Numbered from the stretch's first letter, positions 1 through 64,000 are shown. The stretch: 64,000 bases of DNA from Candidatus Woesebacteria bacterium (GCA_017992725.1 JAGOOB010000001.1:553-64552); one strand, 5' to 3'. The notes: a model not told the origin generated them from the sequence alone. Translations and numbers: made by a program.

Positions 1-930
1 TATTATCATTCCGTTTCTTATACCTTAAATAAAGATGGTCGTATGGATTACGAAGCGATTGAAAAACTAGCCATCAAACATAAACCCCAAATAATAGTCG
101 CTGGCATTACTGCCTATCCTCTAAAAATTAATTGGAGTAAATTTGCCAAAATTGCGGATAAAGTCGGGGCTTATTTAATGGCCGATGTTTCTCATCTTTC
201 TGGCTTGATTGTCGCAGGTGTCTATCCATCACCAGCGCCCTACGCTCATGTGATTACTACCACTACCCACAAAACGTTGCGCGGACCGCGAGGAGCAATG
301 ATCATGGTTACCAAAAAGGGTATAAAAAAGAATCCCGATCTACCAAAAATCATTGATAATGCCGTTTTTCCACGATTGCAGGGTGGACCTCATATCAACA
401 CTATTGCTGGCATTGGAGTAGCTCTCAAAGAAGCAATGACTCCTCGTTTCAAAAAATACGGTGCCCAAATTATTAAGAACAGTGAAACCTTAGCTAAAGA
501 ATTAAAAAGCAAAGGTTTTCATTTGGTAGCTGGGGGCAGTAATACCCACTTGATTTTAATTGATTTAAAAAACAAGGGTATTATTGGTAACTTAGCTGCT
601 GAGGCTTTGGAAGCAGCTAACATCGTTTTGAATCGTAATAGCGTTCCTTTTGATACCAATCCTCCTTTCTATCCTTCAGGAATTAGAATGGGCACTCCAG
701 GCATTACTAGTCGGGGTATGAAAGAAAAGGAAATGGTCAAAATTGCTACTTGGATTAGTGATATCATCGATGATATTGGTCGCCTCCAAAAAGAGCAAAA
801 ACTCAGTTTTGACCAAGTGAAAAAAAGTGCGGTTCGCCAAAAATTAATTGCTTCTTCGCAAGTAATTAAAGAAGTCAAAAAAGAAGTGCTTAAACTTTGT
901 CAAAAGTTCCCTATCCAAGCTGAATATTAA
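1..930 (+). CDS. glyA: Serine hydroxymethyltransferase, C-terminal part. The 5' end lies upstream of the window; frame 1 is open from position 1.
   Basis: The translation contains the PLP-lysine motif VITTTTHKTLRGPRG and FYPSGIRMGTP, both typical of SHMT. The reading frame continues upstream of the listed M at 43 (YYHSVSYTLNKDGR MDYEAIEKL matches the SHMT core). Confidence 0.9.
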   Translation, partial: YYHSVSYTLNKDGRMDYEAIEKLAIKHKPQIIVAGITAYPLKINWSKFAKIADKVGAYLMADVSHLSGLIVAGVYPSPAPYAHVITTTTHKTLRGPRGAMIMVTKKGIKKNPDLPKIIDNAVFPRLQGGPHINTIAGIGVALKEAMTPRFKKYGAQIIKNSETLAKELKSKGFHLVAGGSNTHLILIDLKNKGIIGNLAAEALEAANIVLNRNSVPFDTNPPFYPSGIRMGTPGITSRGMKEKEMVKIATWISDIIDDIGRLQKEQKLSFDQVKKSAVRQKLIASSQVIKEVKKEVLKLCQKFPIQAEY

Positions 931-968
931 TTAAAGAAAACAAAAATTCTTAAAAAGAAAGATCATTC

Positions 969-2600
969 ATGCAATCAGACATTGAAATCGCTCAAGCTAC
1001 TAAACTAAAGCCCATCAAAGAGGTGGCGCAATCGATTGGTATTAGTGAACAGTATTTGGAATATTATGGCAACAGCAAAGCCAAAATTAGTCTAGATATT
1101 TGGGATAAGTTGGATCAAAAAAAGGATGGAAAGCTAGTTTTGGTCACGGCCATGACCCCCACTCCAGCTGGAGAAGGTAAAACTACCACTACGGTTGGTT
1201 TGGGACAGGCTTTGTGGAGCCTTGGTAAGAAATCAATGATTTGTTTGCGTGAACCATCTTTAGGACCAGTTTTTGGCATCAAGGGCGGGGCAGCAGGTGG
1301 AGGTTATGCTCAAGTTTTACCCATGGAAGATATTAATTTGCATTTTACCGGTGATCTTCACGCAGTTGGAGCAGCGAATAATTTGTTGGCTACTTTAATT
1401 GACAATCATATTCATCATGGTAATAGTTTGCAGATCGATCCTCGTAAAATCACCTGGAGACGTTGTGTCGATATGAGTGATCGGAGTTTACGATCAATTG
1501 TCATCGCTCTTGGAAGAGGCAATGGTCTAACCAGACAAGATGGTTATGACATTACTGTTGCTTCAGAAGTGATGGCTATTCTCTGTCTGGCAAAAGACAT
1601 CAAGGATTTAAAAAAACGGTTAGAAAAAATGGTTGTCGCTACGAACACCAAAGGTGAACCAGTCACCGCTAAAGATCTGCAGGCTGCCGGAGCAATGACC
1701 GTTTTACTTAAAGACGCTATCAAGCCGAATTTAGTGCAAACTATAGAGGGTTCACCAGCTTTTATTCATGGCGGACCGTTTGCCAATATCGCCCATGGGT
1801 GCAATTCTTTAATTGCTACTAGAACTGCTCTTAAATTGGCCGACATTGTGGTGACTGAAGCAGGTTTCGGTGCGGATTTGGGAGCGGAAAAATTCTTTGA
1901 TATTAAATGTCGAATGGGCAAAATCAAACCCAATGCGGTAGTTATAGTTGGCACGGTAAGAGCGCTCAAACATCATGGTAAGGGCGTGCTAAAAGATGGT
2001 CTCGCTAACTTAGGCAAGCATATTGAAAATATCCAAAAATTTGGTTTACCACTGGTCGTAGCCATCAATAAGTTCGATACTGACACTCCACAGGAAATAA
2101 AACTAATTGAAAAATATTGTGAAGAGCACGGAGTAAAAGCGATCATGTCTGAAGTGTGGGCTAAAGGAGCTGCGGGTGGTCAAGATTTAGCTAAAGAAGT
2201 ATTAAATTTGGTCAATCAAGAAAATCATTTCAAATATATTTACGATCCGCAAAAAGGTCTGAAAAATTCTGTCGAAGAAATTGTCAGTAAAGTTTATGGT
2301 GGTGATGGGGTAATTTGGAGCGCCGCGGCTAGACAAGCAATAAAAAGATTTGAAAAATGGCATATCACCGGTTTACCAATTTGTATGGCTAAAACTCAAG
2401 CTTCAATTTCTGATAATCCAAAATTACTGGGCAGACCAGAAGGTTTTAAAGTTAAAGTTAGAGAGATCCGCTTAAGTGCTGGAGCTGGTTTCTTCGTAGT
2501 TATCGCCGGCGACATTATGACTATGCCAGGTCTACCCAAACAACCCGCTTCTGACAATATCGATATTGACGATCAGGGAAAAATAGTTGGTTTGTTCTAA
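969..2600 (+). CDS. fhs: Formate--tetrahydrofolate ligase (formyltetrahydrofolate synthetase)
   Basis: 543 aa. Contains the [15 protein letters not shown] glycine-rich loop and overall FTHFS architecture. Confidence 0.9.
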
Positions 2601-2641
2601 CTATTTGTTCTAGCTATTTGTTCTAGCTACTTGTTCTAGCT
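2601..2641. repeat. Tandem repeat: 13-bp unit ctatttgttctag x3 (third copy has one substitution), directly after the fhs stop codon.
   Basis: Read directly: ctatttgttctag ctatttgttctag ctacttgttctag. Confidence 0.6.
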
Positions 2642-2700
2642 AAACGAGATTAATAAGATTATAAAAAACTTGCTCAGGTTCGGGCAAGAGTGAGGAGTGT

Positions 2701-3561
2701 ATGGCTCAATTAATTGATGGTCAAGCTTTATCGAAAAAAATTCAAAAACGCATTGCCACAGAAGTAAGCACTTTAAAATTTAAACCTGGCTTAGCGGTGG
2801 TTTTAGTCGGTAATGATCCAGCTTCACAAGTTTATGTGAGAAATAAAGAGAAAGCTTGCCAAGCTGTAGGTTTTTATAGTGAAAAAATTGTTTTAGAGGA
2901 AAATATCACTCAAGACAAATTGTTAGCGGTTATTAAGGAATTAAACAACAATCCCAAAATTCATGGTATTCTAGTCCAATTACCGCTACCCCAACATTTA
3001 GATGAAAAAATTGTCATTGATAACATCAGTCCTGAAAAAGATGTTGATGTTTTTCATCCTTATAATGTCGGTGAACTTTTCTTACAAAAACGCTTAAAAA
3101 ACCTGGATGAACTCCTCGCCCCCTGCACTCCCAAAGGAATTATGAGAATGTTGGAAGAATATCAAATTGAGTTGAGTGGCAAAAAAGTGGTTGTGCTAGG
3201 ACGAAGTAATTTGGTCGGTAAACCGATCGCTCTTATGCTTTTAGCAAGCGATGCCACTGTAGAAATCTGTCATTCTCATACCAAAAATTTAGCTGATATC
3301 ACTGCTCAAGCTGATATTTTGATTGCTGCTATCGGTCAAGCCAATTTTGTAACAAAAAATATGGTTAAAGAAAAAGCGGTCGTCATTGATGTCGGCATTA
3401 ATCGAACAAAAGAGGGCTTGGTCGGTGATGTGGATTTTGCAGCAGTGGAAAAAATTGCCGCTTACATTACGCCCGTACCAGGTGGCGTCGGCCCAATGAC
3501 TATTGCTTGTTTACTAGAAAACACTTTGTTGTTGGCCAAAAAACAAAACCAAGCTCATTGA
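2701..3561 (+). CDS. folD: Bifunctional methylenetetrahydrofolate dehydrogenase/cyclohydrolase
   Basis: 286 aa with a FolD-like N-terminus (MAQLIDGQALSKKIQ...) and a YITPVPGGVGPMT C-terminal motif. A GAGGAG RBS lies 6 nt upstream of the ATG. Confidence 0.9.
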   Translation: MAQLIDGQALSKKIQKRIATEVSTLKFKPGLAVVLVGNDPASQVYVRNKEKACQAVGFYSEKIVLEENITQDKLLAVIKELNNNPKIHGILVQLPLPQHLDEKIVIDNISPEKDVDVFHPYNVGELFLQKRLKNLDELLAPCTPKGIMRMLEEYQIELSGKKVVVLGRSNLVGKPIALMLLASDATVEICHSHTKNLADITAQADILIAAIGQANFVTKNMVKEKAVVIDVGINRTKEGLVGDVDFAAVEKIAAYITPVPGGVGPMTIACLLENTLLLAKKQNQAH

Positions 3562-4139
3562 TTTTTTGTAAGGCCTGCTGAGTTTAAATTTTTCTGACCC
3601 CAATGACTAATTTGGGTTAACCATAATAGTTCTGTTAAAAACTTTTCTATTCGTGGCAAATAAGCCAAATCCAACAAATTACCATCATTATCAAACAGTT
3701 GCCTCACGTTAGAAAAATTCAAATCAACTTTCGAAATTAGCAAGCCAAAACTGCGTAAAACAGGTAGTAGTGATTCTATAGCTCTTACTCCTCCCCATGG
3801 ACCACTCGACACGCTAGCTAAAGCGACTGGTTTGTGTAAATAGATAGCATATTCGCTATCTAGAGCCCGTTTAAGTGCTGCTGGATATCCATGATTATAT
3901 TCTGGTAAAACAATCAATAAGGCGTCTGCTTCTTCAATTATTTGTTTATAAGCTGGATCACTGAGTGCTGGTTCTTGATCATCTTGGGAAAAGTGAAATT
4001 GAAGCAAATCTACTACTTGAGGTTCAAAACCGACAAAACTTTGCGCTGCTTTTTCTATTAATCTGGCTACCAGCATCGATTGTCTATTCGTGCGATTGGT
4101 GCCGACAATAATGGCTAATTTAAAGTCTTTCTTTGTCAT
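3555..4139 (-). CDS. NADPH-dependent FMN reductase family oxidoreductase (flavodoxin-like fold)
   Basis: MTKKDFKLAIIVGTNRTNRQS ... VLPEYNHGYPAALKRALD is typical of the NADPH-dependent FMN reductase family. The start was moved to the internal ATG at 4139; the 41-codon upstream extension in the ORF track runs into AT-rich intergenic sequence. The 3' end overlaps the folD stop convergently. Confidence 0.7.
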   Translation of the reverse strand: MTKKDFKLAIIVGTNRTNRQSMLVARLIEKAAQSFVGFEPQVVDLLQFHFSQDDQEPALSDPAYKQIIEEADALLIVLPEYNHGYPAALKRALDSEYAIYLHKPVALASVSSGPWGGVRAIESLLPVLRSFGLLISKVDLNFSNVRQLFDNDGNLLDLAYLPRIEKFLTELLWLTQISHWGQKNLNSAGLTKNQ

Positions 4140-4272
4140 AGTGACTATTATAGTACAATGATGAAAACGGCAGTCGTTGATTACTATAGCTGTCGGCGAG
4201 ATGTCAATTGTATAATAACTAATGGTGACTATCAGGTGTTTGCCGAACCTGGAAAAAGTCATTTAACAATTT

Positions 4273-4347
4273 GCTTCTGTAGTTCAGTGGATAGAACGTT
4301 GGTTTCCGGAACCAAAGACGGGGGTTCGATTCCCTTCAGAAGCACCA
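4273..4347 (+). tRNA. tRNA-Arg (anticodon CCG), CCA encoded
   Basis: The sequence GCTTCTG TA GTTC AGTGGATA GAAC G TTGGT TTCCGGA ACCAA AGAC GGGGG TTCGATT CCCTT CAGAAGC A CCA folds by hand into a cloverleaf. The acceptor stem has 7 perfect pairs, the T-loop is TTCGATT, and the anticodon loop is TTCCGGA. Confidence 0.85.
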
Positions 4348-4395
4348 AGACAACTTGAGAAGAACCAGAACTGCCTGCAAAAAGACCAAGGTTGC

Positions 4396-4441
4396 TAGTT
4401 ACTTGATTAAGACTGAGATTACTAGTTACTTGATCAAGACT
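4396..4441. repeat. Two direct copies of a 19-bp element (tagttacttgatNaagact) spaced 27 bp apart, about 50 bp downstream of tRNA-Arg
   Basis: Read directly: ctagttacttgattaagact gagatta ctagttacttgatcaagact. Confidence 0.5.
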
Positions 4442-4601
4442 AGTATTTTCTCAGTTCCATGCTATAATCTATCCTGTCTTAAATTGAAAACGTGTCGAGG
4501 TCCAATATAATTTCCTCCATAGTTCAAAATACAAGACGACCCTAATTTTAGGGTGAGTATTATTATCTTTGCAAATGTTTTTGCAAGGGAAAAAGGAAAA
4601 C

Positions 4602-4958
4602 ATGTCTGATAACAGACAAGAAGAGGAAAACAAGAAAAAGCTCTTTGTTGGCAACCTACCTTTCACTGCCACTCAAGAAGAACTTCAAGAAGTTTTCTCA
4701 AAATTTGGTGAAATCACCAATGTAAATTTAATCACTGATCGTATGTCAGGCCGACCTAAGGGTTTTGGCTTCATCGAATATGCAAGTGAAGAAGAAGCCC
4801 AAGCCGCTATTGACGGTATGGCTGGTCAAAAAATTGGCGATCGAGAGGTTATCGTTAATTTGGCTAGACCTCGTCAACCTCGTACTAATCGAGGTGGCTT
4901 TGGTGGTCAACGTAATTACGGCGGTAATCGTTCAGATAATCGTAGTAATCGCTATTAA
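4602..4958 (+). CDS. RRM-type RNA-binding protein with a glycine/arginine-rich tail
   Basis: KLFVGNLPFTATQEELQEVF (RNP-2) and KGFGFIEY (RNP-1) are present, followed by an RGG/GGN tail. The start was set to the ATG at 4602, which follows an AAAAGGAAAA RBS; the track's TTG at 4569 was rejected. Confidence 0.85.
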   Translation: MSDNRQEEENKKKLFVGNLPFTATQEELQEVFSKFGEITNVNLITDRMSGRPKGFGFIEYASEEEAQAAIDGMAGQKIGDREVIVNLARPRQPRTNRGGFGGQRNYGGNRSDNRSNRY

Positions 4959-4984
4959 ATCAAGCAATTGTTTTAAAAAGAAAA

Positions 4985-5010
4985 AACCAGCTCTTCGGGG
5001 CTGGTTTTTT
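4985..5010 (+). terminator. Rho-independent terminator of the RRM-protein gene
   Basis: AACCAGCTCTTCGGGGCTGGTTTTTT forms a GC-rich stem followed by a T-run. Confidence 0.7.
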
Positions 5011-5075
5011 AGTAGCTAAACGGTACAAGTTTTGCTTGTCAATTTGTTGTCTAAATTACAATTAATAATAGAAAA

Positions 5076-5891
5076 GTGAGCTCAAACTCCAAATTAATTA
5101 TCAATGAAGTCTTTCCCAATCCAGACACTGGTAGTGAGTGGATAGAAATTTACTATGTGGGCGAAAATCCAGTGTTGGCGAGTGACTACATTAACTTTAG
5201 TATTAGTGATGATAAGCGGATAATTTATACCTTTCAAGGTGATGAGGTTTGGTCGGATAATTTTTTAGTAGTTGCAGTTGCTGGCCTTAATAATGATCAG
5301 GACAGTGTCATTCTCAAAAATGCTGAAGAGCTGGTGATCGACCAAATGAGCTACACACTCAGTCAAAAAAATTTAAGTTGGTTAAGAATAAATGAGCAAG
5401 AATCAAACTTTATTTTAGGAGAAGCCAGCCCCCTCCAATTTAACAATATTCCGCCTAGCGCAACCCCCAGTCCAAATTCTACTCTTTCACCCTTGCCAAG
5501 CCCTTCACTAACTAGTCCTAGCCCGCATCCTAATCCCGATGTCATTAACACACCCACTCCCACACCTAGTCCTATAGATCTGGCACAAAATAATAATACT
5601 AACCAAGTAGAAACTAAACCTGATAAAAAACAAAATTATCACCAATTGTCCCCAGAAGAATTAGCTCAAAATTATTTTAACAACTACCAAGATTATCATA
5701 ATCTGCAGATCACTTACTCACAAGAAAAACAATTTCCTCAAACGCGCCTAGTATTTCTTGGTCAAAAAATGCTCAAACCAGCAATTATCGATGCTATAAT
5801 AGGAAGTTCTTTACTGGTTCTAGCAGCAATTTTATTAAGTTATGATAACAAAACCAAAAAGGAAAAAGAGCGCTTTTCTTCTTTATTTTAG
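5076..5891 (+). CDS. Lamin-tail-domain (LTD) protein with a Pro/Ser/Thr-rich linker and a C-terminal TM anchor
   Basis: The N-terminus (LIINEVFPNPDTGSEWIEIYYVG) matches the LTD signature. A PSATPSPNSTLSPLPSPS low-complexity linker follows, then a C-terminal hydrophobic helix. The GTG start at 5076 is the only start codon after the upstream in-frame stop. Confidence 0.6.
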   Translation: MSSNSKLIINEVFPNPDTGSEWIEIYYVGENPVLASDYINFSISDDKRIIYTFQGDEVWSDNFLVVAVAGLNNDQDSVILKNAEELVIDQMSYTLSQKNLSWLRINEQESNFILGEASPLQFNNIPPSATPSPNSTLSPLPSPSLTSPSPHPNPDVINTPTPTPSPIDLAQNNNTNQVETKPDKKQNYHQLSPEELAQNYFNNYQDYHNLQITYSQEKQFPQTRLVFLGQKMLKPAIIDAIIGSSLLVLAAILLSYDNKTKKEKERFSSLF

Positions 5892-6243
5892 AGCTTATTT
5901 ACCCAGCATACTCTGGGCCAGCCTAATTTTTTTCCTTTCCAATCAACAGACACTACCAGGTTTCGATTTATCTCTTTTAGATTTTCTCTTTAAAAAATCC
6001 GCCCATATCTTTGTCTATGCAGTACTTTACTACCTACTTTTTTGGGCTTATTTAAAAACTAATCCTAGCCAGACACTGAATAAGAAGCATTATGTAATCC
6101 CCTTAATAATCGGCCTCATTTATGCGCTGAGTGACGAACTACATCAATCAACAGTTAATGGCCGTCATCCGAAGCTGCGAGATGTCGCTTATGATTTTTT
6201 AGGAATGATGTCTATATTGTTACATCAACAAAAATTACTATAA
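5842..6243 (+). CDS. VanZ-like family membrane protein
   Basis: Several TM helices plus the C-terminal DELHQSTVNGRHPKLRDVAYDFLG motif typical of VanZ. The ATG at 5842 overlaps the LTD gene by 50 nt, so the start is uncertain. Confidence 0.55.
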   Translation: MITKPKRKKSAFLLYFRAYLPSILWASLIFFLSNQQTLPGFDLSLLDFLFKKSAHIFVYAVLYYLLFWAYLKTNPSQTLNKKHYVIPLIIGLIYALSDELHQSTVNGRHPKLRDVAYDFLGMMSILLHQQKLL

Positions 6244-6250
6244 TTGCTAC

Positions 6251-6267
6251 TTGACTTAATAAGTCAA
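6251..6267. promoter_or_regulatory. Perfect 8-1-8 palindrome TTGACTTA-A-TAAGTCAA overlapping a TTGACT -35-like hexamer upstream of hup
   Basis: Read directly. It lies about 60 nt upstream of the hup ATG, and the AAAAGGAGAAAACC RBS follows. Confidence 0.35.
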
Positions 6268-6325
6268 ACTAGTACACTAATTCATACGTAAAAGGACTAT
6301 TTAAAAGTTAAAAAAGGAGAAAACC

Positions 6326-6601
6326 ATGACCAAATCTGAATTAATCAACGTAGTAGCCAAAAAAGCCCATCTTACTAAAAAAGCTGCTGGTGAAGCAGTA
6401 GAGGCAGTATTTGATGAGGTAATTCGTACCCTAAAAAAGGGTGATAAAGCCGTTATTTCTGGCTTTGGTACTTTTTATGTAGGAAAAGTCGAAGATAAGC
6501 ATGTTGAACCTTTTGGCGATAAAACCAAACGCCAATTAGTTAAAGGTCACCGCGTGGTTAATTTCCGCGTGGGCAAACCTCTCAAAAGAGAAATTTGGTA
6601 A
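6326..6601 (+). CDS. hup: Nucleoid-associated DNA-binding protein HU
   Basis: 91 aa. MTKSELI...GFGTF...R.GRNP-like core. A strong AGGAG RBS precedes it. Confidence 0.9.
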   Translation: MTKSELINVVAKKAHLTKKAAGEAVEAVFDEVIRTLKKGDKAVISGFGTFYVGKVEDKHVEPFGDKTKRQLVKGHRVVNFRVGKPLKREIW

Positions 6602-6623
6602 TTTTTCTAAAATAAAATAATTA

Positions 6624-6650
6624 AAAACCCACCGCTTGGTGGGTTTTTTG
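6624..6650. terminator. Bidirectional rho-independent terminator between convergent hup and rpsI
   Basis: AAACCCACC GCTT GGTGGGTTTTTTG, with A/T runs on both sides. Confidence 0.75.
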
Positions 6651-6683
6651 TATCTATAATCAATTGCTAATAAATGAAACTGT

Positions 6684-7193
6684 TTAACGCTTAGGTGATT
6701 GTCGTTTACGACGAGCTTTACCACCACGACCAACTTTTCTAGTTTCTTTCATCCGATCGTCACGAGTGAGTAAACCTGCCGGTTTTAAAAAGGTACGAAA
6801 CTCTGGATTATATTTAACCAAGGCACTGGCCAAACCATGGACCACTGCATCAAGTTGGGCTCTTTTTCCTGAGCCACTCACTCGGGCCGATAAGGCAAAT
6901 TTACCTTTAGTACCTGTTAAATTAAAAGGTTGCATATAAATGGCTGCAGCATTACGAATACCAGAAAAATAATCAGCTATTAACTCTTGATTGACGACTA
7001 AATCGCCATTACCTTCATAAATTCGTACTCGAGCAGTAGCAATTTTCCGATGACCGGTAGCTTCAGTATATTTATTGCTTGGTAATTTAAAATCGACAGC
7101 CGATTTACTTTGAGCCATTTTGGCATTAATTTTTGGAGTTTTTTTAACTACTTTTTTAACCTTGCTGGTTTTTTTATTCATGCGAATTGCCAT
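6684..7193 (-). CDS. rpsI: 30S ribosomal protein S9, with a ~50-aa lysine-rich N-terminal extension
   Basis: The C-terminus GRGGKARRKRQSPKR and its core are typical of S9. The N-terminal MNKKTSKVKKVVKK extension is unusual. Confidence 0.9.
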   Translation of the reverse strand: MAIRMNKKTSKVKKVVKKTPKINAKMAQSKSAVDFKLPSNKYTEATGHRKIATARVRIYEGNGDLVVNQELIADYFSGIRNAAAIYMQPFNLTGTKGKFALSARVSGSGKRAQLDAVVHGLASALVKYNPEFRTFLKPAGLLTRDDRMKETRKVGRGGKARRKRQSPKR

Positions 7194-7194
7194 A

Positions 7195-7623
7195 TTATTT
7201 TGCCTTTATCAAATTTTTGTAGGGGTGTTGATCACCAACGATGATTTTGAGTCTTGCTAAACGTTGATCACGTAAGCGATTCTTAGGCAGCATATTTTTG
7301 ACTGCTTGTTCAATCACTTTACTAGGATTTTTTTCAATCATTTCATTAAAAGTTCTCTGTTTAAGGCCACCGGGGAAACCCGTGTGTCGATAGTAAATTT
7401 TTTTGCTAGCCTTGTTACGGGTTACCTCAATTTTTTCCGCATTAATAACCACTACATAATCGCCATTGTCATTATGCGGAGTATATGTCACTTTGTGCTT
7501 ACCAATGAGTTTTTGCGCTACTTCCGTCGCTAAACGACCTAAAACTTGGCCTTCCGCATTGTATTCATACCACTGACGAGTGATTGCTTCTTTTTTTTCA
7601 ATAAAAGTTTTATTTTTTGGCAT
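7195..7623 (-). CDS. rplM: 50S ribosomal protein L13
   Basis: 142 aa. TRQWYEYNAEGQVLGRLATEVAQKLIGKHK matches the L13 N-terminus. Confidence 0.9.
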   Translation of the reverse strand: MPKNKTFIEKKEAITRQWYEYNAEGQVLGRLATEVAQKLIGKHKVTYTPHNDNGDYVVVINAEKIEVTRNKASKKIYYRHTGFPGGLKQRTFNEMIEKNPSKVIEQAVKNMLPKNRLRDQRLARLKIIVGDQHPYKNLIKAK

Positions 7624-7633
7624 GTTTCTTTAC

Positions 7634-8095
7634 TTATTTTTTCTTTTTAGTAGTTTCTTTTTTTGTCTCGGTTTTTTTGCTGGCACTGGCTTTTTTGTCA
7701 GTTTTGTTGCTATCATTTTTCAAACTCTGCCACTTTTTCTCTTCTACCAACAAACTCAATCGATAAACCGGCATATTATCACCACGTCGATTAGCTAACT
7801 TTTCTAAACTACAAAAACCACTTTTGCGCTCAGCGACTGCCGGCACTACCTGATCAAACAAAGTATTAACTACGTCTCTCTTACCAAAGTAACGATGAAT
7901 GCGCCGTCGCGTAGCCACATCTCCCTTTTGAGCCTGATTAATTAATTTATCTGCTAAACGACGAATTTCTTTAGCTCGGGCTTCACTAGTTTCAATTTGG
8001 CCATGTTCAATTAAACCACGTAAAGAATTACGCAATAAAGCCTTCCGGCTCTGCGTATCACGATTAAAATGTTTAGCTTTAACTCCGTGTTTCAT
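7634..8095 (-). CDS. rplQ: 50S ribosomal protein L17 with a K-rich C-terminal tail
   Basis: MKHGVKAKHFNRDTQSRKALLRNSL aligns with the MRHRKSGRKLNRTSSHRKAM pattern of L17. Confidence 0.9.
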   Translation of the reverse strand: MKHGVKAKHFNRDTQSRKALLRNSLRGLIEHGQIETSEARAKEIRRLADKLINQAQKGDVATRRRIHRYFGKRDVVNTLFDQVVPAVAERKSGFCSLEKLANRRGDNMPVYRLSLLVEEKKWQSLKNDSNKTDKKASASKKTETKKETTKKKK

Positions 8096-8104
8096 ATCTC
8101 ATTC

Positions 8105-9055
8105 CTAAGCTGATAAAACCACTCCTTTTTTGGATAGGGCTTCCTCAATTAAATCAATGCTTTTACCACCAAGATTTTTAACCTTAGAAATCTCGGTTTT
8201 ATTAGCAGCTTTGAGATCTTTCACTGTCTCAAAACCACCTTTACGGAGAGCGTTAGCAATCCGTGTTGGTAGATCCAATTCTTCAACAGTTAAACGCATC
8301 ACTTCTAGTTCCTCAGGACTGATCGCTGGTAACTCTTCTTTAACTTCTGGTAAAACCGGATCAATAATTTGTTTAAATTGCGCTAATAAAATTTCACTAG
8401 CTTTTTTAACGGCTTCGAGTGGAGTAATACTACCATCGGTTTGAATGTCAAAAACAATCCGATCATAGTCAGTTCGACTACCAACTCGTGTCGCTTCAAC
8501 ATGATACGCTACTTTAATAACTGGGGAAAATAACGCATCAACAGCAATTTGACCAACATTCTCCAACTCAATTTCACTTGCCAATTTATAACCGATTCCA
8601 GGTTCAACGATCATTTCAATATTCAAATTCTTACCCTTGGTTAAAGTGGCTAGATAGAGTTGTTTATTAATTACTTCAAAACCAGCTTCACACTCGATGT
8701 CTTTGGCCGTAATTTCTTTAGGGCCCTTCACATTTAAACGTAAGACACCAGTTTCTGCACTGTCGGATTTAATGCGAATGTTTTTTAAATTTAAAATTAG
8801 ATCCACTACATCCTCTTTTAAACCTTCATAAGTGCTAAATTGATGACTAATGCCATCAATACTTAATTTAGTAATAGCCAATCCTGGCAATGACGTCAAT
8901 AATACTCGACGTAGAGCATTACCCAAAGTGTGACCATAACCACTTTCCAATGGCTCAATCACAATTGTTGATCTCGAACCATTGCTTTCTACTTCGCTAA
9001 CAGTAAAAATTGGGTTCATAACGCTGTAATTATTTGCGTTGTCTGTCATATTCAT
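8105..9055 (-). CDS. rpoA: DNA-directed RNA polymerase subunit alpha
   Basis: 316 aa with an N-terminal dimerisation domain (GYGHTLGNALRRVLLTSLPG) and a C-terminal alphaCTD. Confidence 0.92.
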   Translation of the reverse strand: MNMTDNANNYSVMNPIFTVSEVESNGSRSTIVIEPLESGYGHTLGNALRRVLLTSLPGLAITKLSIDGISHQFSTYEGLKEDVVDLILNLKNIRIKSDSAETGVLRLNVKGPKEITAKDIECEAGFEVINKQLYLATLTKGKNLNIEMIVEPGIGYKLASEIELENVGQIAVDALFSPVIKVAYHVEATRVGSRTDYDRIVFDIQTDGSITPLEAVKKASEILLAQFKQIIDPVLPEVKEELPAISPEELEVMRLTVEELDLPTRIANALRKGGFETVKDLKAANKTEISKVKNLGGKSIDLIEEALSKKGVVLSA

Positions 9056-9111
9056 TTTCTCCTTTGTTTCGCCTCCCTCTGCTGAGGAATCCGTTTCTAG
9101 ATTTATAATTA

Positions 9112-9720
9112 TTACCGATTGTAATATTCAACTATTAATTGCTCGTCAATCTTCTCGACGATATCTTCTCTAACTGGTAATTTAGCTACCTTAATAGAAG
9201 TCCCTTTGATTTCTAACCAGTTAGGTATTGGTCTTTCTTCTTCCATTGCTACAACTACTTGAGGAATCTTAGCTGTCCTATTCTTTTTCATAGTAATGAC
9301 ATCACCAACTTTAACAGTATAGGATGGAATGTTCATTTTTTTACCATTCACTAAATAGTGACCATGTCCCACAAATTGTCTAGCTGAAGCGCGAGTCACA
9401 GCAAAACCAGCGCGATAAATAACATTGTCTAAACGTCTTTCTAATAAACTCAGTAAAACTGTTCCTGTAGCAGCTGGATTTTTGCTAGCCTCTTCAAAAA
9501 TTTTACCTAGTTGTCTTTCCAAAATTCCATAAATGTATTTTAATTTTTGCTTCTCTCGCAATTGTAAAGCATAATCAGACATTTTTCGGTGAGTTTTAAC
9601 TCCATGCTGACCTGGCCTGATTGCTAAACGGCGAGCAGTCTTGAGAGCATTAGTCTTTAAACCTAAATCTTCACCGATTTGTCGTTGTAGTTTTTGTTTG
9701 GGACCACTGTGTCTTGCCAT
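9112..9720 (-). CDS. rpsD: 30S ribosomal protein S4
   Basis: The MARHSGPK start matches the conserved S4 N-terminus. The ATG at 9720 was preferred over the upstream TTG. Confidence 0.9.
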   Translation of the reverse strand: MARHSGPKQKLQRQIGEDLGLKTNALKTARRLAIRPGQHGVKTHRKMSDYALQLREKQKLKYIYGILERQLGKIFEEASKNPAATGTVLLSLLERRLDNVIYRAGFAVTRASARQFVGHGHYLVNGKKMNIPSYTVKVGDVITMKKNRTAKIPQVVVAMEEERPIPNWLEIKGTSIKVAKLPVREDIVEKIDEQLIVEYYNR

Positions 9721-9737
9721 ATTCAATTCCTAGAACT

Positions 9738-10151
9738 TTAGTTTCTAGCCTTTCTTGGTCGAGTACCATTGTGTGGTACTGGAGTTAAATCAGCAATTAA
9801 AGCCACCCCAATGCCCTGAGCTCGTAAAACACGAAGCGCCACATCTCGACCAGGACCAGGACCCTTTAAATAAACTTCCATTTGGTTCATCCCGTAGTTA
9901 TTTTTGGCTTTATTAATCGCATTCTCTACTGTAATGGTAGCTGCGTAAGGAGTAGACTTACGTGAACCACTAAAACCAGAACCACCAGTGCTTTCCCAAC
10001 AGAGCACGTTGCCTTTTTCATCAGTCACACTGACTATGGTATTATTAAAAGTAGCGCTAACATACAATCTGCCTTTAGGGACAATTTTTGTAGCTCTTTG
10101 ATAATTAGATTTTTTCTTTTTAGTAGTAGTTTTTTTACTGCTGACTGCCAT
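9738..10151 (-). CDS. rpsK: 30S ribosomal protein S11
   Basis: The S11 core is present: ATFNNTIVSVTDEKGNVLCWESTGGSGFSGSRKSTPYAA and KGPGPGRDVALR. Confidence 0.92.
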   Translation of the reverse strand: MAVSSKKTTTKKKKSNYQRATKIVPKGRLYVSATFNNTIVSVTDEKGNVLCWESTGGSGFSGSRKSTPYAATITVENAINKAKNNYGMNQMEVYLKGPGPGRDVALRVLRAQGIGVALIADLTPVPHNGTRPRKARN

Positions 10152-10162
10152 AAAAACCTTTG

Positions 10163-10567
10163 TTAGTTAGTCTTTTTTGTTTCTTCTAATTTGCTGGCGG
10201 CTTCTTTAGTCACTGAACCGATAGTTCGTCTAGCTCCGCGTCTAGTTCTGGCATTGGATCTGGTTCTTTGGCCACGAGAAGGTAAACCAGCGCTGTGCCT
10301 CATTCCCCGATAGCTTTGAATTCTTTTTAAGCGAGCAATGTTGTCGTTGATTTCTCGGCGCAAATCACCTTCTATTAAATAGGCATCGAGGGCTGCCTGA
10401 ATACGGTTGATTTCCTCACCAGTCAAATCTTTGGCTCTTTTGTCTGGATTAATTTTGCACTTTTTGATTATTTCTTCAGCTACTTTTGGTCCAACACCAT
10501 AAATATAGCGTAAAGAAAAATTAATTTTTTTATTATCTGGTATGTCGTGTCCTGCGATACGTGGCAT
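10163..10567 (-). CDS. rpsM: 30S ribosomal protein S13
   Basis: The N-terminus MPRIAGHDIPDNKKINFSLRYIYGVG matches S13. Confidence 0.92.
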   Translation of the reverse strand: MPRIAGHDIPDNKKINFSLRYIYGVGPKVAEEIIKKCKINPDKRAKDLTGEEINRIQAALDAYLIEGDLRREINDNIARLKRIQSYRGMRHSAGLPSRGQRTRSNARTRRGARRTIGSVTKEAASKLEETKKTN

Positions 10568-10570
10568 AGT

Positions 10571-10684
10571 TTATCCTTGCCTCTGCTTGTGTTTGGGATT
10601 AGTACAAATGACGTACAGTTTCCCATGCCGCTTAACAAGCTTGCAATTTTTACAAATTTTCTTTAACGATGCTTTAACTTTCAT
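10571..10684 (-). CDS. rpmJ: 50S ribosomal protein L36 (37 aa). This gene is missing from the supplied ORF track because it falls below the length cutoff.
   Basis: Hand translation of the minus strand gives [37 protein letters not shown] then a stop. This matches the L36 zinc-ribbon consensus (C-x2-C...C-x4-H). It sits in the expected slot between infA and rpsM. Confidence 0.85.
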
Positions 10685-10763
10685 AATTACAGACGTGCAA
10701 TATACCCTACTGGACTAAATTTTTAAAGAGTGAAATTTGTCCTTCCAGGAATATTGATTTCCC

Positions 10764-11099
10764 CTATTGATTTGTTCCTGATTGCCCATTAGTTGTGCGA
10801 TAGGTAATCTTACATTTTGTTAGATCGTATTTACTAACATAACCTTTGACTCGGTCTCCTGGCATAACCCGTATACGATACAGACGCATTTTGCCAGCCA
10901 AAGTCCCTAACAACAAACGACCCTTCATTTGTTCAGCAGTCGAGTCAATTACTCTAACTCGAAACATCGTGTTAGGTAAACAGCTCTCAACTTCGCCAAT
11001 GATTTCAAAACGATCACTCTGACTACTAGCTACAGATGGTGTAAAATCAACCTGTCGCTTAGCTTTAGCCGCTCGTTTGTGTTCTTGTACCTTTCCCAT
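10764..11099 (-). CDS. infA: Translation initiation factor IF-1, with a ~40-aa N-terminal extension
   Basis: The core MFRVRVIDSTAEQMKGRLLLGTLAGKMRLYRIRVMPGDRVKGYVSKYDLTKCKITYR matches the IF-1 S1-like fold. Confidence 0.85.
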   Translation of the reverse strand: MGKVQEHKRAAKAKRQVDFTPSVASSQSDRFEIIGEVESCLPNTMFRVRVIDSTAEQMKGRLLLGTLAGKMRLYRIRVMPGDRVKGYVSKYDLTKCKITYRTTNGQSGTNQ

Positions 11100-11148
11100 A
11101 AACGAGCATTATACCAGATTTAGCAAAAAAAATCACTTATAAATCTGA

Positions 11149-11745
11149 CTATTTTTTAGATTTACCCTTTTTCTGATCTTTATTTCTAATTCTTTCCACC
11201 TTTAAGACGATATCGTTGAAAACTTCTTGGACACTTTGTTCACCATCAACGACTGCTAAATGTTTCCGGTCTGAATAATAATCCAGTACTTTCGAAGTTT
11301 TTTCATGGAAAAGATCAATTCTTTTGCGGATAGCTTTGAGAGTTTCATCTTCTCGATCAGCCTCTCTACCTGAAATTCTCCATAGTGCTTCTCTATCTGA
11401 TACATCAATTAAAATAACTATTTCTTCACCCTTAGTAAACTTTTCAAAAGCTTTAGCTTGAGGTACAGTCCGGGGAAAACCATCGAGAATAAAACCATTT
11501 TGGTATTCTGGTTTTTTTAGATATTCGATCACAATTTCAACGGTTTTATCATCTGGAATTAAAAAACCAGCGTTAATGGTTTCTTTAACAAAACGACCTA
11601 AAGCCGTTTTGCTCTTGGCCATTTGCCTAAAAATATGTCCAGAGGACAAATAAGGTATATTATATTTTTCAGATAATAAATTACCTTGGGTTGACTTGCC
11701 TGCCCCCTGAATACCAATTAAAACTAACTTCATAATCCCTTTCAC
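11149..11745 (-). CDS. adk: Adenylate kinase
   Basis: P-loop GIQGAGKSTQ plus NMP-binding and LID regions. The true start may be the internal MKLVLIG (11733). Confidence 0.9.
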   Translation of the reverse strand: MKGIMKLVLIGIQGAGKSTQGNLLSEKYNIPYLSSGHIFRQMAKSKTALGRFVKETINAGFLIPDDKTVEIVIEYLKKPEYQNGFILDGFPRTVPQAKAFEKFTKGEEIVILIDVSDREALWRISGREADREDETLKAIRKRIDLFHEKTSKVLDYYSDRKHLAVVDGEQSVQEVFNDIVLKVERIRNKDQKKGKSKK

Positions 11746-11754
11746 GTTAATAAT

Positions 11755-13050
11755 TTAACTGAGTTGGCTATAACGGTCGTAATTTTCATTTAATAATTGT
11801 GATTCAACCTGTCTAGCAGTTTCCAAAATAACCGAAACCACAATTAATAAGCTAGTTCCACCAATGGCTAAAGCCTGAATACCAGTAATCATTTGGGCAA
11901 TAGTAGGTAACACTGCAATACTGGCCAAAAAGATGGCTCCGGCAAAAGTCACTCTAGTGACCACATATTCCAAATATTTACGAGTCGGACCTCCTGGTCT
12001 AATACCAGGGATAAAAGCGCCACTTTTTTTCAACTCTTCACTGATATCTTCAGCATTAAAGAAAATGATCGCACTAAAATAACTAAAAACAAAAACTAAA
12101 ACAAAATAAATTAACAGATACCAAATACTTGTTGGTGAAAAAATTATATTGAGCTGCTCGCCCAAATTAACCCAAAATTCTCGACCAGTGAGAGTTAGAA
12201 TTCTCCCCAAAAATGGAGGTAACATCATTAACGACACAGCAAAAATGATAGGCATCACCCCTGCCACATTAACCTTAATTGGTAAATGGCTACTTTGGCC
12301 ACCAACTTGACGACCACCTTGAATGCGTTTGGCATATTGGATATTAACTTTACGTACTGCTTCATTAAAAAAGACAACTAAAGCAATCACTGCTAAAGTT
12401 AAGACTAACATCACTAAAATCACAGTGAGTTGACCATCATTGCCAGCGACAAAAGATTGACCAATACTGGCCGGAATTTGACTAAGAATACCCACTAGCA
12501 AAATCATCGAAATACCATTGCCAATGCCGTATTCGGAAATTAGTTCTCCCATCCACATCATTAACATTGATCCAGCAATGAGCGTCAAAACGACAATCAC
12601 CATTAAGCTACTTTGTTGACTAATGAGTAGATCTTGAGAATTTAACAAGGCTAGGGTAGCAATCGCTTGGATAGCAGCGACGGGTACAGAAATTATACGC
12701 ATGTATTGATTTAATTTCGCTTGACCAGATTCACCCTCTTTTTGCATTTCTTTGATTTTGGGAACAACCATACCCAACAATTGCATGACAATTGAGGCAG
12801 TAATATAGGGGTTAATACCAACTGCTACAATGGAAAATCTAGCCAGTGTACCACCAGCAAATAAATTAAGGAAACTTAAAAATTCATTACCAGCAAAAAT
12901 AAGTTTTAAACGTTCTACGTCAACAATAGGAACTGGGATATGGGCTAATAAACGAGTAATAGCAAAAATTACTAAAGTAAAAATAAGCTTTTTTTTTAAC
13001 GCTTGATTGGCAAAAATAGCCTGTATCTTTGTAATTATTTGTTCTAACAC
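11755..13050 (-). CDS. secY: Preprotein translocase subunit SecY
   Basis: 431 aa, 10 TM helices, with a SecY-typical order and motifs (GINPYITASIV, RIQGG). Confidence 0.92.
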   Translation of the reverse strand: MLEQIITKIQAIFANQALKKKLIFTLVIFAITRLLAHIPVPIVDVERLKLIFAGNEFLSFLNLFAGGTLARFSIVAVGINPYITASIVMQLLGMVVPKIKEMQKEGESGQAKLNQYMRIISVPVAAIQAIATLALLNSQDLLISQQSSLMVIVVLTLIAGSMLMMWMGELISEYGIGNGISMILLVGILSQIPASIGQSFVAGNDGQLTVILVMLVLTLAVIALVVFFNEAVRKVNIQYAKRIQGGRQVGGQSSHLPIKVNVAGVMPIIFAVSLMMLPPFLGRILTLTGREFWVNLGEQLNIIFSPTSIWYLLIYFVLVFVFSYFSAIIFFNAEDISEELKKSGAFIPGIRPGGPTRKYLEYVVTRVTFAGAIFLASIAVLPTIAQMITGIQALAIGGTSLLIVVSVILETARQVESQLLNENYDRYSQLS

Positions 13051-13071
13051 AAACTCTTATTTTATATTTTT

Positions 13072-13509
13072 TTATTCTACTTTTCCACCTAAGGCTTCAA
13101 TATCTTTTTTAGCGGCTTCACTAACTTTGATACCTTTAACAAAAATTTTACGATTTAATTTGCCTTTTTTAATAATTTTGGCTCCGCGATAACGAGAATC
13201 AATCACTTGGTTTAATTTTAAAGTATCCAAGCTTATTTCTTCTAAATCAATGGTATTTATATCGTTGAAAGTTAATTCTGCAATCAGGTTTAAAGTTTTG
13301 AGCCGACCTTTGCCACGCCACATCGGTAGACGCTGAGTAAGAGGCAACGAGCCTCCTTCAAACCATAAAGGAATTTTGGATCCAACTCGAGATTTTTGGC
13401 CCTTTTGACCACGCCCAACCGTGTGCCCACCTTTACCAGAACCATAACCTCGTCCGAGGCGCTTATTGGATCTAGAACTAGTTTTTTCAAGTTTATTAAA
13501 TAATGACAT
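13072..13509 (-). CDS. rplO: 50S ribosomal protein L15
   Basis: RLGRGYGSGKGGHTVGRGQKGQKSR is the L15 glycine-rich N-terminus. Confidence 0.9.
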   Translation of the reverse strand: MSLFNKLEKTSSRSNKRLGRGYGSGKGGHTVGRGQKGQKSRVGSKIPLWFEGGSLPLTQRLPMWRGKGRLKTLNLIAELTFNDINTIDLEEISLDTLKLNQVIDSRYRGAKIIKKGKLNRKIFVKGIKVSEAAKKDIEALGGKVE

Positions 13510-13512
13510 TGT

Positions 13513-14232
13513 TTACTTTTTACTTCTACTTGTTTCTTTAATAGTTGTTGCTGGCTTGGTTTTTTTGGAAACAGTTTTTTTAGGACTTGCTTCGGCTTTA
13601 GACTCAATTTTTGGTTGAGTTTTTTTGGCGACTTTTTTTTCGGTCTTTGGCTCAATTTTTTTAGCAGTTTCTGCCTTTTCTTTAGCTTCCGCTTGTAGCG
13701 CTGCCATTTTTTCTTGCTCTTCTTTTTCAATTTGAGCGATTGAGCGCAATTTAATATCTTTGATTTTCACTAAGTCGGCAATGTGTTTAAGAGCTTTGAA
13801 AGTGGCATGAACACTGGAAGCTTGATTTTCACTACCTAGAATTTTAGCTACCACATCTCTCACCCCGGCCGCTTCAACCACTGCTCTAACTGGACCTCCA
13901 GCAATTACTCCTGTTCCTTTGTTAGCTGGTTTTAACATCACCTTACCAGCACCTCTTTTAACGGTTACTGCAAAAGGAATGGTGGTTCCATCTAAAGGAA
14001 CAACAATCATTTTCTGTTTAGCTTTTTTAATCCCTTTTTGGATAGCTGACAAAACATCACCAGCTTTACCCAAGCCTACACCTACTTTACCCTTATGATC
14101 TCCAACTACGACGAGAGCAGAAAAACCAATCTGGTTCCCACCTTTGGTTTTTTTAGAGACCCGAGAAATTTTAATGACTTTTTCGTCAAATTCCTTGGGT
14201 TGATTGGGTTTTCTTGAATTATTTCTTGCCAT
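13513..14232 (-). CDS. rpsE: 30S ribosomal protein S5 with a ~75-aa K/E-rich C-terminal extension
   Basis: S5 core (VVVGDHKGKVGVGLGKA, KPANKGTGVIAGGPVRAV), then a long charged tail. Its start abuts the rplO end directly, so no L30 gene is present. Confidence 0.9.
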   Translation of the reverse strand: MARNNSRKPNQPKEFDEKVIKISRVSKKTKGGNQIGFSALVVVGDHKGKVGVGLGKAGDVLSAIQKGIKKAKQKMIVVPLDGTTIPFAVTVKRGAGKVMLKPANKGTGVIAGGPVRAVVEAAGVRDVVAKILGSENQASSVHATFKALKHIADLVKIKDIKLRSIAQIEKEEQEKMAALQAEAKEKAETAKKIEPKTEKKVAKKTQPKIESKAEASPKKTVSKKTKPATTIKETSRSKK

Positions 14233-14237
14233 ATGTT

Positions 14238-14597
14238 TTAAAGATTAATACCGCCTTTTCTTAAAGTGTCAGCTACTTCCTTAATGCGTCCATGATATTT
14301 ATAGTATGAGCGATCAAAAACTAGAGATTTGATTTTCTTATCTTGCAAAATTTTTAATAATTCTTCAGTAGCCAATCGGGTTCGTTCAGTTTTGGTACCA
14401 GTGATTTTTTTACCCTTGGGAAAATCCGTACTAGCCGCTAAAGTTTTTCCTTTTGTATCGTCAATCACTTGTAAGTACAAATGCTTATTGGATCGAAAAA
14501 CGGTTAAACGAGGTCGTTGACTAGTGCCAAAAATCTTAGCTCGCACTCGCTTTTGCCTTTTCAAACGCTGGTTAAGAATTTTTTTGATATTTAACAT
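14238..14597 (-). CDS. rplR: 50S ribosomal protein L18
   Basis: RPRLTVFRSNKHLYLQVIDD and a YHGR C-terminus match L18. Confidence 0.9.
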   Translation of the reverse strand: MLNIKKILNQRLKRQKRVRAKIFGTSQRPRLTVFRSNKHLYLQVIDDTKGKTLAASTDFPKGKKITGTKTERTRLATEELLKILQDKKIKSLVFDRSYYKYHGRIKEVADTLRKGGINL

Positions 14598-15133
14598 TAA
14601 GAGACAGTCTTTCCTGGTTTAGTTCTTACTACTTCATCACTGTAACGAATACCTTTGCCCAAATATGGTTCGGGCGGTCTCAAAGAGCGAATATTAGCAC
14701 TTACTTGCCCCACTAGCTGTTTATCAATACCCTCAACATGAATAGTGTCGTTACCTTCAAGTTTAAAAGTAATCCCTGGTATTGCAGCAACAGTTACTGG
14801 ATGAGAAAAACCCAGAGTCATACTCAAACCCGCTCCTGCACTACTAACCCGATAACCAGTACCAACTAATTTTAAGGTTTTTCTATAAGCTTCGGTGACA
14901 CCAATAACATTATTGGCAATCAAACTACGCATGAGTCCATGGTTGGCACGACTTTGTTTTAAATCATTTTTGCGCTCCACTATCACTTCTTGATTTTCCA
15001 CCTTTACTTTTATGCCTTCTACCATAGGAGTTTTTAATTCACCTTTAGGGCCTTTGACCAATACATAATCATTAGTCACCGTGACAGTTACTTGTTCTGG
15101 AATGCTAATGTTTTTTTTACCAATTTTTGACAT
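14597..15133 (-). CDS. rplF: 50S ribosomal protein L6
   Basis: Two-domain L6 with the PEPYKGKGI-like C-terminal motif. Confidence 0.92.
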   Translation of the reverse strand: MSKIGKKNISIPEQVTVTVTNDYVLVKGPKGELKTPMVEGIKVKVENQEVIVERKNDLKQSRANHGLMRSLIANNVIGVTEAYRKTLKLVGTGYRVSSAGAGLSMTLGFSHPVTVAAIPGITFKLEGNDTIHVEGIDKQLVGQVSANIRSLRPPEPYLGKGIRYSDEVVRTKPGKTVS

Positions 15134-15143
15134 ATTTACTTAT

Positions 15144-15533
15144 TTACCAAATTTGACAAAGAAGCTCACCGCCAACTTTGGCTTTACGAGCTGTCTTATC
15201 ATCCATTACCCCTTGATTACTCGATAAAATGGTTAAGCCATAACCATTGAGAGTTTGCGGAATTTCACCTGCCTTAACATAGATTCTTCTGCCAGGCTTT
15301 GAAACTCTCTTGACATTGGTAATCGCACTTAATTTACCTACGTATCGCAACACAATCTTCATCTCTTTTTGCGGCTCTTTATCAATAACTTGATAATCCT
15401 CAATGTAATTATTGTTTTTAAGTATCTTAACGATATCTTCTTTTACTTTAGAGTGAGGCAGTACCAAATCTTTGCGTCCAGCTGCGCACGCATTTTTTAT
15501 CCTGGTGATCATATCGGCAATTGGATCAGTCAT
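15144..15533 (-). CDS. rpsH: 30S ribosomal protein S8
   Basis: MTDPIADMITRIKNA N-terminus and GGELLCQIW C-terminus match S8. Confidence 0.92.
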   Translation of the reverse strand: MTDPIADMITRIKNACAAGRKDLVLPHSKVKEDIVKILKNNNYIEDYQVIDKEPQKEMKIVLRYVGKLSAITNVKRVSKPGRRIYVKAGEIPQTLNGYGLTILSSNQGVMDDKTARKAKVGGELLCQIW

Positions 15534-15549
15534 ATATTTCTTTTGTCCC

Positions 15550-15780
15550 TTATTTACTGCTTTTAACTACGCCTGGTAGTTCACCTTTACTTGCTAATTC
15601 TCTAAAGGTTAAACGACTTAAACCAAAAAAGCGCATATAACCTCTAGGACGACCGGTAATTTTACAACGATTTACTCCCCGAGTCGAGACTCGATTTTTT
15701 TTACGCTCACCTGATTTCAGGTAAATAGCTCTTTTTTTCAATAGCTTTTTAGATTTAGCAATTTTTGATTTTTTAGCCAT
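15550..15780 (-). CDS. rpsN: 30S ribosomal protein S14 (76 aa, non-zinc form)
   Basis: The C-terminal [26 protein letters not shown] matches S14. Only one Cys is present, so there is no CxxC...CxxC zinc site. Confidence 0.85.
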
Positions 15781-15783
15781 AAA

Positions 15784-16353
15784 TTATTTATTTCCTTTAA
15801 TGTCTTCCTTTTCAAAAGGCATGCCTAGCAATTCTAATAGACGAAATGATTTTTCTTGATTGCTATTGCTGATTACTATATTAACTTGTAAACCACGGAT
15901 TTTTTCAATTTGATCAAAATCAATTTCTGGAAAAGCAATTTGTTCTTCTAGCCCTAAACTATAATTACCTTCACTATCAAAAGCAGTGGCCGAAACGCCT
16001 CTGAAATCCTTTACTCTAGGTAAAACTAAAGAAATCAGCTTATCTAAAAATTCCCACATGTATTCACCTCTAAGTGTTACCATTACGCCTAAAGGATCGC
16101 CTTGGCGCAATTTAAAATTTGAAATAGCTTGTCGCGCTTTAGTAATCACGGGTTTTTGGCCAGTAATCATTTCAAATTGTTTAACTATAATAGGCATAAT
16201 TTTTTCTCTGGCTTTTGGATCAGCTGGATCGGTTATTCCCATATTCAAGACAATTTTTTCAATTTTTGGCACAGCAAATAGATTGGGACTAGCAAACTCT
16301 TTTTTTAGAGCTGGCACCACCTTCTCCTGATATTGCTTTCTTAAACGATTCAT
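15784..16353 (-). CDS. rplE: 50S ribosomal protein L5
   Basis: 189 aa with an L5-typical core (NMGITDPADPK, RGEYMWEFLDKLI). Confidence 0.92.
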   Translation of the reverse strand: MNRLRKQYQEKVVPALKKEFASPNLFAVPKIEKIVLNMGITDPADPKAREKIMPIIVKQFEMITGQKPVITKARQAISNFKLRQGDPLGVMVTLRGEYMWEFLDKLISLVLPRVKDFRGVSATAFDSEGNYSLGLEEQIAFPEIDFDQIEKIRGLQVNIVISNSNQEKSFRLLELLGMPFEKEDIKGNK

Positions 16354-16358
16354 ATTTT

Positions 16359-16865
16359 TTAACCTTTATCCTGTGTTTTTCTGATTCTAGTAATTTTAGT
16401 CAATTTGCTCGTAGCCTTTTTCGCTGATTTTTTCTCAACTTTGATTGCCTCTTGAGCTAATTTCTGACTATCTTCAACTATTGCTGTTTCTTCTTTTTTG
16501 GATTTTTTGGCAATTTTTTTCGCTTTTTTATCCTCTTTAACTGCTTTTTCTACTTTTTCTACTTTAGCTAATTGGCCAGTTTTCTTAAAAAATCTTTCCT
16601 TTTGACCATCAGCAGTGCGCCGATAAGCTAAACGATCAACTTGATCCTGATCATTTAAAATAGCTACTTTTGCTAATGGCAAAGGTCGTTCGCTATATCT
16701 TTTCTCACCAGGCTTATCCATGAAAGGCTTAACATGTTTATAATAAAGATTAACATCCTTGACAATTACCTTATTTTGTTTAGGCAATAAACCGACTATC
16801 ACGCTTTTTTTGCCTTTATCTTTACCGGCGGTGATGAGTACTCGATCTCCTATTTTAAATTTCAT
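16359..16865 (-). CDS. rplX: 50S ribosomal protein L24 with a ~60-aa K-rich C-terminal extension
   Basis: [19 protein letters not shown] is the KOW-domain start of L24; a long lysine-rich tail follows. Confidence 0.88.
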
Positions 16866-17236
16866 AATACCTCCGGAGCTAAACTAGCAATTTTATTAAA
16901 ACCATTATCCTTAACTTCGCGAGCCACCGGACCGAAAACACGGGTGCCAACCGGTTCTTTATTGTCCCGGGCTTGAATAATCACAGCAGCATTATCGTCA
17001 AATCTCAAATATTCACCAGTATCCCGTCTCTTCTCTTTAACAGTTCTGACAATCACTGCGCGAACTTTTTCTCCTTTTTTCAAAGTACCACTAGGATCAG
17101 CGCTGATTACTGAAGCCACCACCACATCTCCTACTAGGCCAAATCTTCTTCCAGAGCCACCATAAACTTGAATGACCCTAATTTTCTTGGCCCCACTATT
17201 ATCGGCAACATTGAGTACGCTTCTGAGTTGTATCAT
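16862..17236 (-). CDS. rplN: 50S ribosomal protein L14
   Basis: [19 protein letters not shown] matches the L14 N-terminus. Confidence 0.92.
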
Positions 17237-17238
17237 TT

Positions 17239-17478
17239 TTATTTCTCAATTTTCTTTACTACTTTAAAGTGTTTAGTTTTACTAACCGGTCGACATTCTT
17301 CAATTTCGACTGTGTCACCAACGACCAGCTCCATTTGCTTTGGATCGTAGTCAGTGGCATATTTTTTGCTACGTTTCACTCTTTTACCATAAAGAGGATG
17401 AACCCAAACTCTAGCTACTTCAACACTAGCCGTTTTCTGATTCTTAAGTGATAGCACTTGTCCGATTAATTTTTTCAT
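17239..17478 (-). CDS. rpsQ: 30S ribosomal protein S17
   Basis: 79 aa with an OB-fold; [20 protein letters not shown] matches S17. Confidence 0.9.
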
Positions 17479-17684
17479 AGTGTTTGTTTCAATTCTTTTT
17501 CACGCAATACAGCCTTAATTCGAGCTACATCTTTTCTAAGATTCTTTAATTTTGCTGGACTGTCTAATTTACCAGCCTTCGCCAACAAACGCATGCCAGC
17601 TAAATCCTTCATCAGAACATCAAGTTCTTTTTTAAGCTCTGCTTGGTCTTTATCATGTAGTGCTTTAATCTCATTAGTTTTCAT
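17475..17684 (-). CDS. rpmC: 50S ribosomal protein L29
   Basis: 69-aa helical protein in the L29 slot between rplP and rpsQ. Confidence 0.85.
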   Translation of the reverse strand: MKTNEIKALHDKDQAELKKELDVLMKDLAGMRLLAKAGKLDSPAKLKNLRKDVARIKAVLREKELKQTL

Positions 17685-17685
17685 T

Positions 17686-18090
17686 TTATTTTTTCACAAA
17701 GCTGGTTTTAATTGATAATTTATGTCCTGCTTTATTCAATGCTGAACGAGCTACACTTTCACTGACTCCTCCTACTTCAAACAAAATAAATCCAGGCTTA
17801 ACTGGAGCCACATATTCTTCGATCGCTCCTTTCCCTGAACCCATTTTGACACCAACTGGTTTCTTGGTTAAAGGTTTATAAGGGAAAACTTTAATCCAGT
17901 ATTTTCCTTCTCTTTTGGTAACAAAAGTAATTTTTTTACGGGCCGCTTCAATTTGTCTAGCGGATAACTCGCCAGCTTCAATAGCTCTTAAACCAAATTC
18001 ACCAAAAGCAAGCTCAGTACCATGACGAGCCTTACCTCTATTTTTACCCCTAAACATCTTTCGGTATTTTACTTTTTTTGGTTGTAACAT
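17686..18090 (-). CDS. rplP: 50S ribosomal protein L16
   Basis: [21 protein letters not shown] matches the L16 N-terminus. Confidence 0.92.
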
Positions 18091-18106
18091 TTTTTAATTT
18101 CCAAAT

Positions 18107-18757
18107 TTAGACGATTTCCCCTTTATAAATCCACACCTTAATACCAACATAACCAGATCTGGTTTTGGCAGGTTGTTCATAGTAGTCAATATTAGCTCTC
18201 AGAGTCTGAGTAGGAACACTACCTTCGAAATATTTTTCGCTACGACTAATTTCTGCACCATCAATTCTCCCAGATAGTTGAATTTTTACTCCTTTGGCTC
18301 CTGCTCCCATCACTCGTTCCATGGCTTGCTTAACTGCTCGACGATGGGGATAGCGAGCAATTAGTTGACCAATAATGCGCTCAGCCACTAATTTAGCACT
18401 TAAGTCTGGCTTTTTTACTTCTTCAATTTTTAATTCAATTCTTGATTTCTCTTTCTTAATTTTTGAAGCATTAACAATTCGATCGACATCTGCCTTAATT
18501 TTTTCCAAATTTTGGCCACCTTTACCAATAACTACACCTGGTCTAGCCACTTCAATAATTAAAGTTAATTTACTAATCGAGCGTTTTATACTAATATCCA
18601 CCACACCAGCATTACTGAGTTTTTCCTCTAGGTATTGGCGCAACCGATAATCCTCTAACACGTTGTCTGAATAGTGATCTTTTTCAGCAAACCAAAGAGA
18701 TTTCCAATTGAAAATCCCTCCGATGCGCATTAGAGTTGGATTGACTTTTTGTCCCAT
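18107..18757 (-). CDS. rpsC: 30S ribosomal protein S3
   Basis: MGQKVNPTLMRIG and a KH domain; S3-typical. Confidence 0.92.
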   Translation of the reverse strand: MGQKVNPTLMRIGGIFNWKSLWFAEKDHYSDNVLEDYRLRQYLEEKLSNAGVVDISIKRSISKLTLIIEVARPGVVIGKGGQNLEKIKADVDRIVNASKIKKEKSRIELKIEEVKKPDLSAKLVAERIIGQLIARYPHRRAVKQAMERVMGAGAKGVKIQLSGRIDGAEISRSEKYFEGSVPTQTLRANIDYYEQPAKTRSGYVGIKVWIYKGEIV

Positions 18758-18760
18758 ATC

Positions 18761-19276
18761 TTATTTATTTTCTTTCTTAGTTATTTTTTTAGCTGTTTTC
18801 ACACTTTTTTTGGTAATTGTAGTGCTTTGTTTAGTACTAGTTTTTTTGATATCAGCTTTGACGCTTTTTTTAGTATCAGCTGGTTTTAGAGTCTTTTGTT
18901 GTTCTGCCTTTTTTTCCAATGGCTTCTCGGTTTTAGTTGCTGGTTCTTTAGTTTCCAATTCAACACAAATATGACATGATCTTTTTAAAATAGTGTGGGC
19001 ACGTCCCCGACTAACCGCTCGCCAACGCTTATAAGTTGGAGCTTCATTAACTACAATGTTTTTAATTTGTAATTGATCTAAACTTAATTGATGATTGTTC
19101 ATCGCGTTGGCTATGGCTTGACGTAAAGTTTTTAAAACTACCAGGCTAGCTCGACGCTCCATCACCGCCAATTGTTTGAGTGCGCTCTCAATTGGCATCT
19201 CCTTGACCACATCCGCCACAAGGCGAACTTTGCGCGCAGTCTGTCTGGTATATTTCTGTGTTGCTTTAACAATCAT
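18761..19276 (-). CDS. rplV: 50S ribosomal protein L22 with a K-rich C-terminal extension
   Basis: MIVKATQKYTRQTARKVRLVADVV aligns with the [24 protein letters not shown]-type L22 start. The start was set to the internal ATG at 19276; the track's upstream extension overlaps rpsS. Confidence 0.85.
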   Translation of the reverse strand: MIVKATQKYTRQTARKVRLVADVVKEMPIESALKQLAVMERRASLVVLKTLRQAIANAMNNHQLSLDQLQIKNIVVNEAPTYKRWRAVSRGRAHTILKRSCHICVELETKEPATKTEKPLEKKAEQQKTLKPADTKKSVKADIKKTSTKQSTTITKKSVKTAKKITKKENK

Positions 19277-19295
19277 TTTCTTAATCCAGTTGGCT

Positions 19296-19580
19296 TTAAG
19301 TTTTAGCCATAATTCTTTTAACCATTTTGCCATGACCTCTAAAGGTTCTGGTTGGAGCAAACTCTCCGAGTTTATGACCAACCATCAATTCTGAAACAAA
19401 AACTTCAACAAAATTTTTCCCTTGATGAACCAAAAAAGTATGTCCCACAAATTCCGGAGCAACAGTGCAAGCTCTACTCCAAGTTTTAATTGGACTCTTA
19501 TCACCACTCGCTTTTTGTTTCATCACTTTGCTCAAAAGCTTTGGGTCAACAAATGGTCCTTTTTTATTTGATCTAGACAT
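19296..19580 (-). CDS. rpsS: 30S ribosomal protein S19
   Basis: [16 protein letters not shown]...[14 protein letters not shown] matches S19. Confidence 0.92.
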
Positions 19581-19589
19581 TAATTTCCT

Positions 19590-20426
19590 TTAATTTTTAC
19601 TTCGACGATCACGTACAATCCATTTATTAGTCTTCCTAGGACTACGTGTCTTTTTACCAGGAGCAGCAATTTTACCCCAAGGAGTCTTCTGATATTTTAA
19701 ACCAACTCCACTGCGACCTTCACCACCACCATGTGGGTGACTGTCTGGATGCTGAGCGGTTCCGCGAACAGTGGGACGAATACCCATCAGGCGTTTGCGT
19801 CCAGCTTTACCTAATTTACGATTTTTCCAATCAGTATTTCCAAGACTGCCTATTGTAGCGAAACAATCAAGATTTATCAATCTAAATTCTTTAGAAGGCA
19901 ACTGAACTGTGGCATATTTTTTTTCTTTAGATTGAATAATAGCCCCAGTGCCCGCACCTCTCACTAATTGCGCTCCCTTACCTGGTCTTAACTCAATATT
20001 ATGAATTTCAACACCTAAAGGAATGTTTTTAAGTGGCATAGCGTTACCAGTTTTGGTACTAACCTTTTCGCCAGCCACAATCTCATCACCAATTTTCAAT
20101 TTTTCTGGTGCCAAAATATAGCGTTTCTCACCATCTTTGTAAACTAACAGAGCAATGTTAGCACTACGCATTGGATCATATTCAATTCTTTTAACTACCG
20201 CTGGTATATCCCGCTTATTGCGTTTGAAGTCAATAATCCGTTGGCGTTTTTTAACCCCACCACCACGATGACGCATCGAAATGTGTCCCTTGGCATCTTT
20301 TCCAGATCGTTTGGTATGACCTTTACGCAATAATGATTTTTCAGGATCACCTTTATGCAAATGCCTGCGATCAATATCCACTCGATGTCTGGTACCAGGA
20401 GTGCCGGTTCTATTTTTCTTTAACAT
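19590..20426 (-). CDS. rplB: 50S ribosomal protein L2
   Basis: 278 aa with the L2 C-terminal HPHGGGEGRS motif. Confidence 0.93.
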   Translation of the reverse strand: MLKKNRTGTPGTRHRVDIDRRHLHKGDPEKSLLRKGHTKRSGKDAKGHISMRHRGGGVKKRQRIIDFKRNKRDIPAVVKRIEYDPMRSANIALLVYKDGEKRYILAPEKLKIGDEIVAGEKVSTKTGNAMPLKNIPLGVEIHNIELRPGKGAQLVRGAGTGAIIQSKEKKYATVQLPSKEFRLINLDCFATIGSLGNTDWKNRKLGKAGRKRLMGIRPTVRGTAQHPDSHPHGGGEGRSGVGLKYQKTPWGKIAAPGKKTRSPRKTNKWIVRDRRSKN

Positions 20427-20725
20427 TATTCGTTTCCTCCAGTATCAAAAAGAGCAATAGTTTGACCCTTAGCTAACTTCACATAGGCTTTCTTGGTTTT
20501 TGGGGTCACCGTGCTAATTCGTTTTCTACCAGTTTTTTTCTTGACTCGATGCCTAACTACTGTATTAACTTCCAAAACTTTAACATCAAAAACATCTTCA
20601 ACTGCTTGTTTAATTTGACCCTTATGCGCATTCATCAACACCTCAAAAGTGTAGACATTTTGCTTATTGGCCAAGCTCAGTGATCTTTCAGTAATAACTG
20701 GTTTTTTGATTAAGTAAGCGTTCAT
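20426..20725 (-). CDS. rplW: 50S ribosomal protein L23
   Basis: 99 aa in the L23 slot; ITEKSL-like N-terminal region. Confidence 0.9.
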   Translation of the reverse strand: MNAYLIKKPVITERSLSLANKQNVYTFEVLMNAHKGQIKQAVEDVFDVKVLEVNTVVRHRVKKKTGRKRISTVTPKTKKAYVKLAKGQTIALFDTGGNE

Positions 20726-20727
20726 GA

Positions 20728-21372
20728 TTATTTTTTAATACTCTTTTTTTTAACCTTATTAAATCTATCTTCTAAAGTTTTCAGAGCACTAAAATCGATT
20801 AAAATTTTATCTGCTTGCGCCATTTGTAAAACATTAAGCCTCTCAGCAGTAGTAACACTAACATTGCTTAAATTAGTTAAAGCTCGAAGCACTGGCTCAT
20901 TCATTTTGTGCAAAATTACTAAAACTTTGTCTGTTTTTTCACTAAACTTACTAATTAATTTATCTGCTCCTTTGGTCTTACCTTTTAAAGTCGCAATATC
21001 TTTACTGACAAATAAGTTCTTTTTCTGTAAAGTTAATGCCTGCTGCAGAGCAATCAATTTTGATTTTCGATTTAATTTTAAACTCCAGTTTTCAATAGCT
21101 CGAGGTCCATGAGAAACTCCACCACCAACAAAAATGTTTGGGGTTCTGGCTCCATGGCGAGCATTTCCTGTCCCTTTTTGTTTATACCATTTTTTCTTAG
21201 TTCTTTTGACTTCACTCCGAGTTTTGGTGTAACTAGTACCCTGTCTTAAATTAGCTTGATAAACTCTAATCGCTTGAGCCAATAATTGATCAGCTGCTTT
21301 ATCAGAAAATAAGATATCACTTACTCTGATCTTTTCATTCTTGCTAGTAGAATCAATAACTGGTAATTGCAT
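20728..21372 (-). CDS. rplD: 50S ribosomal protein L4
   Basis: KQKGTGNARHGARTPNIFVGGGVSHGP matches the L4 core. Confidence 0.9.
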   Translation of the reverse strand: MQLPVIDSTSKNEKIRVSDILFSDKAADQLLAQAIRVYQANLRQGTSYTKTRSEVKRTKKKWYKQKGTGNARHGARTPNIFVGGGVSHGPRAIENWSLKLNRKSKLIALQQALTLQKKNLFVSKDIATLKGKTKGADKLISKFSEKTDKVLVILHKMNEPVLRALTNLSNVSVTTAERLNVLQMAQADKILIDFSALKTLEDRFNKVKKKSIKK

Positions 21373-22163
21373 TAAGCTGTTTTTTCCTCTTTAACTTCTT
21401 TTTTCTTTGCCTCCCCAGTTTCATTTACTTGAATTTCTGGCGCTGGAGTAGGCGTCTCTTCTTTTAGTGTGACAGTTTCTTCTTTTTTTGTTTCCTCTTT
21501 TTTACCAAATACGGCTTCATTTAATTTAATGTCTTTTTTGGCTCCAGTTTTTTTAATTTTGACAATGGAGTTTTTATGACCTGGAACTGGACCATTCACC
21601 CAAACCTCATGATTCGCTAAATCAATATGCACCACCACCAAACCTAAAACAGTTTTGGTGTCAGTACCAAAGTGACCAGCCATTCTTTGCCCCTTCCACA
21701 CTCGGCCAGGACTGGTAGTTGCACCAATTGAACCAGGAGCACGTTGGCGATCAGATTGACCATGAGTACGTGGACCACCATGAAAACTGTAACGCTTGAC
21801 TCCTCCCGCAAAACCACGCCCCTTACTTTGTCCCTGAATAGCTACAACATCACCAAGTTCCAAAACTTGATCTATGGCGATTGTTTCTCCACTTTTGACA
21901 CGATCATCGACTTCAATACTTCTAATTTGCTTAAAACCAGAAGAAAAACCACTCTTTGAAATTTGTTCTCGAAGTGGTTTAGCTACATTTTTTAATTTCT
22001 TTTTACCGTAGGCCAGTTCGGCCTTAAAAACTTGATTTTGATCTTGTTTGACATTCAAAACACAATTATCATCCACCAATAATTTAGTGATAGGAAGACG
22101 CTTGCCCGTTGTTGACCAGGCTTGCGACATGCCGATTTTGGTAGCGAATATTGTGTTTAACAT
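21372..22163 (-). CDS. rplC: 50S ribosomal protein L3 with a ~50-aa K/E-rich C-terminal extension
   Basis: FATKIGMSQ...GRGFAGGVKRYSFHGGPRTHGQS matches the L3 core; a charged tail follows. Confidence 0.9.
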   Translation of the reverse strand: MLNTIFATKIGMSQAWSTTGKRLPITKLLVDDNCVLNVKQDQNQVFKAELAYGKKKLKNVAKPLREQISKSGFSSGFKQIRSIEVDDRVKSGETIAIDQVLELGDVVAIQGQSKGRGFAGGVKRYSFHGGPRTHGQSDRQRAPGSIGATTSPGRVWKGQRMAGHFGTDTKTVLGLVVVHIDLANHEVWVNGPVPGHKNSIVKIKKTGAKKDIKLNEAVFGKKEETKKEETVTLKEETPTPAPEIQVNETGEAKKKEVKEEKTA

Positions 22164-22212
22164 CTTTTCTTTTATTTTGTCTCTTCAATTTTGTTTAAGT
22201 CCTTAAGGTAAT

Positions 22213-22533
22213 TTACATCTTAATTTGAATGTCGACACCTGCTGGCAACTCTAAATGCATTAAAGAATCAATGGTTTTATTGGTCGGATCAATAATATCA
22301 ATGAGACGTTTATGAGTTCTTATTTCATAATGCTCTTGAGCATCCTTGTCTGTATGAGGAGAAACCAAAACAGTAAAAGACTTGGTGTGAGTGGGCAAGG
22401 GAACTGGTCCGACAACTTTGGCTCCTGTAGAAAGAGCAGTTTGCAGGATCTTGCGACTGGCTTCATCGATCACTCGGTGATCATATGACTTCAGCCTCAC
22501 CCGAATCTTATACGCATTTTGATTTTTTGCCAT
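22213..22533 (-). CDS. rpsJ: 30S ribosomal protein S10
   Basis: [16 protein letters not shown]...GPVPLPT matches S10. Confidence 0.92.
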
Positions 22534-22771
22534 ACTATTTTTTAGATTTTTTATTTACTTGTTAGCGGTTTTTGCTAATTAGCAATTTAAACCTGATCAC
22601 TACTTGAGAAAATAATATTCCTTGTAGAAATCACAAAGCGCGATTATAACTAATTTTCTTCAAGTTGTACAGAAGATAAATCAAATATTAGCCTTTAGCG
22701 CCTGTTAATTATCTCCTATAGTGAGACTCGTATTTTACCAGAGAGAAAAACAAAGAGCAAGAGAAACAAAA

Positions 22772-22798
22772 AAGCCCTTGCCAATAAGCAAGGGCTTT
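22772..22798. terminator. Hairpin terminator downstream of tuf (bidirectional shape)
   Basis: AAAGCCCTTGC caataa GCAAGGGCTTT is flanked by A-runs, which read as T-runs on the minus strand. Confidence 0.7.
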
Positions 22799-22819
22799 AA
22801 AAACCAATCAGTGAATTAT

Positions 22820-24016
22820 TTATTCAATAATTTTAGTGACTGCACCAGCACCAACAGTGAGACCGCCTTCTCTGATAGCAAAGCGGAATCCTTCGTGAAT
22901 AGCTACTGGAGTGATCAATTCAACAGTCATTTTTGCATTATCACCAGGCATAACCATTTCTACACCCTCTGGTAATTTAATTTCACCAGTCACATCGGTA
23001 GTACGAATATAGAATTGAGGCTTGTAGCCTGAGAAAAATGGTTTGTGACGTCCACCTTCTTCTTTCTTTAAGATGTAGACTTCAGCCTCAAATTTCTTAT
23101 GAGCTGAAGCAGTGCCTGGAGCAGCTAATAGCTGACCACGTTCGACTTCGTCTTTTTCAATACCACGGAGTAAAATACCAACGTTGTCACCCGCTTGACC
23201 TTGATCCAGACTCTTTCTAAACATTTCCACACCGGTCACAACTGTTGTTTTCTTCTCGCGAAGACCGATAATATCAACAGTATCACCAACCTTAACTTTA
23301 CCGCTTTCAATCCGACCAGTCACTACTGTCCCACGACCCTTAATCGAGAAGACATCTTCAATGTACATCGAAAATGGTTTATCGATATCACGCACTGGTT
23401 CGGGAATGTAATCATCAACAGCATTGATCAACTTCATGATTCCATCCTGGGCATCCTTGTCACCCTCAAGAGCTTTGAGAGCACTGACTCGCAGAACTGG
23501 AGCGTTTTCACCATCATAACCATATTTGGTGAGTAACTCACGCACTTCCATTTCCACTAAGTCCAACAACTCTGGATCATCAACCATGTCACATTTGTTT
23601 AAAGCAACAATTAGTTTAGGGACATTTACTTGATTAGCCAAAAGAATGTGCTCACGAGTCTGGGGCATTGGACCATCAGTCGCTGACACTACCAAAATTG
23701 CTCCATCCATCTGAGCAGCACCAGTGATCATGTTTTTAATATAATCAGCGTGACCTGGGGCATCGATATGAGCATAGTGACGTTTTTCAGTCTCATACTC
23801 AACGTGAGAGATATTAATAGTAATACCTCGAGAAATTTCCTCGGCACTGCTCTCAATATCTTCGTAGTTCAACGCCTTATTAATATCCGAAGGATATTTT
23901 TCTGCTAACACATGGGTAATCGCTGCAGTTAAAGTGGTTTTACCATGATCGATGTGACCAATAGTCCCAATATTAACGTGAGGCTTATTTCTGACAAATT
24001 TTTGTGTATCTGCCAT
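22820..24016 (-). CDS. tuf: Elongation factor Tu
   Basis: [33 protein letters not shown]. The start was set to the ATG at 24016, which has an AGGAGA RBS. The 17-codon upstream extension in the track is not EF-Tu-like. Confidence 0.93.
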
Positions 24017-24089
24017 AACTTGTATCTCCTTTTTGATAATACTTATTAATAATTTTTTTGACCCCATTATTATACACTAAGCGGAAAAA

Positions 24090-26222
24090 TTAGGCTTTCT
24101 TACCTTTTCTTTCTTCAATAATCGCTTCAGTAATATTACGTGGTACTTCTTCATAGTGACTGGGTAACAAAACACTAGTAGCCCGACCCTGAGTAAGGCC
24201 ACGCAAAGTTGTTACGTAACCCTGCATTTCTGCTAATGGAGCGAGGGCTGTAATAATACTAATATTGCCACGTTTGTTAGTACCTTGAATTTGTGCTCGA
24301 CGACTACCCAAATCCCCAATCACATCTCCCATAAACTCTTCCGGTGTACTCACTTCAACTTTCATAATTGGTTCAATTAAAACCATGTCGGCTTTACTAA
24401 CAGCATCACGCATAGCGAAAGATCCAGCCATTTTAAAGGCTAATTCACTAGAATCCACTTCGTGATAAGAACCATCATACAAAGTTACTCGAATATCGAC
24501 CATCGGATAATTGGCCAAAAATCCCCGTTCCAACGCTTCTTGAACACCTTTATTGGTTGGTTCAATATATTCTCGAGGAACAGTTCCACCCTTAATCTCA
24601 TTAACAAATTCATAACCAGTGCCACGTTCCTTGGGCTCGATTCGTAGCAAAACGTGACCGTATTGACCACGACCACCAGATTGTTTAATGTACTTACCTT
24701 CACCTTCTGCCATTTGTTTAATAGTTTCTCGATAGGCCACTTGGGGTTTCCCGACATCAGCATCAACATGAAATTCTCTTTTTAAACGATCAACAATAAT
24801 TTCCAAATGTAGTTCACCCATGCCACCAATAATCGTTTGGCCAGTTTCTGGATCAGATTTAATACTAAAAGTGGGATCTTCTTCACTTAATTTAGCCAAA
24901 GCCATTCCCATTTTTTCTTGATCAGCTTTGGTTCGAGGTTCAATAGCCAAATAAATAACTGGTTCAGCAAAAGTAATCCCCTCTAGAATAATGGGGTAAT
25001 TTTCATCACATAGAGTGTCGCCAGTTTTAGTTTCTTTTAAACCAATCATGGCTACAATTTCCCCAGCTGCGGCTTCCTCAATTTCCTCTCTTTGATTGGC
25101 GTGCATCAATAATAATCGACCCAGTCTTTCTTTAACATTTTTACTAGAGTTATAAACATAAGTACCTGATTTCAAAACACCTGAATAAATACGAAAATAT
25201 GTTAATTTACCGACGTGAGGATCAGTCTGAATTTTAAAAGCCAGACCACAAAATTTTTCCTCAGGCGTTAATTTACGTTCAATGACTTCTTCAGTCCCAG
25301 GCTTTAAACCTGAAATATGATCAATGTCTAATGGAGATGGCAAATATTCAATCACTGCATCTAATAAAGGTTGTATTCCAGTATTTTTTAGTGATGAACC
25401 AGCATAAACTGGAACCAATTTGTAATCAATTACCGCTCGACGCAGTGCCGCTTTTAATTCATCTACTGCAATTTCTTGCGAATTTAAAAATTTTTCCATT
25501 AGCACATCGTCTGTTTCGGCAATGGATTCCACTAATTCTGCGCGTAAGCTTTCAACTTCTGTTTGAAATTCCTCTGGAATATCTTTGATGTCGGGCTCGG
25601 TCGCTGCTTGATGATCTTCCCAAAAATAAGCTCGCCGAGTTAATAAATCAATCACTCCAGCAAAATGATCTTCGCTACCCATTGGTAAAACCATTACTGC
25701 CGGTTTGACTCCGAATTTGGTGCGGATATCCTCAACAGTTGCTTTAAAATCAGCTCCTAACTTATCCATTTTATTGACAAAACAAATTCTTGGCACATTA
25801 TATTTATCAGCTTGTCGCCAAACAGTTTCTGATTGTGATTGCACACCTTCACTAGCATCGAGGACAGTAATGCCCCCATCTAAAACTCGAAGAGAGCGCT
25901 CCACCTCGGCAGTAAAATCAACGTGGCCTGGTGTATCAATGATATTAAAGCGATAACGTTCTTTGGGCAGATGCGTGTTAAAATAAGGTTTCCAAAAACA
26001 GGTGGTTGCAGCAGACATGATAGTAATTCCACGTTCTTGTTCTTGAGCCATCCAGTCCATGGTAGCTGCACCTTCGTGAACCTCGCCGGTTTTATAATTT
26101 CGACCAGTATAAAACAGTATTCTTTCGGTAGTAGTAGTTTTCCCAGCGTCAATATGAGCAATAATCCCAATATTTCTAATTCGATCTAAGGCCACTTCAC
26201 GCTGATCTGAAATCCCTGACAT
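24090..26222 (-). CDS. fusA: Elongation factor G
   Basis: 710 aa; [25 protein letters not shown]-domain and EF-G domains II-V. Confidence 0.93.
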
Positions 26223-26311
26223 ATATACTTTTACAACGATTTACTTTTAATAATTAATACAATTTATATAAACAAATAATTTTATATTTTTTTCTAAAAA
26301 CTAGCAAGAAT

Positions 26312-26788
26312 TTACCAACGAAAATGAGAAAAAGCTTTATTTGCTTCAGCCATGCGGTGAGAGGTGTTACGTTTTTCAATCGCTCCTCCTTGTTCTATCA
26401 TCGCATCTAAAATCTCAGCTGCTAATTTTTCAGCAAAACTATGATATTGCTTGTTGGGTCTTTTATTGGCCTCATTAACCAGCCAACGAATACTTAAAGA
26501 TCCAGCTCTTAAATCCCTAACTGGCATAGGTACTTGATAAGAAGCTCCTCCTACCCGACGAGATCTAACTTCCATTTTCGGCTTAATTTTTTCAATGGCT
26601 TCTTCTAATGCCTCTAAAGGTTTGCGTTTGCTTTGTTTAGCAACAATTTCTAGTGCTTCATAAACCTGTTTTTGAGCAACTGATTTTTTACCGTCTTTCA
26701 TACTACGGTTAATCAAACGCTGTACCAAAGTTGAGTTGTATTTAACATCTTTGTTGATTTGACGAATATTAGCTTTTTTAGTTCTCAT
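26312..26788 (-). CDS. rpsG: 30S ribosomal protein S7
   Basis: 158 aa. The S7 C-terminus MAEANKAFSHFRW is typical. Confidence 0.92.
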   Translation of the reverse strand: MRTKKANIRQINKDVKYNSTLVQRLINRSMKDGKKSVAQKQVYEALEIVAKQSKRKPLEALEEAIEKIKPKMEVRSRRVGGASYQVPMPVRDLRAGSLSIRWLVNEANKRPNKQYHSFAEKLAAEILDAMIEQGGAIEKRNTSHRMAEANKAFSHFRW

Positions 26789-26792
26789 AAGC

Positions 26793-27203
26793 TTAACTCC
26801 TCTTTACCCCATATTTACTGCGACTTGATTTACGTCCATCAACTCCAGCGCAATCATATTTACCACGGATAATGTGATATTTCACACCTGGCAAGTCTTT
26901 TACTCTGCCACCACGCACCAAAACTACACTATGTTCAGCTAGATTATGTCCTTCACCAGCAATATAAGCTGTAACTTCAACCTTATTAGATAAACGCACT
27001 CTCGCTACTTTACGTAAAGCTGAGTTTGGTTTCTTAGGAGTCATGGTTTTAACCACAGTACATACACCCCGTTTTTGGGGATTAGTGGTTTTAGTGGGTC
27101 GATTGGTATTGGAGTTAAAACTGCGACGTAAGGCTGTAGCCTTAACTCGCTTAATTCTACTTTTTCTCCCACCTTTTCTAATTAGTTGATTAATAGTTGG
27201 CAT
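26793..27203 (-). CDS. rpsL: 30S ribosomal protein S12
   Basis: [13 protein letters not shown] ... [10 protein letters not shown] ... [18 protein letters not shown] matches S12. Confidence 0.93.
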
Positions 27204-27308
27204 AATCTTTTAATTTTGTTTATTTTTGATCCTAATAACATTCATTGCTAACTTTTATTGATCGAATGGCAATTCTAACACAAGCCATCAAGTTTATCTA
27301 GGGAATCT

Positions 27309-30300
27309 CTATTCTAAACGAGCCCTTTCTTCACTAGTTGGAATTAAACGACCAATGATTACATTCTCTTTCAAACCTTTTAGGTAATCGATGGCTCCCT
27401 CTGCCGCCGCATCAGTTAGAACATGTTTAGTGTGTTGGAAAGAAGCGGCTGATAACCAGGAATCAGTAAACAAAGAAGATCGAGTAATACCAAGCAAAAG
27501 CACACGGGCAGTGGCAGGATCACCTCCGGCTGCCATCACATCCTCATTGACATCAACAAAACGACTACGTTCAACGACTTCACCAACTAAGAAATCAGTA
27601 TCACCTGGCATATCAATTTGTAATTTATCACCCATCTTGCGGACAATGACTTCAAAATGTTTATCATTGATGGTAATACCTTGTGATTCATAAACAGCCT
27701 GAACTTGATCCACAATATATTGTTGAGTGGTTAATAATCCAGAAAGTTGTAACAATTCTTGAACATTAATCCCACCTACAGTTAAAGCCTGACCAGTATG
27801 AACTAAATCTTTGTCACTGACTTGAAGTTTAATTGAGCTAGACAAAGTATAACTTTCTTCTTCGCCATTATTGCCTTTGATAGTAATTTCTTGTTCATTG
27901 GCTTGTTGTTTAACTCTAACTTTTCCTGGGAAATGAGCAATAATTGCCTGCACTTTGGGATTTCTAGCTTCTAATAATTCCTCAACACGAGGCAAACCCT
28001 GAGTCACGTCTAGACCAATAATACCTCCCGAGTGTTTAACTCGCATGGTCAGCTGAGTTCCTGGTTCACCAATTGATTGGGCCGCTAATACACCCACTGG
28101 CACGCCAATTTTGACCTGACTACGATTGGAGAAATCCCAACCATAACATTTGGCACAGAGACCATGTTTAGCTTGACATGTTAGTGCCGATCTGACCCAG
28201 GCACTTTCCACCTTGCTTTGATTAACTGCTTCAGCTAAATCTGGAGTAATCAATTCACCAGCTTTAACCAACACTTTTTTACCATCTTTGATATCTTGAG
28301 TAGCATAGCGACCCAAAATTCTCGAAGTAAAAACATCTTTTCTTGGTAAACGTTTAATTTCAATACCTTCAGTGGTGCCACAATCATCAGAACGAATAAT
28401 AACATCATGAGCCACATCAACCAAACGTCTAGTTAAATAACCAGCATCAGCCGTTTTAATAGCTGAGTCAGTTAAACCTTTTCTAGAACCACGAGCTGAA
28501 GTTACATATTCAAAAATACTTAAGCCCTGTCTAAAGTTAGATTTAGTTGGCATTTCCACAATGTTACCTAAAGGATCAACCACTAAACCACGCATGGCAG
28601 CTAGTTGTTTCACCTGATCTTTAGAAGCCCGAGTACCTCCTGAATCAATAATAGTTTTGACACTATTTTCGTCATCGTAGGTAGCCCAAGTTTTTTCAGC
28701 TAATTCTTCAGTTGTTTTAATCCAAACATCGAGAGATTGACGGCGTCTTTCGTCGTCAGTAATTAAACCTTGCAAATAATATTCTTGAATTTTTTCTACA
28801 TCATCATTAGCTTTAGCGATAATTTGATCTTTTTCATCAATCATGCCACAATCAGTCACTCCGACTGACAGACCAGATTTGGTAGCTGCTTCAAAACCCA
28901 AATCTTTAATGTCATCGATCATTTTGGCGACTACTGTTTCTGGTTCAGTTTCAATCGCTTTAGTGAGAATTTGTTTAATTTTCTTGGCTTCAACAGGTTG
29001 ATTAATAAAGCGCAAGCTCGCTGGTAAAACACTATTAAACATTAAACGACCTACACTGGTTTCCACCAATTGTCGTGCACCGTCGAATTCCATCTTTACC
29101 TGAATTTTTTGACGCAACTTTAACCGACCAATTTGATAAAGATGATAAGCTTCATTTTTACTACCCAAAATAGCAGGGAAAGTTTCCAAGCGCTCATCAA
29201 AACTAGTGTAATAGTAGACACCCAATGCCATTTCTTTATTTGGCAGAGTAATAGGCTCACCATTGGCTGGCTTAAGTAAGTTATGATCAGCCATCATCAA
29301 CTCAATGGCTTCTTGTTGGGCCTCTTTAGTTAAAGGCACATGGACGGCCATCTGATCACCATCAAAGTCGGCGTTATAGCCAGCACAAACACAAGGATGA
29401 AGGGAAATGGCGCTCCCTTCAATCAAAACTGGATAAAAAGCTTGAATCCCAAGCTTATGCAAAGTTGGGGCACGGTTTAATAAAACTGGATGATTTTGAA
29501 TAACTTTCTCCAAAATTGCATAAACCTCAGCTTCACGACGATCAACTAAGTGACGCGCACTTTTCACGTTCGGTGCAATACCATGAACAATTAGTTCACG
29601 TAAAACATAAGGTTTAAACATTTCCAGGGCCATATCTTTTGGCAAACCACATTGATTCAATTTCAATTCAGGACCAACAATAATCACGCTTCTACCAGAG
29701 TAATCGACTCTTTTCCCTAACAAATTTTGGCGGAAACGACCGGTTTTACCTCGCAACATTTCCGATAGAGAGCGGAGAGGTCGACGAGTAGAACGACGAC
29801 GACTCTGTTTTGCTTGAGAACCATCAATTAAAGAATCAACGGCCTCTTGTAACATTCTTTTCTCATTGCGTAAAATAATTTCTGGAGCACCTAGATTAAT
29901 TAAATGAGCCAAACGATTATTGCGATTAATCACTCGACGATACAAATCATTTAAATCTGAGGCTGCAAAACGCCCACCAGACAACTGAACCATTGGTCTC
30001 AGATCTGGAGGCAAAACTGGTAAAATTGACAAAAACATCCAACTTGGATCAATTTCGGCTTTTTTAAAACCTTCAAACACTCGTAAACGTTTGATAATTT
30101 TAGTTTTCTTGGTTCCTTTGCTTTCAGCTAATTCATCACGCAAAGAAACGATTTCTTTATCTAAATCGACATCTTTGACCAACTCTAAGATTGCTTCAGC
30201 ACCCATGCCCACTTTCAAATGGGAATTAGCGTTATATTCATCAAGCTTGAGATATTCATCTTCAGTTAAAACCACTTTTTTCTTGATCTTTTTGACCATT

Positions 30301-31028
30301 TGTTTAATGGTTTTATAAATCTCATCAGTTTGTTCAATCTGTACTTCCAACTGTTGTTTGGTGCCCACAATTTTATTTTTAGTTTTTAAATCTAATTCAG
30401 CTAACTTCAGTTGTAGGGTTTCTTTACTTTTAACTTTCTCCTTGAGAGTTTTGGATTCAGTTTGAAAATCTTCCTTAATTTTAGCGATACTTTTCTCGGC
30501 GTTATCTTTTAATTCATCGATTGCCGCCACACTATCTACTTCCAGCTGTTGTAAAACTTCTTTCTTTTGCTCATTGTCCACACCTAAAACAATGTATTGA
30601 GAAAAATACATAATTGAATTAAGGTTACGTGGAGATAAATTCAATAGTAAAGATAGTTTTGAAGGAGCACCCTTAAAGAACCAAATGTGAGCTACTGGAG
30701 CAGCCAATTGAATGTGCCCCATTCTTTCGCGACGCACTCGAGATTCAGTGACTTCAACACCACATTTATCACAAATAATACCTTTATAACGAATACGTTT
30801 ATACTTACCACAGTGACACTCATAGTCTTTGACCGGTCCAAAAATCTTTTCATCGAATAAACCATCTTTTTCTGGTTTTAAAGATCGATAATTAATAGTT
30901 TCTGGTTTTTTGACTTCGCCATAGGACCAATCCTTAATTTCTTCAGGAGAAGCAATTTTGATTTGTAAGGCACTGAAGTCAACAATGTCTTTGGTCTTTT
31001 TGATGGTTTGATTAAAAAATTTTGGCAT
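27309..31028 (-). CDS. rpoC: DNA-directed RNA polymerase subunit beta'
   Basis: 1239 aa with a zinc finger ([23 protein letters not shown]) and the [12 protein letters not shown] catalytic motif. Confidence 0.95.
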
Positions 31029-31086
31029 AAATGTATTTGCTTGTCTATTTGATAAAGTGTTAATTTTTTTAGTAGTTGACCTTTCT

Positions 31087-34000
31087 TTAGTCCTCGATTT
31101 CTATTTTTTCATTTTCTCCTACCACCGCTTCTGTAGCTAAATCCTCATCAGCATCGAGTTCATCTTCATCAACGTCTTCTTCTTCTAAATCGAGTTCTTC
31201 TGTTTCTTCTTTCTCAATATCAACTTCTTCATCATCATCTTGCTTTTCACCTTCAGTCTCTAAATCTTCTAAAATTAATATGTCTTCAGCAGCCTCATCT
31301 TTTTTCTCTTCATCATTAGTTTGCAAAACTTCATCTAGTGGATCAATATCCAATACTAAAGAATTTAATTCTTTACACAGAACCTTAAATGATTCAGGAA
31401 CAGTTGGTGCAGGAATTTCTTCTCCTTTAACAATGGCCTCAAAGGCTTTAGCTCTACCCCTAACATCATCTGACTTGATTGTTAGCATTTCTTGTAGAAC
31501 ATGAGCCGCTCGATGCGCTTCTAACGCCCAAACTTCCATTTCTCCCATTCGCTGACCGCCCATTTGCGCTTTACCACCCAAAGGTTGTTGGGTAACTAAA
31601 GAATAAGGACCAGTAGAACGAGCGTGAGTTTTATCTTCAACCATGTGACTCAATTTCAAAATATAGTTAATTCCTACCACTGATTTCTCATTGTAAGCTT
31701 CACCGGTTAAACCATCATACAGTTGAGTTTTACCAGAAACTGGCAAACCAGCTTTTTCCAATTCCTGCCAAATCTTATCTTCATCAAATTCTTCAAAAGC
31801 TGGGACTGCGACTCGATAGCCCAATTTATCAGCCGCCCAACCCAAATGAGTTTCCAATAACTGCCCTAAGTTCATACGCGCCAGAACCGAGAGAGGAGAA
31901 ATAATAATGTCCACTGGAGTACCGTCCTCTAAATGAGGCATATCTGCTTGAGGAACAATTTTGGAGATCACTCCCTTATTACCGTGACGGCCGGCTAATT
32001 TATCGCCAACCACAATTTTTCTTAATTGAGCAATTTTAACTATCACTTCCTTAATTGTTCCCGGATCCAATTCATCACCCAAATCACGATCTAAAATTTG
32101 GACATCAATCACTGTCCCTTCTCCTCCGTGAGGCATACGCAATGAAGTATCTCGGATTTCTTTTGATTTCTCACCAAAAATAGCCCTTAATAAACGTTCT
32201 TCTGGTGAAAGTTCAGTTTCTCCTTTGGGAGCTACTTTTCCTACTAAAATGTCACCAGATTTAACATGGCTACCTATTTGGATAATACCATCAGTATTTA
32301 AGTTAGCCAAAAAAGTTTCACTGACATTGGGAATGTCATTAGTTAATTCTTCAGGACCTAAGCGAGTGTCCATCACTTTGGCTTTGTGTTCACTGATTTG
32401 AATAGAACTTAAAGTATCTTGTTGCACTAAACGATCAGAAATCACAATAGCGTCTTCATAACCCAAACCTTTAAAACAAGTATAGGCAATTAACAGATTG
32501 GTACCTAAAGCTAATTCTCCATGATCAGTAGCTGGACCATCAATTAAAACATCACCTTTTTTAATCTTATCTCCCACTTGCACTTCTGGAGTTTGATTAT
32601 AACAAGTACTTTGAGAGGTACGAGCAAATTTATTTAACTTGTAAGTTAAATTACCTTGCTGATAACTCACTCGCTCATTGTTAGCAGTCTCCACCCAAGC
32701 TTTGGCTTTTTCTTGATACTTGGCATCAACTTTTAATACCACTTCGCTAGCATCAACATAAAGGACTTCACCAGGAAATTCTGCTAAAACTGTCCAACCC
32801 ATCGCCGTCGCTATCTCTTTTTCCATACCAGTGCCCACAATTGGTGCTTGAGTTTTAACAAGAGGCACTGCTTGACATTGCATGTGTGAACCCATCAAAG
32901 CACGGTTAGCTTCATCATGAGCAACAAAAGGAATCAGCGAGGCACTACAACCAACCACTTGACGTGGCACCACATCAATGTATTGAACCTTTTGTACCGA
33001 ACCTTCAATAAATTGATTGTTATAGCGCATTGGCACCCAATCCTGAGTAATATAACCCTTATCATCAATGTCAACTCCAGCGTGAGTAATGTAATAATCT
33101 TCCTCTTCATCAGCACTCAAGTAAACTATTTCATCAGTCACTTTCATCTTACCTCGATAATTAATTACCTTAGCGTAAGGTGCTTCTAAAAATCCATATT
33201 TATTAACTCTGGTATAAAGAGCTAAGTAAGTCACCAAACCGATGTTTGGACCCTCTGGAGAACGAATTGGACAAATTCTTGAATATTGTGACGCATTAAT
33301 ATCACGCATTGAAAAAGAAGCACGATCTCTGGTCACACCACCAGTACCCATCACTGACAAACGGCGCAGATTATCAATTTCTGATAAGGGATTAGTTTGA
33401 TCAAGAATGGTAGATAAACGATTACGACGGAAAAATTCAGCAATAGAGGCAATCAGTGGTCGAGCATTAACCAGAGCTGAGGGAGTTAATACTTCATCAG
33501 TTTTGGTCAATGACATTTTCTCACGAATAGATCTTTCTAAACGAATTAAACCAATACGAAAAGCACTGATTGAAACTAATTCTCCAACTTGGCGTACGCG
33601 ACGATTAGAAAGATGATCAATATCATCAACTTTACCCTCGCCGTTTTGTAATTTAATTAAATATTTGATACTAGCCAAAACATCTTCTTTAGCCAAAACA
33701 GTTAATTTTTCATCTAGTTTGATCCCTAAGCGACGATTCATTTTATAACGACCTACTTCACCCAAATCATAGCGACGAGGATCAAAAAACATATTTTTCA
33801 AAAACTCACGAGCTGTTTCTAAAACCGCTGGTTCACCTGGACGCATTTTTTCGTAGATTTCGATTAAAGCCTCAGCTTGACTAGTAGTTGAATCTTTACG
33901 TAAAGTGTTGTTAATTAAATCTAGTTCGTCATTTTTTAAAACTTCAGCTAAAGCTTCTGCGATATCATCATTAGTTTCCCAACCCAAAGCGCGAAGCAGC

Positions 34001-34575
34001 ACGGTAGCCGGCATCTTGCGTCGACGATCAATTTTAATGGTTAAAACATGACGACGACTAACATTAATCTCTAACCAAGAACCACGCATTGGCCTCAGCT
34101 CAGCTTTATAAAGCAATTCTTTGGTGTTTTGATCTTCCTCACCAGAAAAGAAAACGCCCGGTGATCTAACCAATTGAGTAACAATGCCTCTTTCGATACC
34201 ATTGATAATAAAGGTACCGGTATTGGTCATGGCCGGAATATCACCCAAAAAGACTTCTTGAGTTCTTTCCTCACCAGTCTTTTTGTTTAATAAAGTCGCC
34301 TCAACATATAGGGGTTGATCGTAAGAAACATTTTTGGTCTTTGCTTCTGTGGGTGTATATTTTGCCGGACCAAAACGATAGTCACCAAATTTCAGTGACC
34401 AGTTTTTTCCAGTGAAATCTTCAATACCTCGTTCTCCATTAATCTCCTTTAAAGATTCTCTGATCCCATTGTTTAAAAAATCTTGATAACTATTAATTTG
34501 CAGGGCAACTAGATCCAATTCTGGTAGGATTGAATGTTCTTGTCCCCAATTTTGGCGATTGCTGGTTTGTGGCAT
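31087..34575 (-). CDS. rpoB: DNA-directed RNA polymerase subunit beta, with a ~75-aa highly acidic C-terminal tail
   Basis: 1162 aa with rpoB conserved blocks ([27 protein letters not shown]). The C-terminus is a D/E-rich low-complexity region. Confidence 0.95.
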
Positions 34576-34847
34576 GAAAATCCCTTGCTAAATTTTCTTT
34601 ATTGTTGATTTTTAATAATTTAAACTGTGTTTTAAATTTAAAATTAAAGTATTTTAAGCTCGTCCTAAAAACAGCTTAACCATAGCAAAAAAACACAGCC
34701 AAGATTATCAATTACTTGCTGTGCGAAAATTAATTAGTTGTTTTATTGTTTTTTAGAACAAAAGTCACAAATTAGTTCTGCTACTTGTTATTGCTTTAGG
34801 CTAAAATCTCTTTTTAGACAATTGTGCATTGTAACAGGAAGCAAGAA

Positions 34848-35837
34848 TTAGCGCAAGTATTGATTTACATTAGCGTTGTGACCTTCAATCGTGTCTGCCG
34901 TGTGAATTTGGTCGGCAAGATCGTGGATATAGTATAAGGCAGTCGTTGACTGAGGATGAAGAACTGCCTTAATCGCTGCTAAGCCAGGATTACATATTGG
35001 CTGAGGTGGCAATCCTGGATTTTGGTAAGTATTAAATGCTGAAGCTAAATTTTTGTCTGCAGCTACTGGATTTGACCACCACGTTTGCTCAGCAACACTA
35101 TAACCCTTAACATATTGCAAGGTCGCATCAACTTGCAGTGGCATATTAATTTCCAAACGATTGAATAAAATACCAGCTATTAGTGGCATATCTTGCTCAT
35201 TAGCACTCTCTCTTTGAACTAGAGAGGCAAGAGTCAAAATTTGATTCAAGTCTAATTGACTGCTAGCTAAATCTTCAGCTAGAGCAGTTAATACCTTGCT
35301 TTCAAAGGTATTAACTAATAGATTCACAATGCTGGCAGTAGTACTCGCTTTTGGCACTAGATAAGTGTCGGGGAACAATTGTCCTTCCAAGCCATCGGTC
35401 AACACCAAAAATTCTTGTTCATCAAATTCACTAAGGTCTTGTTTAACTAAACTAGCAGCTATTTCTTCACGCCGCCATCCCTCAGGTATCGTAATCCATA
35501 AATCATCGGTGCCTTTGGTCAATACTTGGGTTAATTCACTAACTGACATGCTCGGACTCAATTTAAAAGAACCTGCCTGAATACTAGTTTGCTTACCCTG
35601 TTGATAAAGGGCGAGACGAAAAGCTAAAGGAGACCGAATCAAACCTTCAGCTTTGAGGCGTTGAGCAATGTTTTGCGTTGCTTCACCCTTGGGAATAATA
35701 AAAGTGACAGTACTTTGATCACTGCTATTTGGAGCTTGTAATAACGAAATAAAAATTGCCCATCCAGAGATAACAATAATTACAAAAATTAGTAAGAAAT
35801 AAAAGAATGAACGTGGTTTTTTTGGAGAATTTTTCAT
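34848..35837 (-). CDS. mltG: Endolytic murein transglycosylase MltG (YceG-like)
   Basis: N-terminal TM anchor, then a YceG-like domain with a PEGW...EI block and a C-terminal YNTYQNPGLPPQPICNPG motif. Confidence 0.8.
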   Translation of the reverse strand: MKNSPKKPRSFFYFLLIFVIIVISGWAIFISLLQAPNSSDQSTVTFIIPKGEATQNIAQRLKAEGLIRSPLAFRLALYQQGKQTSIQAGSFKLSPSMSVSELTQVLTKGTDDLWITIPEGWRREEIAASLVKQDLSEFDEQEFLVLTDGLEGQLFPDTYLVPKASTTASIVNLLVNTFESKVLTALAEDLASSQLDLNQILTLASLVQRESANEQDMPLIAGILFNRLEINMPLQVDATLQYVKGYSVAEQTWWSNPVAADKNLASAFNTYQNPGLPPQPICNPGLAAIKAVLHPQSTTALYYIHDLADQIHTADTIEGHNANVNQYLR

Positions 35838-35850
35838 TGAGGGGCTTAGT

Positions 35851-36252
35851 CTAACATAAATCTAAGTAGTTTTCGAGAATAATGGCTGCTGCATAGTGGT
35901 CTATTGCCTGGCGTCTTTTCTTTTTTGGCAATTCTTTCAACCTCTGCTCAACTTCATATGAAGATAAAACTTCATCAACTAAAATAACATCCAAATTGAA
36001 CGTTGATTGTAAAATCTCAAAAAATTCTAAGATTTTTTTTGCCATTGCCTGTTCTGAAATACCCAAAACAATTTTGTCAACTTTTTCAGCTTTTACTATT
36101 TGCTTAATTTCTGCTAAAGCTTGAGAACCAATAATGGGCTCATTACTCGTCACATCATTGTTGATGATTGTCAGTGGCTCAGCCAAACCCACGTAGGAAA
36201 TCGCTAAACCAATTCGAGCTAAACCATAGTCAATTGCTAAAATTGTTGACAT
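35851..36252 (-). CDS. ruvX: Putative pre-16S rRNA nuclease / Holliday-junction-resolvase-like YqgF/RuvX
   Basis: MSTILAIDYGLARIGLAIS N-terminus (RNase H-like DxG) in a 133-aa protein. The conserved neighbourhood with mltG and alaS supports the call. Confidence 0.8.
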   Translation of the reverse strand: MSTILAIDYGLARIGLAISYVGLAEPLTIINNDVTSNEPIIGSQALAEIKQIVKAEKVDKIVLGISEQAMAKKILEFFEILQSTFNLDVILVDEVLSSYEVEQRLKELPKKKRRQAIDHYAAAIILENYLDLC

Positions 36253-36261
36253 GTTCTTAAT

Positions 36262-37221
36262 TTATTCTTTGACTAACTGGGCAGTAATCACTCCTCGACG
36301 CAAGGTAGTTCCTTCTGGAACGCAGGTCACTAATTTTAATTGACGAACGTCAACTCGTTGAGCAAGAATAAAAGTGTCATCGGCTTTGACTTCAGTTTTG
36401 CCTTGAACAACATAGGTATATTTGACGTTGTCATAGGTTAAATATATTTTGTCACCTTTTTCCAGAGTCATTATTTTACTAAAAATTGAATTGTAACGGC
36501 GAGGATTGTTTTCACTTGGATTATAAAATTGACGCAAAACCGAATGACCAAATATCACTGGAGCACCCAACTGTCCAGGCATTCCAGTTCCAGGATAATG
36601 AATTAAACTTTGATTAAGATCACTTCCACCAACTCGAACCTTGGCATTACTAATCCCTAAACGAGGAATGTCTAGCGTATATTCAATAAACTCGCTTGTG
36701 CTTAATTCTACGTTTTCTAGATCGTCACTAAACCAATTAGTTAGGTCTGTAAAATCAAGATCCTGATCTAAAATCACTGGTTCAGTTTCAACACTGTAAT
36801 CGGTAGTGCTATTTTCTACTATTTCAGTTTGAGCTTGAGCGGAAATTAATGGATTGCCCAACAGTAATTGCGAATTAGGTATTGGAGATAATAAAGTAAT
36901 TTCTTCTTCTTTTTTCCATGGTAAATAATAATCAATAATGGGCCAAAGCGCAGATAAAGCTAACGCCAAGCCAAAAACTATTAATGCCAATGGCAAAAAA
37001 GTTGCCCCCACTCTCACTATTTTGGGTAAGCGGCCCCAAAAATTTAACTGGATTTGCTCATCTAAATTTTTTTCGCCCTGCTGACTGGCTTTATCTTGTT
37101 TCAAAAAGTAATTAACTTTTTTATTCAAGTCTTGTATAGGCACTCCATCTCTTAGTGCTTGGCGATAAAGTTTTAACAACTGTTTTTTTTGTTTGGTCAG
37201 TTGCGGATTTGTTTTAGCCAT
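36262..37221 (-). CDS. Sortase family transpeptidase (membrane anchored)
   Basis: N-terminal TM segment. Catalytic-type motifs: His in PVIFGHS, the Cys motif LVTCVP, and a C-terminal Arg (TLRRG). Confidence 0.7.
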   Translation of the reverse strand: MAKTNPQLTKQKKQLLKLYRQALRDGVPIQDLNKKVNYFLKQDKASQQGEKNLDEQIQLNFWGRLPKIVRVGATFLPLALIVFGLALALSALWPIIDYYLPWKKEEEITLLSPIPNSQLLLGNPLISAQAQTEIVENSTTDYSVETEPVILDQDLDFTDLTNWFSDDLENVELSTSEFIEYTLDIPRLGISNAKVRVGGSDLNQSLIHYPGTGMPGQLGAPVIFGHSVLRQFYNPSENNPRRYNSIFSKIMTLEKGDKIYLTYDNVKYTYVVQGKTEVKADDTFILAQRVDVRQLKLVTCVPEGTTLRRGVITAQLVKE

Positions 37222-37222
37222 A

Positions 37223-39475
37223 TTAATTAATGATGAAATTGAAACGGCTGGAATCTTTTGGTAATTTTTGCAATACTCGACCCATAAAAGCAGGTTGTAA
37301 AATTATTTCAGCCCGATCAATAGTTTCTTGTTCTTCTAAATTATTTTTGGCCTCTTCTAAACTTTTACCCAAAACTAGATCGTTTAATGCTTCTTGGTTA
37401 ATCTTCGCCTTAGCCTTGGCTGATAATTCAGCATCTAGAACTAAACGGTTGCTACCATCGGTCATAAGCTGAGGTTCATCGCTAAGTAAAGATGGTTCTT
37501 CATCTACAAATTCATAATTTTCCGGCAAATCTAACAATAAGACTTCTTCCGCCAATTGCTTTAAATCACTGGATGAGTATTTAACTGCTTCAACTGCCAA
37601 GGTCATTGTTAATGATAAAGTTTCTACCTCATCCCCTTCTTCATGATCGTAAGCAAAATCTACTATCCGACTCTCGCCAGTCGGCACGTAATAAACTCCG
37701 TCTTTGGACTCCTCTTTAAATTCCTTTACAGCAATCGCATACAAATTTTCTTTCAACTGATTCTGTAAATTGTCTAAATCTTTTTGAGAAACCACTCTAA
37801 TTTCCCGACTTGAGCCACCAGAAAAATCTTCAATGGCTGTAGCAGAGTAAGTATTTTCACTAAAATCAGCTACCGCTAACTTACTATCCTTGCCAATATT
37901 TCCTTCCGCCCCAATGTCTTGAGCGGTCAGCGCCACTTCAACACTACCATAATTAATATTCTGCCCATCGTCTTCTTCTTCGGAAACGGCAGCGGGGACT
38001 GTCACTTCTTCATTTAGAACAAAGGCAATGTCTTCATATTTAAAGATCGTGTTTGCTGAAAAAGTTTTATCCGTAAAAGTTTTATTAAATAATTTTACTT
38101 TGCCCTGTGCTTTATCTCCAACCAAACTGATCCCTGTAGTACTCAAGGTGTCTTCACCTTTAATTTCCTTTTCTTCTAACGAGACTTTCAATAAATTTTT
38201 AGTAAAATCCGATTCAGCCAATTGAGGATCTAAAATAATTTCTAAATTTTTTTGCAATATTCTTTCATTAGCCGTCACTTTGACTGTAACATCAGACAAA
38301 AACAAATTATAGACGAAAAATAGTGTGATCAAAGCCAACAAGCCTCCTCCCACACCGATCAGTAAAGATTTTTTATTTTTTTTGAAAAAACGTTTCAAAA
38401 CGCTACTGCTTTTACTTTTTATTTTTTTCTGATCTTGACTGTTCACAGAAGATAAATCAACAGCTTGAAGATTGTCATTAGTTATTTCTTCAGCTTGACT
38501 TTTGGCCAATGGAGTTTGCTGGTGAAGAGCTTGCTCTAAATCAATTTTCTCTGAACTTAAATCAATACCAAAACTGCTAATCTTTTTTTCTGCACTTACT
38601 AGTTCGGGCCCATTACTAGCCACATCCTGATCAGAGATATCTTTATTATCTGTACTGGTCATTTCACTAAATTCTTGAGTTAATTTTGAGGCAAAATTTT
38701 TGGACAACATGTAGCTAGCAGCCAAACTTAAGGATTTAATTAAAAAATCATTGCTTAGAACAACAAATTCTGGCATTTGTAAAAAACCTGACAATGTAGT
38801 CCAGTCAAAAGCCTGCAGTTCTGCCTGCTCTTTGTTTAACACTTTTTGGGGCAAATTTAATGAGGAAAGAAAAACCTTGTTAGGAAAATACTTGCCTTGC
38901 TCGCCTAACTCTTGACTAATTCTGGCTAAACCTTCCTGTAAATCGTCACTAAGTCTAGCGGAGCGGCCAATTTTCAAATTCGCCAGTAATTTTCCGTGTT
39001 TGATTAACAGTAAATCAAAATCTTTGTCACGTAAATAAAGAACAATCGAAGAATCATGAGGATCTTTCATAATTCTAGCTTGATGGATACCTTCTGAAAT
39101 ACTCATTTGTCCCAGAGGCAACAAACTTAAATTATCTGTTAAATCTTTAACTATCACTTTTTTGCTATCCTGTAAATCACCCTTCTCCAGCCAAGTTTCA
39201 TCAAAGACAAAAACACAGTCAGCTACTTCATCCGCCAAAGGACCTAAATCTTGTAAAGCTTGATCAAGTTGTGTTAATAAATCTTGGCGATCAAAATAAG
39301 TTTTAATTGCGGAATATTCTTTAATTTCTTGATTTTTGCTAACCAAAGCAGCTTGCAGTTCCTGATCGCTGAGAATGATGGTAATAAATAACTCAGTTTC
39401 CATCAGCTCTCCTACCGGCATTTTGGTCTCTTGCTCTTTTTTGCCTTTGATAATCTTTTTTAGTAAATTGGGCAT
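37223..39475 (-). CDS. Large hypothetical bitopic membrane protein (750 aa): ~350-aa cytoplasmic N-domain, one TM helix, ~380-aa acidic extracytoplasmic domain
   Basis: TM helix LLIGVGGGLLALITLFFVYNLFL sits mid-protein. No motif was recognised with confidence; the N-domain has a weak actin-like/PilM-like flavour but lacks a clear phosphate-binding DxG. There is no C-terminal sorting signal. Confidence 0.5.
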   Translation of the reverse strand: MPNLLKKIIKGKKEQETKMPVGELMETELFITIILSDQELQAALVSKNQEIKEYSAIKTYFDRQDLLTQLDQALQDLGPLADEVADCVFVFDETWLEKGDLQDSKKVIVKDLTDNLSLLPLGQMSISEGIHQARIMKDPHDSSIVLYLRDKDFDLLLIKHGKLLANLKIGRSARLSDDLQEGLARISQELGEQGKYFPNKVFLSSLNLPQKVLNKEQAELQAFDWTTLSGFLQMPEFVVLSNDFLIKSLSLAASYMLSKNFASKLTQEFSEMTSTDNKDISDQDVASNGPELVSAEKKISSFGIDLSSEKIDLEQALHQQTPLAKSQAEEITNDNLQAVDLSSVNSQDQKKIKSKSSSVLKRFFKKNKKSLLIGVGGGLLALITLFFVYNLFLSDVTVKVTANERILQKNLEIILDPQLAESDFTKNLLKVSLEEKEIKGEDTLSTTGISLVGDKAQGKVKLFNKTFTDKTFSANTIFKYEDIAFVLNEEVTVPAAVSEEEDDGQNINYGSVEVALTAQDIGAEGNIGKDSKLAVADFSENTYSATAIEDFSGGSSREIRVVSQKDLDNLQNQLKENLYAIAVKEFKEESKDGVYYVPTGESRIVDFAYDHEEGDEVETLSLTMTLAVEAVKYSSSDLKQLAEEVLLLDLPENYEFVDEEPSLLSDEPQLMTDGSNRLVLDAELSAKAKAKINQEALNDLVLGKSLEEAKNNLEEQETIDRAEIILQPAFMGRVLQKLPKDSSRFNFIIN

Positions 39476-39561
39476 ATTATTTGGATAATAAAGAATTGGT
39501 TTAAATAAAACCTGCAGCTCTATTAAAGCAGAATTTTCGATAATTTTGAAGAACTGAGTAT

Positions 39562-41469
39562 TTATTCAGCTCGGAAACGCATATAAATTCTGCGTACACC
39601 TTGCGAGACGGCTTTTTCCTTAAAAATTTCCAAATCGCCAAAGCGAGCAATTTGACCAGTACTTGCGACGTGAGGACCGCCACAAAGTTCTTTAGATATC
39701 CAGTGATCAGGATCGCCAATGGTATAAACACTAACTTGATCGGGATAACGTTCAATAAAAAAAGCAATCGCTCCAGACTTGAGAGCCTCTTCCTTAGAGA
39801 GAATTTCATGCGATACCGGCAGATCTTCTTGCAACCACTGATTAACTAATTGTTCAACTGTTACCAACTCCTCTTTATTCAATGCTCGAGTATAACTAAA
39901 ATCAAAGCGTAAACGTTCACTATTAATGTTAGAACCTTTTTGCTGAACTTGATCGCCCAACACCTTTCTCAAAGCCGCTTGCAGTAGATGAGTGGCCGTG
40001 TGAAAAGCTGTTGTCTTGGCCTCATGATCAGCCAAACCACCTTTAAATCTGTCCTTAGCAGTTTGTCTAGATAAAGCAGCGTGCTGTTGATTGGCTTCAG
40101 CAATCTTACTGTCAATAGCTGGCTCAATGCTAATATTTCTTGTTTTAGCTTCTTCGATGGACAATTCAAACGGGAAACCATAGCTTTCATAAAGTGTAAA
40201 AACCAAATCGGCAGTCAATTGATCTTTATTACTAATTAAACGATTAAACTCTTTCAGACCACGTTTGAGCGTTTTGTTAAACTTTTGTTCTTCATTTTTT
40301 AAAACTTCATTAATATGTTCAGTTTTGGATTCCACTTGTGGATAAAAATCTTGATATAGATCAACTATTGCTGGGACCAGATCTGGCAAAAATTCTTGTT
40401 CTAAACCTAAATATTTGGCCTGTCTAAGCGATCGGCGAATTAAACGCCGCAAAAGATAACCTTGTTCCTTATTACTTGGCAAAACACCATCAGCAATTAG
40501 CATGACACTAGCCTTAAGATGATCAGCAATGATACGAAATGCAGCTCGTAAATCTGGATCTTGATAGTTTTTTTGACTAATTTCCTCTAATTTTTTAATA
40601 ATTCCACTAAAAGCACTGCTTTGAAAAACATCAACTTGACCTTCTAGTACAGTTAATAAACGCTCCAAACCTCCACCGAAATCAATATTTTTTTGGGCTA
40701 ATTCACGAAAGCCAGTTGCTGTCCGTTGGTATTGCATAAATACGCTGTTACCAACTTCCAAAAAGCGACCGCAATCACAATTAATGTGACATGGTTCTTG
40801 AGCAAACTTAGATTGTTGATGAAACTGCTGGGCTTGATCTGGCGCGAAATCATAAAAAACCTCACTATCAGGACCACCAGGTTCACCAAGTGGCATCGTC
40901 GCTGGCACCCCAGATCTTGACCACCAATTTTTTTCTTCACCATAAAAGAAAATTCTACCTCCTTGTAAGCCAGCTTGTGGCTGATCAACAATTTTTGCTT
41001 CAATGCCTCTTTTTTGGAACAAATCTTGCCAAATGAGCGCACTTTCTTCGTCTTTGGGAATATTTAAAGCCTTGTTGCCAGCAAAAACCGATACATAAAG
41101 TCGAGAGGGGTCCAGTTGCAAAACATCAACTAAAAATTCAAAAAAGAAGGTAATTTGCTCTTGCTTAAAATAATCACCAAAAGACCAATTGCCCAACATT
41201 TCAAAAAACGTCGTGTGACGATTGTCTCCAACTTTATCTATATCTTCACTACGGAAACATTTTTGTGAATTAGCGATTCTTTGACCCTGTGGGTGTTTTT
41301 CCCCAAGTAAATAAGGAATCATCGCTTGCATTCCAGCACTTGTAAACAAAGTACTAGGATCATTTTCTGGTACTAAATTTGCCGAAGGCACTATTGCATG
41401 CCCTCTCTTAGCAAAATAATCTAAATATAAACGACGGAGACTAGATAAAGTTAGAGTATTACTAGACAT
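39562..41469 (-). CDS. alaS: Alanine--tRNA ligase, short form (catalytic, tRNA-recognition and editing domains; no C-Ala domain)
   Basis: Class II core (FTSAGMQAMIPYLLG, FFEMLGNWSFGDYFK) and editing-domain motifs HTATHLL and CGGPHV. It is 635 aa against about 870 for canonical AlaS. Confidence 0.85.
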   Translation of the reverse strand: MSSNTLTLSSLRRLYLDYFAKRGHAIVPSANLVPENDPSTLFTSAGMQAMIPYLLGEKHPQGQRIANSQKCFRSEDIDKVGDNRHTTFFEMLGNWSFGDYFKQEQITFFFEFLVDVLQLDPSRLYVSVFAGNKALNIPKDEESALIWQDLFQKRGIEAKIVDQPQAGLQGGRIFFYGEEKNWWSRSGVPATMPLGEPGGPDSEVFYDFAPDQAQQFHQQSKFAQEPCHINCDCGRFLEVGNSVFMQYQRTATGFRELAQKNIDFGGGLERLLTVLEGQVDVFQSSAFSGIIKKLEEISQKNYQDPDLRAAFRIIADHLKASVMLIADGVLPSNKEQGYLLRRLIRRSLRQAKYLGLEQEFLPDLVPAIVDLYQDFYPQVESKTEHINEVLKNEEQKFNKTLKRGLKEFNRLISNKDQLTADLVFTLYESYGFPFELSIEEAKTRNISIEPAIDSKIAEANQQHAALSRQTAKDRFKGGLADHEAKTTAFHTATHLLQAALRKVLGDQVQQKGSNINSERLRFDFSYTRALNKEELVTVEQLVNQWLQEDLPVSHEILSKEEALKSGAIAFFIERYPDQVSVYTIGDPDHWISKELCGGPHVASTGQIARFGDLEIFKEKAVSQGVRRIYMRFRAE

Positions 41470-41490
41470 GAAATTATTATAACAGTTACA

Positions 41491-41847
41491 CTAAATACCT
41501 TTGAATTGATTCTTCTTTCGTTGACGCCGAATACGCTTATGAATGTTTTCTTTCTCTTTTGATTGCTCTAATTTAACCAAGGCTAAACTGAGATTGTCTT
41601 TAAAGTCTAATAGAGAATTTTTTAAATGCCAAAGATATTTATCTTTAACTTCATCCAAAGTAACGTCTGGACTCTCGATTAAACCCTGCTCATATAAATC
41701 TACCCGAGCTTTTTCCCACTCATTAGCTAATTTCTCCCAAGTTTTCTTGCCATTTTCGCTAGAAAAGTAACTGATTAAAGCTCCTAGGGAAAAGCCAATG
41801 GTCAAACCAAATAAAAAATTGCTACCTTGTTGCTTATTTTCATCCAT
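41491..41847 (-). CDS. Small N-terminally anchored membrane protein (YtxH-like / general-stress-type), hypothetical
   Basis: N-terminal TM helix (FLFGLTIGFSLGALISYF), then a charged helical region with a basic C-terminus. Confidence 0.5.
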   Translation of the reverse strand: MDENKQQGSNFLFGLTIGFSLGALISYFSSENGKKTWEKLANEWEKARVDLYEQGLIESPDVTLDEVKDKYLWHLKNSLLDFKDNLSLALVKLEQSKEKENIHKRIRRQRKKNQFKGI

Positions 41848-41850
41848 AAA

Positions 41851-42186
41851 CTATTTTTTCTTTTGACCAGCTGATTTGTCTTTGGCAACTTCAGTGCCAT
41901 GACCTTTATCCCGATTTAACCAATTCATAAAACCCTCGGTAATCTTTAGACCCGCTGTAAAATTGGTAATAAAAGCGCCAAGGCTGTGAAATGGATTAAG
42001 AATACCCTCAATTTTTTCCTGGGTAGTATCAATAACTTGATTGGCCTTATCGATCGCTAAATTAAATTTTTCCAAAGATTGTTTGACTTGCCCCAAAACC
42101 AAAATTAATTTGACGGCCAAAACTACTAAAACCACGGTCAAACTAGCCACAGAAATGGTAAGAACTAAAGGTAAAATATCTGACAT
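41851..42186 (-). CDS. DUF948-like membrane protein (N-terminal TM plus coiled coil)
   Basis: MSDILPLVLTISVASLTVVLVVLAVKLILVLGQVK then a helical region; typical of DUF948. Confidence 0.55.
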   Translation of the reverse strand: MSDILPLVLTISVASLTVVLVVLAVKLILVLGQVKQSLEKFNLAIDKANQVIDTTQEKIEGILNPFHSLGAFITNFTAGLKITEGFMNWLNRDKGHGTEVAKDKSAGQKKK

Positions 42187-42257
42187 AATTCATTCTCCTT
42201 TTTATAAGCTCATTCTACGATAGACTACAAGAATTTACCAGCCAGACTAAACAAAAG

Positions 42258-42914
42258 TTAAAATTTGACCTGAATACTTCTTTGCACCGTACTGGTTTTA
42301 CCTCGCTGATCGGTGGCCCTGACCGTAATCGTGGTTGGTCCTTCAATATCAAAGTACAATTCTGTGCTAAAAAAACCACCTGCCTGCAAAGCCACAGGTT
42401 GAGCATTCACTAGCACGATAGCATCCATCACTGTTTGCCCCTCAACTAGCACCTTAGCTGCTGTCGTTTGATTATTTTCTGGCTGAAAAACTTCTAAGCG
42501 TGGTGGTCGACTAAGAGCATACCATTGCCAACCGGTATAAATCAGAAAGCTGACAAAAATCACCACAATCAAGGAAAAAGTTAAACGAATTGGTGAAAAA
42601 AAATTAGATTTTTTAAATGAATCCTTCAAAAATTCACGAGGAAGTAAGCTGCCTTTGGCACTTTCCTGATAATCACGACGCAAAATTGCCAAAAGTGGAC
42701 GTGGATTCAGACCAAGTAGTTTGGCATAATTGCTAATGTAAGCTTTAGCGTAACTAGCATTAGGTAAATTAGCAAAATTATTATTTTCAATCGCCTGTAA
42801 ATATTCAATTTTAATGAAAGTTTGTTGAGCGATATCAGATAATTCTAAGCCAGCTTTTTTTCGATGTTTACTTAACAAATCACCTACTGTTTGGGTTTTC
42901 ACCGTTTGATTCAT
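42258..42914 (-). CDS. RodZ-like protein: N-terminal XRE-type HTH, one TM helix, C-terminal beta-rich domain
   Basis: HTH (TVGDLLSKHRKKAGLELSDIAQQTFIKIEYLQAIENNNF), a basic juxtamembrane region, a TM helix (LTFSLIVVIFVSFLIYTGW) and a C-terminal DUF4115-like domain. Confidence 0.6.
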   Translation of the reverse strand: MNQTVKTQTVGDLLSKHRKKAGLELSDIAQQTFIKIEYLQAIENNNFANLPNASYAKAYISNYAKLLGLNPRPLLAILRRDYQESAKGSLLPREFLKDSFKKSNFFSPIRLTFSLIVVIFVSFLIYTGWQWYALSRPPRLEVFQPENNQTTAAKVLVEGQTVMDAIVLVNAQPVALQAGGFFSTELYFDIEGPTTITVRATDQRGKTSTVQRSIQVKF

Positions 42915-42960
42915 TAGGGCAATTCTAAAAAGAATTACTAGTTAAAGCAAGCTCTAAACC

Positions 42961-43395
42961 TTATTTGTTCAACAATTTTTTGAGAGTGCTCGCAATTCTG
43001 GATCCATCAGCTTTAGAACCCAGCGCCTGGGTAAGCTTACCCATTAATGGACCAAAATCTTTAACCGCACTTTGTTCAACAAAATCTTGAATGAATTTTT
43101 CTAGCTCTTGGTCGCTCATTTGTTCTGGCAAATATGATTGTAAAATCTTCACTATACTTTCTGTTTCGTTAATTAAATCTTCACGAGCAGCCTTCTTAAA
43201 ATCTTCTAGAGCATCTAATTGCTGATTCAACATTTTCTTGATAATTTTTACCACCGCTGCATCATCGGCCACCCCATGATCTATTTCAAAATTTTTCACT
43301 TCACTGCGAATTAAACGAATCACACCAAGACGCTCAGCATCTCTAGCCCTCATAGCTGTTTTCATATCTTCCATTAATTGTTCTTGTAAGTTCAT
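42961..43395 (-). CDS. yqeY: GatB/YqeY-domain protein
   Basis: MNLQEQLMEDMKTAMRARD ... the YqeY family. The start was moved to the ATG at 43395 (AGGAG RBS); the 18 upstream codons in the track overlap tRNA-Val. Confidence 0.8.
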   Translation of the reverse strand: MNLQEQLMEDMKTAMRARDAERLGVIRLIRSEVKNFEIDHGVADDAAVVKIIKKMLNQQLDALEDFKKAAREDLINETESIVKILQSYLPEQMSDQELEKFIQDFVEQSAVKDFGPLMGKLTQALGSKADGSRIASTLKKLLNK

Positions 43396-43413
43396 ATTTC
43401 TCCTTTTTATTAG

Positions 43414-43490
43414 TGGTGGACAATACTGGACTCGAACCAGTGACCTCACGAATGTGAATCGTGCGCTCTAACCAACTGAGCTAATTGTCC
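43414..43490 (-). tRNA. tRNA-Val (anticodon CAC), CCA encoded
   Basis: The minus strand reads GGACAAT TA GCTC AGTTGGTTA GAGC G CACGA TTCACAT TCGTG AGGTC ACTGG TTCGAGT CCAGT ATTGTCC A CCA. It is 77 nt with all stems perfect. Confidence 0.85.
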
Positions 43491-43580
43491 GTCGATTAAG
43501 TCTCTATTATAAAACAAAGCCTTAGCTTTTAGAAAGGCAAGTCATCTTCTTGTCAGTCAGTCAAATTAAAATATTCGTCA

Positions 43581-44252
43581 GTGAAAAAATTTTCTATTGC
43601 TCAAATTTGCCAAGCTTTGATCTTTCCTGATTTTTGTCAACACTGTCAACAATTAGGACCAATGTTGTGTGAGTCTTGCTATCAATTGATTGATTTTTTT
43701 TGGCAAGAGGATTACAAAGAATTTTTTAGTGAAAATTTTGATCAAGTTTACTTCGATCAAGTAAAAATCATGGCTGCTTTCAAACCACCCCTTAGTTCGC
43801 TGATTAAAGCACTCAAATATCATCACCACAGTCGAGCTGCTAAATTTTTAGCCCAGATGCTCTATTTTTACGTCAACATTGATTATCACAATATCGACAT
43901 TATTAGCTTCGTACCCATGCATCCACAAAAAAGAAAAAAGAGAGGCTACAACCAGACCCAATTGATTGCTCAAGAATTATCCCTGTGGAGTCAAACACCC
44001 TGTTTAGAATTATTGGTAAAAAGCAAAAATACAAAACCTCAAGCCCAAATTACTAACAAGGATAAAAGATTGAAAAGATTGAAAGACAGCTTTGCCATTT
44101 CCACTTTCTATCAAAATGCTTTATTTAAGCAAAATATTTTACTAATTGATGATGTGATTACCACTGGAGCTACTAGCAATAATGTCAGCCAAATCCTCAA
44201 AAATAATGGAGCCAATTCCATAACAGTATTGGCTTTAGCTTCTAAATTATAA
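43581..44252 (+). CDS. comFC: ComF family protein (ComFC-like): N-terminal zinc ribbon plus phosphoribosyltransferase domain
   Basis: Cys pairs (CQHCQQ...CESC) and the PRTase PRPP-binding motif LLIDDVITTGAT. GTG start at 43581. Confidence 0.75.
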   Translation: MKKFSIAQICQALIFPDFCQHCQQLGPMLCESCYQLIDFFWQEDYKEFFSENFDQVYFDQVKIMAAFKPPLSSLIKALKYHHHSRAAKFLAQMLYFYVNIDYHNIDIISFVPMHPQKRKKRGYNQTQLIAQELSLWSQTPCLELLVKSKNTKPQAQITNKDKRLKRLKDSFAISTFYQNALFKQNILLIDDVITTGATSNNVSQILKNNGANSITVLALASKL

Positions 44253-44268
44253 GCAGTTAGTAATTTAC

Positions 44269-44297
44269 TTGAATTCCTCGAGAGAAAATGCTATAAT
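44269..44297 (+). promoter_or_regulatory. Near-consensus sigma70-type promoter driving ssrA (tmRNA)
   Basis: TTGAAT (44269-44274), a 17-nt spacer, then TATAAT (44292-44297). The mature tmRNA 5' end lies 17 nt downstream of the -10 hexamer. Confidence 0.55.
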
Positions 44298-44313
44298 CAG
44301 GCGTTCATTAACA

Positions 44314-44715
44314 GGGGATGTATTGCATTGACGTCAGTCAACTTTAATCATCGCAGATCATCTTTGGTGAAAAGATGTCAAACAGCACCAATAAATAACT
44401 GTCAAAAACAGTTTAAAAACAGTAGCTAATAAAATCGCCAGTCTTTTTGACTTCGGTTATGTAGCTGCTCCAGCTTTTGCTTAATTGCAATTGCTGGCAT
44501 CTAGTGATGGGCTCTTATCGGCGACTCACATTAGGTGACAACCCAGTCGATTGGCAGAAATAAAGAAGCAGATCGCTTTATTTCCAAGAATATGATCTGG
44601 ATGAAACAAAAAAAGTTTGTTTATTCACTTATTGTTTCAAATCAAAAATAAACTAAATCTGTAGAGATCGTTAAAGATTGATTAGCGGACGCGGGAGCAA
44701 AACCCGCCATCTCCA
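44314..44715 (+). ncRNA. ssrA: Transfer-messenger RNA (tmRNA, SsrA)
   Basis: 5' GGGGATG pairs with 3' CATCTCC-A, including a G3:U wobble (the alanine identity element). The 3' GGACGCGGG-(7-nt loop)-CCCGCC block matches the E. coli tmRNA T-arm stem exactly. An internal ORF reads ...IASLFDFGYVAAPAFA-TAA (44425/44437-44484), a plausible proteolysis tag. CCA is only partly encoded. Confidence 0.75.
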
Positions 44716-44750
44716 CAAAACACTATTTATAGCTTTTAATAAATGATTTT

Positions 44751-46133
44751 TTAAAGCTCTATATCTAAGCAATGGTGCTTTTGACAAATGTTATTTTCTA
44801 AAGATTCTTTTATTTTTAACTCATCACTTGAATAAGCTTGGTTCATAATAAAAAAAACATTTCTACTGGCTAAGCTCAATAATTCATTCTGCAAGTTTTG
44901 ATTTTGTGAACTATCTCTTTCAATTAAGTAAACGGAAGAATTATTTTTATTAATTAATAGGTAATAACTAATTAAATCAACGTCATCCATAAGTAGCACA
45001 ATGCTGTTTGATGGAATTTTTTGTTTAATTGTATTTTGAATATTTTCCCTAAATAAAAAGCCATAGTTATTAAAAGAATTAATCGCCAAGATTAATAAAG
45101 TTATCATCATAAAAAACTCATAACGCAATTTTTGATGAAATTGGGCAAAAACGAATACAACCAATAAACTAAATAACACTAATTGTCTGGCTAAAAAAAC
45201 TGGAAAAAATAAAATCGAGATAATAGTCGCCAAACCAATTGTGCCCGTAGACGAAAAAAATAAAAATTGATTAATTAACGATTTGTCTTTCTTTAAATTA
45301 GTTGTAATTATTACCAAAAATAGCGGAAAATAAAAACCAACGAAGTCATGACCAAACAATAATTTTGTTTGATATACAAACCAATTTAAATCAAAATAAG
45401 GTACACTTCCAGCAATAGCATTACCATTTTTAATGGGTAACAAATAATTTAACAAAATACAAATTTGATAAATAGAGCAAACAAAAAATAAAAACAAACT
45501 GCAAAATATATTTTTACTATGCATCTTTTCTTTTTTAAAAAACAAGAAAATAGCCAAAAAAAACAGTGAAAAAATTAACCAAATAACTCCATAACTAATA
45601 AAAAAACAGATACTTAATAAGAAGCCAATTAAAATAGTTTTATAAACTTTTGGGTAAAAAAAGTTAGAAAAAATGACATAAATTAACAAAAGCATCAAAA
45701 AAATTAATAAAGCATAAGGTCGAACTTGAAAAGACAAATTAATTAATAATGGATGTAGAGAAAATAAACTTATTGCTAAATAACTAGTCTTACGACTTTT
45801 GAAAAATAAACTAATTCTATAAACTAAGTAAATGCTTGGAAAAAACCAAATCAGACTGGTCAAACGTAACCACCAATCCGCATGCCCAATTATTAACATT
45901 AATTTTAAATAAATATAATATAGAGGTGGATGCCTAAAATCGGAAAAATTCCCATTCGAAAAAAATAATTCCCTCCAGCTTAAGTCTGTTGAATTAAAAT
46001 AGGAAATTGCTTCATCATTCCAAAAATCAGTGGTCAATCCATAATAAAAACGAATAATTAACCCAATTAAAAAACTAATTACAGCAATAATTAGCCATCT
46101 ATTTCGACTTACCGATAACCGCATTCTCCCCAT
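44751..46133 (-). CDS. GT-C fold membrane glycosyltransferase (GT39/GT83-like, PMT/ArnT family)
   Basis: 460 aa, about 11-12 TM helices, with a DE motif in the first extracytoplasmic loop (FWNDEAISY) typical of the PMT/ArnT family. Very AT-rich codon usage. Confidence 0.6.
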   Translation of the reverse strand: MGRMRLSVSRNRWLIIAVISFLIGLIIRFYYGLTTDFWNDEAISYFNSTDLSWRELFFSNGNFSDFRHPPLYYIYLKLMLIIGHADWWLRLTSLIWFFPSIYLVYRISLFFKSRKTSYLAISLFSLHPLLINLSFQVRPYALLIFLMLLLIYVIFSNFFYPKVYKTILIGFLLSICFFISYGVIWLIFSLFFLAIFLFFKKEKMHSKNIFCSLFLFFVCSIYQICILLNYLLPIKNGNAIAGSVPYFDLNWFVYQTKLLFGHDFVGFYFPLFLVIITTNLKKDKSLINQFLFFSSTGTIGLATIISILFFPVFLARQLVLFSLLVVFVFAQFHQKLRYEFFMMITLLILAINSFNNYGFLFRENIQNTIKQKIPSNSIVLLMDDVDLISYYLLINKNNSSVYLIERDSSQNQNLQNELLSLASRNVFFIMNQAYSSDELKIKESLENNICQKHHCLDIEL

Positions 46134-46213
46134 AAAACATCTAATATTTTAAAGTTAACTACTCGATCTAATTTTCAATCTTATCTAAATAAACTTAGCA
46201 GTGCCATAAAAAA

Positions 46214-48406
46214 CTAAAACGGTTCTTTACCCGCCAAATATTCTTGAAATTTGGCTGGGTAAACTTCCCTGGCTTTGCTGCCTTGAGCTGGTCCCACGAG
46301 ACCAGCTTCTTCTAGCTGGTCTAAAATTCTAGCTGCTCGAGCATAGCCAACCGACAAGTGTCTTTGAATGGCACTTGATGAGGCACTGTCGCTAGTAGCA
46401 AATAGCCGCACTGCCTCATCAAAAAGTTCATCTCGGTCAGCTTCTCCCTCAACACTGACACTTACCGAGCCACCTACCTTGCTTACTTGATATTTACTAA
46501 CAATATCTTCCTCATAATTGGGCTTTTTACCTTGTGATCTGAGAAAATCCACTAATTGATCAATTTCTTTAGAGGCGACAAAGGTACCTTGAATACGCGC
46601 CGGTTTGGCTCTGTCAGGCGAGAGGTAAAGCATATCTCCTTTACCTAATAATTTTTCTGCTCCTGGTGTATCTAAAATCACCCGACTATCAGTGACGCTT
46701 GATACATTAAAAGCAATTCTAGTTGGCATATTGGCCTTGATTAAACCAGTGATAACATCTACCGATGGTCTTTGAGTGGCTAACACTAGATGAATACCTA
46801 CTGCACGAGCCATTTGTGCAATACGAGTGACATTATCTTCAACTTCTTTAGGCGCAAAAAGCATAATGTCGGCCATTTCATCAATGACAATTACAATGTT
46901 TGGCATCGTAGCTAAACCAGCTAGCTCATTGTAGTCATGAATTGAACGGACCCCAACTTCATTTAATAATTTATAGCGTTTTTCCATTAATTCAACCGCC
47001 CATTTAAGAGCTGAAATTACCTTGTCAGGATCATGAATGACTGGTGTTAACAAATGAGGAATATCATGATATTTGCCAAGTTCAACCCGTTTTGGGTCCA
47101 CCAAAATTAATTTGACTTCTTCTGGAGTGGCCCTAAATAAAATTGAACACAAGAAAGCATTAACACAAACTGATTTACCAGAACCGGTGGCACCAGCAAT
47201 CAAGAGGTGTGGCATTTCAGAGATGTCAGCCACAACTGGCTTACCAGCTACATCAACACCTAAACTGACCGCTAATTTAGAAGGATGTTTTTTAAGTATT
47301 GGTGAAGACAACATTGTTTTCAGTGGCACAATTTCCGCACTATGATTTGGTACTTCTACTCCCACTAAATTTCGACCTGGAATAGGCGCTTCAATTCTTA
47401 CTTGTCCGGTAGGTGCGGCCAGGGCTAGGGCTAAATCAGTGGACAGGGCAGTAATTTTAGCCAAACGAGTACCCTGACTAATCTCCAAACAGTACTGAGT
47501 GACAGCAGGACCAGGATTGTATTCGACTACCTTGGCATTAATGCCGAAAGAATCTAGTGTATTTTCAATAATTTGTGCATTGGCTTTAACATCACCACGG
47601 TCAGCTTTTGCTCCTTTTTCCACAGTCAGCAAAGACAACGGCGGATAATCCCAAATCATTGGCGTTGACGAAGCATTTAATGCTTCCTCTCCGTCTAAAC
47701 TATTTGAGGGGAGTTTATTATCTATTACCTTTTTCTCAGTTAAAACCGCCGTACTACTAGTTTGATCCAGCTCAATTTCTTTCTGAAAATCACTTCCTCT
47801 TTTTAAATCCTTTTTGCCAAAAGCTAACTTGGGGATGAAAAAGTGCCGCGATTTTTTAATTTCTTGATCAGTAATATCTTTATCAAGAGTCTTAACATCT
47901 TTTTTAGCTGATTTTTTTTGATGGTTTTTACTAATTATTTTACTGATACCATTAACCAGATCAGTCAAAGAACTTTGAGAAAGAATTAAAAAACCAATAA
48001 TAGTTAGCGCTCCATAAACAATATAACTGCCAACAGCACTAATTAAGAGAGCTAAATTGTTGAAAATATTTATACCAATTTCTCCACTTCGAGACACTCC
48101 CATCGCGCCAATCATCATCACAATCACGCCAAGCAAAATGGTGGGTTTAGACCAAGCGTGCTTGCTGCGGATCATTACCAGTCCAGACGCAATAAAAACA
48201 AATGGTAAAAATAACATTGATAAGCCAAGTTTATTTGCCAAAAAATTATTCAGGGTAATTAACCATTGTCCTTGCCCAGTAAAAGAGACTAAAACCAAAC
48301 TACCAAACATAATGAGTAGAACGGCAATGATGGAATAGGTAGTGTCGGCCCGCATTTTCATGCGAATCGCTTTACGTTTTTTACGACGGGACTTTCTTTT
48401 TGCCAT
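46214..48406 (-). CDS. ftsK: DNA translocase FtsK/SpoIIIE
   Basis: N-terminal TM domain, Walker A (LLIAGATGSGKS), Walker B, and a winged-helix gamma domain (SSSAIQRHLSVGYARAARILDQLEEAG). Confidence 0.9.
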   Translation of the reverse strand: MAKRKSRRKKRKAIRMKMRADTTYSIIAVLLIMFGSLVLVSFTGQGQWLITLNNFLANKLGLSMLFLPFVFIASGLVMIRSKHAWSKPTILLGVIVMMIGAMGVSRSGEIGINIFNNLALLISAVGSYIVYGALTIIGFLILSQSSLTDLVNGISKIISKNHQKKSAKKDVKTLDKDITDQEIKKSRHFFIPKLAFGKKDLKRGSDFQKEIELDQTSSTAVLTEKKVIDNKLPSNSLDGEEALNASSTPMIWDYPPLSLLTVEKGAKADRGDVKANAQIIENTLDSFGINAKVVEYNPGPAVTQYCLEISQGTRLAKITALSTDLALALAAPTGQVRIEAPIPGRNLVGVEVPNHSAEIVPLKTMLSSPILKKHPSKLAVSLGVDVAGKPVVADISEMPHLLIAGATGSGKSVCVNAFLCSILFRATPEEVKLILVDPKRVELGKYHDIPHLLTPVIHDPDKVISALKWAVELMEKRYKLLNEVGVRSIHDYNELAGLATMPNIVIVIDEMADIMLFAPKEVEDNVTRIAQMARAVGIHLVLATQRPSVDVITGLIKANMPTRIAFNVSSVTDSRVILDTPGAEKLLGKGDMLYLSPDRAKPARIQGTFVASKEIDQLVDFLRSQGKKPNYEEDIVSKYQVSKVGGSVSVSVEGEADRDELFDEAVRLFATSDSASSSAIQRHLSVGYARAARILDQLEEAGLVGPAQGSKAREVYPAKFQEYLAGKEPF

Positions 48407-48493
48407 ATTTTGATCAGATTAACTATCCTCTATTAAAAGACAAAAGTCTGAAAACTGCAAGCAGTAAGGCTAAAAAATAAATATTTTTTACCC

Positions 48494-50158
48494 TTAAATA
48501 TCCCAGATTACCGGTAAGATTATTGGTTCGCGCCGAATTACTTTGAATAAACGACGCGCCAAACGCTTTTCCAAGCGCCGTTTAAGTTCTTCGTCTGTGA
48601 CATTCTTACCAAGATCTTGCACAATTTGCACCGTTTCTTTTTTAATATAGTTCACCACTTCGTCGGCTTCTTTCATAAAAACAAAACCTCGAGAAATAAC
48701 TTGCATTCTGCTGAAATCAATTTTTTTCTTAAAGCGTGGTAAAAGCAAAACAATAATACCTGCTTTAGATAAATTTAAACGGTCAGATAAAACAATCGGC
48801 CCCACATCACCAATACCTAAACCATCAACGGTTTGAGCTGATAAAGATATTTGCTGAAGCACTGAAACTCTTTGTTGATCAATTGCTAAAACTTCACCAC
48901 TTTTTGGTAAGAGGATTTGCCAATCTTGATAAGACAACGGTTTAGCCACTGTTTTTTTGAATAAAGCTCGATGGCGATCAGCTCCACCAATGGGCATCAC
49001 AAATTTTGGTCTAAGTAATTTCAACATTAGCTCCTGTTCAACTCGACTAGCATGACCTGAACGATGAATGCTTGGACGAATTTCTGGATAAACGACGTCT
49101 ACTTCATCAGCTGCCAACTGATCTACCGCTGAGTAATATGGAATTTCGTTACCAGGAATCACATCAGCCGAAAAAATTACTTTATCGCGATTACTAATTT
49201 GTACAATCTGGTGATCTCCATAAACTGCTCTGACCAAAGACGAACCCTCTTGACCCTGACTGCCAGCAATAATAATACAGAGTTTTTCATCCGGAATTTC
49301 TTTGATCTTTTTCTTATCAACCATTAAACCTTTAGGAATATTGAGACTTTTAGATTGAATGGCCGTTTGCACATTTTGCTCAACACTCCGACCAACAAAC
49401 ACTACCTTCCTCCCTAATTCTTGACAAGCATTCACGGTTTGCTGAATGCGGTGGAGATGGGAACTCATTAAAGTCACTAAAATTTTGCCGTTAACTCCCT
49501 TCATCTCTTCTAGTAAAGCTGGGCCTACAGTTGATTCAGAAGGTGTCCATTCATTTCTTTCTACTCGAAGACAATCCAGACAAGCCATCAATAAATCACC
49601 TTGTCGGCCAATTTGTTCAATAAATTCCATATCTGTTAAGTGACCATCAACTGGGTGCTTATCCAATTTGAAATCACTACCATGATAAATTTTGCCGACC
49701 GGAGTCTCTAACAAAATATGTTTCGAATCTGGAACAGAATGAGTAATCGCAACAAATTGAAATTTAAAATATTGGCCCAATGAAAAATTTTGTCGATCAC
49801 CCAAAACTTGGATGTTTTTATCAACTTTTTTATCTAATAAACGATCATGAGCAAACTGCGCTGTTAGGGGTGAAGCATAAATTGGAAAATCTGGCAAATT
49901 GGGTAATAAATAAGGTAAAGCGCCAATATGATCATCATGACCATGACTTAAAATCATCCCAACGATTTTGGCTCCACCTTCAATTTGGTTGAGCAGATAA
50001 GTAATGTCTGGGATTAGCGCATCAACTCCAGGCATGTAAATATCAGGGAAACCAATACCACAATCAATCAACAATATTTCTTGTTCATATTGATATAAAT
50101 AAAGGTTCTGGGTAACTCGACCCATGCCTCCTAAGGCTATAAATTTGAGTTTTGACAT
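48494..50158 (-). CDS. rnj: Ribonuclease J (metallo-beta-lactamase / beta-CASP family)
   Basis: HGHDDHIG zinc motif, a beta-CASP region, and a length (554 aa) typical of RNase J. Confidence 0.88.
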   Translation of the reverse strand: MSKLKFIALGGMGRVTQNLYLYQYEQEILLIDCGIGFPDIYMPGVDALIPDITYLLNQIEGGAKIVGMILSHGHDDHIGALPYLLPNLPDFPIYASPLTAQFAHDRLLDKKVDKNIQVLGDRQNFSLGQYFKFQFVAITHSVPDSKHILLETPVGKIYHGSDFKLDKHPVDGHLTDMEFIEQIGRQGDLLMACLDCLRVERNEWTPSESTVGPALLEEMKGVNGKILVTLMSSHLHRIQQTVNACQELGRKVVFVGRSVEQNVQTAIQSKSLNIPKGLMVDKKKIKEIPDEKLCIIIAGSQGQEGSSLVRAVYGDHQIVQISNRDKVIFSADVIPGNEIPYYSAVDQLAADEVDVVYPEIRPSIHRSGHASRVEQELMLKLLRPKFVMPIGGADRHRALFKKTVAKPLSYQDWQILLPKSGEVLAIDQQRVSVLQQISLSAQTVDGLGIGDVGPIVLSDRLNLSKAGIIVLLLPRFKKKIDFSRMQVISRGFVFMKEADEVVNYIKKETVQIVQDLGKNVTDEELKRRLEKRLARRLFKVIRREPIILPVIWDI

Positions 50159-50159
50159 A

Positions 50160-50819
50160 TTAAAATAATTCCTCTCTTAATTGATTTTTAAAAATTTGAG
50201 TTTCTTCTTGACCAGCTATCCAAGCTAAAATTTTATTAATTTTTTTAAAATCGTTAACAAATGATTCTTTAACTTGACTAGATCGCAGTGCCGCTGCCGG
50301 ATGATACATGGGCAACACAAACAAGTTTAGACCTTGCCATCTTAAACTATGTAGGCGTCCATGAATTTGTGAGATTTTCACTCCCTCCAAAAATTTTGCC
50401 AAACTAAACCGGCCTAGAGTAATTATCAATTTAGGTTTGATTAACTCGATCTCTTTATCTAAAAAAGGTTTAAATGCTAAAATTTCTTTTGGCAATGGAT
50501 CACGATTATCTGGCGGTCTAACTTTAATAATATTACTAATAAAAACTTTTTCTGCTGGAAGATTAATTTCCTCAAGAGTTTTACGTAATAATTGCCCAGA
50601 CCGACCAACAAAGGGGCGGCGCTGAATTGATTCATAATAACCGGGAGCTTCCCCAATTAACATGATCTCGGCATTTTGACTACCTTCACCATGAACAATA
50701 TCCTGAGGTTTTTTGGCTAAAGGCAATTGAGCAACATTCTCTTCCAATAACAATTGCAAACTAGATAAATCTTTAACTTGCTGTAACATTTCCTTCAATG
50801 GCAAATCAGTCTTTGACAT
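50160..50819 (-). CDS. Uracil-DNA glycosylase, family 4
   Basis: Motif A (GEAPG) and the PFVGRSGQLL block are characteristic of family-4 UDG. Confidence 0.8.
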   Translation of the reverse strand: MSKTDLPLKEMLQQVKDLSSLQLLLEENVAQLPLAKKPQDIVHGEGSQNAEIMLIGEAPGYYESIQRRPFVGRSGQLLRKTLEEINLPAEKVFISNIIKVRPPDNRDPLPKEILAFKPFLDKEIELIKPKLIITLGRFSLAKFLEGVKISQIHGRLHSLRWQGLNLFVLPMYHPAAALRSSQVKESFVNDFKKINKILAWIAGQEETQIFKNQLREELF

Positions 50820-50839
50820 AAAGCAATTTTAACACAAGA

Positions 50840-51904
50840 CTAATAACTAGGCAGGAAAATCTTAACATTATCTGGTTTAATCACCACTTCTTCAAAGCCT
50901 CGTTCCACAATAATTCTAGCGGCTTTTCTTACCGCACCTTTAAGCGTGCGTTGTAACGTACGTACTCCAGCATCAAAACCTAAAGGTCTAACTAACTTAG
51001 GCCAAACCGCTTCATCAATCTTAAATTGGTTTTCTTTCAAACCAGCTTCTTTGAGAATTTCAGGCAAAATATACTTTTTGGCAATCACAATTTTCTCTTC
51101 ATCACTGTAGGACGGCATATCAATTCGTTCCATCCGGTCTAAAACAGCGGCTGAAATACGACGGGTGTTGTTACAAGTGGCAATAAAAATCGCTTGACTT
51201 AAATCTACCGGATAATTAATGTAATTATCGACAAAAGCATGATTTTGCGCAGGATCTAGCAGTTCAACCAGAACACCCATAATATCATTATTGGCTTCTT
51301 CCGCGGATCGATCGATTTCATCAAGTAAAATCACTGGATTCATCGTTTGGGCAGTACAAAGACCCTGAATTACCGCCCCAGGTTGAGCCTCCAAAATTAA
51401 GCGTGATTCACCACGCAATTCTTTGGCAGAAGCCATTCCTCCAACCGGAATTCTTAAAATTTGGCGGTTCAGGGCTTCCGCTAAAGAATATGCAAAAGTA
51501 GTTTTACCTGTTCCTACCAAACCAACTAGCAATAATACTGGCGCAGAAAATTCCTGATCAGCAAAATTTTGTTTTTGTAAATTAAGAATAGCTAAATACT
51601 CCAAAAATCGATCTTTAACCTCTTTTAAACCATAATGATGTTCATCAAGAACTACTTTAGCCTGTTGAATGTCTAAAGTGTCTTCACTTTTTTTACCAAA
51701 TGGGATCTTGGTTACCCAGTCTAAGTATCGAGAAACTTTATCATATTTCTCGTCATAATTGCCCAATTTTGCACTCCGCTCCAAAAAAACTAATTCTTTT
51801 TCCAGCTTTGATTGTAATTCTTCGGGAAGTTGAACTTGTTTAATTTTAGCTCGTAACTCATCAAGCTCCTGATTCAATATTTCATCAGAGTTAAGTTCAG
51901 ACAT
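50840..51904 (-). CDS. Lon-derived AAA+ ATPase: coiled-coil plus AAA+ module only, no N-terminal substrate domain and no protease domain
   Basis: YLDWVTKIPFGKKSE ... HYGLKEVKDRFLEYLA ... LLLVGLVGTGKT ... LLDEID ... VELLDP ... FIATCN ... DRME ... AGVRTLQR align motif-for-motif with the LonA AAA+ module. The protein ends where the Lon proteolytic domain would start. Confidence 0.8.
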   Translation of the reverse strand: MSELNSDEILNQELDELRAKIKQVQLPEELQSKLEKELVFLERSAKLGNYDEKYDKVSRYLDWVTKIPFGKKSEDTLDIQQAKVVLDEHHYGLKEVKDRFLEYLAILNLQKQNFADQEFSAPVLLLVGLVGTGKTTFAYSLAEALNRQILRIPVGGMASAKELRGESRLILEAQPGAVIQGLCTAQTMNPVILLDEIDRSAEEANNDIMGVLVELLDPAQNHAFVDNYINYPVDLSQAIFIATCNNTRRISAAVLDRMERIDMPSYSDEEKIVIAKKYILPEILKEAGLKENQFKIDEAVWPKLVRPLGFDAGVRTLQRTLKGAVRKAARIIVERGFEEVVIKPDNVKIFLPSY

Positions 51905-51911
51905 AAGTAAA

Positions 51912-52430
51912 TTAAGATTGTTTTGCCCTAAGCGTCAAGCCTAAACCGATACTTAACATCGCAACAGCTAAAAATAACAAACTAACGGTGGTAGAACCAG
52001 CATTAGGCAGGGTAGTGGTGCTAGTTGTAGCAACAGTTTCAAGATTGCCACTGGCAGTACTACTGTTACCAATTGTTAACACAAAATCTAAAGTCTCTGT
52101 TGCTGTAGATAAATCAAATTGATGCTCTCCTTCACTTAAAGACGAGATTAGCGTACTCCAACTACCCTCCTCATCTGCAGTCGCCGTTCTAGTTAAGTCA
52201 TCAATAGTAATTGAAATAACGGCCGAGGGTGAAGCTAAACCAGTTAAGGCAAAAGTCCCCCCAGAATAATTATATTCCTTCAAACTCCCACCCAAATCTA
52301 AATTAGAAACATCCATGGTACCTATGGCTGTAATTTGCAGCGCGGCCGCCCTTACTTTACTACTAAAAAAGAGTGGGAAAATAATCAATAAAGAGATAAG
52401 ACAAATTACAATTTTTTTCATATTTCTCAT
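51912..52430 (-). CDS. Secreted, cell-wall-sorted protein with an LPNAG sorting signal (sortase substrate)
   Basis: N-terminal signal peptide and S/T-rich body. The C-terminal LPNAG, hydrophobic stretch (VSLLFLAVAMLSIGLGLTL) and RAKQS form a classic tripartite sorting signal. Confidence 0.7.
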   Translation of the reverse strand: MRNMKKIVICLISLLIIFPLFFSSKVRAAALQITAIGTMDVSNLDLGGSLKEYNYSGGTFALTGLASPSAVISITIDDLTRTATADEEGSWSTLISSLSEGEHQFDLSTATETLDFVLTIGNSSTASGNLETVATTSTTTLPNAGSTTVSLLFLAVAMLSIGLGLTLRAKQS

Positions 52431-52444
52431 CTAGTCTAACATTT

Positions 52445-53383
52445 TTACTTTTTTTGTGCAGCTAGCAATTCTAACATTTGATAACGACGTAATAAACCAG
52501 TTTTAGCTCCATAATATCTCACTACGTTACTAGCGTTACGAACTCCCCAAACAATAGCCTCCTCAATTTCTCGATTATCGATCAGTGCTGCAATATAGGC
52601 CGAGGAAAAAGCATCACCAGCACCAGTATCATCAACAGTATGATCGCCCTGACCTTCAAAGACAAATTTCTTTTTTCCATACAAATAAACTTCACCACCC
52701 TTTTTCCCCATGGTAACAATTACTTGAGGAAAATTAGCTAAAATTTCTTTTTGCACTGGAGCCAACAAAGTCCACTCTTGTTGATTAACAAAAAAGACTT
52801 CACAAGGAATGTCGTTAAAATCAAATGTTCTTTTCACTAATAAATCAATCTCGGCTTTGCCTGGATTCCAAGATAATTTTGTATCTTGATCTTTAAGCAA
52901 AGTGGCAAAAATTTTAGTCAAAGTAGCCTGCTGACCAGCTATACTTGATAGATGAACCCAATTAGCTTGAGTCAGCCAGAACGCAGGAATATCGTAAGGG
53001 TCGAGCATCGATGCCGCTCCGCGATAAGTCAAAACAATTCTTTCACTATCTTTCGTAACCAACACCACACTGCCACCCGTACGCTCTAATTTTTCTCTAA
53101 CTAGTAGTTGGGTGGCCACTCCTTCTTTTTCGAAATCTCGAATAATCAAATCTGAAAATTCGTCTTGACCAGTTTCTGAAATCACTGCTACTTTGAAACC
53201 TAAACGACTGAGAGCAACAGCAGTATTACTGGCTCCACCTCCGGTAAAAATATGAAAATCACTTAAGTCTAACTTATCTCCATAGGTCAGAATCTGCTGA
53301 TTTTTATTACGTTTAGCTTCCCAATCTTTGGAACTAATAAAAATGTCGACTAGTGAAGATCCAATACTAATGCAGTTATACAT
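52445..53383 (-). CDS. PfkB-family sugar/nucleoside kinase (ribokinase-like)
   Basis: N-terminal GGGASNTA glycine motif and C-terminal DTTGAGDAF. The start was set to the internal ATG at 53383 (MYNCISIGSSLVDIF), in line with ribokinase N-termini. Confidence 0.75.
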   Translation of the reverse strand: MYNCISIGSSLVDIFISSKDWEAKRNKNQQILTYGDKLDLSDFHIFTGGGASNTAVALSRLGFKVAVISETGQDEFSDLIIRDFEKEGVATQLLVREKLERTGGSVVLVTKDSERIVLTYRGAASMLDPYDIPAFWLTQANWVHLSSIAGQQATLTKIFATLLKDQDTKLSWNPGKAEIDLLVKRTFDFNDIPCEVFFVNQQEWTLLAPVQKEILANFPQVIVTMGKKGGEVYLYGKKKFVFEGQGDHTVDDTGAGDAFSSAYIAALIDNREIEEAIVWGVRNASNVVRYYGAKTGLLRRYQMLELLAAQKK

Positions 53384-53494
53384 AAGGCAGGTTCTTTTAT
53401 TGTACAAGATACTAAACAACAATTGCAAGAACGGAGATAAAAAATAGTGATAATGAGTAAAAACAAGCAAACCATTGCCGACTCAGAATATTTT

Positions 53495-54151
53495 TTATTT
53501 TTGACGTTCCCGCATTTCATCCTCAAATAAGTGCAGTGCTACTTTAAATTCCTCCAAATTATCCACAATCCGATAAACCTTTGATTCTTTATAGCCAATT
53601 AAAAAATTCTTGTGAATAACCTCCATGACCTCATACCAAAAATGGCCATACAAGATCAGTGGTTTGTGATTGCCATAGTGGAGATGAGCCAAAAGCCAAG
53701 CCGTTGCCCATTCGCTTAACGTACCAGTCCCACCCTGAAAACAAACAAAAAGATCAGCATTGTCCATCAAACCAGCCATTCGTTCCAGATAATTGGCAGT
53801 TTTAATTTCTTGATCTACAACATTTTTTGCATCACGTCCTTCAAATTCTGGCATATCGACTGGCCTAAAAGTCACGGCTAAAGTTTTACCATTTTTTGAT
53901 TTAGCTCCCCTGGTTGCAGCTCCCATTACTCCCGGCCCACCGCCATTAACCACTATTTTATTTTGACTAGCAACATAAGCTGCCACCTCATACGCAGCCC
54001 GACACACTGGATGATCTTCTGCTATATCTGCACTGCCATAAAAAGCAACTCTATCTATCCTGGTTAAAAGCTTGACCTTGGGATTAGCTTTGGGATTAGC
54101 TTTGGGATTGGCTTTGGTAACATTAATTTTTTTTTGCTCATGATGAGTCAT
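53495..54151 (-). CDS. LOG-family nucleotide 5'-monophosphate phosphoribohydrolase (TIGR00730-type), with an N-terminal KANP x3 repeat
   Basis: GGGPGVMGA and FQGGTGTLSEW are the LOG family's two glycine motifs. The KANPKANPKANP repeat is encoded by a 12-bp x3 tandem repeat at 54079-54114. Confidence 0.75.
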   Translation of the reverse strand: MTHHEQKKINVTKANPKANPKANPKVKLLTRIDRVAFYGSADIAEDHPVCRAAYEVAAYVASQNKIVVNGGGPGVMGAATRGAKSKNGKTLAVTFRPVDMPEFEGRDAKNVVDQEIKTANYLERMAGLMDNADLFVCFQGGTGTLSEWATAWLLAHLHYGNHKPLILYGHFWYEVMEVIHKNFLIGYKESKVYRIVDNLEEFKVALHLFEDEMRERQK

Positions 54152-54813
54152 TGTAATTCCTTTTTTAACTTATTAAATTCAGTTTTAAAATTATCTGCGT
54201 TAAAGACAGCTGAACCAACAGCTATTTGATCAACACCAGCTTTTTGTAAATCTTTAATCTGTTCCTGCTTAATGCCACCATCAACCACTATTTTAATTGG
54301 TTTATTAGATTGGTTAATTTTGTTTTTTAATTCTTCAATTTTAGCAAAAATTAAAGAATTAAAAGTTTGACCTTGTGCTCCGGCCTCAACAGCCATTAAT
54401 AAGACTTGATCCAAGTACTCCCAGGCATGTTTTTCAATATTTTCTAGTGGCGTAAAAAGATTAATGGCTAAACCTGCCTGCCAACCAGCTTTTTTGATCT
54501 CTTCCAGAAAATCTAATTGGTAAGACATTTTTTCTATTTGACCAATCACTGATTGGGTTGGTAATTTTTGACCACAATCAATTAACTCCCACACATAATC
54601 CATTGGCTCTTCCGTCATTAAATGAAAATCAATTGCTAAATCGTCGAAATCAAAATCTACTAAATCCGTAGGGTTGATGGTGATATTATCAGTAAAAACC
54701 GCGTCAACAATGTCTACTTGAATCACTTTGATGGTTGGCACTTGTTTGACTAAATCCAATTGCTGAGCAAAAGTTGCCAAACTATCAGTTAAAATGGCGG
54801 GATGAATTTGCAT
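54148..54813 (-). CDS. rpe: Ribulose-phosphate 3-epimerase-like TIM barrel
   Basis: MQIHPAILTDS (compare IAPSILSAD), a D.HLM metal-binding block, VDGGI and GSAVF C-terminal motifs. Confidence 0.7.
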   Translation of the reverse strand: MQIHPAILTDSLATFAQQLDLVKQVPTIKVIQVDIVDAVFTDNITINPTDLVDFDFDDLAIDFHLMTEEPMDYVWELIDCGQKLPTQSVIGQIEKMSYQLDFLEEIKKAGWQAGLAINLFTPLENIEKHAWEYLDQVLLMAVEAGAQGQTFNSLIFAKIEELKNKINQSNKPIKIVVDGGIKQEQIKDLQKAGVDQIAVGSAVFNADNFKTEFNKLKKELQ

Positions 54814-54819
54814 AGTTAT

Positions 54820-55260
54820 TTATTTTTCGTAAGCAATAATTTGCTGAATCCTTCTTAAATGACGCTCATCTTGATCCGCTTGAGTATGCAAAATAGTATC
54901 CAGACAAGCGAGAACTTCTTCTTTAGTTAAATAATCTGCACCAAAAGCAAAAACATTGGCATGATTATCAGTGATGGCATGTTTTGCAATTTGTTGATTA
55001 TAAACATCAACTGCTCTAATACCTTTAACTTTATTAGCGGCGATTGCCATACCCGAACCAGACCGACAAAATAACAGTCCAATGCTACCAGGCTCTTGAC
55101 TAACTTTTTCAGCTACGCGAAAAGCAAATTGTGGGTAGTCATCCGCTGGATCTAATTGTTGAGGACCGAGATCAAACACTGGTCCTTCTACGCTCTCCTT
55201 AATTTCTTCTTTGAGTTTAAACCCACCGTGATCGCTAGCAATATAAATTTTCATAAACAT
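54820..55260 (-). CDS. rpiB: Ribose-5-phosphate isomerase B
   Basis: IYIASDHGGFKLKEEI ... DYP ... LLFCRSGSGMAIAANKVKGIRA is the RpiB/LacAB signature. The start is ambiguous (ATG at 55260 or 55254). Confidence 0.85.
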   Translation of the reverse strand: MFMKIYIASDHGGFKLKEEIKESVEGPVFDLGPQQLDPADDYPQFAFRVAEKVSQEPGSIGLLFCRSGSGMAIAANKVKGIRAVDVYNQQIAKHAITDNHANVFAFGADYLTKEEVLACLDTILHTQADQDERHLRRIQQIIAYEK

Positions 55261-55298
55261 ATCATAACAAAGAATTAGTAAAAGCTATAAATAAAAAA

Positions 55299-55327
55299 AT
55301 CCCGCCTTAGTAAAAAGGCGGGATCTT
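55299..55327 (-). terminator. Rho-independent terminator of the small ORF 55347-55547
   Basis: Minus strand: AAGATCCCGCCTTTTTACTAAGGCGGGATTTTTTTATTTAT, a 9-bp GC-rich stem followed by a T-run. Confidence 0.7.
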
Positions 55328-55346
55328 AATTGACAAATGAGAAAAA

Positions 55347-55547
55347 TTATTTTTTCTTCAATACTGGCATGCCAGTTCGAGTAGTTTCAACCACCATATA
55401 ACCGGCTGGAACCTCACTCAAAGAACCGTCACGGATATCTCGTGCAAAGAAATAAATAGTTTGCACCCGACCATTTTTCAAGGTCACATCACGAGTGTGA
55501 AGATAGTAGGTCTGACCCTTTTTGTTGGTATAGCTAAAAGCTGCCAT
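55347..55547 (-). CDS. Small hypothetical protein (66 aa)
   Basis: Has its own RBS (GGAAGAAGGAGAC), an upstream inverted repeat and a strong terminator. No recognisable family. Confidence 0.5.
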   Translation of the reverse strand: MAAFSYTNKKGQTYYLHTRDVTLKNGRVQTIYFFARDIRDGSLSEVPAGYMVVETTRTGMPVLKKK

Positions 55548-55684
55548 ACAAGTCTCCTTCTTCCTGGCCCCAGGCCAGAATAACTGTTAATTACTAACTG
55601 CTAGGTTAGCATACTTGATAAGTATATCAAGAAGCAATTTTAATTTTTAACTATCAAAATATATCAAATTAACTCAATATTTCT

Positions 55685-56182
55685 TTACTTTTCAATGATA
55701 CCGCGCAAAAGAGCATCCTCAAGCAATAAATCAGACTCGGTACTAACTACTACCTCAACAGGCAGAATCTCAGCCGGCACTGAAGCTGAACCTATGAATC
55801 CAGCCTTAGAATAAGTCAAAGTGAAAACTTTTTTCTTCGCGTCGCCATCAACTTCTTTTAACCAAACGGCAAAAGCCTCATCACTCTCTGGTAAATTAGC
55901 TGTAACCGTAAAATTTAATTTATCCTCCGTCAATTGATAACGGATTTCACCACTGGCTTCACCAACAGCCGTCATTTCTACCGTTGCAAAATCGGTAGTC
56001 CCACGGATGATACTTTCCTCTTCTTCTTGAGTTAAATTAGTAATCTCTAAATCACTAGATAATAAACCATTACCTTGTTCGGCCACTCGACTAGAATACC
56101 AGCGGACAAACATAAAGACCACAAAAGCAAAAGCTAAAATTGGAAAAATATAGGGAACAACTTTTTTGAATTTTTCTTGCAT
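55685..56182 (-). CDS. Hypothetical N-terminally anchored membrane protein (165 aa) with an acidic extracytoplasmic domain
   Basis: TM helix IFPILAFAFVVFMFV, then an acidic beta-rich domain. No family recognised. Confidence 0.5.
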   Translation of the reverse strand: MQEKFKKVVPYIFPILAFAFVVFMFVRWYSSRVAEQGNGLLSSDLEITNLTQEEEESIIRGTTDFATVEMTAVGEASGEIRYQLTEDKLNFTVTANLPESDEAFAVWLKEVDGDAKKKVFTLTYSKAGFIGSASVPAEILPVEVVVSTESDLLLEDALLRGIIEK

Positions 56183-56296
56183 GAGACCTTTGGCATCACT
56201 AATAACTGTTATATTATGATCCTATTTTGAAGTAGAAATAATAAGCTGTCAAGATCAGTTTATTTTTACATTATAGGTTTAAAATTCGTGGACAGC

Positions 56297-56866
56297 TCAA
56301 ATTTGAGCTTGCCAATCTCTCCCATACCACAGGCCAATTGCTAACTTAGCAATCGCCACATATTCCTCTGTCCGATCAATAAAGTTTTTAGTTAAAACAC
56401 CAATTGCTCCACTCTTTTGCTTGAGATTGGGATCATTAAACAAAGCACCCATTACCTCACCCAACTCTTTCCCGGCTAAAATCCCATCCGCTAAAACCTG
56501 GGGAAGACGAAAACGGGCACCACTCGCCGAATAAATCTGCCCAGCCTGATCTAAGACGCTAATCCAAACTGTTGACCACAATTCTTGGTGATCTTTAGCA
56601 AAGCTAGGGTGATAAACTCCACCTTCAGCTCCAACAAAAATGACCTCTTCATCCGCCGAAATTTGCTTTTTACTGAGTAGTTCTTTTTTTAAGGCTTTGG
56701 CTCGATTAATAGAACCAGTTAACGTTTCTTGATCGGTCATTGGTTGAGCCGCAACACCACTGTCCACACTGATGCCAATCACTTCTGCATCGGGATAGGT
56801 TTCACTAGCAGCCATGGCAACGGCATTAATTTTTACTGGATTTTGTGAAGCAACGAAAATCTTCAT
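56297..56866 (-). CDS. yjjX: Inosine/xanthosine triphosphatase (YjjX family, non-canonical NTP phosphatase)
   Basis: MKIFVASQNPVKINAV ... SGVAAQP ... resembles the YjjX family (compare VVCATTNPAKI ... ESGVPEQP). Confidence 0.65.
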   Translation of the reverse strand: MKIFVASQNPVKINAVAMAASETYPDAEVIGISVDSGVAAQPMTDQETLTGSINRAKALKKELLSKKQISADEEVIFVGAEGGVYHPSFAKDHQELWSTVWISVLDQAGQIYSASGARFRLPQVLADGILAGKELGEVMGALFNDPNLKQKSGAIGVLTKNFIDRTEEYVAIAKLAIGLWYGRDWQAQI

Positions 56867-56950
56867 TAGATAATTTCCTTATTAGTCAATTAATTCCGAT
56901 AGTTGCGCAATTATAAAAATTGTTAATGAATAGCCAATAGTGAACAGATC

Positions 56951-57886
56951 TTACTCACTTAAGAATCCTCTTAAAATGAGGTCCTCGGCCTCTTTAGCCG
57001 TTAGACCCCGGCTTCTGAGGTAAAGAATTTGTTCAGCTGACAATTTACCGATTGACGCCTCATGAGTCACTTGGGCATCCTGATTTGCTACTAATAATTC
57101 GGGAATCAAGGTTAATTTTGCTGTTTTGTCCAACATTAAGGCTCCACAATCTAAATGACCTTTAGCCGCAGCTTGAGCAATGATTTTAGAGCGTGCCTTC
57201 ACTGTTGCATTTTTTCTACCAACAATGCGGAGAGTGGAGATAGCGTTGGCGCCCGCCCCTTCTAAATAGGCGGTGTCTGTTAAGTCAATTTTCGTTTCCT
57301 GACAGTCCGCCAAAATCTTTAAGTCGGAGCGGGCGCCTTTGGCTAAGTGCATTTGCGCTTGCATGTTCATGACGGCGGCGGCGGCCTCAATTTTATAAGT
57401 GTAAGCGAGACTAGCACCTTCCTCTAAAAAGAATTCATAATTAGTGCTAACTCGATCATTTTTATCCCAGTCGTGTAAATGTTGATAATAAAGACTAGAT
57501 CCTTTTTTGAGAATTAATTTTCCCTTTGCCTGATGAGAACGAAAGTCACCTGCTGTAGTTGTAGTCAATGTACTTGCTGACTCACAAGTCCCTGTTAAAT
57601 CAACGTAAAGACCGGTTTCAATAACTATTAAATTATTAAGTTGTTGTTTAGTTCCAGGTTTATCTAGGGACAAACAAGCTAAAAAAGAACAATCTGGCTG
57701 TTCTTTGATCCAAATGAGATAACCTTCCTTTGGCTGGTCACCAAAGTACTGTCTAGTCCAAGGCAGATTATTCCAAGCATCCACAGAACTCATCACTTCA
57801 GAACCAGACATGTGGAGTATTTCTTCGATATGATGATCTAGTTGTTTATAAGCAGTTTTGACAGCTTTCACATTTTTGGTAGCCAT
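56951..57886 (-). CDS. sufD: SufB/SufD-family Fe-S cluster assembly scaffold protein (short, SufD-like)
   Basis: The C-terminus EQILYLRSRGLTAKEAEDLILRGF is the SufB/D hallmark. The start overlaps sufC by 40 nt. Confidence 0.7.
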   Translation of the reverse strand: MATKNVKAVKTAYKQLDHHIEEILHMSGSEVMSSVDAWNNLPWTRQYFGDQPKEGYLIWIKEQPDCSFLACLSLDKPGTKQQLNNLIVIETGLYVDLTGTCESASTLTTTTAGDFRSHQAKGKLILKKGSSLYYQHLHDWDKNDRVSTNYEFFLEEGASLAYTYKIEAAAAVMNMQAQMHLAKGARSDLKILADCQETKIDLTDTAYLEGAGANAISTLRIVGRKNATVKARSKIIAQAAAKGHLDCGALMLDKTAKLTLIPELLVANQDAQVTHEASIGKLSAEQILYLRSRGLTAKEAEDLILRGFLSE

Positions 57887-58565
57887 ATTTTTTGATAGTG
57901 CTAAGCACTTTTTTAATATCTCGACTCTGACAAATTAATTCTCCTTGACGCAAAATGGCAATGCGATCTGGTTTGATTTCTTCTAAAACTGCTCCCGAGT
58001 GAGTGATGATGAGCAGAGCCATTTGACTTTTTTTTAATTCTTTTTTTAAGGCAGTTAAGACTATTTGCAAATTTTCCATGTCCAAGCCAGAATCCAACTC
58101 ATCAATCACTAACAACCGAGGATGTTGATTTAAAACTTGAACTAATTCAGCAATCTTTTTTTCTCCTCCAGAGAAATTAACATTGATGTCCCTGAATAAA
58201 AGAGAGTCTGCTAACTGGTAATCATAATCTCCATCATGAATCTCTTGAATTAAATTCAGTAAAGTGAACAATTCAACTCCTTTGATCGCTGGTGGCTGTT
58301 GCCAAACAAAAGCAAGACCTAGCTTAGCTCGCTCTTCCGGACTTAAACTCAACAAATCTTTTTTGCGGAAAGTAATTTGGCCACTCACTACCTGATAAGT
58401 TTCATCACCCAATAAAGCTCTCACTAAAGTGGACTTACCAGCCCCATTGGCGCCCATGAGCGCTACTAATTCCCCTTCATTAATAGTTAACGACAAGTCT
58501 TTAAGAATAGCTTGATCATTGACTGCCACATTGAGCTTGTTGATCTCTAAAATTTTTTGCATCAT
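57846..58565 (-). CDS. sufC: Fe-S cluster assembly ATPase SufC
   Basis: ABC ATPase with Walker A (GANGAGKST), the LSGGEKK signature and Walker B (LLVIDELDSG); SufC-typical length. Confidence 0.88.
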   Translation of the reverse strand: MMQKILEINKLNVAVNDQAILKDLSLTINEGELVALMGANGAGKSTLVRALLGDETYQVVSGQITFRKKDLLSLSPEERAKLGLAFVWQQPPAIKGVELFTLLNLIQEIHDGDYDYQLADSLLFRDINVNFSGGEKKIAELVQVLNQHPRLLVIDELDSGLDMENLQIVLTALKKELKKSQMALLIITHSGAVLEEIKPDRIAILRQGELICQSRDIKKVLSTIKKYGYQKCESCQNCL

Positions 58566-58631
58566 TGATTGTTGTACTTAGTGATTTGTTGTAGTTGTTG
58601 ATTTGTTGTATTTATTGATGGTTGTACTTAA
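58564..58631. repeat. Tandem repeat: 17-bp unit (consensus ttgatttgttgtactta) x4, upstream of sufC and overlapping the last codons of the Nudix-like gene
   Basis: Read directly: attgattgttgtactta / gtgatttgttgtagttg / ttgatttgttgtattta / ttgatggttgtacttaa. Confidence 0.6.
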
Positions 58632-59124
58632 TGAATGCACTGCTAATCATCTCTTTAATAAACTGACCTTTTTCTCCAGCAAAATCATAATTATCCAACT
58701 CGTCACGACTGATCCACGCTTGTGCTTGGTGCTCGTCGGAAATGCTAATGTCGGCTTGGTCTGTTTCGCGAAACTCCACCGCCCAGCCACAGATAATTGT
58801 ATAAATTTGTCGATCAGCTTCGAAATAGCTAGAAAAATAAACCAAATGATCTAAATTAAAAAGTTTGGGATCAACTGTTAAGTGGCTTTCTTCTTTGACT
58901 TCACGAGCAATGTCTAATTGATGCAAGTTAGCAGCGCTCTCTTGCATTTTTGCTGGCCACTCGGCATTGCCACCTGGCAGATCCCAGGCATTAGGTCGGG
59001 AACTAGCGTCACTGGCCCTTTTTAAAATCAGAGCCTGAGGTTGCCCACTGGCGCTGTTGATAATGACCACTTTATGTAAAAATTTGACTCGATCGGTTAG
59101 TTGCTGTTTCATAAGAATCTCCAC
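58612..59124 (-). CDS. NUDIX-like hydrolase (divergent Nudix box)
   Basis: LPGGNAEW...AAREVKEES resembles a Nudix box GX5EX7REUXEEXGU carrying an insertion. Moderate confidence. Confidence 0.5.
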   Translation of the reverse strand: MEILMKQQLTDRVKFLHKVVIINSASGQPQALILKRASDASSRPNAWDLPGGNAEWPAKMQESAANLHQLDIAREVKEESHLTVDPKLFNLDHLVYFSSYFEADRQIYTIICGWAVEFRETDQADISISDEHQAQAWISRDELDNYDFAGEKGQFIKEMISSAFIKYNHQ

Positions 59125-59252
59125 TTAGCGATTATATCAGTTAAAATGTAAACCAAGCTAACTCTTCTGATTTTTTTACCAGCCAGACGGTTCTGATAAT
59201 TCACCCGAGCAATTCAGTGTAACAAAATCGCGGTTTAAGTGCTGACGTAAAC

Positions 59253-59837
59253 TTAAATTAAAGACATTTGGGTGCCACTGGCTTTTTTGGCTACAAAAGT
59301 AAAATTGACTGGAGCTTTAATCAAACGATTCCATTTGTTGCGAAACAGTACTAAACCATTTTTTAAACCGTAATCATAAATATCTCTAGTAATTTTGACA
59401 TCTTCTAAACAATATTTTTTCAACGCCTCTAGATTGCCGTTATGATAATAACGGATCGCGTCCAAACCATCACCAATTTTACCCGATCCAAGGGTTTCCT
59501 GAGCTACTGCATCTAAACTAATCCGATGGCCAACGCTATCTTTAATCCGAGCCATCAAATCCAGGGTGGGAATTTTTCTAATATCTGCTGGATAGTAGGC
59601 GCTCAATGATGGCATGTCAAAACCATCAATATTAAACCCAATCACCACATCAGCTCTTTCAATGAGGGGAAATAGTTGAGGTAAATCGTCTTCAAAAAAA
59701 GACAATAACTCGCCCTGCTTATTGCCAGTTTGTCTTAAACAAGCTCCAACAAAGGAAACCCCTAATTTTTCTGGGAAATAACCGCCTACTTCCTCAAAAG
59801 TTTTTTTGGTTTCAACATCCAATATTAGCTCTAACAT
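59253..59837 (-). CDS. RNase H-like 3'-5' exonuclease (DEDDy-type, YprB/PolB-exo-like)
   Basis: Exo I (LILDVET), Exo II (GFNIDGFDMPSL) and Exo III (YCLEDV) motifs. The start was set to the ATG at 59837 (MLELILDVE). Confidence 0.6.
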   Translation of the reverse strand: MLELILDVETKKTFEEVGGYFPEKLGVSFVGACLRQTGNKQGELLSFFEDDLPQLFPLIERADVVIGFNIDGFDMPSLSAYYPADIRKIPTLDLMARIKDSVGHRISLDAVAQETLGSGKIGDGLDAIRYYHNGNLEALKKYCLEDVKITRDIYDYGLKNGLVLFRNKWNRLIKAPVNFTFVAKKASGTQMSLI

Positions 59838-59881
59838 AGAGCACCATCCTAAAATAACTTTCTGCAATCTGCAAGTTTAAA

Positions 59882-60511
59882 TTATTTTATTTTAGCTAAA
59901 GCAGCCTGATAGCGTTTTTCCACGGCGTTAAAGTCCACCACATTCCACCAAGCCGTTAAATAGTCTGCTCGACGATTTTGATATTTCAAATAATAGGCAT
60001 GTTCCCAAACATCTACACCCAAAAGAATGTGGTGTTTGAAACTTAATGGCGAATCTTGATTGGGTAAAGCATAAGTTCTTAACTGGCCTTGCCCATCTAA
60101 GACTAACCATGCCCAACCAGATCCAAACTGACCAAGCGCTAAATCAGTAAAATTTTGTTTGAATTCAGCAAAATTACCCAGATCTTTGATTTTTTCTTTG
60201 AGCTCGCCAACGGGTTCTCGAGGCCCATTAGGTGACATAATTTCCCAAAGAACATTGTGGTGAACAAAACCACCACCATGATTCTTCAAAGCCATCCAGG
60301 TCTTTTCGTCAACTTTTTCTTTAAGTTCTTCTAGTTGCCACAAAACCTGTTCAGCGCTTAATTTTTTCAAATCAGGTTGTTCTTGCCAAGCTAATTTGAA
60401 TTTATCCAAATAGGCTTGATGATGTTTATCATGATGAATTCTCATGGTTTCTTCATCAATATAGGGTTCAAGCGCATTATAAGCATAAGGAAGGGGTTGG
60501 AGTTCTAACAT
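59882..60511 (-). CDS. sodA: Superoxide dismutase (Fe/Mn family)
   Basis: LPYAYNALEPYIDEETMRIHHDKHHQAYL plus the C-terminal DVWEHAYYL metal-binding motif. Confidence 0.92.
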   Translation of the reverse strand: MLELQPLPYAYNALEPYIDEETMRIHHDKHHQAYLDKFKLAWQEQPDLKKLSAEQVLWQLEELKEKVDEKTWMALKNHGGGFVHHNVLWEIMSPNGPREPVGELKEKIKDLGNFAEFKQNFTDLALGQFGSGWAWLVLDGQGQLRTYALPNQDSPLSFKHHILLGVDVWEHAYYLKYQNRRADYLTAWWNVVDFNAVEKRYQAALAKIK

Positions 60512-60585
60512 CTTGTCCTTTTTTTTGATTAATAATTACATAAAGATCATAGCAAAAATAATGCCTAAAATCAATAATTAAAAAG

Positions 60586-60599
60586 ATTGATTAATCAAT
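60586..60599. promoter_or_regulatory. Perfect 14-bp palindrome ATTGATTAATCAAT upstream of sodA. A second TTGATTAAT half-site lies at 60526-60534 in the 5' UTR.
   Basis: Read directly. The AT-rich palindrome resembles Fur/PerR-type operators in style; no exact consensus match is claimed. Confidence 0.3.
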
Positions 60600-60682
60600 G
60601 ATAAATAAATATACAGACAACAATTTTACCCAAAATTATTTATGGTCAACTTTGCAATTCTACATGGCTGACTCTGCCAATT

Positions 60683-61507
60683 TTATCTAGTCAACTCTTC
60701 GGTAATCCGATTCAATTCAATAATCTGATCACGAAGATTGGTCCGAACGTGATTCTCCAATGCCGGCCAATCAAACTCTTGATTCTCTTGTCTAAATTGA
60801 GCCAAACTTTGCCATAAAAAATTTCCTAAATAAAAACCTTTGGCTCCATTTTCCACTGCCACGCGGTAATGACTCTTAAATTGATCATAGGTTGTGGTTG
60901 ATGGATCAGCAGACAACAACCATGGTATATCTAGTTCACTACTAATGGTCGCTGCCAATAATGGCTCATTAATATCTTTTAGAACTAAAATATCCACAAA
61001 AGATTGAATTTCTTGAACAGTGCTTAACAAAATATCCTGATTATCAAAATTAGCATCTAATTTGAGCAAAAAATCGATTTTCAAGCTTTGACTATAATCC
61101 CTAATTTCAGCTAATAATTGCTTCTTAGTCAGAGCCTGTTCTTCGTGAGCCTGATAGTCAATGGCAAGTTTAGCTAAAGCGTAATTATTTTTCACTTCTA
61201 GTAAAGAAAAATGAGGAAAAAGCTGAGGTACAGCGTGAGGAGCTGGGTACTGATGTTGCTCTAAACGAAGCAAAATACCAGTATTTTTTGCTTTATGGTT
61301 GATCAAAGGCAAACTATAAATTGGATCAACTACCAAACCACTCGCTTCTTGAGATAATTCCACTAATAGATACAACAACTTGCTTAAAAAAAGGACATTA
61401 TCCTGTAAACTCAAATCTAATGAAAGAAGCTGGCTCAATTCAGCAATATCATCTAAAGCCAAAATACTAAACAGTTGACGTTGACGACTAATTGCGGGCA
61501 GTTGCAT
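60683..61507 (-). CDS. Class I aldolase, tagatose-1,6-bisphosphate aldolase (LacD)/DUF2090-like
   Basis: QLFSILALDD...LVVDPIYSL...NTGILLRLEQ...LKIDFLLKLD aligns by eye with the LacD blocks GIISALAFDQ...ILLDPEYGL...TGLLLAYEK...AIKFLLYYD, including the Schiff-base lysine. Confidence 0.5.
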   Translation of the reverse strand: MQLPAISRQRQLFSILALDDIAELSQLLSLDLSLQDNVLFLSKLLYLLVELSQEASGLVVDPIYSLPLINHKAKNTGILLRLEQHQYPAPHAVPQLFPHFSLLEVKNNYALAKLAIDYQAHEEQALTKKQLLAEIRDYSQSLKIDFLLKLDANFDNQDILLSTVQEIQSFVDILVLKDINEPLLAATISSELDIPWLLSADPSTTTYDQFKSHYRVAVENGAKGFYLGNFLWQSLAQFRQENQEFDWPALENHVRTNLRDQIIELNRITEELTR

Positions 61508-61553
61508 CTCCTTAGTATAACAAAAAATAGCTGGCTAAGTGAGCAGTTCTTGA

Positions 61554-63824
61554 CTAGCGACTTCTGTTACCTGGACGGTTTGAGTGAAAATTAGATCGGT
61601 TATTGTTGTGATCAAAACGTCGATTGCTGCTACCAGTTCGGGAACTACCTCGACTTTCTTGTTGCTGAGCTTCCTCTTCAGGAGTTAGAGCCGTGAGAGC
61701 AACCTTACCATCAAGACCAATTTCTTTGATTCTCACTTTCAGCTGATCACCTAGTTTTACTTTTTCATGAGCATCTCTAACGTAATCAGTTGACATATTA
61801 GAAACATGCAATAAGCCTTCTCGGCCAGCCAAATATTCAACAAAGGCACCATAATTTTCTACTCTCGTCACCTCTCCTTGAAACTCGTCACCGACTTCGA
61901 CTTCTCTAACTAAAGCATCGATCATACTCAAAGCTTGATCAATCGCCTGTTGGTCTGGAGAAGAAACATTGATCACTCCCTGCTTTTTCTCCTTATCTTC
62001 AACCACATTAACTTCAGCTCCAGTTTTTTCGATGATATCTTTGATAACACTGCCACCTGAGCCAATAACGGTACCAATTTTGTCAGCTGGAATCACTAAT
62101 TGAGCTACTTTTGGAGCAAATCGACTAATTGTTTGGCGTGGGCTGGCAATCGTCTTGAGCATTTCTTGCATAATATGCATCCGACCTACTTTAGCCTGAG
62201 AAAGAGCCTTAACCAAAATTTCTTTATCAATCCCTTTTAATTTAATATCCATTTGTATAGCAGTGATCCCTTTTTCACTACCTGCCACTTTGAAGTCCAT
62301 ATCACCAACGTGATCCTCTAGACCCTGAATGTCAGACAAAATCACATTCTTTCCCTTACCATCAGATATTAAACCCATCGCAATCCCAGAAACTGGTCGA
62401 GCAATAGGCACCCCAGCCGCCATCAAAGATAAGGTAGACCCACAGACCGAAGCCTGTGAAGTTGAACCATTGGAACTCATAATTTCACTAACTACCCGAA
62501 TAGCGTAAGGAAAATCTTCTTGAGAAGGAATCATAGGCAGTAGCGCTCGTTCTGCCAAAGCGCCATGACCAATTTCTCGTCTCTTTGGATAACCAATTCG
62601 ACCTGCTTCTCCAGAAGCATAAGGAGGCATATTATAGTGGTGCATATAATGGCGCACTCTTTCACCAGTAATATCCTCAACAGTTTGACCTAGCGAAGGA
62701 TCAGCTAAAGTTACTACAGTCAAAGCTTGAGTAGCGCCGCGCTTAAACATAGCACTCCCATGAGCTCTGGGTAAAACATCAATTTCAGTCCAAATCTGTC
62801 TAATCTCATCAGCTTTTCGGCCATCTGGACGTTCTCCATCTTCAAGGATCATTCTTCTTGCTTCATCTTTTTCTAATTGAAAAATAATGTCGGCTACCAG
62901 GCTAGTGGTAATTTCCTGATCGTCATCTGTGGCTTGCTCTGCTTTTTCGGCCACAATTTGATCAATCAACTCAGTTAAACCAGGATCTTCTAAATGAGCT
63001 CTTTTAATAACCGCCTGGTGAATTTCTGCACTGTATTTTTCCTTAATTTCAGCTTGAAGTTTTTCCGTCAAAACTACTAACTTTTGATCTGGCTCTGCAA
63101 CTAAATTGACTTTTTCTTTGCCAATTTCTTGAGCAATTTTTTCAATTTCCACACAAACTTTTGATAAAACTTGTTGGGCTTCAATTAATGCATCAACTAT
63201 GATTGATTCATCAACCTCTTTTGCTCCTGCTTCCACCATAACAATGGAAGATTTGGAAGCGGAAACAATTAAATCTAAATTACTTTCTTCTAATTCACTA
63301 TTTAATGGATTAAAAATGAATTGTTCTTTGGCACCATTTTTAGCCAAAGCAAGCCTGGCCCCAGCTACTGGCCCATCAAAAGGAATTTCGCTGATTTGCA
63401 GGGCTAAACCGGCTGCCAGCAGGGCAATCATGTCTGGTTCATTTTCACCATCATATGACAACACCGTATTGATAATTTGTACTTCATGTTTAATACCTTC
63501 GGGAAATAGAGGACGCATAGTCCGATCAATAACTCTCGCTCTGAGAATCGCATCATCGGTCGGTCGACCTTCTCTTTTTACCCAACGCGAACCCTTAATA
63601 ATGCCACTAGAATAAAGTTTTTCTTCAAATTCTACTGACAAAGGAAAGTAACCAAGATTCACTTGGTGACCGAGGGCAACAGTAGTGTGCACTACTGTTT
63701 CTCCACATTGAGCAAGTACCGCAGCACTTACTTGTTCACTAAATTTACCAACGGTAAATTTAATAGTTTTATCACCGACTTGCACATCACGATGATATTG
63801 GTTTTCATAACTTGGATAAGACAT
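61554..63824 (-). CDS. pnp: Polyribonucleotide nucleotidyltransferase (PNPase) with a G/R/N-rich C-terminal tail
   Basis: Two RNase PH domains followed by KH and S1 domains. The start was set to the ATG at 63824 (MSYPSYENQY), which has an AGAAGGA RBS; the track's upstream extension was rejected. Confidence 0.93.
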   Translation of the reverse strand: MSYPSYENQYHRDVQVGDKTIKFTVGKFSEQVSAAVLAQCGETVVHTTVALGHQVNLGYFPLSVEFEEKLYSSGIIKGSRWVKREGRPTDDAILRARVIDRTMRPLFPEGIKHEVQIINTVLSYDGENEPDMIALLAAGLALQISEIPFDGPVAGARLALAKNGAKEQFIFNPLNSELEESNLDLIVSASKSSIVMVEAGAKEVDESIIVDALIEAQQVLSKVCVEIEKIAQEIGKEKVNLVAEPDQKLVVLTEKLQAEIKEKYSAEIHQAVIKRAHLEDPGLTELIDQIVAEKAEQATDDDQEITTSLVADIIFQLEKDEARRMILEDGERPDGRKADEIRQIWTEIDVLPRAHGSAMFKRGATQALTVVTLADPSLGQTVEDITGERVRHYMHHYNMPPYASGEAGRIGYPKRREIGHGALAERALLPMIPSQEDFPYAIRVVSEIMSSNGSTSQASVCGSTLSLMAAGVPIARPVSGIAMGLISDGKGKNVILSDIQGLEDHVGDMDFKVAGSEKGITAIQMDIKLKGIDKEILVKALSQAKVGRMHIMQEMLKTIASPRQTISRFAPKVAQLVIPADKIGTVIGSGGSVIKDIIEKTGAEVNVVEDKEKKQGVINVSSPDQQAIDQALSMIDALVREVEVGDEFQGEVTRVENYGAFVEYLAGREGLLHVSNMSTDYVRDAHEKVKLGDQLKVRIKEIGLDGKVALTALTPEEEAQQQESRGSSRTGSSNRRFDHNNNRSNFHSNRPGNRSR

Positions 63825-64000
63825 ATCCTTCTTTCTTCTTTGCTCTATAAGAGCTACAAACAAAACTGGGGAAATATGAGTATTCTGAAAAATTGATAAA
63901 ACTTATCAACTTTTTTGAATCCTCACCTAACACCCCAAATTTTGCTTTCTTAATTATTAACAGAGAACATTATAGCAAACTTTAGCAAATATCTCGCTGG

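Follow-up and report, generated by a model that had tools for sequence, protein, structure and literature searches.

Organization of the rpiB-rpe-LOG-pfkB locus

The window, i.e. the whole 64,000-nucleotide stretch of DNA that was analysed, belongs to a Microgenomates ('Pacebacteria') CPR bacterium. Between positions 52445 and 55260 it contains four open reading frames, all on the minus strand and with Pfam scores far beyond chance: rpiB (54820..55260; LacAB_rpiB, 1.1e-37), a gene encoding an Rpe-family barrel (54148..54813; Ribul_P_3_epim, 9.5e-41), a gene encoding a LOG/PpnN-type protein (53495..54151; LDcluster4, 1.9e-16, and Lysine_decarbox, 1.3e-12) and pfkB, which encodes a PfkB-family kinase of 312 aa (52445..53383; PfkB, 1.9e-36). 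The gene content and common orientation described in the initial annotation are therefore correct, but the shared strand says little because almost every gene between 6.7 and 64 kb of the window lies on the minus strand. Two gene boundaries had to be reconsidered. The boundary previously given for pfkB, 53470, is that of a TTG-extended ORF; since the close homologs are all ~312 aa long, the true start is the ATG at 53383. As for rpiB, it probably starts at its second ATG, 55254 (MKIY...).

The four genes had also been described as tightly packed, which holds for the first three only: rpiB and rpe are 6 nt apart and rpe and LOG share a 4-nt ATGA overlap, whereas LOG and pfkB are separated by 111 nt harboring a conserved promoter-like element. 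This element, found by consensus scan, is of the sigma-70 type (TTGCAA-18-TACAAT, 53399..53428, minus strand); its TCTTGCAA and TCTTGTACAAT blocks are invariant in seven close loci, while the rest of the spacer is unalignable. Since a conserved promoter thus precedes pfkB itself in this lineage, the four genes may not form a single transcription unit. At the 5' end, the cluster is delimited by the intrinsic terminator of an upstream 66-aa ORF (55296..55327, minus strand; a 13-bp stem, six of whose pairs are GC, plus a T-run). A comparable GC-rich hairpin is present within 160 nt upstream of rpiB in 23 of 75 related loci, and such hairpins are rare at the internal junctions of the quartet (3-5 of ~78 loci). 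A putative extended -10 element read from the sequence (TGtTATGAT, 55261..55269, minus strand) ends only 6 nt before the second rpiB ATG, and a Shine-Dalgarno sequence is absent there, so that the rpiB mRNA is probably leaderless; TGnTAnnnT is kept at the identical 6-nt distance from the rpiB start in the ~20 closest loci. No terminator was found after pfkB, either in the window locus or in related loci.

RpiB and a Gln-type Rpe

The first protein is a Cys-type ribose-5-phosphate isomerase B. It scores 129.5 bits against the Pfam family model and exceeds the cutoffs of the NCBIfam subfamily model NF004051 (136.3, cutoff 135) and of TIGR00689 (135, cutoff 88.3), but does not reach the equivalogs TIGR01120 and TIGR02133. 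Residues D10, H11, C65, N76 and R137 do not vary among 77 orthologs. The protein thus has the catalytic cysteine and the Asp-His pair, which in E. coli RpiB we take to be C66, D9 and H10.

The Rpe-family protein clears the Pfam cutoff (139.8 vs 21.1) but stays under those of NCBIfam TIGR01163 (130.5 vs 212.6) and NF004076 (133.8 vs 165). As recognized by alignment to solved RPEs, its HxD motif has become QxD, i.e. a glutamine, Gln32, replaces the first metal-binding histidine of the His-Asp-His-Asp set, of which D34, H64 and D178 are kept. This glutamine is present in 72 of 80 orthologs, in which D34, D37, H64 and D178 are invariant, and a Gln occupies the same position in six of the seven distant LOG-linked Rpe proteins, including the fused form of locus L086 (see below). 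The catalytic acid/base pair, D34 and D178, is invariant, and conservation extends to the phosphate loops (G145, the DGG motif and S201). With a metal ligand replaced, the protein can only be presumed to act on ribulose-5-P, and this Gln type of Rpe may differ in metal use or in substrate.

The LOG protein is a predicted nucleotide N-glycosidase

The third protein passes Pfam PF03641 (48.5 vs 27) and PF18306 (60.5 vs 26.3). Its AF2 model (pLDDT 79.5, pTM 0.79) adopts a Rossmann-like LOG fold, and the top 50 Foldseek matches of this model are all LOG, YgdH or PpnN proteins (E down to 9.5e-12, TM ~0.7), the best being type-II LOGs, YgdH and PpnN. The correspondence with residues of PpnN/LOG enzymes was established by HMMER alignment to 5wq3 and 1wek. 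In these enzymes, a Glu and an Arg hold the 2'/3'-OH groups (E223 and R241 in PpnN) and the motif Glu activates water (10.1101/2025.04.13.648610). GGGPG, E104, R124 and GGTGTLSE147 are invariant in the window protein and its orthologs (81/81), and the GGGxxGxM loop, R124 and E147 likewise remain unchanged in LOG members with 33-43% identity; E104 is replaced by Gln in one distant member, P0262. The motif here reads QGGTGTLSE147, the leading Pro of PGGxGTxxE being swapped for Q, K, E, R or N.

The invariance of the catalytic residues and the match to the fold of catalytic LOGs argue that the protein is a hydrolase-type member, as initially proposed, and we predict that it is a nucleoside 5'-monophosphate N-glycosidase yielding a base and ribose-5-P. 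'Lysine decarboxylase' is merely a legacy family name. Note that the substrate is a prediction, the protein scoring under the cutoffs of the NCBIfam LOG equivalog NF058542 (43.5 vs 300), TIGR00730 (59.6 vs 96.35) and TIGR00725 (53.4 vs 106.9). The subfamily is compact and CPR-specific, with 24 representatives at E<=1e-30 among the 1.84 billion searched.

A different function can be envisaged for this domain, namely that of a ligand sensor which would regulate Rpe or pentose-phosphate flux in response to a nucleotide, without hydrolysis, as does SLOG in Thoeris ThsA. Indeed, the best Pfam model is the SLOG family 'LDcluster4' rather than classical LOG, SLOG domains are known nucleotide sensors (PMC7272460, PMC11204291), the domain can be fused to an enzyme, as one typically sees for regulatory modules, and LOG is unusually conserved in related genomes (55-78%, vs 31-50% for its neighbours). 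However, the catalytic set, including the water-activating Glu of xGGxGTxxE, is invariant across the subfamily, and the top structural neighbours are all enzymes, ThsA and DprA being absent among them. We consider the sensor function improbable.

The initial annotation also pointed to an odd KANP x3 repeat in LOG. This repeat is real (54078..54117, minus strand; 12-nt unit, 3.3 copies, 96% matches according to TRF) and N-terminal, within a tail predicted to be disordered (pLDDT <50 for residues 1-25 in the AF2 model), but it is a trivial recent 12-nt tandem expansion: three copies are found only in the window LOG, two in a 97%-identical relative and one in all other aligned homologs.

Conservation and fusion of the Rpe-LOG pair across CPR lineages

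The quartet is conserved in relatives: the rpiB-rpe-LOG-pfkB order is kept in 80 of the 80 species-representative genomes retrieved, with median gaps of 4.5, 12 and 37 nt along the quartet. The ~10 kb flanking order (NTPase ... RNase J) is likewise conserved in most of the 80 loci; with general synteny this high, gene order carries less weight as an argument among the 75 closest genomes. The arrangement could accordingly be inherited synteny devoid of functional coupling, rpiB and rpe being housekeeping pentose-phosphate genes and LOG and pfkB mere neighbours, a view with which the single strand shared by nearly all genes, the separate pfkB promoter and the lack of a terminator after pfkB are also consistent. 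Three observations contradict it. First, the quartet persists in five divergent loci that keep nothing else, all flanks being replaced and the new neighbours being MazG, SurE and Cmk. Second, the Rpe-LOG adjacency recurs in unrelated contexts in more distant CPR lineages, where LOGs with 38-45% identity lie beside Rpe: examples are the L084 operon (Rpe-LOG-TK-TK-class I FBA-x-PfkB) and the arrangements TIM-RpiB-PGK-GAPDH-Rpe-(TA insert)-LOG-NrnA-like and GAPDH-Rpe-LOG. Third, rpe and LOG are fused in several phyla, into a single protein of ~400 aa found in WWE3, Nomurabacteria and others (at least 114 clusters); among the best 120 matches, 114 are 378-466 aa long and have both domains. In WWE3, the operon reads RpiB-x-[Rpe~LOG]-x-TK-x-TK-PfkB-class II FBA. 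No internal stop interrupts the three fusion loci checked, L086, L087 and L096, the first two of which are independent assemblies of the same fusion protein. Because of these fusions, synteny without coupling is largely refuted, and we hold it to be very improbable.

By contrast, these comparisons strongly support a connection of LOG with the pentose-phosphate pathway: the notion that LOG, RpiB and Rpe would together pass ribose-5-P into this pathway agrees with the 80/80 conservation, the invariant residues, the operons and the fusions. Note that the fusion is not a simple channelling pair, since the two steps are not consecutive, the RpiB step lying between them. Neither transketolase nor aldolase was found within the 64-kb window.

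The PfkB protein: a possible entry kinase or sugar-phosphate kinase

The initial annotation called the fourth protein a ribokinase-like PfkB kinase. Membership of the PfkB superfamily is borne out: the GG dipeptide, the N-terminal Asp and the DTxGAGD motif are present (Pfam, 126.4 bits), 78 orthologs all share D13, G48-G49, N53 and G254-A255-G256-D257, and the fold search returned ribokinase-like structures at ~1e-21, with ribokinases, KDG kinases and a nucleoside kinase matching equally well. The kinase is of a CPR-specific type. Identity as a ribokinase, on the other hand, failed every test applied, whether HMM thresholds or ribose-contact residues. All NCBIfam equivalog models are far under cutoff, including those of ribokinase (TIGR02152, 106.9 vs 299.65; NF008353, 82.4 vs 341), and the protein is 23% identical to E. 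coli RbsK, of which D16, GG, N46 and D255 are retained in the alignment but not the presumed ribose contacts N14 (L/V), K43 (G/S/A) and E143 (A/G).

Within the module, PfkB could act either as an entry kinase for ribose or nucleosides or as an F6P/S7P 1-kinase letting aldolase replace transaldolase; its context in other lineages favors a sugar-phosphate kinase working with FBP aldolase at least as much. The second possibility, which concerns one part of the module and not the whole, makes PfkB the missing ATP-dependent F6P/S7P 1-kinase: with FBP aldolase and transketolase, pentose phosphates would be fully converted into trioses without transaldolase or PfkA, via a sedoheptulose-bisphosphate bypass. 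PfkB proteins of the same clade adjoin non-homologous FBP aldolases in two lineages, class I in L084 and class II in L096, the latter with overlapping TK_C and FBA, and they are closer to the window protein (26-31% identity, 5e-30 to 3e-40) than is RbsK (1e-13); yet they carry GN where the window PfkB has its GG dipeptide, and they may be paralogs of it rather than orthologs. In another lineage, a PfkA-type PFK adjoins the distant LOG, and PFK and transaldolase are reported absent from Microgenomates (PMC7143001). The loss of the RbsK ribose contacts points the same way, as do the (near-)invariant lid residues K37 and R115, matched by K27 and R105 in E. coli Pfk-2 but by Thr and Asn in RbsK, although this alignment, at 19% identity, is unreliable. 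Against a sugar-phosphate kinase, the window protein barely resembles E. coli Pfk-2 (25 bits by BLASTP), the NCBIfam hexose-phosphate kinase models score ~36 bits (TIGR03168, 36.8 vs 216.4; TIGR03828, 36.6 vs 292) compared to 107 for ribokinase, and the Microgenomates pfkB adjoins LOG, with a 4-nt overlap in 11 loci, and not an aldolase. Archaeal PFK-B enzymes also fall outside the Pfk-2 branch, so that these low scores are compatible with such an activity. Overall, we regard the F6P/S7P 1-kinase as a serious candidate, at slightly less than even odds.

Proposed pathway

In our reading, to which we assign a probability of about 0.6, the four genes are one local version of a module that occurs across the CPR, joining nucleotide breakdown to the non-oxidative pentose-phosphate pathway. 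From the family membership, conserved catalytic residues, gene order, fusion and operon context observed here, we infer its substrates, flux direction and physiological role as follows. LOG would hydrolyse the N-glycosidic bond of nucleoside 5'-monophosphates, coming from scavenged or turned-over RNA, into free base and ribose-5-phosphate; RpiB would convert ribose-5-P into ribulose-5-P, and the Rpe-family enzyme ribulose-5-P into xylulose-5-P. Transketolase and FBP aldolase, presumably encoded outside the window in this genome and in the same operon in other CPR lineages, would then use the pentose phosphates to make fructose-6-P and triose phosphates, which would be fermented, the PfkB kinase being part of the same module. 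The freed bases and ribose-5-P (via PRPP) could also be reused to rebalance the nucleotide pool. A related Microgenomates genome, which is closed, encodes RPE, RPI, TKT and a 'ribokinase' and is devoid of the oxidative pentose-phosphate pathway, transaldolase, PFK and nucleotide synthesis (PMC7143001). Hydrolysing nucleotides seems wasteful for a cell unable to make them, unless supply exceeds demand.

LOG might instead serve nucleotide-pool sanitation rather than bulk catabolism, destroying non-canonical or surplus monophosphates (IMP, XMP) made by house-cleaning NTPases, with the ribose-5-P by-product recycled via RpiB and Rpe. The window also holds a DUF84 inosine/xanthosine triphosphatase, a NUDIX protein and a uracil-DNA glycosylase, and MazG, SurE and cytidylate kinase flank the quartet in the divergent loci. 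However, these neighbours vary by lineage, whereas the association with Rpe, RpiB, TK and aldolase, fusion included, is constant. The two roles are not mutually exclusive, and sanitation as the main role strikes us as unlikely.

Significance for CPR metabolism

CPR bacteria are tiny and host-dependent, and what CPR/Patescibacteria feed on is a standing question. To our knowledge, the AMP phosphorylase/RuBisCO pathway is the sole route from nucleotides to glycolysis described in CPR. RuBisCO is sparsely distributed over CPR lineages (PMC6389311), and many CPR bacteria lack glucokinase, phosphofructokinase, transaldolase, sugar transporters and nucleotide synthesis (PMC7143001). The LOG-pentose-phosphate module, whose conservation extends from Microgenomates to WWE3 and Nomurabacteria and whose hallmark is a gene fusion, was not described in the literature searched. 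It suggests that the ribose of scavenged nucleotides is fed into the central metabolism of CPR cells; if so, a hydrolytic LOG route into the non-oxidative pentose-phosphate pathway would constitute a second, simpler route. A bolder version, which we put forward as speculative, is that LOG, the Gln-type Rpe and RpiB, together with a split transketolase, FBP aldolase and PfkB, form an unrecognised 'nucleotide-ribose shunt' that dispenses with RuBisCO and transaldolase and is a main carbon and energy entry for many CPR bacteria, namely lineages without glucokinase, PfkA or sugar transporters; the predicted nucleotide-cleaving and epimerase activities would then be physically fused in several phyla. 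The module supplies concrete proteins for assay. If the proposal is true, hundreds of database entries named 'ribulose-phosphate 3-epimerase', 'LOG family protein', 'TIGR00725 family' or 'ribokinase' would be reassigned. The proposal is moreover a warning not to interpret the LOG genes of CPR bacteria as activators of cytokinins, a reading adopted in PMC6031116.

Comparison with known systems

The CPR Rpe shares with canonical ribulose-phosphate 3-epimerases (PDB 3inp, 2fli, 3ovp) the TIM barrel, both catalytic Asp residues, the second metal His and the phosphate loops, but differs from them by the Gln at the first metal His and by scores under the NCBIfam rpe cutoffs. Likewise, the CPR LOG has its fold and catalytic residues in common with E. 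coli PpnN (YgdH), the type-II LOGs of C. glutamicum (Cg1261) and T. thermophilus (TT1465) and M. tuberculosis Rv1205, whose reaction (NMP + H2O -> base + ribose-5-P) is the one predicted here. PpnN has already been discussed as a bridge between nucleotide and ribose-5-P metabolism (PMC10311079). The CPR protein is nonetheless only 18-27% identical to solved PpnN/LOG structures over the aligned region, lacks the alarmone-binding flanking domains of PpnN, has the motif Pro replaced and, unlike these enzymes, is uniquely embedded in or fused to pentose-phosphate genes.

E. coli PsuK, of the PfkB family, and PsuG offer another parallel, their overlapping genes encoding a kinase and a ribose-5-P-releasing nucleotide glycosidase. 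This 'phosphorylate, then cleave' logic would be shared only if the CPR PfkB is a nucleoside kinase; there is almost no specific similarity between PfkB and PsuK (25 bits), and LOG, which would cleave an N-glycosidic bond, is unrelated to PsuG, which acts on a C-glycosidic one. A transaldolase-independent pentose-phosphate pathway relying on phosphofructokinase and FBP aldolase, the sedoheptulose-bisphosphate bypass, is known from cellulolytic clostridia. As in that bypass, CPR operons combine transketolase, a kinase and FBP aldolase, and transaldolase is reported absent (PMC7143001); the kinase in the known cases is of the PfkA/PPi-PFK type, whereas the CPR candidate is a divergent PfkB-family protein.

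Finally, the pathway made of AMP phosphorylase, ribose-1,5-bisphosphate isomerase and form III RuBisCO in archaea and CPR has the same proposed purpose, the transfer of nucleotide ribose to lower glycolysis, and the main text describing it mentions neither Pacebacteria nor Woesebacteria among RuBisCO carriers (PMC6389311). By contrast, the LOG route would use wholly different enzymes, with hydrolytic cleavage to ribose-5-P followed by the non-oxidative pentose-phosphate pathway, and would involve neither RuBisCO nor CO2 incorporation, nor would it pass through a bisphosphate intermediate.

Gene identities and layout of the cluster

As the initial annotation had stated, reading of the ORFs at 52445-55260 gave four co-directional genes. 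On the minus strand, these are rpiB (54820-55260; Pfam LacAB_rpiB, E 1.1e-37), an Rpe-like gene (54148-54813; Ribul_P_3_epim, E 9.5e-41), LOG (53495-54151; SLOG LDcluster4, E 1.9e-16, and 'Lysine_decarboxylase', E 1.3e-12) and pfkB (52445-53383; PfkB, E 1.9e-36). All four Pfam assignments lie far above chance level. Only RpiB reached a curated NCBIfam cutoff, one set for a subfamily; Rpe, LOG and PfkB all scored well under every NCBIfam equivalog cutoff and are thus divergent members of their families. The shared strand of the quartet is uninformative by itself, since the minus strand holds almost every gene between 6.7 and 64 kb. By the names of the database hits, the source is a CPR bacterium of the Microgenomates ('Pacebacteria').

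The description of the genes as tightly packed holds for the first three: the DNA shows a spacing of 6 nt between rpiB and rpe and an ATGA overlap shared by rpe and LOG, but pfkB lies 111 nt beyond LOG. This distance refers to a pfkB start at ATG 53383, which we take as the true start (the ORF as first given was TTG-extended) because all close homologs are ~312 aa long.

Conservation of the gene order within Microgenomates

The genes were sought in relatives by a scan of species-representative genomes, which gave 578 loci encoding relatives, and gene order was read in the best 80 of these. The order rpiB-rpe-LOG-pfkB was kept in 80 out of 80, with median gaps of 4.5, 12 and 37 nt. The argument from gene order is weakened by the ~10 kb of flanking synteny that is likewise kept in most loci, as would be the case if the quartet reflected mere synteny. 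Five of the loci, divergent and of Woesebacteria type, retained the quartet alone: their flanks are replaced by other nucleotide-metabolism genes (MazG, SurE, cytidylate kinase), and the quartet is packed more tightly, with 4-nt overlaps including LOG/pfkB. Many of the records for the related loci L003-L080 are titled 'uncultured Pseudomonadales' despite carrying the CPR gene cluster and look mislabelled, as does the closed genome CP011212.1, titled 'TM6' with proteins named Pacebacteria.

Linkage and fusion of LOG and Rpe beyond Microgenomates

Outside Microgenomates, gene contexts were looked up for LOGs at 38-45% identity. They comprised Rpe-LOG-TK(N)-TK(C)-class I FBA-x-PfkB-2-hydroxyacid dehydrogenase (TK, transketolase, as split halves N and C; FBA, FBP aldolase), an Rpe-LOG pair on a short contig, TIM-RpiB-PGK-GAPDH-Rpe-(toxin-antitoxin insert)-LOG-NrnA-like DHH phosphoesterase, ADH-GAPDH-Rpe-LOG, and a PfkA-type PFK divergently oriented to LOG. 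In one lineage, the gene for the NrnA-like DHH/DHHA1 phosphoesterase overlaps the LOG 3' end (L089 6542-7537, L090 1962-2957); the protein scores well under the NrnA cutoff. NrnA-type enzymes cut short RNA down to NMPs, so this phosphoesterase would supply the LOG substrate.

The two proteins also occur as one chain. In the 406-aa protein P0266, identical in two independent assemblies, Rpe and LOG domains, both complete, are joined in a reading frame free of internal stops, and RpiB lies 2 nt upstream of it. When it was used as a query, 114 of the top 120 clusters were proteins of 378-466 aa with both domains; the named Rpe-LOG fusions belong to WWE3, a candidate division, and to Nomurabacteria, and their contigs reach ~1 Mb. 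The gene order of the WWE3 operon is RpiB-x-[Rpe~LOG]-x-TK(N)-x-TK(C)-PfkB-class II FBA-2-hydroxyacid dehydrogenase. The Rpe-LOG fusion is thus common, which makes mere synteny, despite the conserved flanks, a hardly credible explanation of the quartet. What stays constant across phyla is that this LOG subfamily is coupled to Rpe; in most cases RpiB, transketolase and an aldolase are coupled to it as well.

The protein P0484 (554 aa) looked like a triple fusion of RpiB, Rpe and LOG but was rejected as a gene-calling artefact: an in-frame TGA separates RpiB and Rpe, and TGA is a true stop on that contig because all six internal TGAs there fall at gene ends. More generally, the public gene calls for the whole contigs L094 and L095 read TGA as sense although every internal TGA lies at a gene end; the wrong code gave artificially extended and fused proteins, the false triple fusion among them. 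Apparent fusions of LOG to a methyltransferase, trypsin/PDZ and AmiA were found once each and set aside as evidence; the LOG part is truncated in the latter two.

Catalytic residues of LOG, RpiB and Rpe

All 81 LOG orthologs have the GGGPG(V/I)M loop, E104, R124 and GGTGTLSE147, and the Gly loop, R124 and E147 are still invariant in members at 33-43% identity. According to work on the structure and mechanism of E. coli PpnN that assigns residue roles across PpnN and LOG enzymes, one Glu and one Arg act on the 2'/3'-OH, and the motif Glu activates water (10.1101/2025.04.13.648610). Judged by alignment, the invariant Glu, Arg and motif Glu of the window LOG would be exactly the residues with these catalytic roles. 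The top 50 structural matches of the AlphaFold model of LOG (pLDDT 79.5) were all catalytic LOG, YgdH and PpnN structures, and sensor-type SLOG domains were absent among them. That the SLOG-like domain acts as a sensor is therefore very unlikely, both the invariant catalytic set and the structural neighbours speaking against it. 'Lysine decarboxylase' is a legacy Pfam name only, the structural neighbours all being nucleotide hydrolases, and the proposed assignment of LOG to the hydrolase-type members stands as a prediction. An exhaustive search over 1.84 billion cluster representatives returned 24 at E<=1e-30, beyond which scores drop steeply to generic LOGs; LOG therefore belongs to a compact, distinct subfamily.

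The odd KANP x3 repeat that had been pointed out in LOG is present, as a 12-nt unit in 3.3 copies within a tail predicted to be disordered. Copy number is three in the window LOG only; it is two in a relative at 97% identity and one throughout the other aligned homologs. The repeat arose by recent slippage and does not characterise the family. As a 12-nt unit newly expanded within this tail, it was rejected as a functional feature.

RpiB orthologs keep D10, H11, C65 and R137 invariant. In the Rpe-like protein, the catalytic Asp pair, the second of the metal His positions and the phosphate loops are retained, but its first metal-binding His is replaced by Gln, as it is in 72/80 orthologs and in six of seven distant LOG-linked Rpe sequences, the fused form included. 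This His-to-Gln change in LOG-linked or fused Rpe spans several CPR lineages (L084, L086, L089, L093), and the Rpe of L084, the locus with a class I FBA, has Gln at the second metal His position too.

Substrate of the PfkB kinase

The term 'ribokinase-like' suits PfkB as regards its family and its generic catalytic elements, which are kept, and fails beyond that: identity to the verified E. coli RbsK is 23%, and the alignment lacks three RbsK residues that we take to be ribose contacts. A PsuK-like pseudouridine kinase identity was rejected (25 bits, kinship limited to the superfamily). PDB single-sequence, profile and fold searches did not discriminate between substrates: scores were near-equal for YdjH, ribokinases, the MJ0406 nucleoside kinase, adenosine-kinase-like proteins and KDG kinases.

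The aldolase-adjacent PfkBs of L084 and of the WWE3 fusion operon (L096) fall into the same broad clade as the window PfkB (26-31% identity, E 5e-30 to 3e-40) and are 37% identical to each other. Since their partner aldolases, one of class I and one of class II, are non-homologous, and PFK and transaldolase are both missing from a related Microgenomates genome (PMC7143001), a fructose-6-P/sedoheptulose-7-P 1-kinase, rather than a ribose or nucleoside kinase, is a serious rival, to which we give somewhat less than even odds. Two lid residues that do not vary, K37 and R115, are matched in an alignment to K27 and R105 of Pfk-2, which would fit this activity, but the alignment is weak and the window PfkB is barely similar to Pfk-2.

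Transcription signals

A strong terminator (55327-55296, minus strand) ends the 66-aa ORF that directly precedes rpiB (55347-55547, minus strand). This ORF is 68-98% identical across ~70 species genomes, a conservation far above that of its neighbours, and had no match in Pfam or NCBIfam. GC-rich hairpins occur at the same position upstream of rpiB in 23/75 related loci, and at internal junctions and after pfkB in 3-5 of ~78. An extended -10 (TGnTAnnnT) directly follows the terminator; in ~20 of the closest loci the distance from its end to the rpiB ATG is exactly 6 nt, with no Shine-Dalgarno, which suggests that the rpiB mRNA is leaderless.

In the LOG-pfkB spacer, the blocks TCTTGCAA and TCTTGTACAAT are invariant in seven close relatives, amid spacer sequence that is unalignable. 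We read them as a putative conserved internal promoter. No terminator was found after pfkB. Given the upstream signals, the internal promoter-like blocks and the lack of a terminator past pfkB, rpiB-rpe-LOG would form one tight unit in the window lineage, with pfkB and the downstream genes probably receiving an additional start.

Other features of the window

Downstream of pfkB, a small LPXTG-like surface protein with weak NCBIfam matches is encoded at 51912-52430 (minus strand), starting 14 nt past the pfkB stop; a sortase gene (36262-37221, minus strand) lies 15 kb from it. Next comes the gene for a Lon-like AAA+ protein (50840-51904, minus strand) that has the AAA and Lon-lid domains and no protease domain; most related loci keep this gene on the downstream side of the quartet. 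The island at 44000-46000 has a GC of 0.285 (vs ~0.37 elsewhere) and may be horizontally acquired; it contains a PMT_2-type glycosyltransferase gene (44751-46133), adjoined by a plus-strand ORF (43581-44252) with no family match. Between 6700 and 64000, the minus strand carries nearly all genes, with a GC skew that stays negative over the whole range. This pattern resembles the strand disparity reported, with a proposed one-directional replication, in other Microgenomates (PMC7143001).

Proposed route and relation to known systems

The simplest mechanism is a predicted route in which LOG would hydrolyse nucleoside monophosphates to base and ribose-5-P, which RpiB, Rpe and transketolase would then carry into glycolysis. 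The entry of nucleotide ribose into the pentose-phosphate pathway via LOG, as initially proposed, agrees as a prediction with the cross-phylum coupling of LOG to Rpe, RpiB, transketolase and aldolase; we infer the substrates, flux direction and physiological weight of the module. A role of LOG in sanitation of the nucleotide pool, rather unlikely in our estimate, would be compatible with this route.

The chemistry of LOG/PpnN is already known, and PpnN has been discussed as a link from nucleotides to ribose-5-P (PMC10311079). A Microgenomates genome listing names RPE, RPI, TKT and a 'ribokinase', with LOG unmentioned (PMC7143001). Literature on LOG, phosphoribohydrolase, ribokinase and nucleoside salvage in CPR/Patescibacteria gave nothing relevant beyond a CPR paper that interprets LOG as a cytokinin activator (PMC6031116). 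The accepted CPR route from nucleotides to glycolysis is the AMP phosphorylase/RuBisCO pathway (PMC6389311). The present module would therefore bring together enzyme chemistries that are already known; what we did not find described in the literature is their arrangement as a pathway that is conserved and in part fused.
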